Assembly: GCA_964386875.1 (NCBI GenBank)
Contig: CAYLUK010000005.1
Coordinates: 1-32,595 of the forward strand
Length of the DNA stretch: 32,595 nucleotides
DNA from: an uncultured Gammaproteobacteria bacterium
GTDB taxonomy: Bacteria > Patescibacteriota > Patescibacteriia > 2-01-FULL-39-33
Reading direction: 5' to 3'
Part shown: one piece after another, positions 1 to 32,595 of the stretch
Layout: each line of letters starts with the position of its first letter
Numbering within the stretch: position 1 is the first letter of the stretch
The notes under the pieces: model-generated
What the model was told of the DNA's origin: nothing
What the model saw: the letters and a program-made list of their open reading frames with translations, nothing else
Database searches by the model: none
Program-made: the position numbers and the translations under genes

Positions 1-244
1 AATCTATAGACGCATAATTGTTTCTTTTCCTCCGGTTACTGAGATGTTTCACTTCGCCGGGTTGTCTTCCATATCCTATGTATTTAGATATGGATGTCTT
101 GCCTTCAACAAGACGGGTTTCCCCATTCGGATATCTCCGGATCAAAGGTTGCTTGCCACCTCTCCGAAGCTTTTCGCAGGCTACTACGTCCTTCATCGCC
201 TTTTGATGTCTAGGCATCCACCATTTGCTCTTAGATGTTTAATC
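1..244 (-). rRNA. rrl: 23S rRNA, 5' end (truncated by window edge)
   Basis: Reverse complement reads GATTAAACATCTAAGAGCAAATGGTGGATGCCT...GGCGATGAAGGACGT...CCGAATGGGGAAACCC...GAAGTGAAACATCTCAGTAACCGGAGGAAAAGAAA, matching conserved 23S 5' motifs. The 5' end was placed by eye against the E. coli start GGTTAAG. Confidence 0.97.
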
Positions 245-333
245 ACAAGAATTATAATTGCGAATTAATTTCTCAATTAATAATTAATAATTCTCGACGA
301 ATTGTTTTTTTGTTATGGTTTTGTTTTTTTAAA

Positions 334-345
334 TTGTCAAAGTGC
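334..345 (-). promoter_or_regulatory. boxA-like antitermination motif in 23S leader
   Basis: GCACTTTGACAA on the minus strand ~90 nt before the 23S 5' end; resembles rrn boxA TGCTCTTTAACA. Confidence 0.55.
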
Positions 346-565
346 TGAATTTTGACGCCTGAAACGACTTGTACATTCTGTATAATCAATACTATTTGTT
401 ACTCTCGTTTGCCCAGCCCTTCGTGTGGGGCTGTGGTCAAAGTCTATTGGGATCACTTTGTAATCATTTTTGTCGATACGGCTCCGTATCTTATGTTACT
501 AAAGATTTAATTCCCAAAGTGTGATTGATAACCAGTGATAGTTATCGGTCATATCTTTGGGATTT

Positions 566-591
566 AAAAAAACCGCCTTTTCTCCAGCGGT
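566..591 (-). terminator. intrinsic terminator within rRNA leader (attenuator candidate)
   Basis: Minus strand ACCGCT-GGAGAAAA-GGCGGT followed by TTTTTT. Confidence 0.6.
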
Positions 592-621
592 ATTTACCAA
601 ACAGAACACAAAAATACCTCG

Positions 622-666
622 TTAACCCGGAGAGTAGTTATTAAATAATATTTTGATAGTATTCAT
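622..666 (-). CDS. putative 14-aa leader peptide MNTIKILFNNYSPG
   Basis: ATG at 666, TAA at 624-622, starting ~12 nt after the predicted TSS. Its last codons overlap the antiterminator arm. Translation is not demonstrated. Confidence 0.4.
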   Translation of the reverse strand: MNTIKILFNNYSPG

Positions 667-684
667 ATTATTTCAACCTTGATT

Positions 685-713
685 ATTTTATATGATTTTT
701 GATTTTTTGTCTA
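685..713 (-). promoter_or_regulatory. sigma70-type promoter, probable 23S rRNA promoter
   Basis: TAGACA (713-708), 17 nt, TAAAAT (690-685) on the minus strand, with AT-rich sequence upstream. Confidence 0.65.
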
Positions 714-733
714 GACTTAAATATATAATAATG

Positions 734-742
734 TGTGGATAA
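734..742. promoter_or_regulatory. perfect DnaA box
   Basis: TGTGGATAA (reverse complement TTATCCACA); single copy just upstream of the rRNA promoter. Confidence 0.4.
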
Positions 743-767
743 AGAGTTAGTCCTTAATATAATTATA

Positions 768-1088
768 TTACTTTTTTTTGTCTTTGTCAAGGTTTTTATC
801 TAATTCTTCCTTTTCTTTCTCATCAGCTAGTTGTTTTTTGGCAAAATCGACCAATTTTCCTAGTTTTATGGTAATTAAGACAATAATTATAGTGATAATG
901 ATGGCATAGCCAAATTGAGCGATAATACTGCCAGCTTTAGGGAAAATTATGGTAAAAAGGCCTTTAATCGCGTCATTCCAGGCTAAAGCTGCTACCAGAC
1001 CAAAGCCAGCCGTAGCAAGTCCAGCCATTTTTTCTAAAATTTCGATTTTTAATGATTTTTTTTCTGTTTCAGTGTTGTTTTCTGACAT
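768..1088 (-). CDS. small two-TM membrane protein (DUF5654-like)
   Basis: Motif AGFGLVAALAWNDAIK plus a second TM helix. ATG 1088 (MSENN) preferred over 1115. Confidence 0.75.
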   Translation of the reverse strand: MSENNTETEKKSLKIEILEKMAGLATAGFGLVAALAWNDAIKGLFTIIFPKAGSIIAQFGYAIIITIIIVLITIKLGKLVDFAKKQLADEKEKEELDKNLDKDKKK

Positions 1089-1162
1089 AAATCGCATTAT
1101 GATGTGATTAAGCACATCTAGATCAATTAAAGGAGAATAATAGGTATGACTAGTTTTTTTTC

Positions 1163-1678
1163 TTAATCATAGATAAAAGTCAGTGTGCAAAGAGTACAAT
1201 TTTCAGATGGTGGTGGGGTGGCTGCTGTAGCGTTTTGAAATTGACATGATTGATTAGCTCCTTTCATAGTCCACTTTATCAGATATCGATGATTGTTGGG
1301 CTGTAATTGATATACATATCCTTCTCGACCACATGAAAGTTCACTGATCGGCAATGATGGCAGATATTGAGACAGGGCGGTGTTTATAGTGCTATTCTCG
1401 GGGGTGTTGTTATCATTCCAGCAGTTGTCATCGGCATAATCGCCCAAGCAAATCCAATCATTATTTCCCGGATACTCACCATAATCTTCGTAATACAGTG
1501 TTAGAGCATTTGTATAGGCCTTAACATCGGTTATTTTTTTGGTGTTAGAAGCTTTGTCTCTGGCCGAGCTGAATGCCACTAATGACAGACTCATTAACAG
1601 CGAGATAATGGCGATTACTACCAGTAGTTCAACTAAAGTAAAACCGTCCTGATGATTTTTTTTTGTGGGTGTTTTCAT
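1163..1678 (-). CDS. type IV pilin / type II secretion pseudopilin (GspG-like)
   Basis: Prepilin cleavage/methylation motif G-FTLVELLVVIAII, then ARDKA...ALTLYYEDYGEYP and a Cys-rich globular domain. Confidence 0.9.
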   Translation of the reverse strand: MKTPTKKNHQDGFTLVELLVVIAIISLLMSLSLVAFSSARDKASNTKKITDVKAYTNALTLYYEDYGEYPGNNDWICLGDYADDNCWNDNNTPENSTINTALSQYLPSLPISELSCGREGYVYQLQPNNHRYLIKWTMKGANQSCQFQNATAATPPPSENCTLCTLTFIYD

Positions 1679-1689
1679 ATGATATTTAT

Positions 1690-1914
1690 TTATTTGTTTG
1701 TTATACCGTCATCTATCTCGGATTGAGTCAGCGGATAGTCAATGTTTTTTTCATTGATTGTATTGGCGACAATTACAACTGAAATAGCAATTACTACGAT
1801 TGAGATGACAATTAATAAAATACTGGCCTGCTTGGGACTTTTTATCAGTCCGCCGGAATACTTGATTATCAGATCAATAATCCTTGGGTTTTTGACATAG
1901 AGGTTTTGGTTCAT
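1690..1914 (-). CDS. small single-TM hypothetical protein
   Basis: 74-aa ORF with one hydrophobic helix, 11 nt upstream of the pilin gene on the same strand. Confidence 0.6.
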   Translation of the reverse strand: MNQNLYVKNPRIIDLIIKYSGGLIKSPKQASILLIVISIVVIAISVVIVANTINEKNIDYPLTQSEIDDGITNK

Positions 1915-1943
1915 ATGGTTGTTATTAATTATTTCTTTTATAT

Positions 1944-1967
1944 ATTATAGCACAAATTATAGCACAA
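1944..1967 (-). promoter_or_regulatory. tandemly duplicated extended -10 element (pilin operon promoter)
   Basis: Minus strand TTGTGCTATAAT-TTGTGCTATAAT, an exact 12-bp tandem. Confidence 0.55.
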
Positions 1968-2024
1968 AAAAAGAGAATGTTTATCTCTTTTTATTTTATG
2001 TCTAGAGGAATTTGTTTTGGTTTA

Positions 2025-2106
2025 TGCCCAGAGAGAGACTTGAACTCTCACACCCGAAGGTACCAGCTCCTAAGGCTGGCGTGTCTACCAATTTCACCAT
2101 CTGGGC
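2025..2106 (-). tRNA. tRNA-Leu (anticodon TAG), CCA not encoded
   Basis: GCCCAGA...TGGTAGACAC-G-CCAGC-CTTAGGA-GCTGG, long variable arm, GAGAG-TTCAAGT-CTCTC-TCTGGGC-A. Confidence 0.95.
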
Positions 2107-2153
2107 TAAAATTATTCACTTACTATCTTAAAAGATAGCTAAAATATGTCTTT

Positions 2154-2182
2154 TTGTCAATTAAATAATTGTTTGCTATAAT
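2154..2182 (+). promoter_or_regulatory. sigma70 promoter sharing its -35 region with a divergent tRNA-Leu promoter
   Basis: Plus strand TTGTCA-17-TATAAT with TG extension. Minus strand TTGACA (2160-2155)-17-TATCTT (2137-2132). Confidence 0.55.
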
Positions 2183-2210
2183 TATAAGTAATATAAATTA
2201 TTATAAATCT

Positions 2211-2528
2211 ATGTCGATATCAATGGAAAGAGAGCCGAAAGTTCAAAAATGGAGTGAGGTAGAAGCGATGGCCAGACGCGGCGCTCAAGAAGCCGAGGAC
2301 AACCTTGACCCTGATCGTCAAGGGTTTGGTCAAGCCGATACTTTGCGTGAGCTAATCCAGATGATTCAAAAGGCCAAGGTCATCCAGGGGTCAAACCGTG
2401 AGTATCTAGGGACTGAGATTGTCGCTATGATTGAAGATGATAGAATAGATGAAATACCAAGAAACGATAATTTAAGAAAGACGGTCATTAGATTTAAACG
2501 TCTGACTGAAGGTCAGCTATTTGATTAA
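2211..2528 (+). CDS. hypothetical protein
   Basis: Charged soluble ORF. The TTG at 2169 lies inside the promoter, so ATG 2211 (or 2223) is preferred. Confidence 0.65.
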   Translation: MSISMEREPKVQKWSEVEAMARRGAQEAEDNLDPDRQGFGQADTLRELIQMIQKAKVIQGSNREYLGTEIVAMIEDDRIDEIPRNDNLRKTVIRFKRLTEGQLFD

Positions 2529-2541
2529 AAACTAGAATTGT

Positions 2542-4983
2542 ATGTTCATAATATCACTTCGGTCTTATCTAGTCTCTGCCATAATTTTGACAGGGATTTT
2601 TTGTTTGGTTGATTCTTCTTTGGCTGTCAGCTCCCAAGATGTTGTAATTAGTGAGCTGGCTTGGATGGGCACAGTGGTTTCTGCCAATCATGAATGGATT
2701 GAGCTTCATAATAACACCGGTAGCGTGATTGATCTATCTGGCTGGATATTATCAGCCCAAGACGGGTCGCCGGCCATATCCTTGTCCGGCGTAATTGCCA
2801 GTCAAGGATATTTTTTGTTGGAGCGGACGAGCGATGACAGTGTGCCTAATATAACGGCTGACCAGATTTATAGCGGCGCCTTGTCAAATAGCGGTGAGGT
2901 GGTGGAATTAAAAGACGACTTGGGTAATTTAATTGATGTTGTTGATGCTTCCGGTGGCTGGCCGTTCGGTGATAATACAGACAAGCGGACCATGGAACGA
3001 ATTAGTGGTGGCTGGCAGTATAGCGCTAGCGCTGGCGGTACGCCTAGAGCAGAAAATAGCGTTTACTCCACGGCTAATAATCTACCGACAGCTGAAGCTG
3101 GAGCTGATCAGGAAGTGGAGCTCGGCGAGACAGCATATTTTGACGGCAATGCTTCCATAGACAGTGACGGGTCTATTATTAGTTTCGGATGGGATTTCGG
3201 CGATGGTAGCAGCAGTGTCATAGACGAAAGTCCGACTCACACCTATCTAAGTAAAGGAGTTTTTATAGTCACTTTGACTGTGACCGATGACGACGGCGGT
3301 ACCGACAGTGACACCTTGGAACTGAGAGTGGTCAGCCCCAGTCTTGAACCACCGTTTGAGTATCAACCCAGTGATATTGTAGTCAACGAATTTGTGGCTG
3401 ATCCAGTCTCCGGCGAAAGTGAATGGATTGAGCTGTTCAATAACACTAGTGGCGACATTGATCTAGTTGATTGGGTAATTAAAGACGGTACCTTTACTCA
3501 AACTCCGTTATCAGGTGTGATATCTGCCTATGGATTTATCGTGATTGAAAAATTGCGGAGCCAGCTCAACAACAGTGGCGACATCATCACCCTTGAGGAT
3601 CCGGCTGACAATGTGATTGATGAAGTATCTTATGGCAACTGGGCTGACGGCAATGTGTCGGACAATGCTCCACAAACTAATGACCCCAATTCAATTGCTC
3701 GGAAAGTCAATGGTCGTGATACTAATAATAATAAGAATGATTTTTCTGTCACTATGTCAGTCACCAAAGGCGCCAGCAATATAATTAGCCAGTCGGCTGA
3801 TGAAGTTGACCAAGATTTACCCTTAGGAGATTATTCAGATCAGATTATTATCAATGAAATAATGCCTAATCCCGAGGGCAATGATATTGACGGTGAGTTT
3901 ATTGAGCTCTTAAATATTGGCGTTGGTTTGGTTGATTTGAGTGGCTGGATTTTGGGCGACAACAGCACCAAACGTTATGTTATTGAAACTGCGACTATAA
4001 ATCCAGGCGGATTTTTTGTGGTTTCAAGAAGTATTTCCAAAATTGCGCTCAATAATTCTGGTGTTGAATCGGTCAATTTGTATTGGCTGGACTCAACTTT
4101 AATTGACAACCGAGAATATGCTTCAGCATCAGAAGGCGAGTCATATTCTCGCGATGAGTCAGGTGATTGGTCTTGGACTAGCGAAGTAACTCCGGGAGAT
4201 GCAAATATTATTGAACACAAAAATCAGTCGCCAATTGCCCTGATAACTGTCGAGCCGGACAGCGTCAGTATTGGTGATGAGATAGATTTTGATGGTAGTG
4301 AATCTTATGATCCAGACGGCGATAAGCTTGAATTTATTTGGGATTTTGGCGATGGCACCACTAGCACTGAGCCACTTGTCACCCATTGGTATGAAAAGGC
4401 AGGAACTTATCAAATATATTTGACGGTTTTGGATCGGGTCGGAGCTAGTGACACCGCCGAACAGATTATTTATGTCGGCTTGGAGGATTTTGACTCCGAT
4501 AGCGAGTTTCAACAAATTTTAATTACAGAAATTTTGCCTAATCCGGCCGGTCTGGATGCCGAGGGCGAGTTTGTGGAAGTATTTAATCCTAATGGCTGGG
4601 ACATTGACTTGATTGGTTGGCACTTAGATGATATAGACGGAGGCAGTCGGCCATATCAGATTGAACACACCATGATTAAAGCAGGGCAATATCAAGTGTT
4701 TGCTCGATCAGAAACCAATTTAGCTCTTAATAATGATACTGATTCAGTCCGGCTGTTTGACGCCACCGGTCAGAATATTGATCAGGTAGATTATCTCGGT
4801 GTCAAAGAAGGATTCTCTTATGCGCTTGACCAGTGGGGCGGTTGGAGCTGGACTTCAGCCTTGACACCAGGTGATGATAATGTATTTGTCGGAGCCGGCA
4901 GTGAGTCTTCAGCCACGGGAGCTACTAGTGGAATATTCACCATTGATCTGTCAGATATTCGCGACTTGGAAAAAGAGGTATAG
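2542..4983 (+). CDS. secreted lamin-tail-domain (x4) and PKD (x2) surface protein, N-terminal part of a probably split gene
   Basis: Signal peptide; four V-I-(S/N/T)-E...E(W/F)(I/V)E(L/V)xN...DLxGW repeats (LTD); two WDFGDG...HxY...G motifs (PKD). Confidence 0.85.
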   Translation: MFIISLRSYLVSAIILTGIFCLVDSSLAVSSQDVVISELAWMGTVVSANHEWIELHNNTGSVIDLSGWILSAQDGSPAISLSGVIASQGYFLLERTSDDSVPNITADQIYSGALSNSGEVVELKDDLGNLIDVVDASGGWPFGDNTDKRTMERISGGWQYSASAGGTPRAENSVYSTANNLPTAEAGADQEVELGETAYFDGNASIDSDGSIISFGWDFGDGSSSVIDESPTHTYLSKGVFIVTLTVTDDDGGTDSDTLELRVVSPSLEPPFEYQPSDIVVNEFVADPVSGESEWIELFNNTSGDIDLVDWVIKDGTFTQTPLSGVISAYGFIVIEKLRSQLNNSGDIITLEDPADNVIDEVSYGNWADGNVSDNAPQTNDPNSIARKVNGRDTNNNKNDFSVTMSVTKGASNIISQSADEVDQDLPLGDYSDQIIINEIMPNPEGNDIDGEFIELLNIGVGLVDLSGWILGDNSTKRYVIETATINPGGFFVVSRSISKIALNNSGVESVNLYWLDSTLIDNREYASASEGESYSRDESGDWSWTSEVTPGDANIIEHKNQSPIALITVEPDSVSIGDEIDFDGSESYDPDGDKLEFIWDFGDGTTSTEPLVTHWYEKAGTYQIYLTVLDRVGASDTAEQIIYVGLEDFDSDSEFQQILITEILPNPAGLDAEGEFVEVFNPNGWDIDLIGWHLDDIDGGSRPYQIEHTMIKAGQYQVFARSETNLALNNDTDSVRLFDATGQNIDQVDYLGVKEGFSYALDQWGGWSWTSALTPGDDNVFVGAGSESSATGATSGIFTIDLSDIRDLEKEV

Positions 4984-5666
4984 TGTCGGTTGAGCCGGGG
5001 GTTTTGGGTACACAGATTTTTTATATTTTTTACTCCGCTGAAGGCCTTGGGACCGGTATTCAAATTTATTGCTACAGCAAAGATTTTCCTGATTTGAAAA
5101 CTGGTGATTATATTGAAGTGACCGGCGAGATATCAGAAGCCGGTGGAGAAAAGCGGATCAAGATTAAGGGCAGAGACAATATTAACATCTTGAGTCACGA
5201 TCAAGAGCTTGAGCCGTATCAGATTGATGCCACCTATATTGGCGAAGAAACAGAAGGTAGTTTAGTCATTATCACTGGTGAAGTGGTGGAAATTCGTGGC
5301 AGTTATATTTATATTGATGATGACACTGAAGAAGCCAAGATTTATATCAAAAAATTTACCGGTATCAATATTAATAACCTTGACATTAAAGAGGGAGATA
5401 GTATTACTGTCATTGGCATTGTCTCGCAGACTACTGGTGGCTATCGAGTTTTGCCTCGTTACGCGAGCGACTTAGTGCTTGAGTCAGGAGTGGTCAAAGG
5501 CGCTCAAGCCCAGTCTCAAAATTTCTCATCTCTTATCGTCGGAATGCTTGAGGGAATAAATAAATATCTACTAGTCATAATAATCTTCCTCGCCCTGGTT
5601 TCTAGTGGACTACTTTGGCAGAATTACCGACTAAAAAAATCCGGCTGGCAGATTATTGAGAAGTAA
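4983..5666 (+). CDS. tandem OB-fold domains plus C-terminal TM anchor (C-terminal part of the split gene)
   Basis: GIQIY...LKTGDYIEVTG and IKEGDSITVIGIV...YRVLPR OB-fold motifs, hydrophobic C-terminal helix and basic tail. GTG overlaps the upstream TAG. Confidence 0.75.
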   Translation: MSVEPGVLGTQIFYIFYSAEGLGTGIQIYCYSKDFPDLKTGDYIEVTGEISEAGGEKRIKIKGRDNINILSHDQELEPYQIDATYIGEETEGSLVIITGEVVEIRGSYIYIDDDTEEAKIYIKKFTGININNLDIKEGDSITVIGIVSQTTGGYRVLPRYASDLVLESGVVKGAQAQSQNFSSLIVGMLEGINKYLLVIIIFLALVSSGLLWQNYRLKKSGWQIIEK

Positions 5667-5733
5667 AAAATTAAGAAAATAAAAAAATATATTTTAAAAA
5701 GATATGTTATATGTTTTATAAAGTTCATAGTTA

Positions 5734-5767
5734 TAAAAACCTCACTTGTCAGTGAGGTGATTTTTTA
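5734..5767. terminator. likely bidirectional terminator between convergent genes
   Basis: AAAAA-CCTCACT-TGTC-AGTGAGG-TGATTTTTTT. Confidence 0.6.
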
Positions 5768-5792
5768 TGCACCATAAGAGCCGTTTGCCACA

Positions 5793-6749
5793 TCATCCCC
5801 GCCAAGTCAAAAATACAATATACAATAGATAGGCGGAAAATAGCGCTATCCCTTCCCAGCGGTCAATGTATTTTTTCTTTTTGCCGACAAGCGCAAAATA
5901 AAACAACAGAGCAATTGCGCTCAAAGCAATCAAGATATCAGTATTGAGCAGACTGTTAAATATCATTGGTTTGATCAAAGCGCTAATACCCAAGATGAAT
6001 GAGATATTGAAAATAGTTGAGCCGATAATGTTGCCAATGGCGATGTCGGCGCTTTTTTTAAACGCCGCAATTGCTGAAGCAGTGAGTTCTGGCAAGGTGG
6101 TGCCGATTGAAATAATTGTTAGGCCGATCATGGCTTCGCTTAAGCCAAAGCTTCTGGCAATTTCTACGGCATATTTGACCACCATATTGCCACCCAAGAT
6201 CAGGCCACCGATTCCTAGTAGGATATAGACGGCTGACAGATAAGTTGTCTTTTTTTCAAAGCTGATATTTTCTTCGCCTTTGAGCCGGTTAATGCCGAAA
6301 GTGTAATAAATAAAAATTGCAAAAAATAACAGCAAAATTACACCGTCAAAGCGAGAGAGTATGGATTCACCGGCCGGCCTAAGCATTGCGTCATTAACTA
6401 AGAAAAAAAATAGGGCAATAACGACTATGCCCAGCGGGATTGATTTCCAAGATGTGCTTTTATTGACCTTAATCGGATAGATCATCGCCGCTATCCCACC
6501 AATCAATAGAATATTGGCAATGCAAGCGCCGATGATATTGCCCATGGCTAAATCAGCCGAGCCATTAAAGTTGGAGATAAGGTTGATTATTAATTCCGGC
6601 GCCGAAGTGCCAAAAGCCACGACTGTCAGGCCAATAAACAGGTCAGACACGTGTAGTCTTTTAGCGATTGACGATGCCCCGTCAATTAACAGGTCTGCTC
6701 CTTTGACCAGAAAGACAAAGCCGAGAATAAGGAGGAGGTAAGTGAGCAT
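5793..6749 (-). CDS. calcium/sodium antiporter (CaCA, YrbG-like)
   Basis: Two alpha repeats GLTVVAFGTSAPEL and GLTIISIGTTLPEL, GNIIG motifs, ~10 TM helices. Confidence 0.93.
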   Translation of the reverse strand: MLTYLLLILGFVFLVKGADLLIDGASSIAKRLHVSDLFIGLTVVAFGTSAPELIINLISNFNGSADLAMGNIIGACIANILLIGGIAAMIYPIKVNKSTSWKSIPLGIVVIALFFFLVNDAMLRPAGESILSRFDGVILLLFFAIFIYYTFGINRLKGEENISFEKKTTYLSAVYILLGIGGLILGGNMVVKYAVEIARSFGLSEAMIGLTIISIGTTLPELTASAIAAFKKSADIAIGNIIGSTIFNISFILGISALIKPMIFNSLLNTDILIALSAIALLFYFALVGKKKKYIDRWEGIALFSAYLLYIVFLTWRG

Positions 6750-6756
6750 GGGTGTT

Positions 6757-6775
6757 TAGTTGAAAGTTAAAAGTT
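6757..6775 (+). repeat. 19-bp inverted repeat, left arm (heptamer-based)
   Basis: TAGTTGAAAGTTAAAAGTT, exact reverse complement of 8074-8092. Confidence 0.85.
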
Positions 6776-6799
6776 TGAAAGTAGAAAGTATTTTTTTAA

Positions 6800-6840
6800 T
6801 GTCATTGCGAGGAGCGACCAGCGGGAGCGACGTGGCAATT
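6800..6840 (+). repeat. REP-like GTCATTGCGAG...GCAAT dispersed repeat, copy 1
   Basis: 37/41 identical to 26546-26586; TTGC/GCAA ends can pair. Confidence 0.75.
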
Positions 6841-6873
6841 CCATTTGCCTGGTTTGTCCAACGGCTTTTTTTT

Positions 6874-7305
6874 CTAAATTTTAAATTCACTACTTGTTTC
6901 TGTATTTTCTTTTTTCCAATTTTTGAGTTCATAATATCTTTCAATATCTATCGCTCGATGCACAAATCTGTTGGTTGGTTTAATTTCGTCTATGTTTTCA
7001 ACTACATACTATTGTTCGTCAATTTGTCTTAGCTGGTTTTTTGCCACCTCAACTTCATAAATATAAATTTCGGCATCAGGGTCAAATAGTTCAGAATTCT
7101 CAAATTCAATCTTGCCATTTTGTTCATTAATTGTGGTCAGCCCTTCTGGTCTGGCGGCACAAGCCAAAGCAAAGCCATAGTTAGGAGTTAAATAGATTGC
7201 ATTTAGCAGTTCATCTTCCGGCACTGTCACTCCCTCCCCGGCTTCTGCTTGGCTTTTTCTGATTATATCCAATCTCCCATTTTTTGATCCATGATATAGT
7301 TTCAT
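6874..7305 (-). pseudogene. ADP-ribosyltransferase-fold-like protein interrupted by an in-frame TAG
   Basis: KLYHGS...IYLTP...IYIYEV motifs. The frame stays open for 44 codons (YVVENIDEIKP...SEFKI) after the TAG at 7011-7009. Confidence 0.6.
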
Positions 7306-7327
7306 ACTTTTCTGATTTTTAAATCAT

Positions 7328-7999
7328 TTAATCTATAAATCTAAATGTAGAAATTGACTCCTGGGTTTCTATGAACTTATTGCTATCATAAAAAATGTAA
7401 TACAGCTCACCATTATGTGGAACAAGAATAACATCCATTGAGTCAGTTCCTGAGTTTGTGAATTGATATGCATTTTGGTTCGCAACTTTAATTATTCCTT
7501 CTGAAGAGTAATCAGCCCTTACTTCTCTAAATCTTTCTATTTCTTGTTCTACAGATCTGCCAGAGATGGCCACAGCACCAATATGAATGTTGATATAAGT
7601 TTCATCAGTATCACCTTGTATTATACCTGGCAACTCTGGGTTCGGACCGATTAGAATCGATTGGTTTAAATCACCTTGAAGTTCAAGTATTTTCCAAGAT
7701 TCGGGATATTGTATTGAATATTTTAAATTATTATTTGTATAAGTCGTTAAATTATCATTATCATTGTCTGGCAGATCCTGATCAAGCTGCGCTTGTTGAA
7801 GCTCATTAATCTGATTTTGTAGCGTTGTGATCTGTCGTTGCAAAGTTTGCTCCATTGATTGTGAATTCAGTCGTTGCCAAGCGTAAACTGCGCCTCCAAT
7901 AATTAGAGCTGTGATAATGACAGCGATGATGACCACTAACCAGATGTTTTTTGAGCTCTGAATTGGCTCATTAAATTGTTGATTGTTTTGCTCTTCCAT
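7328..7999 (-). CDS. membrane-anchored coiled-coil plus PsbP-like domain protein
   Basis: N-terminal TM, Gln-rich coil, TYTNNNLKYSIQYPESW motif and C-terminal ISTFRF. Confidence 0.75.
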   Translation of the reverse strand: MEEQNNQQFNEPIQSSKNIWLVVIIAVIITALIIGGAVYAWQRLNSQSMEQTLQRQITTLQNQINELQQAQLDQDLPDNDNDNLTTYTNNNLKYSIQYPESWKILELQGDLNQSILIGPNPELPGIIQGDTDETYINIHIGAVAISGRSVEQEIERFREVRADYSSEGIIKVANQNAYQFTNSGTDSMDVILVPHNGELYYIFYDSNKFIETQESISTFRFID

Positions 8000-8073
8000 G
8001 TGTTTGTTTGGTTATTTAGATAAAAATAAAATTAACTTTGCAATTATTTCTCCATCAAAACTTTATATTTTTT

Positions 8074-8092
8074 AACTTTTAACTTTCAACTA
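8074..8092 (-). repeat. 19-bp inverted repeat, right arm, beginning with the gyrA stop codon
   Basis: Minus strand TAG-TTGAAAG-TTAAAAG-TT. Confidence 0.85.
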
Positions 8093-11000
8093 TATCAACG
8101 TCACACTCGCCACGGTATCAGCCGGGTCTTTGAATCTCATCACTTTCACGCCTTGGGTGTCGCGACCTAGCACATTAACGCCTTTGACTGCCAAACGGAT
8201 GACCTGTCCTTTATGCGAGATAACAATCAAATCACTGTCATCGCCATACACCACAGTACCACTGACAATCTTACCGGTCTTGGGGGTGATTTTGGCGGTT
8301 TTAATACCCGAGCCACCACGACCTTGTACCTTGTAAGCATTAAGCTTGGTCTGTTTGCCATATCCTTTTTCCATAATCACCATCAGCTTGGCGGTTGAAT
8401 CCACTTTCGGATCAAAAATGCCCATCCCCACAATTTCGTCCTCGCCTTTAATCTTCAGGCCCCGCACGCCGGAAGCGGCTCGGCCCATCGCCCGTACATC
8501 AGCTTCTTTAAAGCGAATCGCTTGTCCGCCACCGGTCACTAAGATGATGTTTTCATTACCTTGCGACGGCACGACCCATTCTAAGTTGTCGCCGTTTTTG
8601 AGCTTGAGCGCGATTAGACCGGATGTCCGTATATTAGTAAAGTCCTCAATCGGTGTTTTTTTAATTGTTCCCTTATTGGTCACCATCACCAAAAATTTAT
8701 CATTTTCAATTTCTGTGGACGGCAAAATTGCCGACACCTTTTCGTTTGGCGCCAGTTGCAAGAAGTTGACCAAAGCTTGCCCTTTGGCGGTTCGAGACGC
8801 TTGAGGCAGGTCATAGCCCTTGAGCTTGAACACGCGTCCGCGGGAAGTGAACATATATATATCCGCGTGGGTGGAAGTCAGGAAGAAATGTTCCACAGTG
8901 TCTTCTTCTTTGGTGGTCAGACCAATAACGCCTTTGCCACCACGGCTTTGCGTTTTGAAGGTGTCCGGTGGCAGACGCTTGATGTAGCCATCTCTGGTGA
9001 CAGTGACGATTATCTCATCATCCGGCACCAAATCTTCCATACTGAAGCTGTCTACGCCGTGGTTGACGATCACAGTCCGCCGAGGCGTGCCGTATTTTTC
9101 ACGTAGTTCTTTAAGCTCGTCTTTGATAATATTTTTTATTCTAGCCGGTGAGTTCAATATCTCACTCAACTCCTTGATCAGCTTCTTTTTCTCTTTCAAT
9201 TCTGTTTCCACCTTAATCTGTTCCAAGTTTGCCAGTTGTTGCAGCCGCATTTCCAGGATTGCCACGGCCTGTAGCTCGCTTAGTTTAAATTTTGTCATCA
9301 GATTGGTCCGAGCTTGTTCTCGGTCTTTGGATTTTTTGATCGTGCTGATGATTTGGTCAATTTTTGACAACGCCAATACCAATCCTTCCAAGATGTGAGC
9401 TCGCTCCTTGGCTTTGTCCAGGTCATATTGAGTCCGCCGAGTGACGACCTCTTGTCGATGTTTCACATATTCTTCCAACACCGATTTCACATTCAATACT
9501 CTGGGTTGGATGCCGTCAACTAACGCCAACATATTAAAATGAAAAGTTGATTGGAGCTGGGTATGCTTAAACAGTTGATTTAAAATTTTCTTGGGGTAAG
9601 TATCCTTTTTCAGCTCAATCACTACTCTGACTCCGTCTTTGTTAGACTCGTCACGCAGATCCCTGATGCCTTCAATTTTTTTGTCCCGCACCAGCTCGGC
9701 GATTTTTTCCAATAGATTAGCTTTGTTGGTTTGATAAGTCACCTCTGATACGATGATTCTAAAAACTCCGTTCTTTGTCTCTTCAATATCAGTCTTAGCT
9801 CTTGTCACAATGCCGCCTTTGCCCGTGGCATAGGCTTGCTTAATATCATTGGTGTTATAAGCAATGCCACCGGTCGGGAAATCCGGACCCTTGATGTATT
9901 TCATTAAATCATCAACAGTACAGTCAGGATTGTCAATCAAATGAATCGTGCCGTCCACTATTTCTTCCAAGTTGTGAGGTGCGATATTGGTCGCCATGCC
10001 CACGGCAATACCTTGAGTGCCATTGATCAGCAGGTTTGGTAATTTGGCTGGCAACACTCGGGGTTCTTGGTGGGCGCCGTCATAGTTGGGCACAAAGTTG
10101 ACGGTGTTTTTTTCAATGTCAAATATCATCTCCTCGGCGATTTTTTGTAACTTGGCTTCGGTATTATGATTGACAAATCCGTTGGCAATGAATGAATGAC
10201 AATCACTGTCCACCTTGACCGAGTAAACTGCTTGTTTATCTTTTGGCCTAATGATAGATTCCACGCGGTCAAAAAAGAATTTATGCTTTATCAGCCAGCT
10301 TATCATCTTCACATCTCGCTTATTCAAAATCCCCGACAGCTTGGCATAATTTTTTTCTAAGTTGTTATACCGGTCAAAGTTATTTCTTTTGATGAAAGAG
10401 TTATTGGGATAATTTTCTCGTAAATAATTATTTAAATAGGGGATGAGGTCGGTCTGGCTCATTCTTGATTTATTCATTTTTTCTATTTTAGACAACACGC
10501 CCTTTTTCCGACTGGAGAAAAATCCAATTTGCTGTTGAAACTGACTGATGTTTTCTACTCCAGAGATGATCAGCTTCAAGCAGTCGTTTCTTTTGTCTCG
10601 GTAGGGAGCGGTAGTGACAATATTAAAATTCAACAAGACAGTTTTCAGTTGCCTGATTAAATTTTTGCTTTTGGAATTATAAGTCAATTCAATTGACTTG
10701 CCCGCGTGGCGTTTGTCCTCTTTGTAGCTGACTGACCCGTCGCCCTCAAAAAGGCCGGTCAAAAAATTCGCTATAGTTTCTTTGGAAGACAGCAAAATTG
10801 AAAATGGAATTTCCTTTTTGTCTGATTTTTCTGCCAGCAGTCCAATGTTCGTCAGAAATTTAACTGCCTGTTGATGATAAATACTTAACTCTCGGCAATT
10901 ACCGCTTATTTCTCGCTCATAAAGCTGGACATTGCCAAATTGTTGTAAGATTATTCTTTTTACCTGATTGTAAAAATCCAAATCTTGATTGCTAAATAGT

Positions 11001-11935
11001 ATTTGCTTCCGGTGATAGCTTCCTTCAGCTACCAGCGTGCCCAAAAGGAACGCTAAATCCCGATTCATCTTTTGCGGTAGCTTTATGTCTTTTTGTTTTT
11101 TGTTGTCGGCGGGATAATATTTTTTCAAATCAATATCTGTCTGTCCAAACAGCGCCGACTTTCTATTGATCAAGACATAATCATTGTCCGTAATGTCGGC
11201 TAAAAGTTTCCAGCGGAAATCAGGTTGGCCAAATTCATTCACACCCCAGACCAATACCGGATGGTTATGTGTTCCCTTGAGCTGATATTTTTGTTTGGTG
11301 GTTATGTCAATAATGCTGTGCTGACCGGAATTAAAAAACTTGCTGGCTTTGATTGCCTTGCCTTGGTAGTTGAGAACTTTCAAATTAATTTTGGCTTCTT
11401 GTTTTTGCGATATTTCTTTGATCGGCATAATTCCCTTGTCAGTCAAAATCAAAGCATCACCGGTGATGCAATATCTCATCGCCGCCGCCCCATCCCCGTC
11501 CATTGAACCCCAGTTTCCCTGACCATTGACCAGCGGATCGCGCAGAGAGAAATCCTGGGCCATTCTAACCATCGTATCATAAATTGCCGAGTCACCATGC
11601 GGATGATATTTGGCCATCACCTCACCGACGACATTGGCTGACTTGCGAAATTTGGCATTGGCTTTGAGACCAATGTCCCACATTGCATAAAGCACCCGAC
11701 GATGAACCGGCTTGAGGCCGTCTCTGACATCAGGCAGGGCGCGGGAGATGATCACACTCATGGCATAATCCAAATAGCTTTGCTGGACTTCGTTGTTGAT
11801 GGTTTGGTTTGTTATGCCTAGTGGCTGTTTGTCTTGAGGATTAATTATTTCCGGCTTTGTTGCTTTGCTTTTGTTTTCCTTTGGTTTTTTTTGAGTTTTG
11901 GATTTTTCAATCGTCGGTTTTGGTTTGGCAGTCAT
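8090..11935 (-). CDS. gyrA: DNA gyrase subunit A precursor with intein (mature ~845 aa)
   Basis: [28 protein letters not shown]|[20 protein letters not shown], GyrA-box QSRGGKG and C-terminal pinwheel repeats. Confidence 0.98.
10163..11470 (-). mobile_element. 436-aa intein with LAGLIDADG homing endonuclease (residues 156-591)
   Basis: Starts CITGDALI right after the catalytic Tyr, block [17 protein letters not shown] blocks LLGTLVAEG and [10 protein letters not shown], ends [10 protein letters not shown]|T. Confidence 0.95.
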
Positions 11936-11940
11936 AATAT

Positions 11941-12795
11941 TTATAAAAATTTAATACTTGATATGATTTGATTAATGATTGGCTCAAATAAATCTCGGCC
12001 ATTTCTGGCGAAGACTTCTATTTCATAGAGCGAGCCCTTGTGAGTTAAGAATATTATGTAGTTAATATCTTTTTCATCTAATGTCTTATTGTCGTATCTG
12101 ACACTATCAGTGATATTTTTATTGGCTGTGTCTATTTCTGGTATTTTTTCGTCGCTGACAATATACTGGTCGCCAGCAAGATCATCAACTTGATCAAAGT
12201 CTGCTGGTGAGTGCCGACTAATGCTTATCCGAGCGAGCACTGCCGGCGTGCTGGTGGTGGACTCATAGCTGGTGATGGCTGCAGCTCCAAGCAGTTCGCT
12301 TTTATACCAGCTGGGTGGATAGTGAAATGATATTCCAGTTATCTCGGAGGTGTGTTGTGGCCACTTGTTGCTGTCCATATTGAGCTGGATGTCACTCAAA
12401 ATTTCATTTTTCAATCTTTCTATTTGCGTCTTTTCGCCAAAGGCGTCACTGGCTTGGCCGGCTAAGTCTTGCGCGTTATCCAAGATATTTTTTAAATCGC
12501 TGATGGTCTTTTCAATTTCAGTGCCGAGGCGTGTTTCATTTTGATCCTGCTGTTGTTTCATTATATTGTGCTTCATCGTCCAAAACCAAAACATCAACAG
12601 CAAGATTCCTAAAATGCTGACTGATAGCCAAAGCAATCTGTTTTTGACTTCAGCTTCCGGCTCATTAATGTTGATATACTTTACTTCGGATTTTGGCGTG
12701 GCTGATTTTGGAGCGGTTTTCTTCCGCACTGTTTTTTTTCGCGTCGCAGTTGTGCGCGTAGTTTTTTTTATAGTTGTTTTTTTCTTTGACGGCAT
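11941..12795 (-). CDS. membrane protein with Lys/Thr/Arg-rich N-tail, TM, coiled coil and PsbP-like domain
   Basis: Basic low-complexity N-terminus, one [21 protein letters not shown] motif, C-terminal IISSIKFL. Ends 5 nt before the gyrA ATG. Confidence 0.75.
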
Positions 12796-12830
12796 GGGTT
12801 TGGATAAGAAATTAAATTAAAAGTTGAAAG

Positions 12831-12870
12831 TTTACCCGGTGGAATAACTTACTATATTCCATGGGGTGAA
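12831..12870. repeat. imperfect palindrome (REP-like hairpin)
   Basis: TTTACCCGGTGGAATA-ACTTACTA-TATTCCATGGGGTGAA. Confidence 0.6.
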
Positions 12871-12951
12871 TAAAATAAAAAATTAAGAAAATAAATTTAT
12901 AGATTCGTAGTTGATTAGTATATTCGTGGGAAGATGTATATTTGTAGGAAT

Positions 12952-13608
12952 TTAAGAATTTAAAACTACCACTTTTGTCTCATCTTGGGGCAAATCTTTT
13001 TTATTGATTTTGAACTTATCCATTGTTTCTGATGGCAGGCCACTGATTTTGAGGAATTTATCTATGTCGTCTAGTTTTTCACCGGATTTAAATTTCAGTC
13101 CTGGCAAGTCATAATGCATTGGGAGCACAATCCGCGGTTCAATTTCAGAAATAATGTCATTGGCTTTTTTGGCGTCAATTGTAAAAGTGCCACCGACCGG
13201 AATAAGCAAGATATCCACGTCGCCGATTTTCTCCAGCTGTTCGTCGCTTAGCTCGTGTCCCAAGTCGCCTAAATGGACAAGGTTCATGTTTTCGGCGCTG
13301 ATCCGATAGATCGTGATGTTGCCTCGCTCTTGACCTTCTTTGTCATCATGCCAAGCCGGGATGCCATAAATAAAAACACCCTTGGTTTCATATTCACCGG
13401 GACTGTCGATTATAAATGATTCACCCTTGATCGCGTCAAGATTGTTGTGGTCATTATGATCATGTGAAATCGTCACAATATCAGCCGAAGTTTTGGACGC
13501 TTTAAGACCATAGCTGTTATCAAACGGGTCAGTGACAATGATGACATCGTCGCCATTGTTTTTGACTATGATTTTAAAATACGATTGGCCGAACCATTGA
13601 ATTTGCAT
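12952..13608 (-). CDS. MBL-fold metallo-hydrolase (lactamase_B_3-like)
   Basis: MQIQWFGQS start, TDPF, SHDHNDH, HLGDLG, IPVGG, PMHY. Promoter TTGAAA-17-TAAAAT at 13696-13668. Confidence 0.9.
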   Translation of the reverse strand: MQIQWFGQSYFKIIVKNNGDDVIIVTDPFDNSYGLKASKTSADIVTISHDHNDHNNLDAIKGESFIIDSPGEYETKGVFIYGIPAWHDDKEGQERGNITIYRISAENMNLVHLGDLGHELSDEQLEKIGDVDILLIPVGGTFTIDAKKANDIISEIEPRIVLPMHYDLPGLKFKSGEKLDDIDKFLKISGLPSETMDKFKINKKDLPQDETKVVVLNS

Positions 13609-13707
13609 AAAAAATTTGGTAAAATTGTTAAGAAATCTGCTTTGTTGACACAAAGCTATTTGATAGTATTTTACTATATTTTTGAGTTATTTTCAAGTGT
13701 GATTTTT

Positions 13708-13903
13708 GTCTCCCATAGTTTAATAAATAGAATTAGTCTTTTCTAATGTTTAAACGCAGGTCTGCTCCTCTCACCTTTCACCCTTGTCTCCCTGTAGTTC
13801 AGTGGATAGAACAAGCCTCTCCTAAGGGCTAAACGTAGGTTCGATTCCTGCCGGGGAGATAAGAGTGAAAGGTGATGGGGTGTAATTCCTGCCGGTGATA
13901 CCA
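13708..13903 (+). pseudogene. degenerate tRNA-Arg split in the T-loop by a ~123-nt insert
   Basis: 13708-13761 GTCTCCCATAGTTTAATAAATAGAATTAGTCTTTTCTAATGTTTAAACGCAGGT aligns with the tRNA-Arg 5' part; 13885-13903 ATTCCTGCCGGTGATACCA supplies the T-stem, acceptor strand and CCA. Confidence 0.6.
13788..13859 (+). tRNA. tRNA-Arg (anticodon CCT), CCA not encoded
   Basis: CTCCCTG-TA-GTTC-AGTGGATA-GAAC-A-AGCCT-CTCCTAA-GGGCT-AAAC-GTAGG-TTCGATT-CCTGC-CGGGGAG-A. Confidence 0.9.
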
Positions 13904-13905
13904 AA

Positions 13906-13942
13906 CAAAAAACTACTTCAATTTTTTGAAGCAGTTTTTGTT
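13906..13942 (+). terminator. terminator after the tRNA-Arg locus
   Basis: CAAAAAACTACTTCAA-TTTT-TTGAAGCAGTTTTTG. Confidence 0.6.
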
Positions 13943-14089
13943 AAAAAGAAAATCTCACCATTTGTACTTTGATGAGATTTATATTCGCGTGATATGCCTA
14001 AGCCACCTCAAACCACCAGCCTGAAAATAATACTTCTTCATCCACTTTTGTTAATATAAAACAGTGGATAAGCTGTGATTTCTGTGGAT

Positions 14090-14115
14090 ATTTGTCTAGA
14101 CATGTCTAGACAAAT
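14090..14115. repeat. 26-bp perfect palindrome, copy 1
   Basis: ATTTGTCTAGACATGTCTAGACAAAT. Confidence 0.95.
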
Positions 14116-14131
14116 CGTAGTATTTCATCAA

Positions 14132-14160
14132 ATTATAATACATTTTAAGTTTTTAGTCAA
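14132..14160 (-). promoter_or_regulatory. near-consensus sigma70 promoter firing into palindrome copy 1
   Basis: TTGACT (14160-14155)-17-TATAAT (14137-14132). Confidence 0.6.
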
Positions 14161-14267
14161 ATAGACATTTACTCTAATATCTATCTAAATTAAGCTAATA
14201 CATATATATTTAACATTAATTTTTTTGATTTATGCGTCTTTCTCTAGACATATTATGATATATCTAA

Positions 14268-14299
14268 AAGATTTGTCTAGACATGTCTAGACAAATCTT
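14268..14299. repeat. 32-bp perfect palindrome, copy 2
   Basis: AAGATTTGTCTAGACATGTCTAGACAAATCTT. Confidence 0.95.
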
Positions 14300-14380
14300 A
14301 ATGTTTCAATAAATTACAACACATTTTACGACTTTTTGTAAAGCATTATAATTTAGCCAAAAATATTACAAAAAATATAT

Positions 14381-14409
14381 TTGACAAATCAATACCAATA
14401 TGATACAAT
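14381..14409 (+). promoter_or_regulatory. sigma70 promoter for ORF 14475
   Basis: TTGACA-17-TACAAT with TG extension; SD-like GAAAGGA at 14461-14467. Confidence 0.7.
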
Positions 14410-14474
14410 ATTCTATTGAACATTTCAATTGAAAACAACCCCCCTAAAGGCAAAACAACCGAAAGGAACAAGTC

Positions 14475-14993
14475 ATGAAAACAGCGTTTTGGTCATTGCT
14501 AATTGGAGTATTTTTTTTTGCTTCTTTCTCAATTTTAGCTGAAGAAGAAAAGATAGAAGTTGATCAAAATGGCAATGTGCGGGTGGAACGAGTCGAGCGA
14601 TGGCGACCATTGATTGGGGCAGAAAAGACAGCTTATGAACACCCCGGTCAAAGCGAGCGAAAGTTTGTAATTGATATTTTTTTGACGTTAGCAGCCACAT
14701 CAATGGTGATATCTAATATCTTTATGTGGAAAAGAAAATATGAATTCGCCGCCATCATCACTGCCTCAGTCATCATTGCCAGCGTCGTCGCCACCGCTCT
14801 CATGGGTGCCGCCGGCGGCGTCGTCGCCACCACTCTCATGGGTGGTGCCGCCACCGGCGTCGCCATCGCTGTTAGCATCACCGCTGCTATCGTCGGCGGC
14901 GATGTCGTCGATGTCACCGAAAATATTAAATTATATGCGATATTTTCATTTATCTTTTATATGTTAATAATTGCAATAGTCGTGTTTAGCTGA
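14475..14993 (+). CDS. orphan membrane protein with Ala/Val/Gly-rich repetitive TM region
   Basis: Signal peptide, several TM segments, own promoter, SD and terminator; internal 36-nt-period duplication at 14782-14844. Confidence 0.75.
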   Translation: MKTAFWSLLIGVFFFASFSILAEEEKIEVDQNGNVRVERVERWRPLIGAEKTAYEHPGQSERKFVIDIFLTLAATSMVISNIFMWKRKYEFAAIITASVIIASVVATALMGAAGGVVATTLMGGAATGVAIAVSITAAIVGGDVVDVTENIKLYAIFSFIFYMLIIAIVVFS

Positions 14994-15016
14994 TAACCAA
15001 TACAGAGTTTATTAGT

Positions 15017-15052
15017 CCCGCGTCAACTAGTGTTTACGCGGGTTTTATTTTT
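15017..15052 (+). terminator. intrinsic terminator
   Basis: CCCGCGT-loop-ACGCGGG-TTTTATTTTTT. Confidence 0.75.
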
Positions 15053-15103
15053 TGCTACTATTTATCATTAGACCTTATTAGTTTATAAATCACGATTTAA
15101 ACA

Positions 15104-15135
15104 AAGATTTGTCTAGACATGTCTAGACAAATCTT
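15104..15135. repeat. 32-bp perfect palindrome, copy 3
   Basis: Identical to copy 2; the exact match extends to 36 nt (14267-14302 = 15103-15138). Confidence 0.95.
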
Positions 15136-15606
15136 AATTTAATATAAAAAATAATTTTTTTAAATCAATATATTTATACTTCATATAAAATTAATGATTT
15201 TAAGCATAAAAAAAGACGAATCTTTATGAATCGTTGAATATTTTATCAAATTTAGTTGTTTTTAGTAGAAAGACCAATTTCAATTTTGATACAAAGTTTA
15301 CCAATAATTTTTTTCATTTTATCCATAATAATAGTAAGGATGTTTAAACCTTTTTTCACTATTTATAATTTATAGTCACAATATTACATTTTATCCAATT
15401 TTGCCAATATTTACACAATTCACATGAAGTACATTTTAGAAGTATAAAAAAGATGAATCTAGTATAATTATTTCGTCTAGACAATATATCACATCAAAAA
15501 CCATCTCAAATTATTATTTAATTTTAGTCAATAATCAAGCATTTGAATAATATCTTTAAAAAGTGTAAGATAATATAGTGTTAAACACATACCATTTAAT
15601 TAAGGA

Positions 15607-15682
15607 GGGCCCATGGCGCAATTGGTAGCGCGCATCCATGGCATGGATGAGGCTGTGGGTTCGATTCCCACTGGGTCCACCA
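15607..15682 (+). tRNA. tRNA-Ala (anticodon GGC), CCA encoded
   Basis: GGGCCCA...CATCC-ATGGCAT-GGATG...GTGGG-TTCGATT-CCCAC-TGGGTCC-A-CCA with the G3:U70 identity pair. Confidence 0.97.
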
Positions 15683-16029
15683 CTAATTGTATATAAAAAA
15701 ACATTGTTTTTTAAAGAATAAGGTTGGATGTGTCGGCTTGTTAGTTGGCAGGGCTGTATTTTAGTTATTTTAGCCATATTATTCTGTGTTTAAGTTTTTA
15801 TTGCCATTAATAGTTAATCTTATTCGGTCAGCGATACATTTTATGGTGTATTTCCTTATATTATACCAACCTTTTTACTTCTAGGCTGGGTTGCCAACAA
15901 GACTAGTCGAATGTTAAAATAAAGCCAAGATTTATCAATTTTATTTTAATTTATATATACTTAGTTTATTAATAATATTTAGGTCGATAAGAAGATAAAA
16001 ACGGAGGATATAATTAAATAATCAAAATT

Positions 16030-17019
16030 ATGGAAGAAAATAAGAATTACAGCTCTGATCATAATTCTCAACCTTCATCAGAGCCCACCCTACCAATTTC
16101 ATCCCCAATGAGCTCTCCAAACAGCAATCAGACCACCCCAGACCAACAAAATTTTGGGTTTAACAGTCAAGAGTCAAGTGATGATCATATTCAGTCAAGC
16201 AATAATTCAGCTAATTTTGGTCAAAGTTCAGTAGAATCAAAACCAGCACAGCCGATTGCGTCAGAAAATACAACTGAACCAAAATCACAACAGCCAATAA
16301 CTCAAGAGAAACAAGCTCAATCAGTCCAACCCCCAAAGTCCTTTGAACCGGGGCTGGTTGATAGTTCAGGCAATAGATCTCCTTATAGCCAAAATGACGA
16401 TTTGGAAGGTGAATCAAAAAATAGCACAATTATTTCTACAATTGTCATTATTATCATTATAGTTTTGGGAATTTGGTATTTTAATCGTGATGCTGGAGAC
16501 CAATTAGGAGTAAATTCCAATCAAAATGCCAATACTAACGAAATTAATGTAGTAGTTGATGATCAACAGCAACCGGGTCAAATAAATATAATCAGCGAGG
16601 CAGAATCGCAAAATCAAGCAGAAACAGTTAAAATTACCGCTTTTTATAGTAATTTGCAAAAAGACCCGGGAGCCACTGATTGCGCTAAAGTTTATGCTTT
16701 GGAGCGAGAAGTAGAAAAGAAATATGATTCTGATGTGGTTAATACCGTCAAAGGTTTGCTTTTGCCCTTGACTGATGAAGAAAAATTAGCCGGCTGGATC
16801 AGCAATATTCCGGCTGGCACATATTTGATCCGAGTTGATGCGACCGGCAGTGTGGCAACTATTAAATTAAGCGATAATTTGAATAATATCGGTGGTTCTT
16901 GCGCTGTCAGCGCTGTGAGATCACAAATAGAACGGACATTACTGCAATATCCATATGTCAGCTCGGTTGTAATATGCGCCGGAGAAAATTGCAATCAGGA
17001 TGAAATCCTTCAGCCATAG
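16030..17019 (+). CDS. membrane-anchored GerMN-domain protein with disordered N-terminus
   Basis: S/Q/P/N-rich N-terminus, one TM, C-terminal GGSCAVSAVRSQIERTLLQYPYVSSVVI. Confidence 0.75.
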   Translation: MEENKNYSSDHNSQPSSEPTLPISSPMSSPNSNQTTPDQQNFGFNSQESSDDHIQSSNNSANFGQSSVESKPAQPIASENTTEPKSQQPITQEKQAQSVQPPKSFEPGLVDSSGNRSPYSQNDDLEGESKNSTIISTIVIIIIIVLGIWYFNRDAGDQLGVNSNQNANTNEINVVVDDQQQPGQINIISEAESQNQAETVKITAFYSNLQKDPGATDCAKVYALEREVEKKYDSDVVNTVKGLLLPLTDEEKLAGWISNIPAGTYLIRVDATGSVATIKLSDNLNNIGGSCAVSAVRSQIERTLLQYPYVSSVVICAGENCNQDEILQP

Positions 17020-17082
17020 ATTGGTTTGTAGCTGATGGTATAAAGCTTATAGGATTATTAAATCGCAAAATATTCAAAATTG

Positions 17083-17115
17083 TAAGGACGTCATTGTGGC
17101 GTCCTTACTTTTTTT
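17083..17115 (+). terminator. intrinsic terminator
   Basis: GTAAGGACGTCA-TTG-TGGCGTCCTTAC-TTTTTTT. Confidence 0.8.
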
Positions 17116-17175
17116 GCGGTAATCAGTTATAATTAATCCTAAGTAATTAGAAACTAATAAATTAATTAACTACTT

Positions 17176-17493
17176 ATGAGTGAAATTACTTTTTTCGATT
17201 CAAATTTTGAGGTTGAAGTATTAAAAAGCGATCAGCCGGTTTTAGTGGACTTTTTTGCCACTTGGTGCGGGCCATGCAAGATGCAAGAGCCGATTATTGC
17301 CGAGCTCGCCAAAGAAGTGGGTGACAAGTTCAAAGTTGGTGTTTTGGATATTGATCAGAATCCTGACATGACCCAAAAATATAATGTTATGTCAGTGCCA
17401 ACGATTATAATTTTCAAAGGTGGCCAGCCAATTCATATTATGACTGGCGTCCAAACCAAAAGTGAGTTGCTAGAAAAGTTAAATAGGGTATAA
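17176..17493 (+). CDS. trxA: thioredoxin
   Basis: PVLVDFFATWCGPC and SVPT cis-Pro motif; 105 aa. Confidence 0.97.
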   Translation: MSEITFFDSNFEVEVLKSDQPVLVDFFATWCGPCKMQEPIIAELAKEVGDKFKVGVLDIDQNPDMTQKYNVMSVPTIIIFKGGQPIHIMTGVQTKSELLEKLNRV

Positions 17494-17504
17494 AATATAA
17501 ACAT

Positions 17505-18506
17505 ATATCTAATAGTAGTTTAAAATATGACTTAGTGATTGTTGGCGCCGGTCCAGCTGGACTGACAGCTGGTATTTATGCTGCTCGGCGAAAGCTGAAA
17601 ACTTTAGTCGTTAGTATGGATGTCGGCGGTCAAGCATCACTGACTAATGAAGTAGAAAATTATCCAGGATTTGATTTTACCACCGGCTTTGATTTGATGA
17701 ATAAGTTTAAGGGTCAAGCTGAAAAGTGGGGCGTTGAGTTTTTAATCAACGAAGTGGAGAAAATAGAAAAGAAGGGGTCATTATTTATCGTCAAAACCAA
17801 CAATCAACAGTACACTGCCCAAGCAGTACTTTTGGCTTTTGGTTTGTCACCACGAAAACTTGGCGTGAAGGGAGAAAATAAATTCAAGGGTAGAGGAGTA
17901 TCTTATTGTGCCACGTGTGATGGTCCATTATTTAAAAATAAAATCGTTGGCGTCGTTGGTGGTGGTAATTCTGGTTTTGAAACTTCCGAGTATATGTCAA
18001 AAATTGCCAAGGAAGTTTACTTGATTCATATTAGTGATGAGTTTACGGCCGTGCCGTATCTTATTGACCGAGTAAAAAAAATAAAAAATATAAAATTTTA
18101 TTGTTGTTCCGCAGTCAAAGAAATAAAAGGTCAGAAATTAGTAAGTTCGGTTGTGCTATCCAATGTCAAAGACATGGGGCAAATCGAAGAGTTGAAGCTT
18201 GATGGTGTATTTGTCGAGATTGGTTATGAAGCCAAGACCCAGTGGCTCAAAGGATTAGTGAAGTTGAACCGAGAGGGTGAGATTAAGATTGGTCGCGACT
18301 GTGAAACTTCTTTACTAGGCGTGTTCGCCGCTGGAGATTGTTCTGACATCTCTTATAAGCAGATTGTGATATCAGCCGGTGAGGGTGCTAAGGCCGCACT
18401 TCAGGTGTACAAATATATTGTTCAACATAACAGAAAGAATGCAGGCCTTGATTGGGGCAAGTGTGAACTAGTCGGCACGACCAAGACCAAAAAATTCAAA
18501 GTATAA
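17505..18506 (+). CDS. trxB: thioredoxin reductase-like flavoprotein 1 (start uncertain: ATA 17505 or GTG 17535)
   Basis: YDLVIVGAGPAG, ENYPG, GVSYCATCDG, GGGNSG, FAAGD. Confidence 0.88.
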   Translation: MSNSSLKYDLVIVGAGPAGLTAGIYAARRKLKTLVVSMDVGGQASLTNEVENYPGFDFTTGFDLMNKFKGQAEKWGVEFLINEVEKIEKKGSLFIVKTNNQQYTAQAVLLAFGLSPRKLGVKGENKFKGRGVSYCATCDGPLFKNKIVGVVGGGNSGFETSEYMSKIAKEVYLIHISDEFTAVPYLIDRVKKIKNIKFYCCSAVKEIKGQKLVSSVVLSNVKDMGQIEELKLDGVFVEIGYEAKTQWLKGLVKLNREGEIKIGRDCETSLLGVFAAGDCSDISYKQIVISAGEGAKAALQVYKYIVQHNRKNAGLDWGKCELVGTTKTKKFKV

Positions 18507-18722
18507 TTTATATTTCATATAAAAAAATGTTGCTAACTGGCAATATTTTTGTTTCTTCAGAATATTTTAAAAATCTCCCACCTTGTATTAAGGGGAGCGC
18601 GAAGTGATTGGTAGAAGCAATCCAATTCCAGTTTAAAAAACCGGAGCGAGAGAGTGTTGATGAAAGCGACCCCCGGAAACTTTCAGCGTTACCCAGGAAC
18701 AGTTGGAGGTGGTTTAAGATTT

Positions 18723-19658
18723 TTACCCCTTTAATTGCAGGTATTTAAAGATACTCTCGGCCGCAATCGCCCCTTCACTACAGGCTGTTATAATTTGCCG
18801 AAAGTTATTAGATCCAGTGGTCACATCGCCGGCCGCCCAAATTTTCTCTATGCTTGTTGCTTGATCAGGACTGATGATAATGTATTTTTTCTCATCAAGT
18901 TTGATGCCAAGCTTGTCATAGATGACTGTTTTTGGCACTGATCCGATCTCAATGAACATTCCGTCAACGTCCAAAGTTGAACAATTATTGTGTTCATTAT
19001 CTAAAGTAATTTTTTGAAGTTTAGTGTCGCCATCCACACCAACCACATTAGTGTTGTAAATAATTTCTATATTAGAATTATTTTTGGCTTCTTCAATCCA
19101 GACTGGTTCACCACGTAGTTGGTCTTTTCTATATATTAAATACACTTTTTGTGCAAAACTTGCCAAATGCAACGCCGCTGTGATGGCACTGTTTGATCCG
19201 CCGATGACGGCGACGGTTTTATTTTTAAATAATGGACCATCACACGTGGCGCAATATGAAATTCCTCGGCCAAAGAACTGGCTTTCATTATCAATGTCAA
19301 GGCGTCGTCTTTCTGTCCCACTAGCAATAAGCAAAGTTTTAGTAAAAAAAGTTTTTTCTAACTTAGTTTTTATGGTGAAACTTCCATTTTCGTTTTCAAT
19401 GTCAATTATCTCATCCATCACTATCTCGCCGCCCGCATGCAGAGCGCAATCCTTTATTTTTTCCATTAGTTCAAAGCCGGAAATATCTTTTTCTGATGGA
19501 TAATTACAAATTTTGTGAGCATCAGTGGCTAACCCGCCGATTGATTTACCGATTATAACATGATCAAGTTTATATCTGGAAGCGTAGATAGAGGCGGTCA
19601 GTCCAGCCGGACCAGCGCCCAAAATGACTAGGTCATATATTTTATTATCAGTTTTCAT
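18723..19658 (-). CDS. trxB: thioredoxin reductase-like flavoprotein 2
   Basis: YDLVILGAGPAG, GISYCATCDG, GGSNSA, YRKDQLR, WAAGD. Confidence 0.9.
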   Translation of the reverse strand: MKTDNKIYDLVILGAGPAGLTASIYASRYKLDHVIIGKSIGGLATDAHKICNYPSEKDISGFELMEKIKDCALHAGGEIVMDEIIDIENENGSFTIKTKLEKTFFTKTLLIASGTERRRLDIDNESQFFGRGISYCATCDGPLFKNKTVAVIGGSNSAITAALHLASFAQKVYLIYRKDQLRGEPVWIEEAKNNSNIEIIYNTNVVGVDGDTKLQKITLDNEHNNCSTLDVDGMFIEIGSVPKTVIYDKLGIKLDEKKYIIISPDQATSIEKIWAAGDVTTGSNNFRQIITACSEGAIAAESIFKYLQLKG

Positions 19659-19725
19659 GGGTGATTATTTTAAGAATTTAATACCATCTCATCATATCAG
19701 ATTTATTCCGACACTTCAAGACTGA

Positions 19726-19754
19726 TTGACTTCTTGCTATGTTTCCATTATAAT
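19726..19754 (+). promoter_or_regulatory. sigma70 promoter
   Basis: TTGACT-17-TATAAT. Confidence 0.7.
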
Positions 19755-19790
19755 AATATCTGTTCATTAGTTAAGGAAAGAGAATATAAT

Positions 19791-20249
19791 ATGTCATTAA
19801 TTCAAAAAATAAAAATCGCATTGTACCTTTTAACTAATAAAAAGTTAAAGCTTAATCCCGATGAGATGGCTTTTCGTCGTGTTTATCAAGATTTACTTGA
19901 ACAGGAGAAAATTAGTGTTGTCTTTCGTCCGGGCAAGCGTGAGTGTGGTGCACTGCGTGGCTATTGCCCCAGACAAGCCGTGACAGCCAGAGTGCTGGAT
20001 AAGATTGGCGCTGACTGGGCCGGACTAGCGCCGCAATTTGATCCTGATTTTTCAAAGTCAATTATTATTGAAGGCGCAGTCGCCAAAAAGATTGGCGAGT
20101 TTCAAGACAATGATTTTGTCGGCGCCAGTCCTGATGTGTCAGATCAAAAATCATTGAAATTTCACCTTGGTCTAGTATATAATATTCCAGTCAGTCAATT
20201 GACTAATGATGACTATGTGACGATTGTGAAATTTTCATACAAAAAATAA
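19791..20249 (+). CDS. hypothetical protein, possibly ASCH/PUA-like fold
   Basis: MAFRRVYQDLL...VVFRPG and C-terminal SLKFHLGLVY...DDYVTIVKF resemble the ASCH pattern. ATG 19791 is preferred because TTG 19734 lies in the promoter. Confidence 0.55.
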   Translation: MSLIQKIKIALYLLTNKKLKLNPDEMAFRRVYQDLLEQEKISVVFRPGKRECGALRGYCPRQAVTARVLDKIGADWAGLAPQFDPDFSKSIIIEGAVAKKIGEFQDNDFVGASPDVSDQKSLKFHLGLVYNIPVSQLTNDDYVTIVKFSYKK

Positions 20250-20266
20250 CCGGAAGGAGAACCACC

Positions 20267-21286
20267 ATGACGATTCACGGGCTAATAAGACAAGGCATAT
20301 TGAGGTACGCTATTAATCCCGAGGGCAATCCAAATCATCTTGAATTTGGTCGTTACACTTTGACTTTGGTTGGCGAGGATTATCCAGCCAAGACGCCAGT
20401 GATGTGGAATACTGTTTATGAAGAACTTGGTCTTGACTATGGGGCGATAATGCTGGTGGCTGATCCAGCTTATTTGAAGCAGATTTTGGCTGTATTTAGA
20501 GACGATTCCAAGTATGCGGGTGGTGGCATCGGCGTCCCGTTTAAGGATAAAGTCATCGGCTATTTAGACGGTTTTATTGATCAAGCCAGAAAGATTGGAG
20601 CAGTCAATATCATTGCCAAGAAAGGGAGAGAGCTTTATGGTCGCAACACCGACGGGCAGGGATTTGTCCGCAGTTTGCAAGCGATGTTTTCGGCCAGAGG
20701 CGAAGATATTAGCGGACGTAAAGCTGTCATCTTGGGTTCGGGCGGGACATGTAATGCTGTGGCTTTTGCTTTAGTGTCGGCTGGCATGAACATTGTTATT
20801 TTGAATAGGACAGTAGAGAAAGCTAAAGCACTATCCGAGAAAATTGTTTTTTGTTTCAAGATTGGATATAATCGACGCGTCAGATATGGTGGCGAAGTGG
20901 AAATAATCCATGAAGTCAGGGACGCCGATGCGGTGATAAATGTGTCCACCAAGGGTTCAGCCGGAGAATTGGAGCAGTATTCGGCTTTGGCGTCAGTCAT
21001 TATGCCGGCGACTGACCAAAATATCGCCCGCAATTTGAGACGAGCTCAAATGGTGTTGGAAGCCATCCCCCAACGGGCCATAATTTGTGATATAGTATTA
21101 AGGAATGGTTTGAGCCCAATGTTGTCTTCCGCCCAAAATGCCGGCTACCAAATTATGGACGGCGTACCGATGGTCATCAACCAAGGCGTAGAAGCATTTT
21201 GTTGGGTTCACCAAGACGAGATTGCCTCAAAAGGCATCAGCTTTAATGACATTGCCAGAGTGATGCGACAAGCTACTGGATTTTAG
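20267..21286 (+). CDS. shikimate dehydrogenase (AroE) family protein, divergent
   Basis: VPFK, GAVN, NTDGQG, ILGSGGT, NRTVEKA, DGVPMVINQG; SD GGAAGGAG. Confidence 0.85.
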   Translation: MTIHGLIRQGILRYAINPEGNPNHLEFGRYTLTLVGEDYPAKTPVMWNTVYEELGLDYGAIMLVADPAYLKQILAVFRDDSKYAGGGIGVPFKDKVIGYLDGFIDQARKIGAVNIIAKKGRELYGRNTDGQGFVRSLQAMFSARGEDISGRKAVILGSGGTCNAVAFALVSAGMNIVILNRTVEKAKALSEKIVFCFKIGYNRRVRYGGEVEIIHEVRDADAVINVSTKGSAGELEQYSALASVIMPATDQNIARNLRRAQMVLEAIPQRAIICDIVLRNGLSPMLSSAQNAGYQIMDGVPMVINQGVEAFCWVHQDEIASKGISFNDIARVMRQATGF

Positions 21287-21312
21287 ACCCTTAACATTAA
21301 GGGTCTTTTTTA
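21285..21312 (+). terminator. intrinsic terminator
   Basis: AGACCCTTAA-CA-TTAAGGGTCT-TTTTT. Confidence 0.75.
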
Positions 21313-21361
21313 TTTCTACCACCACTACTTTAAATTTGATTATTATTCTGTTATAATAAAT

Positions 21362-21403
21362 TCACCAATTACTAATTACTAGTTACGAGTTACTGATTAC
21401 TAA
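21362..21403 (+). repeat. imperfect heptamer tandem array
   Basis: TCACCAA TTACTAA TTACTAG TTACGAG TTACTGA TTACTAA, ending 14 nt before the ATG. Confidence 0.75.
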
Positions 21404-21417
21404 ATTATTAAAAAAAT

Positions 21418-21963
21418 ATGTCTACCCTCGGTGGAAACGAATTAATTAATGTTGACATTTTTGATAAAGTTGGCATTGAAGCTGGAATGCATGTTGCTGA
21501 TTTGGGTTGTGGAAATTTAGCTTATTTTTCGTTCCCAATCGCCAAATTAGTCGGTGATGATGGCGTGGTCTATGCGGTTGATATCCTTAAATCCGTTCTT
21601 GAAGCGGTTGACAACAAGATCAAGCAAGTAGGAGCAGAAAATATCAAAACCATTTGGTCAAATCTTGAGATAATCGGCGCGACCAAGATTCCTGACGAAA
21701 ATCTAGACGTTGCCTTTTTGGTCAATGTTTTGTTTCAATCAGAAAAAGATGACATTATAATTAAGGAGGCCTATCGCTTGCTCAAGCCGCAAGGCAAACT
21801 ACTCATTATTGACTGGCTTAGCACGAGCACACCTTTTGGTCCGCCGATTAAAGATCGGCCGAAAAAAGAAGTGCTCAAAAAATATGCTCAAGATTCCGGC
21901 TTACAATTAATTGAGGAGTTTGAAGCTGGTCCTTATCACTTTGGTTTAATTTTTATAAAATAA
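21418..21963 (+). CDS. class I SAM-dependent methyltransferase
   Basis: VADLGCG, VYAVDI, LLKPQGKLLIIDW. Confidence 0.9.
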   Translation: MSTLGGNELINVDIFDKVGIEAGMHVADLGCGNLAYFSFPIAKLVGDDGVVYAVDILKSVLEAVDNKIKQVGAENIKTIWSNLEIIGATKIPDENLDVAFLVNVLFQSEKDDIIIKEAYRLLKPQGKLLIIDWLSTSTPFGPPIKDRPKKEVLKKYAQDSGLQLIEEFEAGPYHFGLIFIK

Positions 21964-21976
21964 TTTTTAATGCTTT

Positions 21977-22396
21977 ATGGACTTACCACTTAACCTAATA
22001 AATTTTTTCCGGCCAAGTCGGCTTTTTAGTTTACGACCAGCCATTGACATCAACACGATTTATTTTTTATTGGCAATATTTGCGATTATGGTTATTATTG
22101 CTATTCTTATTAAATTTTTTCAGAAGCTTAAAAAGCCAGAAAGACTAATCGGCGATCTCTACGGCAAATATTTTTCTTTTCTGCTGATTTTTGGATTGCT
22201 CGGCGTACTCATGATATGGTTTCGCTATGAGCGGGTTTATATTTTGTCGGCTCGGTTTTGGCTATTGGTGTGGGGAATCAGTGCTTTGATTTATCTTTAT
22301 TTTATCCTGCGTTACCAATTCAAGATTATTCCACGTGCCAAAAAGAATTTGGAACAGAAAAAGCTTTTCAATAAATATTTACCGAAGAAGAGATAA
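21977..22396 (+). CDS. three-TM hypothetical membrane protein
   Basis: Three hydrophobic helices, FRYERVYILSARFW, C-terminal KYLPKKR. Confidence 0.8.
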   Translation: MDLPLNLINFFRPSRLFSLRPAIDINTIYFLLAIFAIMVIIAILIKFFQKLKKPERLIGDLYGKYFSFLLIFGLLGVLMIWFRYERVYILSARFWLLVWGISALIYLYFILRYQFKIIPRAKKNLEQKKLFNKYLPKKR

Positions 22397-22398
22397 AA

Positions 22399-22426
22399 TA
22401 GCATATAGCTTATGGCGTGTAGCTTA
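22399..22426 (+). repeat. imperfect heptamer tandem array filling the spacer before yraN
   Basis: TAGCATA TAGCTTA TGGCGTG TAGCTTA; the last A is the A of the ATG. Confidence 0.65.
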
Positions 22427-22791
22427 TGATTAATGATAATAAAATAAAAACTGGCAAGCTAGGAGAGAAACTGGCCACCAGTTTTTTGGTTCAGAAAGGA
22501 CTCAAGATATTAGATAAGAATTATTATACTCGTTATGGCGAGATAGATCTCATCGCCCAAGACGGTGATCAGATTTTATTTTTTGAAGTCAAGGCGCGGA
22601 CTTCAAGCGAGTATGGCTTTCCTGAAATCGCGGTTGATCAAGAGAAGATTCAACATTTGACCAAGGCGATTAGTATTTATCTTCGGGACAAAAAGATTGA
22701 CAACTTCTGGCGACTAGACATCATCAGCGTAGAACTGGACAAAGATTCTCATCAAGCCCAATTGCGTTGGTTTAAAGATATTACCAGTTGA
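22426..22791 (+). CDS. yraN: YraN/UPF0102 family PD-(D/E)xK nuclease-like protein
   Basis: GKLGEKLA, NYYTRYGEIDLIA, FEVKAR, RLDII. Confidence 0.93.
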   Translation: MINDNKIKTGKLGEKLATSFLVQKGLKILDKNYYTRYGEIDLIAQDGDQILFFEVKARTSSEYGFPEIAVDQEKIQHLTKAISIYLRDKKIDNFWRLDIISVELDKDSHQAQLRWFKDITS

Positions 22792-22920
22792 TCCTGTGGT
22801 GAAAATTTGATTTTTAATGATTTTAGAAGTTATATTTTGATAAGTCATCAAATTTTGAGGAAATTTTATGAGTAAATAATAGTCGCCTATAGCGACTGGT
22901 CAAATTTATACTACACAGAG

Positions 22921-22949
22921 TTGACATCCTAATTTTTATATGATATAAT
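22921..22949 (+). promoter_or_regulatory. consensus sigma70 promoter of nusA
   Basis: TTGACA-17-TATAAT with TG extension. Confidence 0.85.
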
Positions 22950-22958
22950 GGTATTAAC

Positions 22959-22987
22959 AATGACAGTATATATACTGTCATTTTTTT
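22959..22987 (+). terminator. terminator-like hairpin in the nusA leader
   Basis: 24-bp perfect palindrome AATGACAGTATATATACTGTCATT running into T7. Confidence 0.7.
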
Positions 22988-23040
22988 ACCGCTATTTATT
23001 AATTTTCATTTTATTATTTTTTTAATTTCTTAAAAAATAT

Positions 23041-24453
23041 ATGTCTCAATCACCAATCCAAGCGGCAATCCAACAAATCTGCCAAGAAAAAAGCTTATCC
23101 GAAGAATCTGTCATCCAGACGATTGAAGTGGCGCTCGCCGCTGCCTTTCGTAAGGATTTTGGCAATAAAATGCAAAATATTATTACTAATTTTGACTCCA
23201 AAACTGGCGGAGTCAAAGTTTTTGATGTGAAGACGGTAGTTGAGGATTTACCGGAAGATTATTTTGATGAGTTAGTAGAGGATGACGATGACAAGAAAAA
23301 GTCAGTTATAGCCAAAGCACCGAAAGTAGCTGATAAAGCTTATGTGTCTATCGAGGGTGAGGGTGAAGATGAGGAAGAAGTCAGACGATTTAATCCCAAG
23401 ACAGAAATCCAGCTCAAGGATGCTAAAGAGATTGCTAAGAAGTACAAAGTCGGCGATGAAATCGTCACGCCACTTGAAGTACCGGGTGAATTCGGTCGTA
23501 TGGCCGCCCAGACAGCCAAACAGGTTATTATTCAGAAACTGCGCGAGGAAGAAAGACAAAACATTTATACAGAATATAAAGAGCTTGAACATCAAGTGCT
23601 CAATGCCACAGTCCAACGGTGGGAAGGTAGGAATGTTCTCATTGACTTGGGTCATACCACAGCGATTTTACCGCCCGACGAGCAAGTCAGTCGTGAGCGT
23701 TATAGTATTGGCAACCGAATGAAGTTCTACCTCAAGTCGGTTGAGCAGACTACTCGTGGACCACAGCTGGTTGTTTCTCGTGTTAATAAGGATATTATCA
23801 ACAAGATTTTTGAAATGGAAATTCCCGAGGTAGCGAGTGGTGTGATCACCATTAAGTCGGTCGCCCGCGAAGCCGGCAATCGGTCAAAGGTAGCGATTTT
23901 CAGTGATGATGACAATATTGATCCGATTGGATCATGTGTGGGTCAGCGTGGAGCACGGATTCAGACAATTATCAATGAGCTAAATGGTGAGAAGGTTGAT
24001 ATTATATTGTGGAATGAAGATTCGATTAAATTTATTACTAATGCGATGTCACCGGCCAAAGTGATATCAGTCAAGTTCAAAGATGCTAAGGATGAAAGCG
24101 TGGAAAAATCAGCCGTGGTGACAGTCAAAGAAGACCAGTTGTCCCTGGCAATTGGTAAAGCTGGTCAGAATGTCCGACTAGCGTCCAAGCTAACTGGCTG
24201 GAAGTTGGATATAATTTCTGATGCGGTAAAAATTAGTGATAAAAAAGAAAAGATAGTGGAAGAATTAACTGACGATAAAGACAATGGTGATAATGAAAAA
24301 GCAGAGGGTGGTGAGAAGATCGACGACAAAGAGAAAACGGCAAAGAAAAAGACAATCAAACAGAAAGACCAAGAGTCTGAAGAGGTAGACGGCGATAAAA
24401 AAGAGAATAAAGATAAGAAAAAACAGGAAGAAACGGAAAAACCAGTAGAATAA
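23041..24453 (+). CDS. nusA: transcription termination/antitermination factor NusA
   Basis: FGRMAAQTAKQVIIQK, AREAGNRSK, IDPIGSCVGQRGARI, SLAIGKAGQNVRLASKLTGWK; charged C-terminal tail. Confidence 0.98.
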   Translation: MSQSPIQAAIQQICQEKSLSEESVIQTIEVALAAAFRKDFGNKMQNIITNFDSKTGGVKVFDVKTVVEDLPEDYFDELVEDDDDKKKSVIAKAPKVADKAYVSIEGEGEDEEEVRRFNPKTEIQLKDAKEIAKKYKVGDEIVTPLEVPGEFGRMAAQTAKQVIIQKLREEERQNIYTEYKELEHQVLNATVQRWEGRNVLIDLGHTTAILPPDEQVSRERYSIGNRMKFYLKSVEQTTRGPQLVVSRVNKDIINKIFEMEIPEVASGVITIKSVAREAGNRSKVAIFSDDDNIDPIGSCVGQRGARIQTIINELNGEKVDIILWNEDSIKFITNAMSPAKVISVKFKDAKDESVEKSAVVTVKEDQLSLAIGKAGQNVRLASKLTGWKLDIISDAVKISDKKEKIVEELTDDKDNGDNEKAEGGEKIDDKEKTAKKKTIKQKDQESEEVDGDKKENKDKKKQEETEKPVE

Positions 24454-24461
24454 ATATTTAT

Positions 24462-24495
24462 AGCAAAAAGTCCCGCAGTCGCGGGACTTTTTGCT
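24462..24495 (+). terminator. intrinsic terminator
   Basis: AGCAAAAAGTCCCGC-AGTC-GCGGGACTTTTTGCT. Confidence 0.8.
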
Positions 24496-24560
24496 TGGCT
24501 GGCTTGATTTTATGTGGGTAATAATTTAAAATAAAAAATATTATTAATAATTTTAAACTT

Positions 24561-26528
24561 ATGTTGATCCCACTTATCGCTATTTTATCAGCTTTGATTG
24601 GCTTGGCCTTTGCCGGCTGGTTGTTTTGGCAGTTATCAAATAAAAAAGTAGATGACAGCCGCGCCCAGACCATTGCTTCATATATTCAAAGCGGGTCCAT
24701 GACTTATCTAATGAAAGAATATCAGGTTTTGGGAATTTTTGTAATTTTACTGGCCATTATTATTTTGATTGTTCCGGCCATGTCTTGGAAGCTGGCGATC
24801 GCTTTTGTCATTGGCTCGGTCTTATCAGCTCTGGCCGGTTTTATCGGCATGAAGGTTGCGACCATAGCAAATGTCAGAACGGCCGAGGGCTGTCAGCAGG
24901 ATTTGACTACTGGATTGAAAATCGCTTTTTCATCCGGATTAGTCATGGGGTTGTCAGTGGTGGGACTGGGACTTCTGGGAATAACAATTTTATATTTGAT
25001 ATTTAAGGATCCACAAATTATCTATGGCTTTGGTTTTGGTGCGTCACTCGTCGCGCTCTTTGCCCGAGTTGGCGGTGGTATTTTCACCAAGGCGGCTGAT
25101 GTTGGCGCTGATTTGGTCGGTAAGGTAGAAGCCGGTATCCCCGAAGATGATCCGAGAAACCCAGCGACGATTGCTGACAATGTCGGTGATAATGTCGGTG
25201 ATGTAGCTGGTATGGGAGCAGACCTATTTGAAAGTTATGTTGATAGCATCATCGCAGCGATGGTTTTAGGGGTGGTGTTTTTGCCGATTTTTGGCTCGGA
25301 AGTAGTGGTGTTGCCATTACTATTAGCTGGTATTGGCATTATCTCTGCCATTATTGGCAATGTGGTTATAAATTTTTTAAAAACCAAGCCACACACTACG
25401 CTTAATTTGGGTATTTGGTCATCAGCGTTAGTAATGGTGATTGCATCATTTGTCGTCATCTGGCAAATAGTAGGAGATCTAAGTATTTTCTGGGCAATGC
25501 TGTCTGGACTCATTGCTGGAATTGTGATTGGACTGGTGACAGAGTATTATACTTCTGACAAGAATAAGCCGACCCAGAATGTTGCTCGGGCGTCACAAAC
25601 CGGATCGGCGACGACGATTATTTCCGGACTTGCATTGGGTATGATGAGCACTGTTGTACCAGTCATCGCTGTAGCAATTGCGATATATGTTTCACATCGC
25701 TTAGCCGGGCTTTATGGCATTGCGATTTCTGCCGTCGGTATGTTGTCAACGCTCGGCATTACGCTGGCGACTGATTCTTACGGGCCAGTGGCTGACAATG
25801 CCGCCGGCATTGCCCAAATGGCTGGCATGGGATCGGAAACTAGAGAACGAGCCGAAGCGCTTGATGCTGTTGGTAATACGACAGCTGCTGTTGGTAAGGG
25901 CTTTGCGATTGGTAGCGCCGCTTTGACTGCCTTGGTACTTCTAGTGTCATTTGGTCAAGCCGTCAAACTTGATGTTATCAATCTAATAAATCCGGATACA
26001 ATCATTGGTCTTTTCATCGGCGGGGTGTTGCCTTTTGTGTTTGCAGCGCTGTCAATGAAAGCGGTCGGCCGTGCCGCTGGTCAGATGGTGGAAGAAGTCA
26101 GACGACAGTTTCGGGAAATTTCAGGGCTCTTGGCTGGGGAGACCGAGCCGGATTACAAAAAATGTATTAATATTTCGACCAGCGCGGCTTTGCGTCAAAT
26201 GATTTTACCTGGGTTACTTGCTGTTGTGGTGCCAGTGATTGTGGGTTTATGGCTGGGGCCGGCAAGCCTAGCAGGGCTCTTGGCCGGGGCGATTGTCACC
26301 GGGTTTTTACTGGCGGTGTTTATGGCCAATGCCGGTGGCGCTTGGGACAATGCCAAAAAATACATTGAAGCTGATAATCTTGGTGGCAAGGGCAGTGATG
26401 CTCACAAAGCAGCTGTGGTCGGTGATACAATCGGCGATCCCTTCAAAGATACGGCTGGACCAGCCTTAAATATTTTAATCAAGCTGATGGCGATTGTTTC
26501 TATTATTATCGCGCCACTGCTTTTCTGA
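24561..26528 (+). CDS. hppA: membrane-bound pyrophosphatase, K+-dependent type, probably Na+-translocating
   Basis: [61 protein letters not shown] has Ala rather than Lys, the K+-dependence signature. Confidence 0.96.
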
Positions 26529-26545
26529 TAAAAACTTTTTATAAC

Positions 26546-26586
26546 TGTTATTGCAAGGAGCAACCAGCGGGAGCGACGCGGCAATT
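26546..26586 (+). repeat. REP-like dispersed repeat, copy 2
   Basis: 37/41 identical to 6800-6840; all four differences are transitions. Confidence 0.75.
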
Positions 26587-26605
26587 TCGCAGAAAACACA
26601 CAGTA

Positions 26606-26634
26606 TAAAAAAACGGATTTCTTCCGTTTTTTAT
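26606..26634. terminator. likely bidirectional terminator
   Basis: AAAAAAACGGA-TTTCT-TCCGTTTTTT. Confidence 0.7.
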
Positions 26635-26690
26635 ATTTATTAATATTGAAAATATTTGGCTAAAATTCAATAATATATTGCCAATAACTA

Positions 26691-26719
26691 TTGACAATAT
26701 ATCATATACGTGATATAAT
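26691..26719 (+). promoter_or_regulatory. consensus sigma70 promoter
   Basis: TTGACA-17-TATAAT with TG extension. Confidence 0.8.
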
Positions 26720-26818
26720 TATGCCTAGAGCAACGCAAGTTAACAATTTAGCAGATGATCTATTTGTATCGGATTGTCTGTTTATGAAATTCACTAACCA
26801 GAAAAAAGGAGAAGAGTG

Positions 26819-27595
26819 ATGAAAAGGAATTTGATTATTGCAATGAGTGTGGTGATGGCGTCGGCAGGCTGCCCTGTTCCGGAAACGATTTTGGAGGGGA
26901 ATGGACTTGTCGTCGTCCCAGGAGTTTTTATTAGTTCTAACGAATCTTCCGGCGAACCGTGGGATATGATCTACGATGCACTCGAGCAAGAAGTCGATCA
27001 TTATATCTGCGTGTTGTATGATCCGATTTCCGGTGAGACCAAGGATTGGTTTTTTGCCGACAAAGAGGAGGAAACCATCCACGAGGTCGAGGCTGGGAAG
27101 TATTTGATCGAGCTGTGGGCAGAGGATCATCACGTGGCAGCTCAAACATTATTTGTCGGCGACGCGGGTAACCAAACAATACATAACGGTGATACCATCT
27201 ATGTTAATCCGCAAATGGAAGTTGACCGTAAGGTGTACCGTTTTGGTGTCCGCCTGAATCGTCGGTATTTTCCTGGGAGTGAGTCAGTCGCCAGAGTCGA
27301 GGCGGTGGATAGTAATGGCATCAAAATCGTCTATCCCGCCACACACTTTATCTACCAGATCGGCTCCTTCACTAATCAGAGCGGGGTCCAGCCGATTTAC
27401 GACCACCACTTTGAGATATCTTTACTAAAAGACTTTAATCTGGACGGTCGGCAGTATTCGTTGGTTGTTGACATTGACGGTCACAGTGAAGAGTCAATTG
27501 ATCTCGATTTTAATATCATTGATTTGATGGAGAATCACATCCATACTCCTATGGGGACCACCCCGATTATGGAGGTGGAGTTGGTGTACTCCTAG
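26819..27595 (+). CDS. orphan putative lipoprotein
   Basis: MKRNLIIAMSVVMASAG-C lipobox-like signal; SD AAAGGAG; beta-rich acidic body. Start is GTG 26816 or ATG 26819. Confidence 0.7.
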   Translation: MKRNLIIAMSVVMASAGCPVPETILEGNGLVVVPGVFISSNESSGEPWDMIYDALEQEVDHYICVLYDPISGETKDWFFADKEEETIHEVEAGKYLIELWAEDHHVAAQTLFVGDAGNQTIHNGDTIYVNPQMEVDRKVYRFGVRLNRRYFPGSESVARVEAVDSNGIKIVYPATHFIYQIGSFTNQSGVQPIYDHHFEISLLKDFNLDGRQYSLVVDIDGHSEESIDLDFNIIDLMENHIHTPMGTTPIMEVELVYS

Positions 27596-27607
27596 GTAGA
27601 ATAGTTT

Positions 27608-27646
27608 TGCCTCGTAGCCTAGCATGGTTGCGAGGCATTTTTTTTT
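27608..27646 (+). terminator. intrinsic terminator
   Basis: TGCCTCGTAGCC-loop-GGTTGCGAGGCA followed by a T-run. Confidence 0.8.
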
Positions 27647-27747
27647 GCTTATTATTAAATATTTTGTTAAGATAGACAATTATAGATTTTGGTACTTTTT
27701 AGCTCTTTAAAATTCATTCTAACCAGTGGACACTAGGAGGAAGTAAG

Positions 27748-28821
27748 ATGACTAGACAATTAAAGCTCAGACTTTGTTCCGCTGATGAAATAATTACAGT
27801 GGAAGAGAGAAAGGCCGGTGCTTCGAGTAAGGTGCTTGATTATAAGCGGGTTGTTATTCCTATTTTGGCCAGTGAGTCTATGACCAAAGCCGAGCTGTGG
27901 GAGATTCTAAAATCTCGGACGGATTACAACACTGGCGATGGTAGTGAGCTTAGTGAAAGGCGGGCAATTATCAGATTGCGTAGTTTGTTTAGAAGGAATA
28001 TGCACATCTTTGGCTATCAAGACGGCGAATGGTATGTCATCGGCACATCAACTGATCCCAATTTAATACAGCAATTTCAAATAGCTGATCGCCCCCTTGT
28101 TGGTCATGGCTCAACAGTGACATTACGAGAGATAATTTTTGACATTTTATTGGGGCATCATTTGACTTCAGGTCAAGTGGCAAGATTGGTCAGACGACAT
28201 CCATCCTACGATGGTGATTTAAGTATCAAGGATTTAAAAAAACAAGTGTCGTGGACCTTGAATAAGAACAAAAGTATTTTTGAGTCACAAAGTGATCGCG
28301 CCAAATATCCTCAGTGGATTATTAAGCCGGGCATAATGAAACTTCCAAGCCGATACAAGCAGAAATTGCAAAAGCTCATTCTCCACGATATGATGATGAC
28401 AAGATGGCGGATTAGGGGCTGGTCGTTAGTTGAATTAGTTGAAGGAGTCACAAGTATGAATTCTGACTTTCGAATAGATCCTGGCGCTTGTCAGATTTAT
28501 ATCAAGAAATATTTGGCCGCTCTTTTATCTCAGTCAAATGGTTTATTATTTGAACAAGTAGCTAAAAAGATGGGTTCAAGATGGCGCGCGATTGATCCTA
28601 GGATAATAAAGTTAAGAACATGTTCATCACATCAAAGTTGGCACAATCTTGTATCAGTGGTATTTCGCGATGAAAATGTGCCAATAACATCCGCTCATTT
28701 AATAGACAGAATTAGACGTTATGCCTATTTGTTTGGTTGGGACATGGCATTTGTGCCACATTCTCATTTGCAGAAAGAGATAATTAGAGTTATGGAGAGT
28801 TATAACATTGAGGTCATATAA
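27748..28821 (+). CDS. basic protein with about four tandem winged-helix (HARE-HTH-like) repeats
   Basis: Repeats such as LREIIFDILLGHHLTSGQVARLV...LKKQVSWTLNKNKSIFES...W; SD AGGAGG. Fold call is by pattern only. Confidence 0.6.
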   Translation: MTRQLKLRLCSADEIITVEERKAGASSKVLDYKRVVIPILASESMTKAELWEILKSRTDYNTGDGSELSERRAIIRLRSLFRRNMHIFGYQDGEWYVIGTSTDPNLIQQFQIADRPLVGHGSTVTLREIIFDILLGHHLTSGQVARLVRRHPSYDGDLSIKDLKKQVSWTLNKNKSIFESQSDRAKYPQWIIKPGIMKLPSRYKQKLQKLILHDMMMTRWRIRGWSLVELVEGVTSMNSDFRIDPGACQIYIKKYLAALLSQSNGLLFEQVAKKMGSRWRAIDPRIIKLRTCSSHQSWHNLVSVVFRDENVPITSAHLIDRIRRYAYLFGWDMAFVPHSHLQKEIIRVMESYNIEVI

Positions 28822-28831
28822 GACACTTTCT

Positions 28832-28858
28832 GACGTTGCCCCGGCAGCGTCTTTTTTT
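28832..28858 (+). terminator. intrinsic terminator overlapping the next -35
   Basis: GACGTTGCC-CC-GGCAGCGTC-TTTTTTT. Confidence 0.75.
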
Positions 28859-28885
28859 GACATTATATATTTTTTGTGTTAGAAT
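28857..28885 (+). promoter_or_regulatory. sigma70 promoter upstream of tig
   Basis: TTGACA-17-TAGAAT with TG extension. Confidence 0.75.
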
Positions 28886-29015
28886 AATCAAAGTTTGTAT
28901 CAAAAGCTGTCGCAGGTAGATCGATGCACCCATCATTTTTTCTCAAAAAAGGTGAGGGGGTGCAAAGCAATAGACTTTAGACTGGAAGGGTTGAATATAA
29001 ATAATTATTTTAATT

Positions 29016-30308
29016 ATGAATATAACTGTTAAACAATTACCCAAATCACAAGTTGAGTTGACTATTGAAATATCAACTTTGGAGATGCAGCCGTTTTTAG
29101 AGAAAACCGCTACTAAATTATCAATAGAATTAAAGATTGAAGGCTTCAGGCCAGGCAAGGCGCCGTATAATATCGTCAAAGCCAAAGTTGGTGAGATGAA
29201 CATTATGCAGGAAGCATTAGATAGCATAATCTCCAAGTATTATTATGATGCGCTTGAGCAAGAAAAGATCGTCACTATTGGTCAGCCAAAAGTTGAGATT
29301 GGGAAGCTAGCCCCGGGTAATCCGTTGGTGTTCAAGGCCACAGCCGCTGTTTTGCCAAAAGTGAAGATTGGTGATTGGAAAAAGATCAAGCTATCACGTC
29401 AGCCAATTGAGATCAAGGACGAGCAAGTCCAGAAAGTTATTGATGATATTTTGAAAATGCGTGCCAAAGAAAATTTGGTTCAACGCGAAGCCAAGACTGG
29501 CGATAAATTAGAAATTGATTTTGAAGTTTTTCAGGATAAAGTGCCGATTGAACATGGCCGACAAGCCAAGTATCCGATTATTATCGGTGAAAATAAATTT
29601 ATTCCAGGTTTTGAAGATCAGCTGATTGGCATCAAGGCCGGTGACACTAAGGAATTTGAGCTTAAATTTCCGGATCAGTATTATCAGAAAAATCTAGCCG
29701 GTAAAACTGCCGAGTTTAGGGTTAAGATTAATAGTGTTTTTGAAATTGAACTGTCAAAATTAGATGATGCCTTTGCCAAGGAAATTTCCGGCGAGCAGTT
29801 TAAGACCATAGATGAGCTTAAAGATAATATAAAGAAAAATTTAGAACAGGAAGATAAGACCAAGCAAGAACAGCGTCTTGAGATTGAGCTGTTGGAAAAG
29901 CTGGTTGAGATTTCAGAATTTGAAGATATTCCTGAACTTTTAATCAGTAATGAATCCCACAAGATGATGCATGAGCTTGAGGGTAGCGTCAGTCAGCAAG
30001 GCTTTAAATTTGAAGATTATTTAAAAAGCTTAAAGAAGACCAAAGAAAAACTAGAACATGAATTACAGCCTCAAGCCGAGAAGCGAGTTAAGACCGCCAT
30101 TATTTCTCGTGAGATATATCAGGAGCAGAAGTTTATTGTCAGTCCAGAGGAGATTGCCAAAGAGATTAATGAAACCATCAAACATTATCCAGATAATCCC
30201 GACATGAAACAGCAGTTGGAATCTAATAGCTACAAAGATTATCTGAAGAATGTAATTGGTAACCGCAAAGTGATTGATTTTTTGAAGCAGAAAGTGATTA
30301 GTGAGTAA
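29016..30308 (+). CDS. tig: trigger factor
   Basis: GFRPGKAP ribosome-binding motif, FIPGFEDQLIG FKBP domain, FPDQY...LAGK. Confidence 0.97.
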   Translation: MNITVKQLPKSQVELTIEISTLEMQPFLEKTATKLSIELKIEGFRPGKAPYNIVKAKVGEMNIMQEALDSIISKYYYDALEQEKIVTIGQPKVEIGKLAPGNPLVFKATAAVLPKVKIGDWKKIKLSRQPIEIKDEQVQKVIDDILKMRAKENLVQREAKTGDKLEIDFEVFQDKVPIEHGRQAKYPIIIGENKFIPGFEDQLIGIKAGDTKEFELKFPDQYYQKNLAGKTAEFRVKINSVFEIELSKLDDAFAKEISGEQFKTIDELKDNIKKNLEQEDKTKQEQRLEIELLEKLVEISEFEDIPELLISNESHKMMHELEGSVSQQGFKFEDYLKSLKKTKEKLEHELQPQAEKRVKTAIISREIYQEQKFIVSPEEIAKEINETIKHYPDNPDMKQQLESNSYKDYLKNVIGNRKVIDFLKQKVISE

Positions 30309-30350
30309 ATTTTAACTTAAGTACCTTAACAACCACAGGAGGGAAGAACA

Positions 30351-31229
30351 ATGATGGATTTGTCGGATCGAATAGTAGCTGACTATATTGATGTTAATGA
30401 TGTGTCCGAAATTACTGAAGATTTATTGATTGTTTGGTTGTCTCAAGCTGGAGCTTTGCCGGACAATGATTTGTCGTTAGTCCATAGATATATGGCGACA
30501 GATGATCATGGCTATGCTCATTCAGTCAGGGTCTGGCGTCGGTGCCAAGAATTGATCACGGAGTGTCCGCTGTTGTGGCGCATGATCAGAAAATCTGAAG
30601 ATCAATTACATCTTAATATGGTTTCTGATCGGAACTATCGTTTAGTTTTGATTTGGGCCAGTGTTCTTCATGATTTTTCTCGATTTATCGCCGGCACGAC
30701 TTTTGATAATCATCAGTACAGATCAGCGGTTGTGTCCAGTCGGCTTTTTACCAATCAGAGATATGTTGGTGAGCTGATCAATTTAATTGAGCACCATGAT
30801 TATTTTTGTGAGATTATGGACGGACTAATGCCGATCAAAGCGATGACCCCACTAGCAGAGCTTTTTCGTCTGGCTGATAAGACTTCGGTTTCACCGGCGG
30901 AAGAAATCCTGCGCTATCATCAGACGGGCAATCGTCGGCAGACACCGTTTTTTGACCCCACCCTGTCCGACCAGTTCCGTTTTAATTTGTATTTGGCGGC
31001 GCGTAATTTGCAGACTGACCAGATCACTTGGTTTCTAATGCTCTTTGTGCTTCAATCTACGGATTTCATTTATCGGGAGACTGCCGATCAGTATGCTCGT
31101 TGGGCCAGAGGCAAGAAATTAGCTTTAGCCCAGATCGCCGAGCTGTGCCTCCAGCACAGAGTTGACTATGAGCAAGTGTTCGGCATCATCGTTCGATTCA
31201 TGGCTCATCATAAATTGATGGGCATATAA
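30351..31229 (+). CDS. HD-domain protein
   Basis: HGYAHSVRV, VLHDFSR, IEHHD, LADK; SD CAGGAGG. Confidence 0.8.
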   Translation: MMDLSDRIVADYIDVNDVSEITEDLLIVWLSQAGALPDNDLSLVHRYMATDDHGYAHSVRVWRRCQELITECPLLWRMIRKSEDQLHLNMVSDRNYRLVLIWASVLHDFSRFIAGTTFDNHQYRSAVVSSRLFTNQRYVGELINLIEHHDYFCEIMDGLMPIKAMTPLAELFRLADKTSVSPAEEILRYHQTGNRRQTPFFDPTLSDQFRFNLYLAARNLQTDQITWFLMLFVLQSTDFIYRETADQYARWARGKKLALAQIAELCLQHRVDYEQVFGIIVRFMAHHKLMGI

Positions 31230-31246
31230 TTTAAAGTTGCACCTTA

Positions 31247-31278
31247 ATCGTCTTGTTCGATCACAAGACGATTTTTTT
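31247..31278 (+). terminator. intrinsic terminator
   Basis: AATCGTCTTGT-TCGATC-ACAAGACGATT-TTTTT. Confidence 0.75.
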
Positions 31279-31504
31279 ATCCTACGAATATACAAATTAC
31301 TTTACAAATTTATAAATTTTACAAATATCTAAAATTTTTAACAGCTGCGATTTTAGCTCCACTTTTATAAAAGGTGGAAATGATATTTAGATTATTTATA
31401 AAAAAAGAGATTTGTAAAAAACAGGTGGGTTTTATCCGTTTAGTAATTGCTTAATTATCATTTATCAAGTAAAATTATAGCGAAAGCAAATAACTATTTT
31501 ATAT

Positions 31505-32008
31505 ATGCGTATCGCCATCGTCGGCGCTCATGGCGTCGGCAAAACAACATTATCGCAGAAATTAGCCATTGAATTGGGATTGCCGATTCTGCCCGATGTG
31601 GCGATAGAAGCACATGACAAGGGTTTTGCCATCAGTGAAAATACCCCGCCGGAAATCCAATTTTGGATGTTCGGCCGTCAGCTTGAGCTGGAGCGATTGA
31701 CTGGCAAGTTCATTGCTGACAAGTGCCTAATGGATTACAGCGTCTATGCTGATATTTTATTTGACGACCAGCGGGTCAAGGAGCTCTTGTCCGAGATGAT
31801 CAGGCGCAACACCAAGTATTCTCATGTTTTTTATCTGCCGATAGAATTTCCCATTAAAAACAATGGCATTAGAAGCTTGGATCCAGAGTTTCAAAAGAGA
31901 GTCAATGACCGGTATTTGGAAATATTGAATGATTGGGGCATTGAGCATCACACAATTTCTAGCAGTCTTGACGACAGATTTAACCAGGTACTAAAATTTA
32001 TCAAATAA
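31505..32008 (+). CDS. P-loop ATPase/kinase (AAA_28, NadR/Ttd14-like)
   Basis: IAIVGAHGVGKTT Walker A, IADKCLMD, FYLPIEFP...GIR. Confidence 0.85.
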   Translation: MRIAIVGAHGVGKTTLSQKLAIELGLPILPDVAIEAHDKGFAISENTPPEIQFWMFGRQLELERLTGKFIADKCLMDYSVYADILFDDQRVKELLSEMIRRNTKYSHVFYLPIEFPIKNNGIRSLDPEFQKRVNDRYLEILNDWGIEHHTISSSLDDRFNQVLKFIK

Positions 32009-32026
32009 CTTGGTTTCTTATAAAAT

Positions 32027-32595
32027 ATGAAATACTTAGTGACCGGCGGAGCCGGATTTATCGCCTCCAATCTAGTTGATGAATTAATTAGCCGTGGCCA
32101 TCAGGTCCGGATTATTGATAACCTCTCAACCGGCAAGAAAGAAAATCTCAATCCACAAGCCGAGTTTATCCAAGTTGATATTAGAAAGTTGGATGAAATT
32201 AAGCCTCATTTTGTCGGTGTTGATGGTGTGTTTCATTTTGCCGCTTTGCCTCGAGTCCAGTTGTCTATTGATGATCCAATCACTTCCAATGATATTAATA
32301 TTAATGGCACCTTAAATGTTTTGATTGCTGCTCGTGACGCCAAGTCTGGTAAGGTAGTGTATAGCGCTTCATCATCGGCTTATGGTGATAATGACAAGAT
32401 GCCACTGACCGAGGATATGTTGCCTAATCCGATTAGTCCTTATGGTCTGCAGAAATATGTCGGCGAGCATTACGCGAGGAATTTTTTCGTGCTTTATGGT
32501 CTGCCGACCGTGTCCTTGCGGTATTTCAATGTCTATGGTCCGAGAATGGCGATGAGTGGCGGTTATTTGACTGTTATTTCAGTCTTTCTCCAGCA
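32027..32595 (+). CDS. NAD-dependent epimerase/dehydratase (extended SDR), truncated by window end
   Basis: Not in the ORF track because it has no stop in the window. Translates MKYLVTGGAGFIASNL...DNLSTG...FHFAA...SSSAYG...YGLQK...RYFNVYGP. Confidence 0.93.
   Translation, partial: MKYLVTGGAGFIASNLVDELISRGHQVRIIDNLSTGKKENLNPQAEFIQVDIRKLDEIKPHFVGVDGVFHFAALPRVQLSIDDPITSNDININGTLNVLIAARDAKSGKVVYSASSSAYGDNDKMPLTEDMLPNPISPYGLQKYVGEHYARNFFVLYGLPTVSLRYFNVYGPRMAMSGGYLTVISVFLQ

What the first reader, a model, noticed from the sequence alone, without database searches (positions are those of the whole stretch)
566..713. Candidate ribosome-sensing attenuator controlling rRNA transcription
Seen on the minus strand, in order: promoter (713-685); a 14-codon ORF MNTIKILFNNYSPG (666-622); and a terminator ACCGCT/GGCGGT plus U-tract (591-566) well before the 23S. 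The terminator's 5' arm and loop can instead pair with upstream sequence: TCTCCGG (633-627, last codons of the ORF) with CTGGAGA (587-581), and GGTATTT (618-612) with AAATACC (595-589). The two folds are mutually exclusive. Known: this is the layout of leader-peptide attenuators, which normally control mRNA operons. Inference: a ribosome reaching the stop codon would cover both antiterminator arms and allow termination, so rRNA would be made only when the leader is not promptly translated. That would be direct feedback from free ribosomes on rRNA synthesis. The peptide has no codon run, consistent with sensing translation capacity and not one amino acid. I do not know of a described rRNA attenuator of this type.
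Basis: partly seen in the sequence, partly recalled or inferred. Interest (0 to 1): 0.85.

Follow-up and report, generated by a model that had tools for sequence, protein, structure and literature searches.

The report
Leader-ORF attenuator before 23S rRNA
In front of the 23S ribosomal RNA gene of this tiny groundwater bacterium and many of its Patescibacteria relatives sits a conserved 13-codon reading frame whose end can pair with a transcription terminator, a layout that would let translating ribosomes throttle synthesis of their own RNA.

Summary
The 23S leader (minus strand) reads in order:
- a second promoter (713-685)
- a 14-codon ORF (666-622)
- an intrinsic terminator (591-566)
- a covarying hairpin
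- a boxA-like site
- the 23S gene (244-1)

A detector for the same design (short ATG ORF whose last codons are complementary to the terminator's 5' side) gave:

| Leaders scanned | Pass | Note |
|---|---|---|
| 23S, same class | 61 of 110 | 1.5 expected from shuffles |
| 23S, other Patescibacteria classes | 20 of 59 | |
| 16S, same class | 3 of 60 | |
| 23S, a Chloroflexota-type outgroup | 0 of 30 | |

The paired sequences differ between lineages but stay complementary. ORF length is fixed near 13 codons, and all three stop codons are used. Near-consensus promoters lie upstream of the ORF, not between terminator and 23S.

Folding predicts a balanced switch. The antiterminator forms first, and masking by a ribosome at the stop codon restores the terminator.

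Best reading: a leader-ORF transcription attenuator in which leader translation lowers 23S output. Translation, termination and the physiological signal are untested. Eight literature searches found no description.

The parts
762..790 (-). P1: perfect sigma-70-type promoter TTGACA-17-TATAAT, overlapping the 3' end of the upstream DUF5654 gene
   Evidence: It scores 12 of 12. The pattern TTGACA-N16-18-TAnnnT is present upstream of the uORF in 23 of 23 family leaders.
734..742 (-). TTATCCACA, a 9-mer identical to the consensus DnaA box (consensus recalled), between P1 and P2
   Evidence: Sequence. Present in 20 of 23 family leaders (in G028 only the 8-mer TATCCACA). Present on the forward strand in 19 of 110 class 23S leaders and 0 of 60 16S leaders. 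Its role is unknown.
685..713 (-).
   Evidence: It scores 10 of 12. The pattern T[AG]GACA-N16-18-TAnnnT is present in 20 of 23 family leaders.
622..666 (-). Leader ORF, 14 codons plus TAA (MNTIKILFNNYSPG)
   Evidence: An ATG ORF of 12-16 codons is present in 22 of 23 family leaders. Across the class the modal length is 13 codons, in 32 of 60 passing leaders.
627..633 (-). Region 2: 5' strand of the antiterminator (TCTCCGG, the last codons of the ORF)
   Evidence: It pairs with 587-581. A contiguous helix of 6-10 bp is present in 23 of 23 family leaders, with compensatory changes.
610..614 (-). T-run in the spacer after the stop codon (candidate RNA polymerase pause; inferred)
   Evidence: A run of 5 or more T is in the spacer of 33 of 60 leaders, against 7.4 expected. 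It starts a median of 8 nt after the stop codon.
589..618 (-). Inner helix GGTATTT (618-612) / AAATACC (595-589), specific to this window
   Evidence: The two arms are complementary. The pairing is not conserved in relatives, which carry a local spacer hairpin instead.
581..587 (-). Region 3: 3' strand of the antiterminator (CTGGAGA), which is the end of the terminator's 5' arm plus its loop
   Evidence: In the nascent transcript lacking the 3' arm, all 7 pairs are in the minimum-energy fold.
566..591 (-). Intrinsic terminator ACCGCT-loop-GGCGGT plus T7
   Evidence: In the family alignment the helix is 99.3% paired, and 3 of 6 pairs show changes on both sides.
508..565 (-). Second hairpin directly after the T-tract (AATCCCAAAG...CTTTGGGAATT with an inner stem)
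   Evidence: RNAalifold predicts it. 13 of 14 pairs show changes on both sides, and 0 of 500 shuffles reach the observed score. Function unknown; it may be boxB-like or a processing stem.
332..344 (-). boxA-like CACTTTGACAATT
   Evidence: Conserved in the alignment. A pattern match is present downstream of the terminator in 17 of 23 family leaders. The resemblance to rrn boxA is recalled. NusB and NusA are encoded.
1..244 (-). 5' end of the 23S rRNA gene (the contig ends inside the gene)
   Evidence: Rfam LSU_rRNA_bacteria, 179 bits, model positions 1-244.

Best explanation
This is a ribosome-mediated (leader-ORF) transcription attenuator in the leader of an unlinked 23S rRNA gene.

**Proposed mechanism.** Transcription starts at the strong promoters P1 and P2. 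RNA polymerase then transcribes a 14-codon ORF, a roughly 30-nt spacer with a T-run, and an intrinsic terminator.

- **No ribosome on the end of the ORF:** the last codons (region 2) pair with the terminator's 5' arm and loop (region 3) as soon as these emerge. The terminator hairpin cannot form, and polymerase reads on through the boxA-like site into the 23S gene.
- **Ribosome at the stop codon in time:** the ribosome covers region 2, the terminator forms, and transcription ends at about 566.

The output of 23S rRNA therefore falls when the leader is translated promptly, and rises when initiation or elongation is slow. That is a negative feedback from translational capacity on synthesis of the large-subunit rRNA.

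**Shown by comparison:** the parts, their order, their conservation, the covariation of the two alternative helices, the position of the promoters, and the specificity for 23S.

**Inferred:** that the ORF is translated, that the hairpin terminates transcription, the direction of control, the pause at the T-run, and the physiological signal.
For: **1. Conservation in the family.** Covariance model R1 finds one real copy per genome in 23 of 34 family genomes. In the 10 loci checked with Rfam it lies upstream of the 23S gene.

**2. Leader ORF.**
- An ATG ORF of 12-16 codons spans the motif in 22 of 23 family leaders.
- Across the class, 55 of 110 leaders have at least 7 Watson-Crick pairs between an upstream segment and the terminator's 5' side, found without reference to ORFs. 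Of these, 44 carry an ATG ORF of 9-20 codons ending at that segment, against 3.9 expected.
- ORF length is 13 codons in 32 of 60 passing leaders and 12-15 codons in 55 of 60. Stop codons are TAA 23, TGA 19 and TAG 18.

**3. Antiterminator.**
- The helix is present in 23 of 23 family leaders with compensatory changes.
- Across families the pairing partners differ but stay complementary. Examples: TTCCAAGCGGTT/AACCGCTTGGAA, CAGGCGGAT/ATCCGCCTG, TTCAGCGACT/GGTCGCTGAA, CACCGGAC/GTCCGGTG.
- The summed cognate pairing score is 539 against a permuted mean of 406, and 0 of 2000 permutations reach it.

**4. Whole design against controls.**

| Leaders scanned | Pass |
|---|---|
| 23S, same class | 61 of 110 (1.5 expected from shuffles) |
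| 16S, same class | 3 of 60 |
| 23S, other classes of the phylum | 20 of 59 |
| 23S, Chloroflexota-type outgroup | 0 of 30 |

**5. Promoters.** Promoter-like sites scoring at least 11 of 12 lie within 200 nt upstream of the ORF in 50 of 60 leaders. They lie between terminator and 23S in 2 of 60. None is found at 566-244 in the window.

**6. Geometry.** The stop codon ends a median of 26 nt before the terminator arm, so a terminating ribosome covers region 2 but not the terminator.

**7. Energetics (n = 60).**
- The antiterminator is in the minimum-energy fold of the nascent RNA in 55 of 60 leaders.
- In the full leader the fold shows the terminator in 28 and the antiterminator in 30. The median energy difference is 0.1 kcal/mol.
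- Masking a ribosome footprint at the stop codon gives the terminator in 56 of 60.
Against: - **No expression data.** No RNA run holds the locus. Translation of the ORF and termination at the hairpin are both unproven.
- **Weak ribosome-binding sites.** A Shine-Dalgarno-like motif precedes only 4 of 60 uORFs. Such motifs are also rare before the window's own long ORFs, at 6 of 21.
- **Exceptions to the ORF layout.** One family member (G001) has no ATG, GTG or TTG ORF over the motif, and three read it in another frame. In G108 the ORF stops 12 nt before region 2.
- **Many leaders do not pass.** 49 of 110 class leaders fail the strict detector, and 13 of these have no terminator-like hairpin at all.
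- **Short terminator stems.** Stems are 5-7 bp, and their efficiency is unknown.
- **The window alone is not distinctive.** Its leader folds no better than shuffles, with z = 0.01.
- **Physiological logic.** The mechanism would raise 23S synthesis when translation is slowed by starvation, which is the opposite of stringent control. A RelA/SpoT homologue is encoded.
- **Non-independence.** Related genomes are not independent samples, so the shuffle statistics overstate significance.
Confidence: 0.65

Rival explanations
1. The terminator/antiterminator switch is real but is set by something other than translation. Candidates are a protein (for example a ribosomal protein or a Nus factor), a small molecule, or simply polymerase speed. 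Under this reading the short ORF is a by-product of the sequence constraints.
For: The peptide is conserved only where the RNA pairing constrains it, and 3 family members read the motif in another frame. G001 has no ORF. Shine-Dalgarno-like motifs precede only 4 of 60 uORFs. No translation data exist.
Against: The ATG and an open frame of 12-15 codons are kept in 55 of 60 passing leaders, although the sequence between ATG and region 2 is not conserved. The ORF ends at region 2 in 44 of 55 leaders, against 3.9 expected. Family length variants put the ATG 34, 31 or 28 nt before the motif, differing by whole codons. All three stop codons are used. In the three frame-shifted members the stop moves too, so a short ORF still ends before the terminator.
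Confidence: 0.12
2. The same attenuator responds to a specific stalling signal, such as a ribosome-targeting antibiotic or a metabolite acting with the nascent peptide. This would work as in resistance-gene leader peptides, boosting 23S synthesis under that stress and not measuring general ribosome availability.
For: Short uORFs without amino-acid codon runs that sense stalled ribosomes are known (abstracts of PMC12121999 and PMC9226507, seen in the listings). The fixed length of 13 codons, and endings such as P-S-G, K-S-G or G-G just before the stop codon, could reflect a tunnel or termination-stalling constraint.
Against: The peptide sequences vary widely. The conserved C-terminal residues are accounted for by the RNA pairing: AGCGGC is the complement of the terminator arm GCCGCT. 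Three family members keep the nucleotides but change the frame. No resistance gene lies downstream; the regulated gene is the 23S rRNA.
Confidence: 0.1
3. Promoter, ORF and terminator form an independent small gene for a 13-aa peptide or a short RNA that merely sits next to the 23S gene, which has a promoter of its own.
For: The unit from P1 or P2 to the terminator is self-contained. The window has about 320 nt between terminator and 23S, including an insertion of about 160 nt that most relatives lack.
Against: Promoter-like sites between terminator and 23S are found in 2 of 60 leaders (4 of 60 at the looser cut-off of 10 of 12), against 50 of 60 upstream of the ORF. In some relatives the terminator is only 52-100 nt from the 23S gene. 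The element is found in front of 23S and not 16S. The ORF tail covaries with the terminator, which a free-standing peptide gene does not need. No Rfam family matches.
Confidence: 0.05

Closest known systems
Leader-peptide transcription attenuators of amino-acid operons (trp, his, leu, thr, ilv, pheA of enteric bacteria)
   Same: It has a short ORF in the leader, an intrinsic terminator, and an antiterminator whose 5' strand lies in or next to the ORF. The position of the ribosome decides which hairpin forms. A pause may synchronise polymerase and ribosome (the his/trp mechanism is described in a passage of PMC8632103).
   Different: There is no run of codons for a regulatory amino acid, and no upstream region 1 that would give termination when translation is absent. 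The default state is therefore read-through. The regulated gene is an rRNA and not an mRNA. The ORF length is fixed near 13 codons.
pyrBI / pyrE attenuation in E. coli (coupling of leader translation to polymerase; recalled)
   Same: The outcome depends on how closely a ribosome follows the polymerase, not on one amino acid.
   Different: In those systems the ribosome runs into the terminator and prevents termination. Here the ORF ends a median of 26 nt before the terminator arm, so translation should favour termination.
uORF sensors of translation stress or antibiotics (erm and cat leaders; vmlR, PMC9226507; toiL, PMC12121999; abstracts only)
   Same: It has a short uORF without a codon run. 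A stalled or absent ribosome changes the downstream RNA structure or termination.
   Different: Those systems control resistance or toxin-antitoxin genes and depend on particular nascent peptides. Here the peptide is not conserved and the target is the 23S rRNA.
rrn antitermination (nut-like boxB-boxA-boxC sites bound by NusB/NusE, NusA, NusG)
   Same: A boxA-like sequence lies in the leader (344-332). NusB and NusA are encoded. The review PMC8632103 (passages) places such sites in the 16S leader and the 16S-23S spacer of E. coli.
   Different: The boxA-like site lies downstream of the terminator, so it cannot protect polymerase from it. The attenuator is an added layer with no counterpart in the described rrn leaders.
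Ribosome feedback regulation model of rRNA synthesis (Nomura and co-workers; as summarised in PMC2320978, passage read)
   Same: The logic matches: rRNA synthesis per gene falls when functional, translating ribosomes are in excess.
   Different: [quoted passage not shown] Here a cis element would give ribosomes direct access to the nascent rRNA leader.

Membership tests
Ribosome-mediated (leader-peptide) transcription attenuator | Short ORF in the leader between the promoter and the regulated gene | tested here: met
   ORF at 666-622. Present in 22 of 23 family leaders and in 44 of 55 class leaders, against 3.9 expected.
Ribosome-mediated (leader-peptide) transcription attenuator | The leader ORF is actually translated | not testable with these tools
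   No RNA or ribosome-profiling data are available. Indirect support comes from the conserved ATG, frame and length. Shine-Dalgarno-like motifs are rare, at 4 of 60.
Ribosome-mediated (leader-peptide) transcription attenuator | Intrinsic terminator upstream of the regulated gene | tested here: met
   Terminator at 591-566. The helix is 99.3% paired in the family alignment. A terminator-like hairpin with an ORF candidate is present in 97 of 110 class leaders. Termination itself was not tested.
Ribosome-mediated (leader-peptide) transcription attenuator | Mutually exclusive antiterminator that overlaps the ORF, supported by covariation | tested here: met
   (0 of 2000 permutations reach the cognate score).
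Ribosome-mediated (leader-peptide) transcription attenuator | Run of codons for the amino acid that is sensed | tested here: not met
   The peptide composition shows no enrichment beyond K, S, L, T and N, which I take to be common in AT-rich genomes. The sequences vary widely.
Ribosome-mediated (leader-peptide) transcription attenuator | Pause site that synchronises polymerase and ribosome | tested here: inconclusive
   A T-run of 5 or more is in the spacer of 33 of 60 leaders, against 7.4 expected, often within or after a small hairpin. Pausing itself cannot be tested here.
rrn antitermination (nut-like) leader | boxA sequence in the leader, and NusB and NusA encoded | tested here: met
   A boxA-like pattern is present in 17 of 23 family leaders but in only 19 of 61 class leaders with a narrow pattern. 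NusB is encoded and so is NusA. The boxA consensus is recalled, not taken from a call.
Antibiotic-sensing leader peptides (erm, cat, vmlR type) | Conserved stalling peptide and a downstream resistance gene | tested here: not met
   The peptide is not conserved. The downstream gene is the 23S rRNA.
Any curated RNA family (Rfam 15) | Match to a covariance model | tested here: not met
   No family other than LSU rRNA and tRNA reaches its gathering score. In the permissive scan of 200-1200 there was only one hit overlapping 553-800 on the leader (minus) strand, a sub-threshold CyaR_RyeE match at 726-793 (18.5 bits against a gathering score of 47, E = 2.1), which I read as chance.

The most novel reading that the evidence does not exclude
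Patescibacteria wire ribosome homeostasis directly into the 23S rRNA gene. The nascent rRNA leader is itself an mRNA for a 13-codon ORF. Each ribosome that translates it in time aborts one 23S transcript, so the cell's translating capacity sets large-subunit rRNA output without a protein regulator. This would be a physical realisation of the old ribosome-feedback idea. It would also be the main control point for 23S genes that are unlinked from 16S across a whole phylum.
Probability: 0.45. Interest if true: 0.95.

Novelty: new variant of a known kind. Interest (0 to 1): 0.86.

Why it matters
Leader-ORF attenuation is textbook for amino-acid operons. A translated ORF controlling transcription of a ribosomal RNA gene has not been described in any paper my eight full-text searches could reach. 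Subscription journals and supplementary files were not covered.

If it works as the anatomy predicts, it gives ribosomes a direct, cis-acting say in the synthesis of their own large-subunit RNA. In E. coli that link was sought and judged to be only indirect (PMC2320978, passage read).

The element is conserved across many families of Patescibacteria. This phylum has tiny genomes, mostly single rRNA genes, and unlinked 16S and 23S genes. The element is therefore likely to be central to growth control in organisms that are almost all uncultured.

It also supplies a compact, portable RNA device with a clear, testable prediction.

Tried and rejected
- **Single-sequence folding:** the window's leader folds with z = 0.01, so it is uninformative on its own.
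- **Rfam:** nothing in the leader at gathering or permissive thresholds.
not conserved in relatives. I treat it as a window-specific extension.
- **S-P-S/G as a conserved functional peptide end:** rejected. Three family members keep the nucleotides but read another frame. In other families the ending follows the terminator arm sequence.
- **Amino-acid-specific sensing:** rejected, because there is no codon run.
- **A similar element in 16S leaders:** 3 of 60 pass, with irregular geometry, which I read as chance.
- **A similar element in a Chloroflexota-type outgroup:** 0 of 30 pass. Two close genomes have a 13-codon ORF before a hairpin in the 16S-23S spacer, but a third relative lacks the ATG.
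- **boxA across the class:** a narrow pattern matched only 19 of 61 leaders, so I make the boxA claim for the family only.
- **RNA evidence:** no RNA holder is listed for the locus.
- **A promoter between terminator and 23S:** TTGACA at 340-335, which I noticed by eye, is followed 17 nt later by CATAAC. It fails the scan's criteria and falls inside the conserved boxA-like motif.
Full report
**What is in the window.** The window is the start of contig C5 of a 0.93-Mb, 90-contig genome, and the contig ends inside a 23S rRNA gene (window 244-1, minus strand). No 16S gene is assembled in this genome.
- TAGACA-17-TAAAAT at 713-685 (10 of 12 matches).
- ATG at 666-664 opening a 14-codon frame, MNTIKILFNNYSPG, that stops at TAA 624-622.
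- A hairpin ACCGCT/GGCGGT followed by seven T at 591-566.
- The two stretches said to pair with the terminator's 5' side, which are complementary as stated.

On this single sequence none of this is beyond chance. The region folds no better than shuffles (z = 0.01). Consensus-like promoters and terminators are frequent in this AT-rich DNA.

- A perfect 12 of 12 promoter at 790-762.
- A second hairpin directly after the T-tract.
- A conserved ACTTTGACAATT at 344-332.

**Relatives in the same family.** A DNA search of 61 related genomes, G000 included, gave matches to the leader in several genera. Ten of the loci checked carry the match directly upstream of a 23S gene. Their alignment shows the same order of parts:
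- consensus promoter
- TTATCCACA
- second promoter
- ATATGA start
- short ORF
- terminator
- long hairpin
- ACTTTGACAATT
- 23S

A covariance model of the terminator region (R1) then found one real copy per genome in 23 of 34 genomes of the family, covering 11 of 19 genera.

In these 23 leaders:
- An ATG ORF of 12-16 codons spans the conserved CTCC motif in 22. Nineteen read it as S/T/F-P and three read it in another frame. One genome, G001, has no ORF with an ATG, GTG or TTG start.
- The start codon lies 34, 31 or 28 nt before the motif in the main group, so length changes come in whole codons.
- The pairing between the ORF's end and the terminator's 5' arm and loop is present in 23 of 23 as a contiguous helix of 6-10 pairs. 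Compensatory changes are seen, for example A-T to G-C at one position in 4 sequences, T-A to A-T in G018, and G-C to A-T in G001.
- The terminator stem and the hairpin after it covary strongly. In the model-fitted family alignment of 24 rows, one of which is a spurious reverse-strand hit, the terminator helix is 99.3% paired. Thirteen of the 14 pairs of the second hairpin change on both sides, and 0 of 500 shuffles reach the observed score.
- P1 is present in 23 of 23. TTATCCACA and P2 are each present in 20 of 23 (in G028 only the 8-mer TATCCACA matched).

**The whole class, sampled without regard to the leader.** Weak R1 hits in other families turned out to lie directly upstream of a 23S gene in 11 of 14 loci. 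They show the same design built from different sequences. I therefore anchored on the 23S 5' end instead.
- 111 of 151 class genomes had it.
- I collected 110 leaders of 650 nt: 28 loci, 80 fetched, G000 and G012. One place, in G159, was not fetched, and one stretch was cut short by a contig end.

The detector asked for three things:
- A hairpin with a T-run.
- An ATG ORF of 9-20 codons ending 8-75 nt before that hairpin.
- Contiguous complementarity between the last 18 nt of the ORF (plus 3 nt) and the terminator's 5' arm and loop.

Results:
- At least 6 Watson-Crick pairs were found in 61 of 110 leaders, where 100 dinucleotide shuffles per sequence predict 1.5. At least 7 pairs were found in 44, against 0.3 expected.
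- Thirteen leaders had no terminator-like hairpin at all.
- Taking the two features apart, 55 of 110 leaders have at least 7 pairs found with no reference to ORFs. Of these, 44 have an ATG ORF ending at that segment, against 3.9 expected.

Sixty leaders pass when the best candidate is required to start with ATG; the one-leader difference comes from how the best candidate is picked. Among these 60:
- ORF length is 13 codons in 32 and 12-15 codons in 55.
- Stop codons are TAA 23, TGA 19 and TAG 18.
- The stop codon ends a median of 26 nt (range 19-73) before the terminator arm.
- The terminator lies a median of 220 nt (range 52-410) before the 23S gene.

The pairing partners differ between families yet match within each leader, for example CCGAGTGGCT/AGCCGCTCGG, CAGGCGGAT/ATCCGCCTG, TTCAGCGACT/GGTCGCTGAA, CACCGGAC/GTCCGGTG and TTCCAAGCGGTT/AACCGCTTGGAA. 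Pairing each ORF tail with its own terminator scores 539 in total, against a mean of 406 for permuted partners, and 0 of 2000 permutations reach 539.

The common peptide endings (S-G in 33 leaders, G-G in 7) follow from AGCGGC being the complement of the usual terminator arm GCCGCT. The rest of the peptide is not conserved and has no run of any amino acid.

**Controls and spread.**

| Leaders scanned with the same detector | Pass |
|---|---|
| 16S, same class | 3 of 60 (irregular geometry) |
| 23S, other classes of the phylum | 20 of 59 (one of 60 stretches was only 20 nt and was dropped) |
| 23S, phylum of a Chloroflexota-type genome | 0 of 30 |

- The passing leaders from other classes show the same hallmarks, such as 13-codon ORFs ending R-S-G or K-S-G.
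- The Chloroflexota-type genome was reached through a NusA hit. Two close genomes there have a 13-codon ORF before a spacer hairpin, but a third relative lacks the ATG.
- The 16S and 23S genes are far apart or on different contigs in most of these genomes. Examples are 62, 24 and 20 kb in three family members, and 71-220 kb in single-contig genomes.
- The nearest named relatives of the window's NusA are records titled Candidatus Buchananbacteria. Next come Kuenen-, Falkow-, Komeili-, Kerfeld- and Uhrbacteria. That this corresponds to GTDB class ABY1 is recalled, not tested.

**Does transcription have to cross the terminator?** Promoter-like sites with at least 11 of 12 matches lie within 200 nt upstream of the ORF in 50 of 60 leaders. 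They lie between terminator and 23S in 2 of 60, over similar total lengths. In the window no such site lies between 566 and 244 on the minus strand. The conserved TTGACA at 340-335 is part of a longer conserved motif that resembles the rrn boxA (recalled consensus). It has no conserved -10 element at the right distance. NusB and NusA are encoded, and the Rho RNA-binding domain was not found in this 90%-complete genome. Because the boxA-like site follows the terminator, a Nus complex assembled there cannot rescue polymerase at the terminator.

**How it most likely works.** Folding of the 60 leaders gives the picture of a balanced kinetic switch.
- Before the terminator's 3' arm is made, the antiterminator helix is in the minimum-energy structure in 55 of 60.
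- In the complete leader, the terminator wins in 28 and the antiterminator in 30. The two forced structures differ by a median of 0.1 kcal/mol, and by at most 3 kcal/mol in 34 of 60.
- If the footprint of a ribosome with the stop codon in its A site is made unavailable, the terminator forms in 56 of 60.
- In the window the values are -14.0 kcal/mol for the antiterminator and -17.2 kcal/mol for the terminator, and all 7 antiterminator pairs form in the nascent RNA.

The spacer after the stop codon carries a run of at least five T in 33 of 60 leaders, against 7.4 expected, starting a median of 8 nt after the stop. I read this as a candidate pause that gives a ribosome time to load, as in the his and trp leaders (passage of PMC8632103), but that is inference.

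Without timely translation the default is read-through. A ribosome that reaches the end of the ORF hides region 2, and the transcript ends at the T-tract. Since no amino acid is singled out, the quantity measured would be how fast ribosomes initiate and elongate relative to the polymerase.

**What speaks against it, and what is unknown.**
- There are no RNA data.
- Shine-Dalgarno-like motifs precede only 4 of 60 uORFs, although only 6 of 21 long ORFs in the window have one.
- Exceptions to the ORF rule exist: G001, three frame variants, and G108, whose ORF stops 12 nt early.
- Nearly half of the class leaders do not pass the strict detector.
- Terminator stems are short.
- The proposed logic would raise 23S synthesis when translation slows in starvation, against the sense of stringent control. 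A RelA/SpoT homologue is present.
- Why 23S and not 16S carries the element is unexplained.

**Comparison with what is known.** In mechanism this is a leader-ORF attenuator of the trp/his kind. It fails two of that family's defining features, the regulatory codon run and an mRNA target, and it lacks the upstream region that gives termination without translation. It shares with the pyrBI type the dependence on ribosome-polymerase coupling, but with the opposite sign (recalled). It also resembles uORF sensors of translation stress (abstracts of PMC12121999 and PMC9226507), but without a conserved peptide or a resistance gene.

The outcome it would produce is that of the ribosome feedback regulation model. 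For that model no direct action of ribosomes on rRNA transcription was found in E. coli (passage of PMC2320978).

Eight full-text searches found no description of a leader ORF or attenuator in front of an rRNA gene. An old report of pausing and attenuation in the E. coli rrnB leader is recalled only and was not retrieved. Subscription journals and supplementary files were not searchable.

I rate the finding a new variant of a known kind, of high interest.

Noticed in passing
window 742-734 (-); also upstream of the uORF in relatives' 23S leaders: TTATCCACA, identical to the consensus DnaA box (recalled), lies between the two promoters. It is present in 20 of 23 family leaders (one as the 8-mer TATCCACA). 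On the forward strand it is in 19 of 110 class 23S leaders, 13-94 nt before the uORF ATG. It is in 0 of 60 16S leaders on that strand and in 0 of 59 leaders of other classes. This may mean DnaA, or another factor, acts on the 23S promoter.
   Followed up: partly
window about 565-508 (-): A long hairpin starts right after the terminator's T-tract. In relatives the T-tract itself pairs with a downstream A-run. The hairpin has the strongest covariation in the leader, with 13 of 14 pairs changing on both sides. Its function is unexplained; it could be boxB-like, a processing stem, or protection of read-through RNA.
   Followed up: partly
L056 about 3250-3120 (-), L057 about 1130-1210 (+), L058 about 3490-3410 (-): 16S leaders of family members: The 16S leaders of three family members share a conserved long stem that ends in a T-run (GGGAAAACAGTGGTATCTGA ... 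ATCGGATCCCTCTGTTTTTTC). A boxA-like TTTGACAACT follows, and there is no conserved uORF. This may be a different control element for the small-subunit rRNA.
   Followed up: no
genomes of the class (coordinates): The 16S and 23S genes are unlinked in most genomes. They are tens to hundreds of kb apart, sometimes on opposite strands. Each genome has one copy of the leader element.
   Followed up: partly
window about 507-345 (-): An insertion of about 160 nt lies between the second hairpin and the boxA-like site, and most relatives lack it. It contains two small hairpins, GATACGG/CCGTATC at 490-475 and CAGCCC/GGGCTG at 433-413.
   Followed up: no
window 614-610 (-) and spacers of relatives: A run of T lies 4-14 nt after the uORF stop codon. 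It is enriched about four-fold over shuffles. It is a candidate polymerase pause site.
   Followed up: partly
window 768-1094 (-) and 762-790 (-): The gene upstream of the leader encodes a DUF5654 membrane protein and is syntenic in several relatives. The perfect 23S promoter P1 overlaps its last codons.
   Followed up: no
own genome G000 (C16, C10) and window 23041-24453 (+): A RelA/SpoT homologue, NusB and NusA are encoded. The Rho RNA-binding domain was not found in this 90%-complete assembly.
   Followed up: partly
L338 and L339, about 170-260 nt upstream of the 23S gene (Chloroflexota-type genomes): The 16S-23S spacer holds a 13-codon ORF (MESNKSLL...) about 34 nt before a GC-rich hairpin with a T-run. 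A third relative (L340) lacks the ATG, so this is probably chance.
   Followed up: partly

Follow-up and report, generated by a model that had tools for sequence, protein, structure and literature searches.

The window, the whole stretch of 32,595 nucleotides that was analysed, carries a complete tRNA-Arg(CCU) gene lodged between the two parts of a second, decayed tRNA-Arg, with a metallo-hydrolase gene, GyrA and other housekeeping genes as its neighbours (Table 1). The nested arrangement was confirmed at these coordinates, and contigs from three runs belonging to two studies span the entire structure, are identical inside it and include no insert-free joint, which argues against an assembly artefact. 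The inner gene was called as tRNA-Arg(cct) by ARAGORN (13787–13860) and was covered by the Rfam tRNA model with a score of 61.4 bits (13788–13859); as read from the cloverleaf, C1 (13788) pairs with G72 (13858), and A73 lies at 13859. The corresponding tRNA of the nearest relative is 91% identical. Amongst the 31 tRNAs of the assembly (0.93 Mb, 90 contigs, 90% completeness) this is the only tRNA-Arg(CCU) gene that was found, and the separate tRNA-Arg(TCT) for which a preliminary description of the locus had proposed a check exists, as tRNA-Arg(UCU), on another contig. The insert that parts the outer copy (13761–13887) is 127 nt long and has the tRNA as its only gene content, and a search of the locus for transposase, recombinase or phage remnants found none.

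Table 1. Features of the nested tRNA-Arg locus, in coordinates of the window
Feature	Position	Strand	Remarks
Promoter-like site, TTGACA - 16 nt - TATTTT	13645-13672	+	10/12 matches; predicted start only
Outer (resident) tRNA-Arg, 5' part, acceptor to T-stem 5' strand (GCAGG 13756-60)	13708-13760	+	
Left junction and L arm (TC TGCTCC TCT CACCTTTCAC CCTTGT)	13761-13787	+	Pairs with 13859-13884
Inner intact tRNA-Arg(CCU)	13788-13859	+	C1-G72, discriminator A, no encoded CCA
R arm and right junction (TAAGAGTGAAAGGTGAT GGGG TGTA ATT)	13860-13887	+	
Outer tRNA-Arg, 3' part (CCTGC, decayed acceptor strand CGGTGAT, A, CCA)	13888-13903	+	
Terminator-like hairpin, 14 pairs	13908-13939	.	Called on the - strand; also an inverted repeat

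The flanking helix and the outer copy

The acceptor stem of the inner tRNA continues outwards as a long helix. As the preliminary description had read from the letters alone, 13771–13787 pairs with 13859–13875 at 16 of 17 positions (15 Watson–Crick pairs and one G·T, with one mismatch), and weaker pairing runs onward to 13763/13884, giving a total leader/trailer helix of ~25 bp; a repeat search likewise returned a 22-nt inverted repeat flanking the inner tRNA with 91% complementarity. The RNA fold of 13700–13910 reached −80.4 kcal/mol (z = −6.98), a value that none of 200 shuffles equalled, and it closed GCAGG (13756–60) with CCTGC (13888–92), in agreement with the earlier claim of a T-stem drawn around the whole insert. 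In this fold an internal loop of 2 × 3 (or 2 × 5) separates the T-stem from the arm helix, unlike the 3-4-3 bulge-helix-bulge motif. The leader/trailer duplex of the inner tRNA was predicted at −37.2 kcal/mol, compared with −16.2 kcal/mol or weaker for the other 30 of the 31 tRNAs in the assembly, and in the set-up used for a comparison of duplexes at 44 loci (see below) the window arms formed 21 pairs at −28.7 kcal/mol.

Outside this helix, the outer 5′ part aligns with the inner tRNA, as had been proposed, and is identical to it at 41 of 55 positions (four flank bases counted in), with a local alignment score of 41 set against a maximum of 26 across ~2000 random windows. The claim that the differences are mostly C>T and G>A also holds, as ten of the 14 substitutions are of these kinds (six and four, respectively) and the remainder are G>T (two), A>T (one) and T>C (one); 13 of the 14 run towards A/T. 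The GG of the D-loop has become AA, and TTTCTAA now stands in the anticodon loop. At the other end of the insert, the outer copy matches the inner 3′ end at 15 of 19 positions and includes a direct repeat, in which 13885–13898 agrees with 13844–13857 at 13 of 14 positions. The outer 5′ copy had no match to RF00005, and the spliced outer sequence, which the preliminary description had suggested be scored as a tRNA, received no call from ARAGORN in the window when the insert was removed in silico in 450 cut combinations. To judge from the A/T-directed changes and from the lack of both an RF00005 match and an ARAGORN call after excision, the outer copy is dead, a pseudogene. A diversity-generating retroelement was considered as the source of the C>T/G>A pattern and dropped, as both strands are affected, in keeping with decay biased towards A/T. 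Beyond the two parts of the outer copy, the promoter-like site overlaps the motif TATTTTAC, and the downstream hairpin has the + strand T run partly inside its 3′ arm.

Orthologous loci and recurrence of the arms

In the fetched loci of the family, a divergent metallo-hydrolase gene (Lactamase_B_3) adjoins tRNA-Arg(CCT), and this conserved synteny with the MBL-hydrolase gene marks the locus as orthologous across the family. Several relatives (L002, L003, L007, L010 and L029) have the motif TATTTTAC positioned 28–39 nt upstream of a single tRNA-Arg(CCT), and in single-tRNA relatives (L003, L010 and L029) TTCAAGTG stands directly before the tRNA. In the window, TATTTTAC and TTCAAGTG precede the outer copy, and the upstream flank of that copy (TATTTTAC ... 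TTCAAGTGTGATT) is orthologous to the single-tRNA flank of the relatives. Based on the upstream motifs common with the single-tRNA relatives and on the MBL-gene synteny, the outer copy reads as the old resident gene and the inner copy as the newcomer.

A T-loop nest is found at the same locus in two further genera of the family (L031/L037 and L032/L033), the downstream piece alone is kept in L010, L016, L005 and L007, and one family locus (L019) has kept a strong helix with outer halves that are not recognisable. A strong leader/trailer helix is present in only three of 22 orthologous family loci and ~10 have no remnant; for such a distribution to arise, the helix must have been either gained several times or lost often. 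The inner and outer copies of the window have the acceptor type and four flank bases (TTGT) in common, and for the window these shared features would fit an in-place duplication as well as they would an incoming cassette.

A junction pattern, consisting of a tRNA T-loop, 20–50 nt and then GGGTRWRRTTC, was used to explore where else such nests occur. The pattern matched five of 34 family genomes, with no control matches, and 20 of 401 sampled genomes of the class, versus two controls; by inspection, the 20 matched class genomes comprised 13 true nests, six tandem tRNAs and one match without a tRNA. A stricter pattern, run on one genome per species (185,579 species), returned 82 loci, of which 40 had a tRNA with complementary arms and 25 had no tRNA, the latter looking like chance matches. 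The distribution of the 40 was 34 among 45 CPR-titled records, two unlabelled and four among 32 records titled otherwise. L104, one of these four, has a core that duplicates that of L042, which comes from a genome belonging to the same class as the window, and it follows that the record titles are not all reliable. The tRNAs held in the nests are mostly Arg, with all five anticodons represented, and also include Gly, Pro, Thr, Lys, Met, Val and Ile.

Read from 5′ to 3′, the consensus begins with the 5′ strand of the outer T-stem and a group of four bases (TTCG/TTCA, or CACG/CCCG/CTTG), continues through CCCC(N)CACC, a short spacer, the inner tRNA and GGTG(N)GGGG, and closes with TGAA, ATT, the 3′ strand of the outer T-stem and the 3′ acceptor strand. 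The junctions of the window (TCTG-CTCC-TCT-CACC ... GGTG-AT-GGGG-TGTA-ATT) matched the degenerate junction pattern. The R arm of the window has the family core GGTG(N)GGGG, followed by TGAA-like bases and ATT, and its L arm, which aligned to positions 1–35 of covariance model R1, is a diverged version of the family core YNYR-CCCC(N)CACC. Model R1 was built from 30 other loci, with the window excluded and with a consensus structure (RNAalifold) that does not include the arm helix, and it matched the window at 13754–13901 across all of its positions 1–136 with 101.7 bits, compared with 52.6 and 18.4 bits for the two remaining tRNAs of the window. The window belongs to this family and, as its sequence reads, is a somewhat decayed member.

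Other tRNA-capped copies of the flanking stem, which the preliminary description had proposed to look for, thus exist, with the same arms and junction recurring in many genomes. That description had counted against its own reading an outer copy that scores as no tRNA and relatives with independent tandem duplications and no shared stem; the joined copy of the window does score nothing, but the relatives show a conserved flanking stem. Rfam gave no family for the arms, as searched at gathering level on the window and with E up to 1 on 13 related loci, and in the same search weak tRNA matches were obtained on some outer halves only.

A wider form of the search, for the R arm following a tRNA, matched 38 of the 401 class genomes (51 matches; two control matches). 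In the 20 regions that were fetched from the 51, the cognate tRNA resumes past the arm from the D-, anticodon or T-loop, and most of these regions show, by eye, a matching L arm and an outer 5′ part. In L160 there seem, by eye, to be three nested layers. An intact copy of the tRNA was present in every nest inspected. In several nests of recent appearance, the outer and inner tRNA bodies are identical at 51 of 51 positions in L065, 50 of 50 in both L091 and L108, and 51 of 52 in L042, and in these four loci the acceptor ends differ between the copies by fully paired changes. Near-identical bodies with differing but paired acceptor ends imply that each copy was at one time functional and that the two represented distinct alleles, which would fit an arrival from a related lineage.

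Arm hairpins also occur without cargo, and these cargo-less hairpins sit in the loops of outer copies, where they nest with a second, GC-rich hairpin family. A strict pattern for cargo-less hairpins found none in this assembly and one to four sites in three of five other genomes. Three arm sites were found in this assembly, namely the nest itself, an L arm upstream of tRNA-Leu(GAG) on contig C79 and an arms-like hairpin at ~28941–28978.

A replacement-tRNA cassette and its alternatives

We regard it as probable that the locus holds a hairpin-armed replacement-tRNA cassette that arose at the DNA level, one of a family recurrent in the ultra-small bacteria of the CPR/Patescibacteria, and not a spliced intron. 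A small cassette, made up of two complementary arms bracketing a complete tRNA of the same anticodon, would have entered the resident tRNA-Arg(CCU) gene at its T-loop, by insertion at the DNA level; the resident gene, once split, would have lost its function and begun to decay towards A/T, and the cassette copy would have taken over. Members of the family occupy T-, anticodon and D-loops within cognate tRNA genes, at times apparently with several layers of nesting. The preliminary description had proposed either a mini-element or an intron that replaced its host tRNA, and the first half of this proposal is favoured by the orthology of the outer copy and by the recurrent arms and junction, while the second half is disfavoured by the lack of an ARAGORN call and of any EndA or RtcB match. 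A simple tyrosine-integrase att model was tried and dropped, given four bases between the stems at the left junction and seven at the right. In the portions of the literature available to our search there was no description of nested tRNA genes or of T-loop inserts in CPR bacteria, and the cassette family is apparently undescribed in print.

As part of this cassette explanation, which as a whole is considered likely, the locus would be one transcription unit with the inner tRNA-Arg(CCU) as its working product. A single transcript is predicted to run from the resident promoter-like site to the terminator-like hairpin, with the arms folding into a helix of ~25 bp capped by the tRNA. The mature tRNA would then be released by RNase P, possibly following cleavage of the stalk by RNase III, and by subsequent 3′ trimming and CCA addition, and the outer halves would be by-products of the processing. 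The assembly possesses an RNase P RNA (163 bits), RNase III and two CCA-type nucleotidyltransferases, and about half of its 31 tRNA genes have no encoded CCA, so that a CCA-less tRNA is ordinary here. The question raised in the preliminary description, of how RNase P and 3′ nucleases mature a tRNA with a paired leader and trailer and no CCA, becomes less pressing to this extent.

A further step, which we put forward tentatively and at somewhat under an even chance, is that these are self-spreading replacement-tRNA cassettes of ~100–170 nt with hairpin arms, a kind of mobile element not yet described. Such a cassette would land in a loop of a replaceable tRNA gene and have its cargo expressed by the tRNA-processing enzymes of the host, and the decay of the split host copy would leave the cassette in a position where it cannot be lost. 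Repeated rounds would give rise to several nested layers, and the acceptor-stem alleles would record transfer between related CPR lineages. A circular R-to-L junction pattern matched in three of 151 genomes versus three in the reversed control, leaving an excised circle unsupported; with this pattern at control level, it is the distribution of the family that argues for mobility. No target-site duplication was seen. The Y1 transposase (PF01797) had no match in the 90%-complete assembly, and elsewhere in the assembly there are two large serine and two tyrosine recombinases. A single GIY-YIG match lies in a 385-aa frame on another contig, away from the locus. If the self-spreading reading is true, cassette replacement is the means by which tRNA genes of the CPR turn over, and an as yet undiscovered enzyme would drive it.

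The sequences of the arms indicate that they stay complementary while they change. Leader/trailer duplexes of −20 kcal/mol or stronger were predicted at 44 loci, with 720 pairs of which 65 are G·T, a count that includes only pairs formed by the folding program and therefore leans towards pairing; pair counting on a MAFFT alignment was left unused, as two sub-types of the arms lay one column out of register. The arm core occurs in matched variants (CCCCGCACC/GGTGCGGGG, CCCCCACACC/GGTGTGGGGG and CCCCGTCAC/GTGACGGGG), and the mean energy of the arm duplex was −27.5 kcal/mol for cognate versus −19.9 kcal/mol for non-cognate arms. The sense strand was more stable than the antisense strand at 41 of the 44 loci, mostly owing to one conserved G·T pair at the base of the helix. 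The retained complementarity and the strand bias could reflect selection of the helix at the RNA level, although the bias is weak as evidence for such a constraint because that single G·T pair explains most of it.

These observations bear on the possibility that selection now maintains the leader/trailer helix as a processing or regulatory stalk for this tRNA, with the outer halves as leftovers, for which the RNase III stems around rRNAs offer a comparison. Such a stalk would be compatible with a cassette origin. The arms of the window have kept their complementarity despite divergence from the family core (−26.9 kcal/mol for the cognate pair versus a mean of −15.3 kcal/mol with the trailers of other loci), the strand bias points the same way, and L019 retains its strong helix in the absence of recognisable outer halves. 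A helix of about two turns and RNase III are both present, the cleavage itself being a prediction only. However, a helix of this kind is found on just one of the 31 tRNAs of the assembly, it is absent as a strong helix from 19 of the 22 orthologous family loci, and the strand bias is largely the work of one conserved pair, and we consider a selected stalk an unlikely account of the locus.

Less likely again is that the locus is the relic of a larger integrative element, either a prophage of the tRNA-dependent-lysogeny type or a serine-recombinase element, that broke the tRNA gene, brought in a copy of its own and then lost all but this essential tRNA. The principle has been shown experimentally in mycobacteriophages, according to the parts of the report available to us (PMC10865867). 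The direct repeat of the tRNA 3′ part would be in keeping with such an origin, as would the two large serine recombinases of the assembly, one of which lies directly against the 3′ end of tRNA-Lys(TTT), between inverted repeats of ~60 nt, and adjoins a broken 5′ copy of tRNA-Lys. The inserts are nevertheless uniformly small, with a span of 131–150 nt from the outer T-stem to the outer acceptor remnant in 31 compact aligned loci, and the locus is without phage or recombinase remnants. The arms are, moreover, complementary right up to the tRNA, a feature that random deletion would not yield.

An intron acting at the RNA level, with the outer tRNA as the true gene and with excision of the insert, inner tRNA included, and joining of the exons as in archaeal non-canonical T-loop introns, has some features in its favour and is nonetheless very improbable. 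The inserts of the family occur in T-, anticodon and D-loops, as archaeal introns do, the outer T-stem halves pair, there is a conserved G·T pair at the base of the helix, and in three of 16 loci tested the joined outer copy was called as a tRNA with the same anticodon as the inner one. Against this, the outer copy of the window is decayed and remained uncalled in all 450 excisions, and EndA and RtcB (PF01974 and PF01139) had no match in the 90%-complete assembly, while control genomes were matched. Joining would leave a T-loop of TC+ATT or CC+AAATT, which lacks the customary TTCRA, and the intact copy seen in every inspected nest would serve no purpose if splicing acted on the outer copy. A group I intron was tried and rejected, with only tRNA and rRNA found by Rfam in the window and with a 127-nt insert located in the T-loop and not in the anticodon loop; Rfam found no intron families in 13 related loci with E up to 1.

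It is scarcely credible that the nest arose from a duplication or from slippage during replication that was confined to this locus, the inverted repeat being a coincidence. The acceptor type and four flank bases common to both copies would suit such an origin, but the same arm cores and junction recur at many tRNAs in many genomes, which contradicts a local accident; the pattern controls gave only zero to two matches, and the fold has a z of −6.98.

If the cassette reading is correct, the locus represents a new gene architecture, in which an essential single-copy gene is invaded without loss and a layered record of successive tRNA replacements is left behind. It also has a practical consequence for annotation, as tRNA finders detect the inner copy only, and the outer halves and arms go unlabelled or may elsewhere be mistaken for split or intron-bearing tRNAs. 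The nests pose a question of processing, namely how RNase P and the 3′ nucleases act where an acceptor stem extends into a long helix. Were the cassettes mobile, they would point to an as yet undescribed recombination activity with specificity for tRNA-gene loops, and the cassette might be adapted as a tool for DNA insertion at the tRNA genes of genetically intractable organisms.

Comparison with known systems

Archaeal tRNAs contain non-canonical introns bounded by the bulge-helix-bulge (BHB) motif, and bacterial rRNAs contain intervening sequences that are removed by RNase III. The window is like both in that an extended helix replaces a loop, and the positions of the inserts match those of archaeal introns. 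Unlike BHB introns, the insert lies in an assembly that gave no match to EndA or RtcB, the tRNA copy around it has decayed, and it holds what appears to be the working gene.

Integrase-borne islands cross over in the T-loop or anticodon loop of tRNA genes, and the tRNA is rebuilt from the 5′ part of the host and a 3′ part supplied by the element. One example of an integrase island at a tRNA gene is given in PMC1762012, as far as the accessible text of that paper extends. The sublocations in the T- and anticodon loops are common to the islands and the cassette family, and in the window, too, a displaced copy of the tRNA 3′ part lies downstream. The islands, however, carry an integrase and many genes, whereas the window has a complete nested tRNA and both host halves displaced.

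The closest working analogue would seem to be the tRNA-dependent lysogeny of actinobacteriophages. In the sections of the published account available to us, the phage breaks an essential host tRNA gene without rebuilding it and supplies a tRNA of its own (Guerrero-Bustamante and Hatfull 2024, PMC10865867). As in the window, the host tRNA is broken and not rebuilt, and the cognate tRNA comes from the insert. The same sections describe a whole phage genome with a tyrosine integrase, attP and attB, in contrast to the window, where a 127-nt, hairpin-armed insert contains a tRNA only. The replacement in the window also sits, unlike that of the phages, inside a loop of the gene that it replaces, with no integrase or other element genes between the junctions.

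In form, the closest analogues appear to be the small palindromic repeats of bacteria. These palindromic insertion repeats include the Rickettsia palindromic elements, the REP/REPIN sequences with their RAYT transposases and the Correia elements. Like them, the cassette is short, non-coding, hairpin-forming and recurrent, and it has cargo-less copies that nest. To our knowledge, none of the Rickettsia palindromic, REP/REPIN or Correia elements carries a working tRNA or targets the loops of tRNAs. The cassette further differs from the REP/RAYT and IS200/IS605-derived elements in that no Y1 transposase was found in the 90%-complete assembly, no target-site duplication was seen and copies in the genome appear to be few. 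As far as these analogies reach, the combination of a hairpin-armed miniature insert with a nested replacement tRNA would set the cassette apart from both tRNA-dependent lysogeny and the palindromic repeats, neither of which joins the two.

The helix and a promoter-like site at the tRNA-Arg locus

In two relatives (genomes G007 and G021, loci L019 and L020, respectively), the orthologous tRNA-Arg(CCT) has a complementary leader and trailer, with a folding energy of -20.8 kcal/mol (z = -4.9) for the G007 leader/trailer pair, and recognisable outer tRNA halves were not found at this locus in either. Within the window, a second promoter-like site (TTGTCT and TAGAAT separated by 16 nt; 9 of 12 matches) lies within the A/T-decayed outer 5' copy and could act as an additional driver of the inner tRNA.

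Coordinates of features in the window and on other contigs of the same assembly
Feature	Sequence	Positions	Strand
GyrA gene with intein	window	8090-11935	-
Second promoter-like site	window	13706-13733	
Cargo-less hairpin	window	28941-28978	
tRNA-Leu 5' fragment locus	contig C79	~1220-1400	
Serine recombinase region	contig C63	1-1900	
RNase P RNA	contig C2	19001-19458	

Arm-like sequences and small hairpins elsewhere

An intergenic hairpin without cargo, with arms similar to those bracketing the tRNA in the cassette, occurs upstream of the trigger-factor gene (29016); its minus strand reads CACCCCCTCACC TTTTTT ... AAAAAA ..., and as folded DNA it has a z of about -3.8 to -4.1, with none of 200 shuffles folding equally well. 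On C79, the D-loop of a tRNA-Leu 5' fragment contains a GC-rich hairpin; the fragment and, after it, the L-arm-like ATTCGCCCCACACCTTTT lie immediately upstream of an intact tRNA-Leu(GAG), without a clear R arm further on. Small GC-rich hairpins of a second family (TCCGCC NNN GGCGGA), often with another hairpin after them, are present on several contigs of the same assembly and at five related loci (L006, L009, L015, L021, and L028), both in intergenic positions and in broken tRNA copies adjoining intact tRNA-Arg genes, where they occupy the D-loop.

Other features of the assembly

A large serine recombinase gene (532-aa frame) on C63 lies between inverted repeats of ~60 nt, and the 3' end of a tRNA-Lys(TTT) directly adjoins the end of this gene, with a broken tRNA-Lys 5' copy carrying a long D-loop insert on the upstream side of the tRNA. 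The GyrA gene is split by an intein, which has an endonuclease domain of the LAGLIDADG type (Pfam domains Intein_splicing and LAGLIDADG_3). At 458 nt, the RNase P RNA (type A, 163 bits) is longer than the 367 positions of the model and therefore probably carries insertions.
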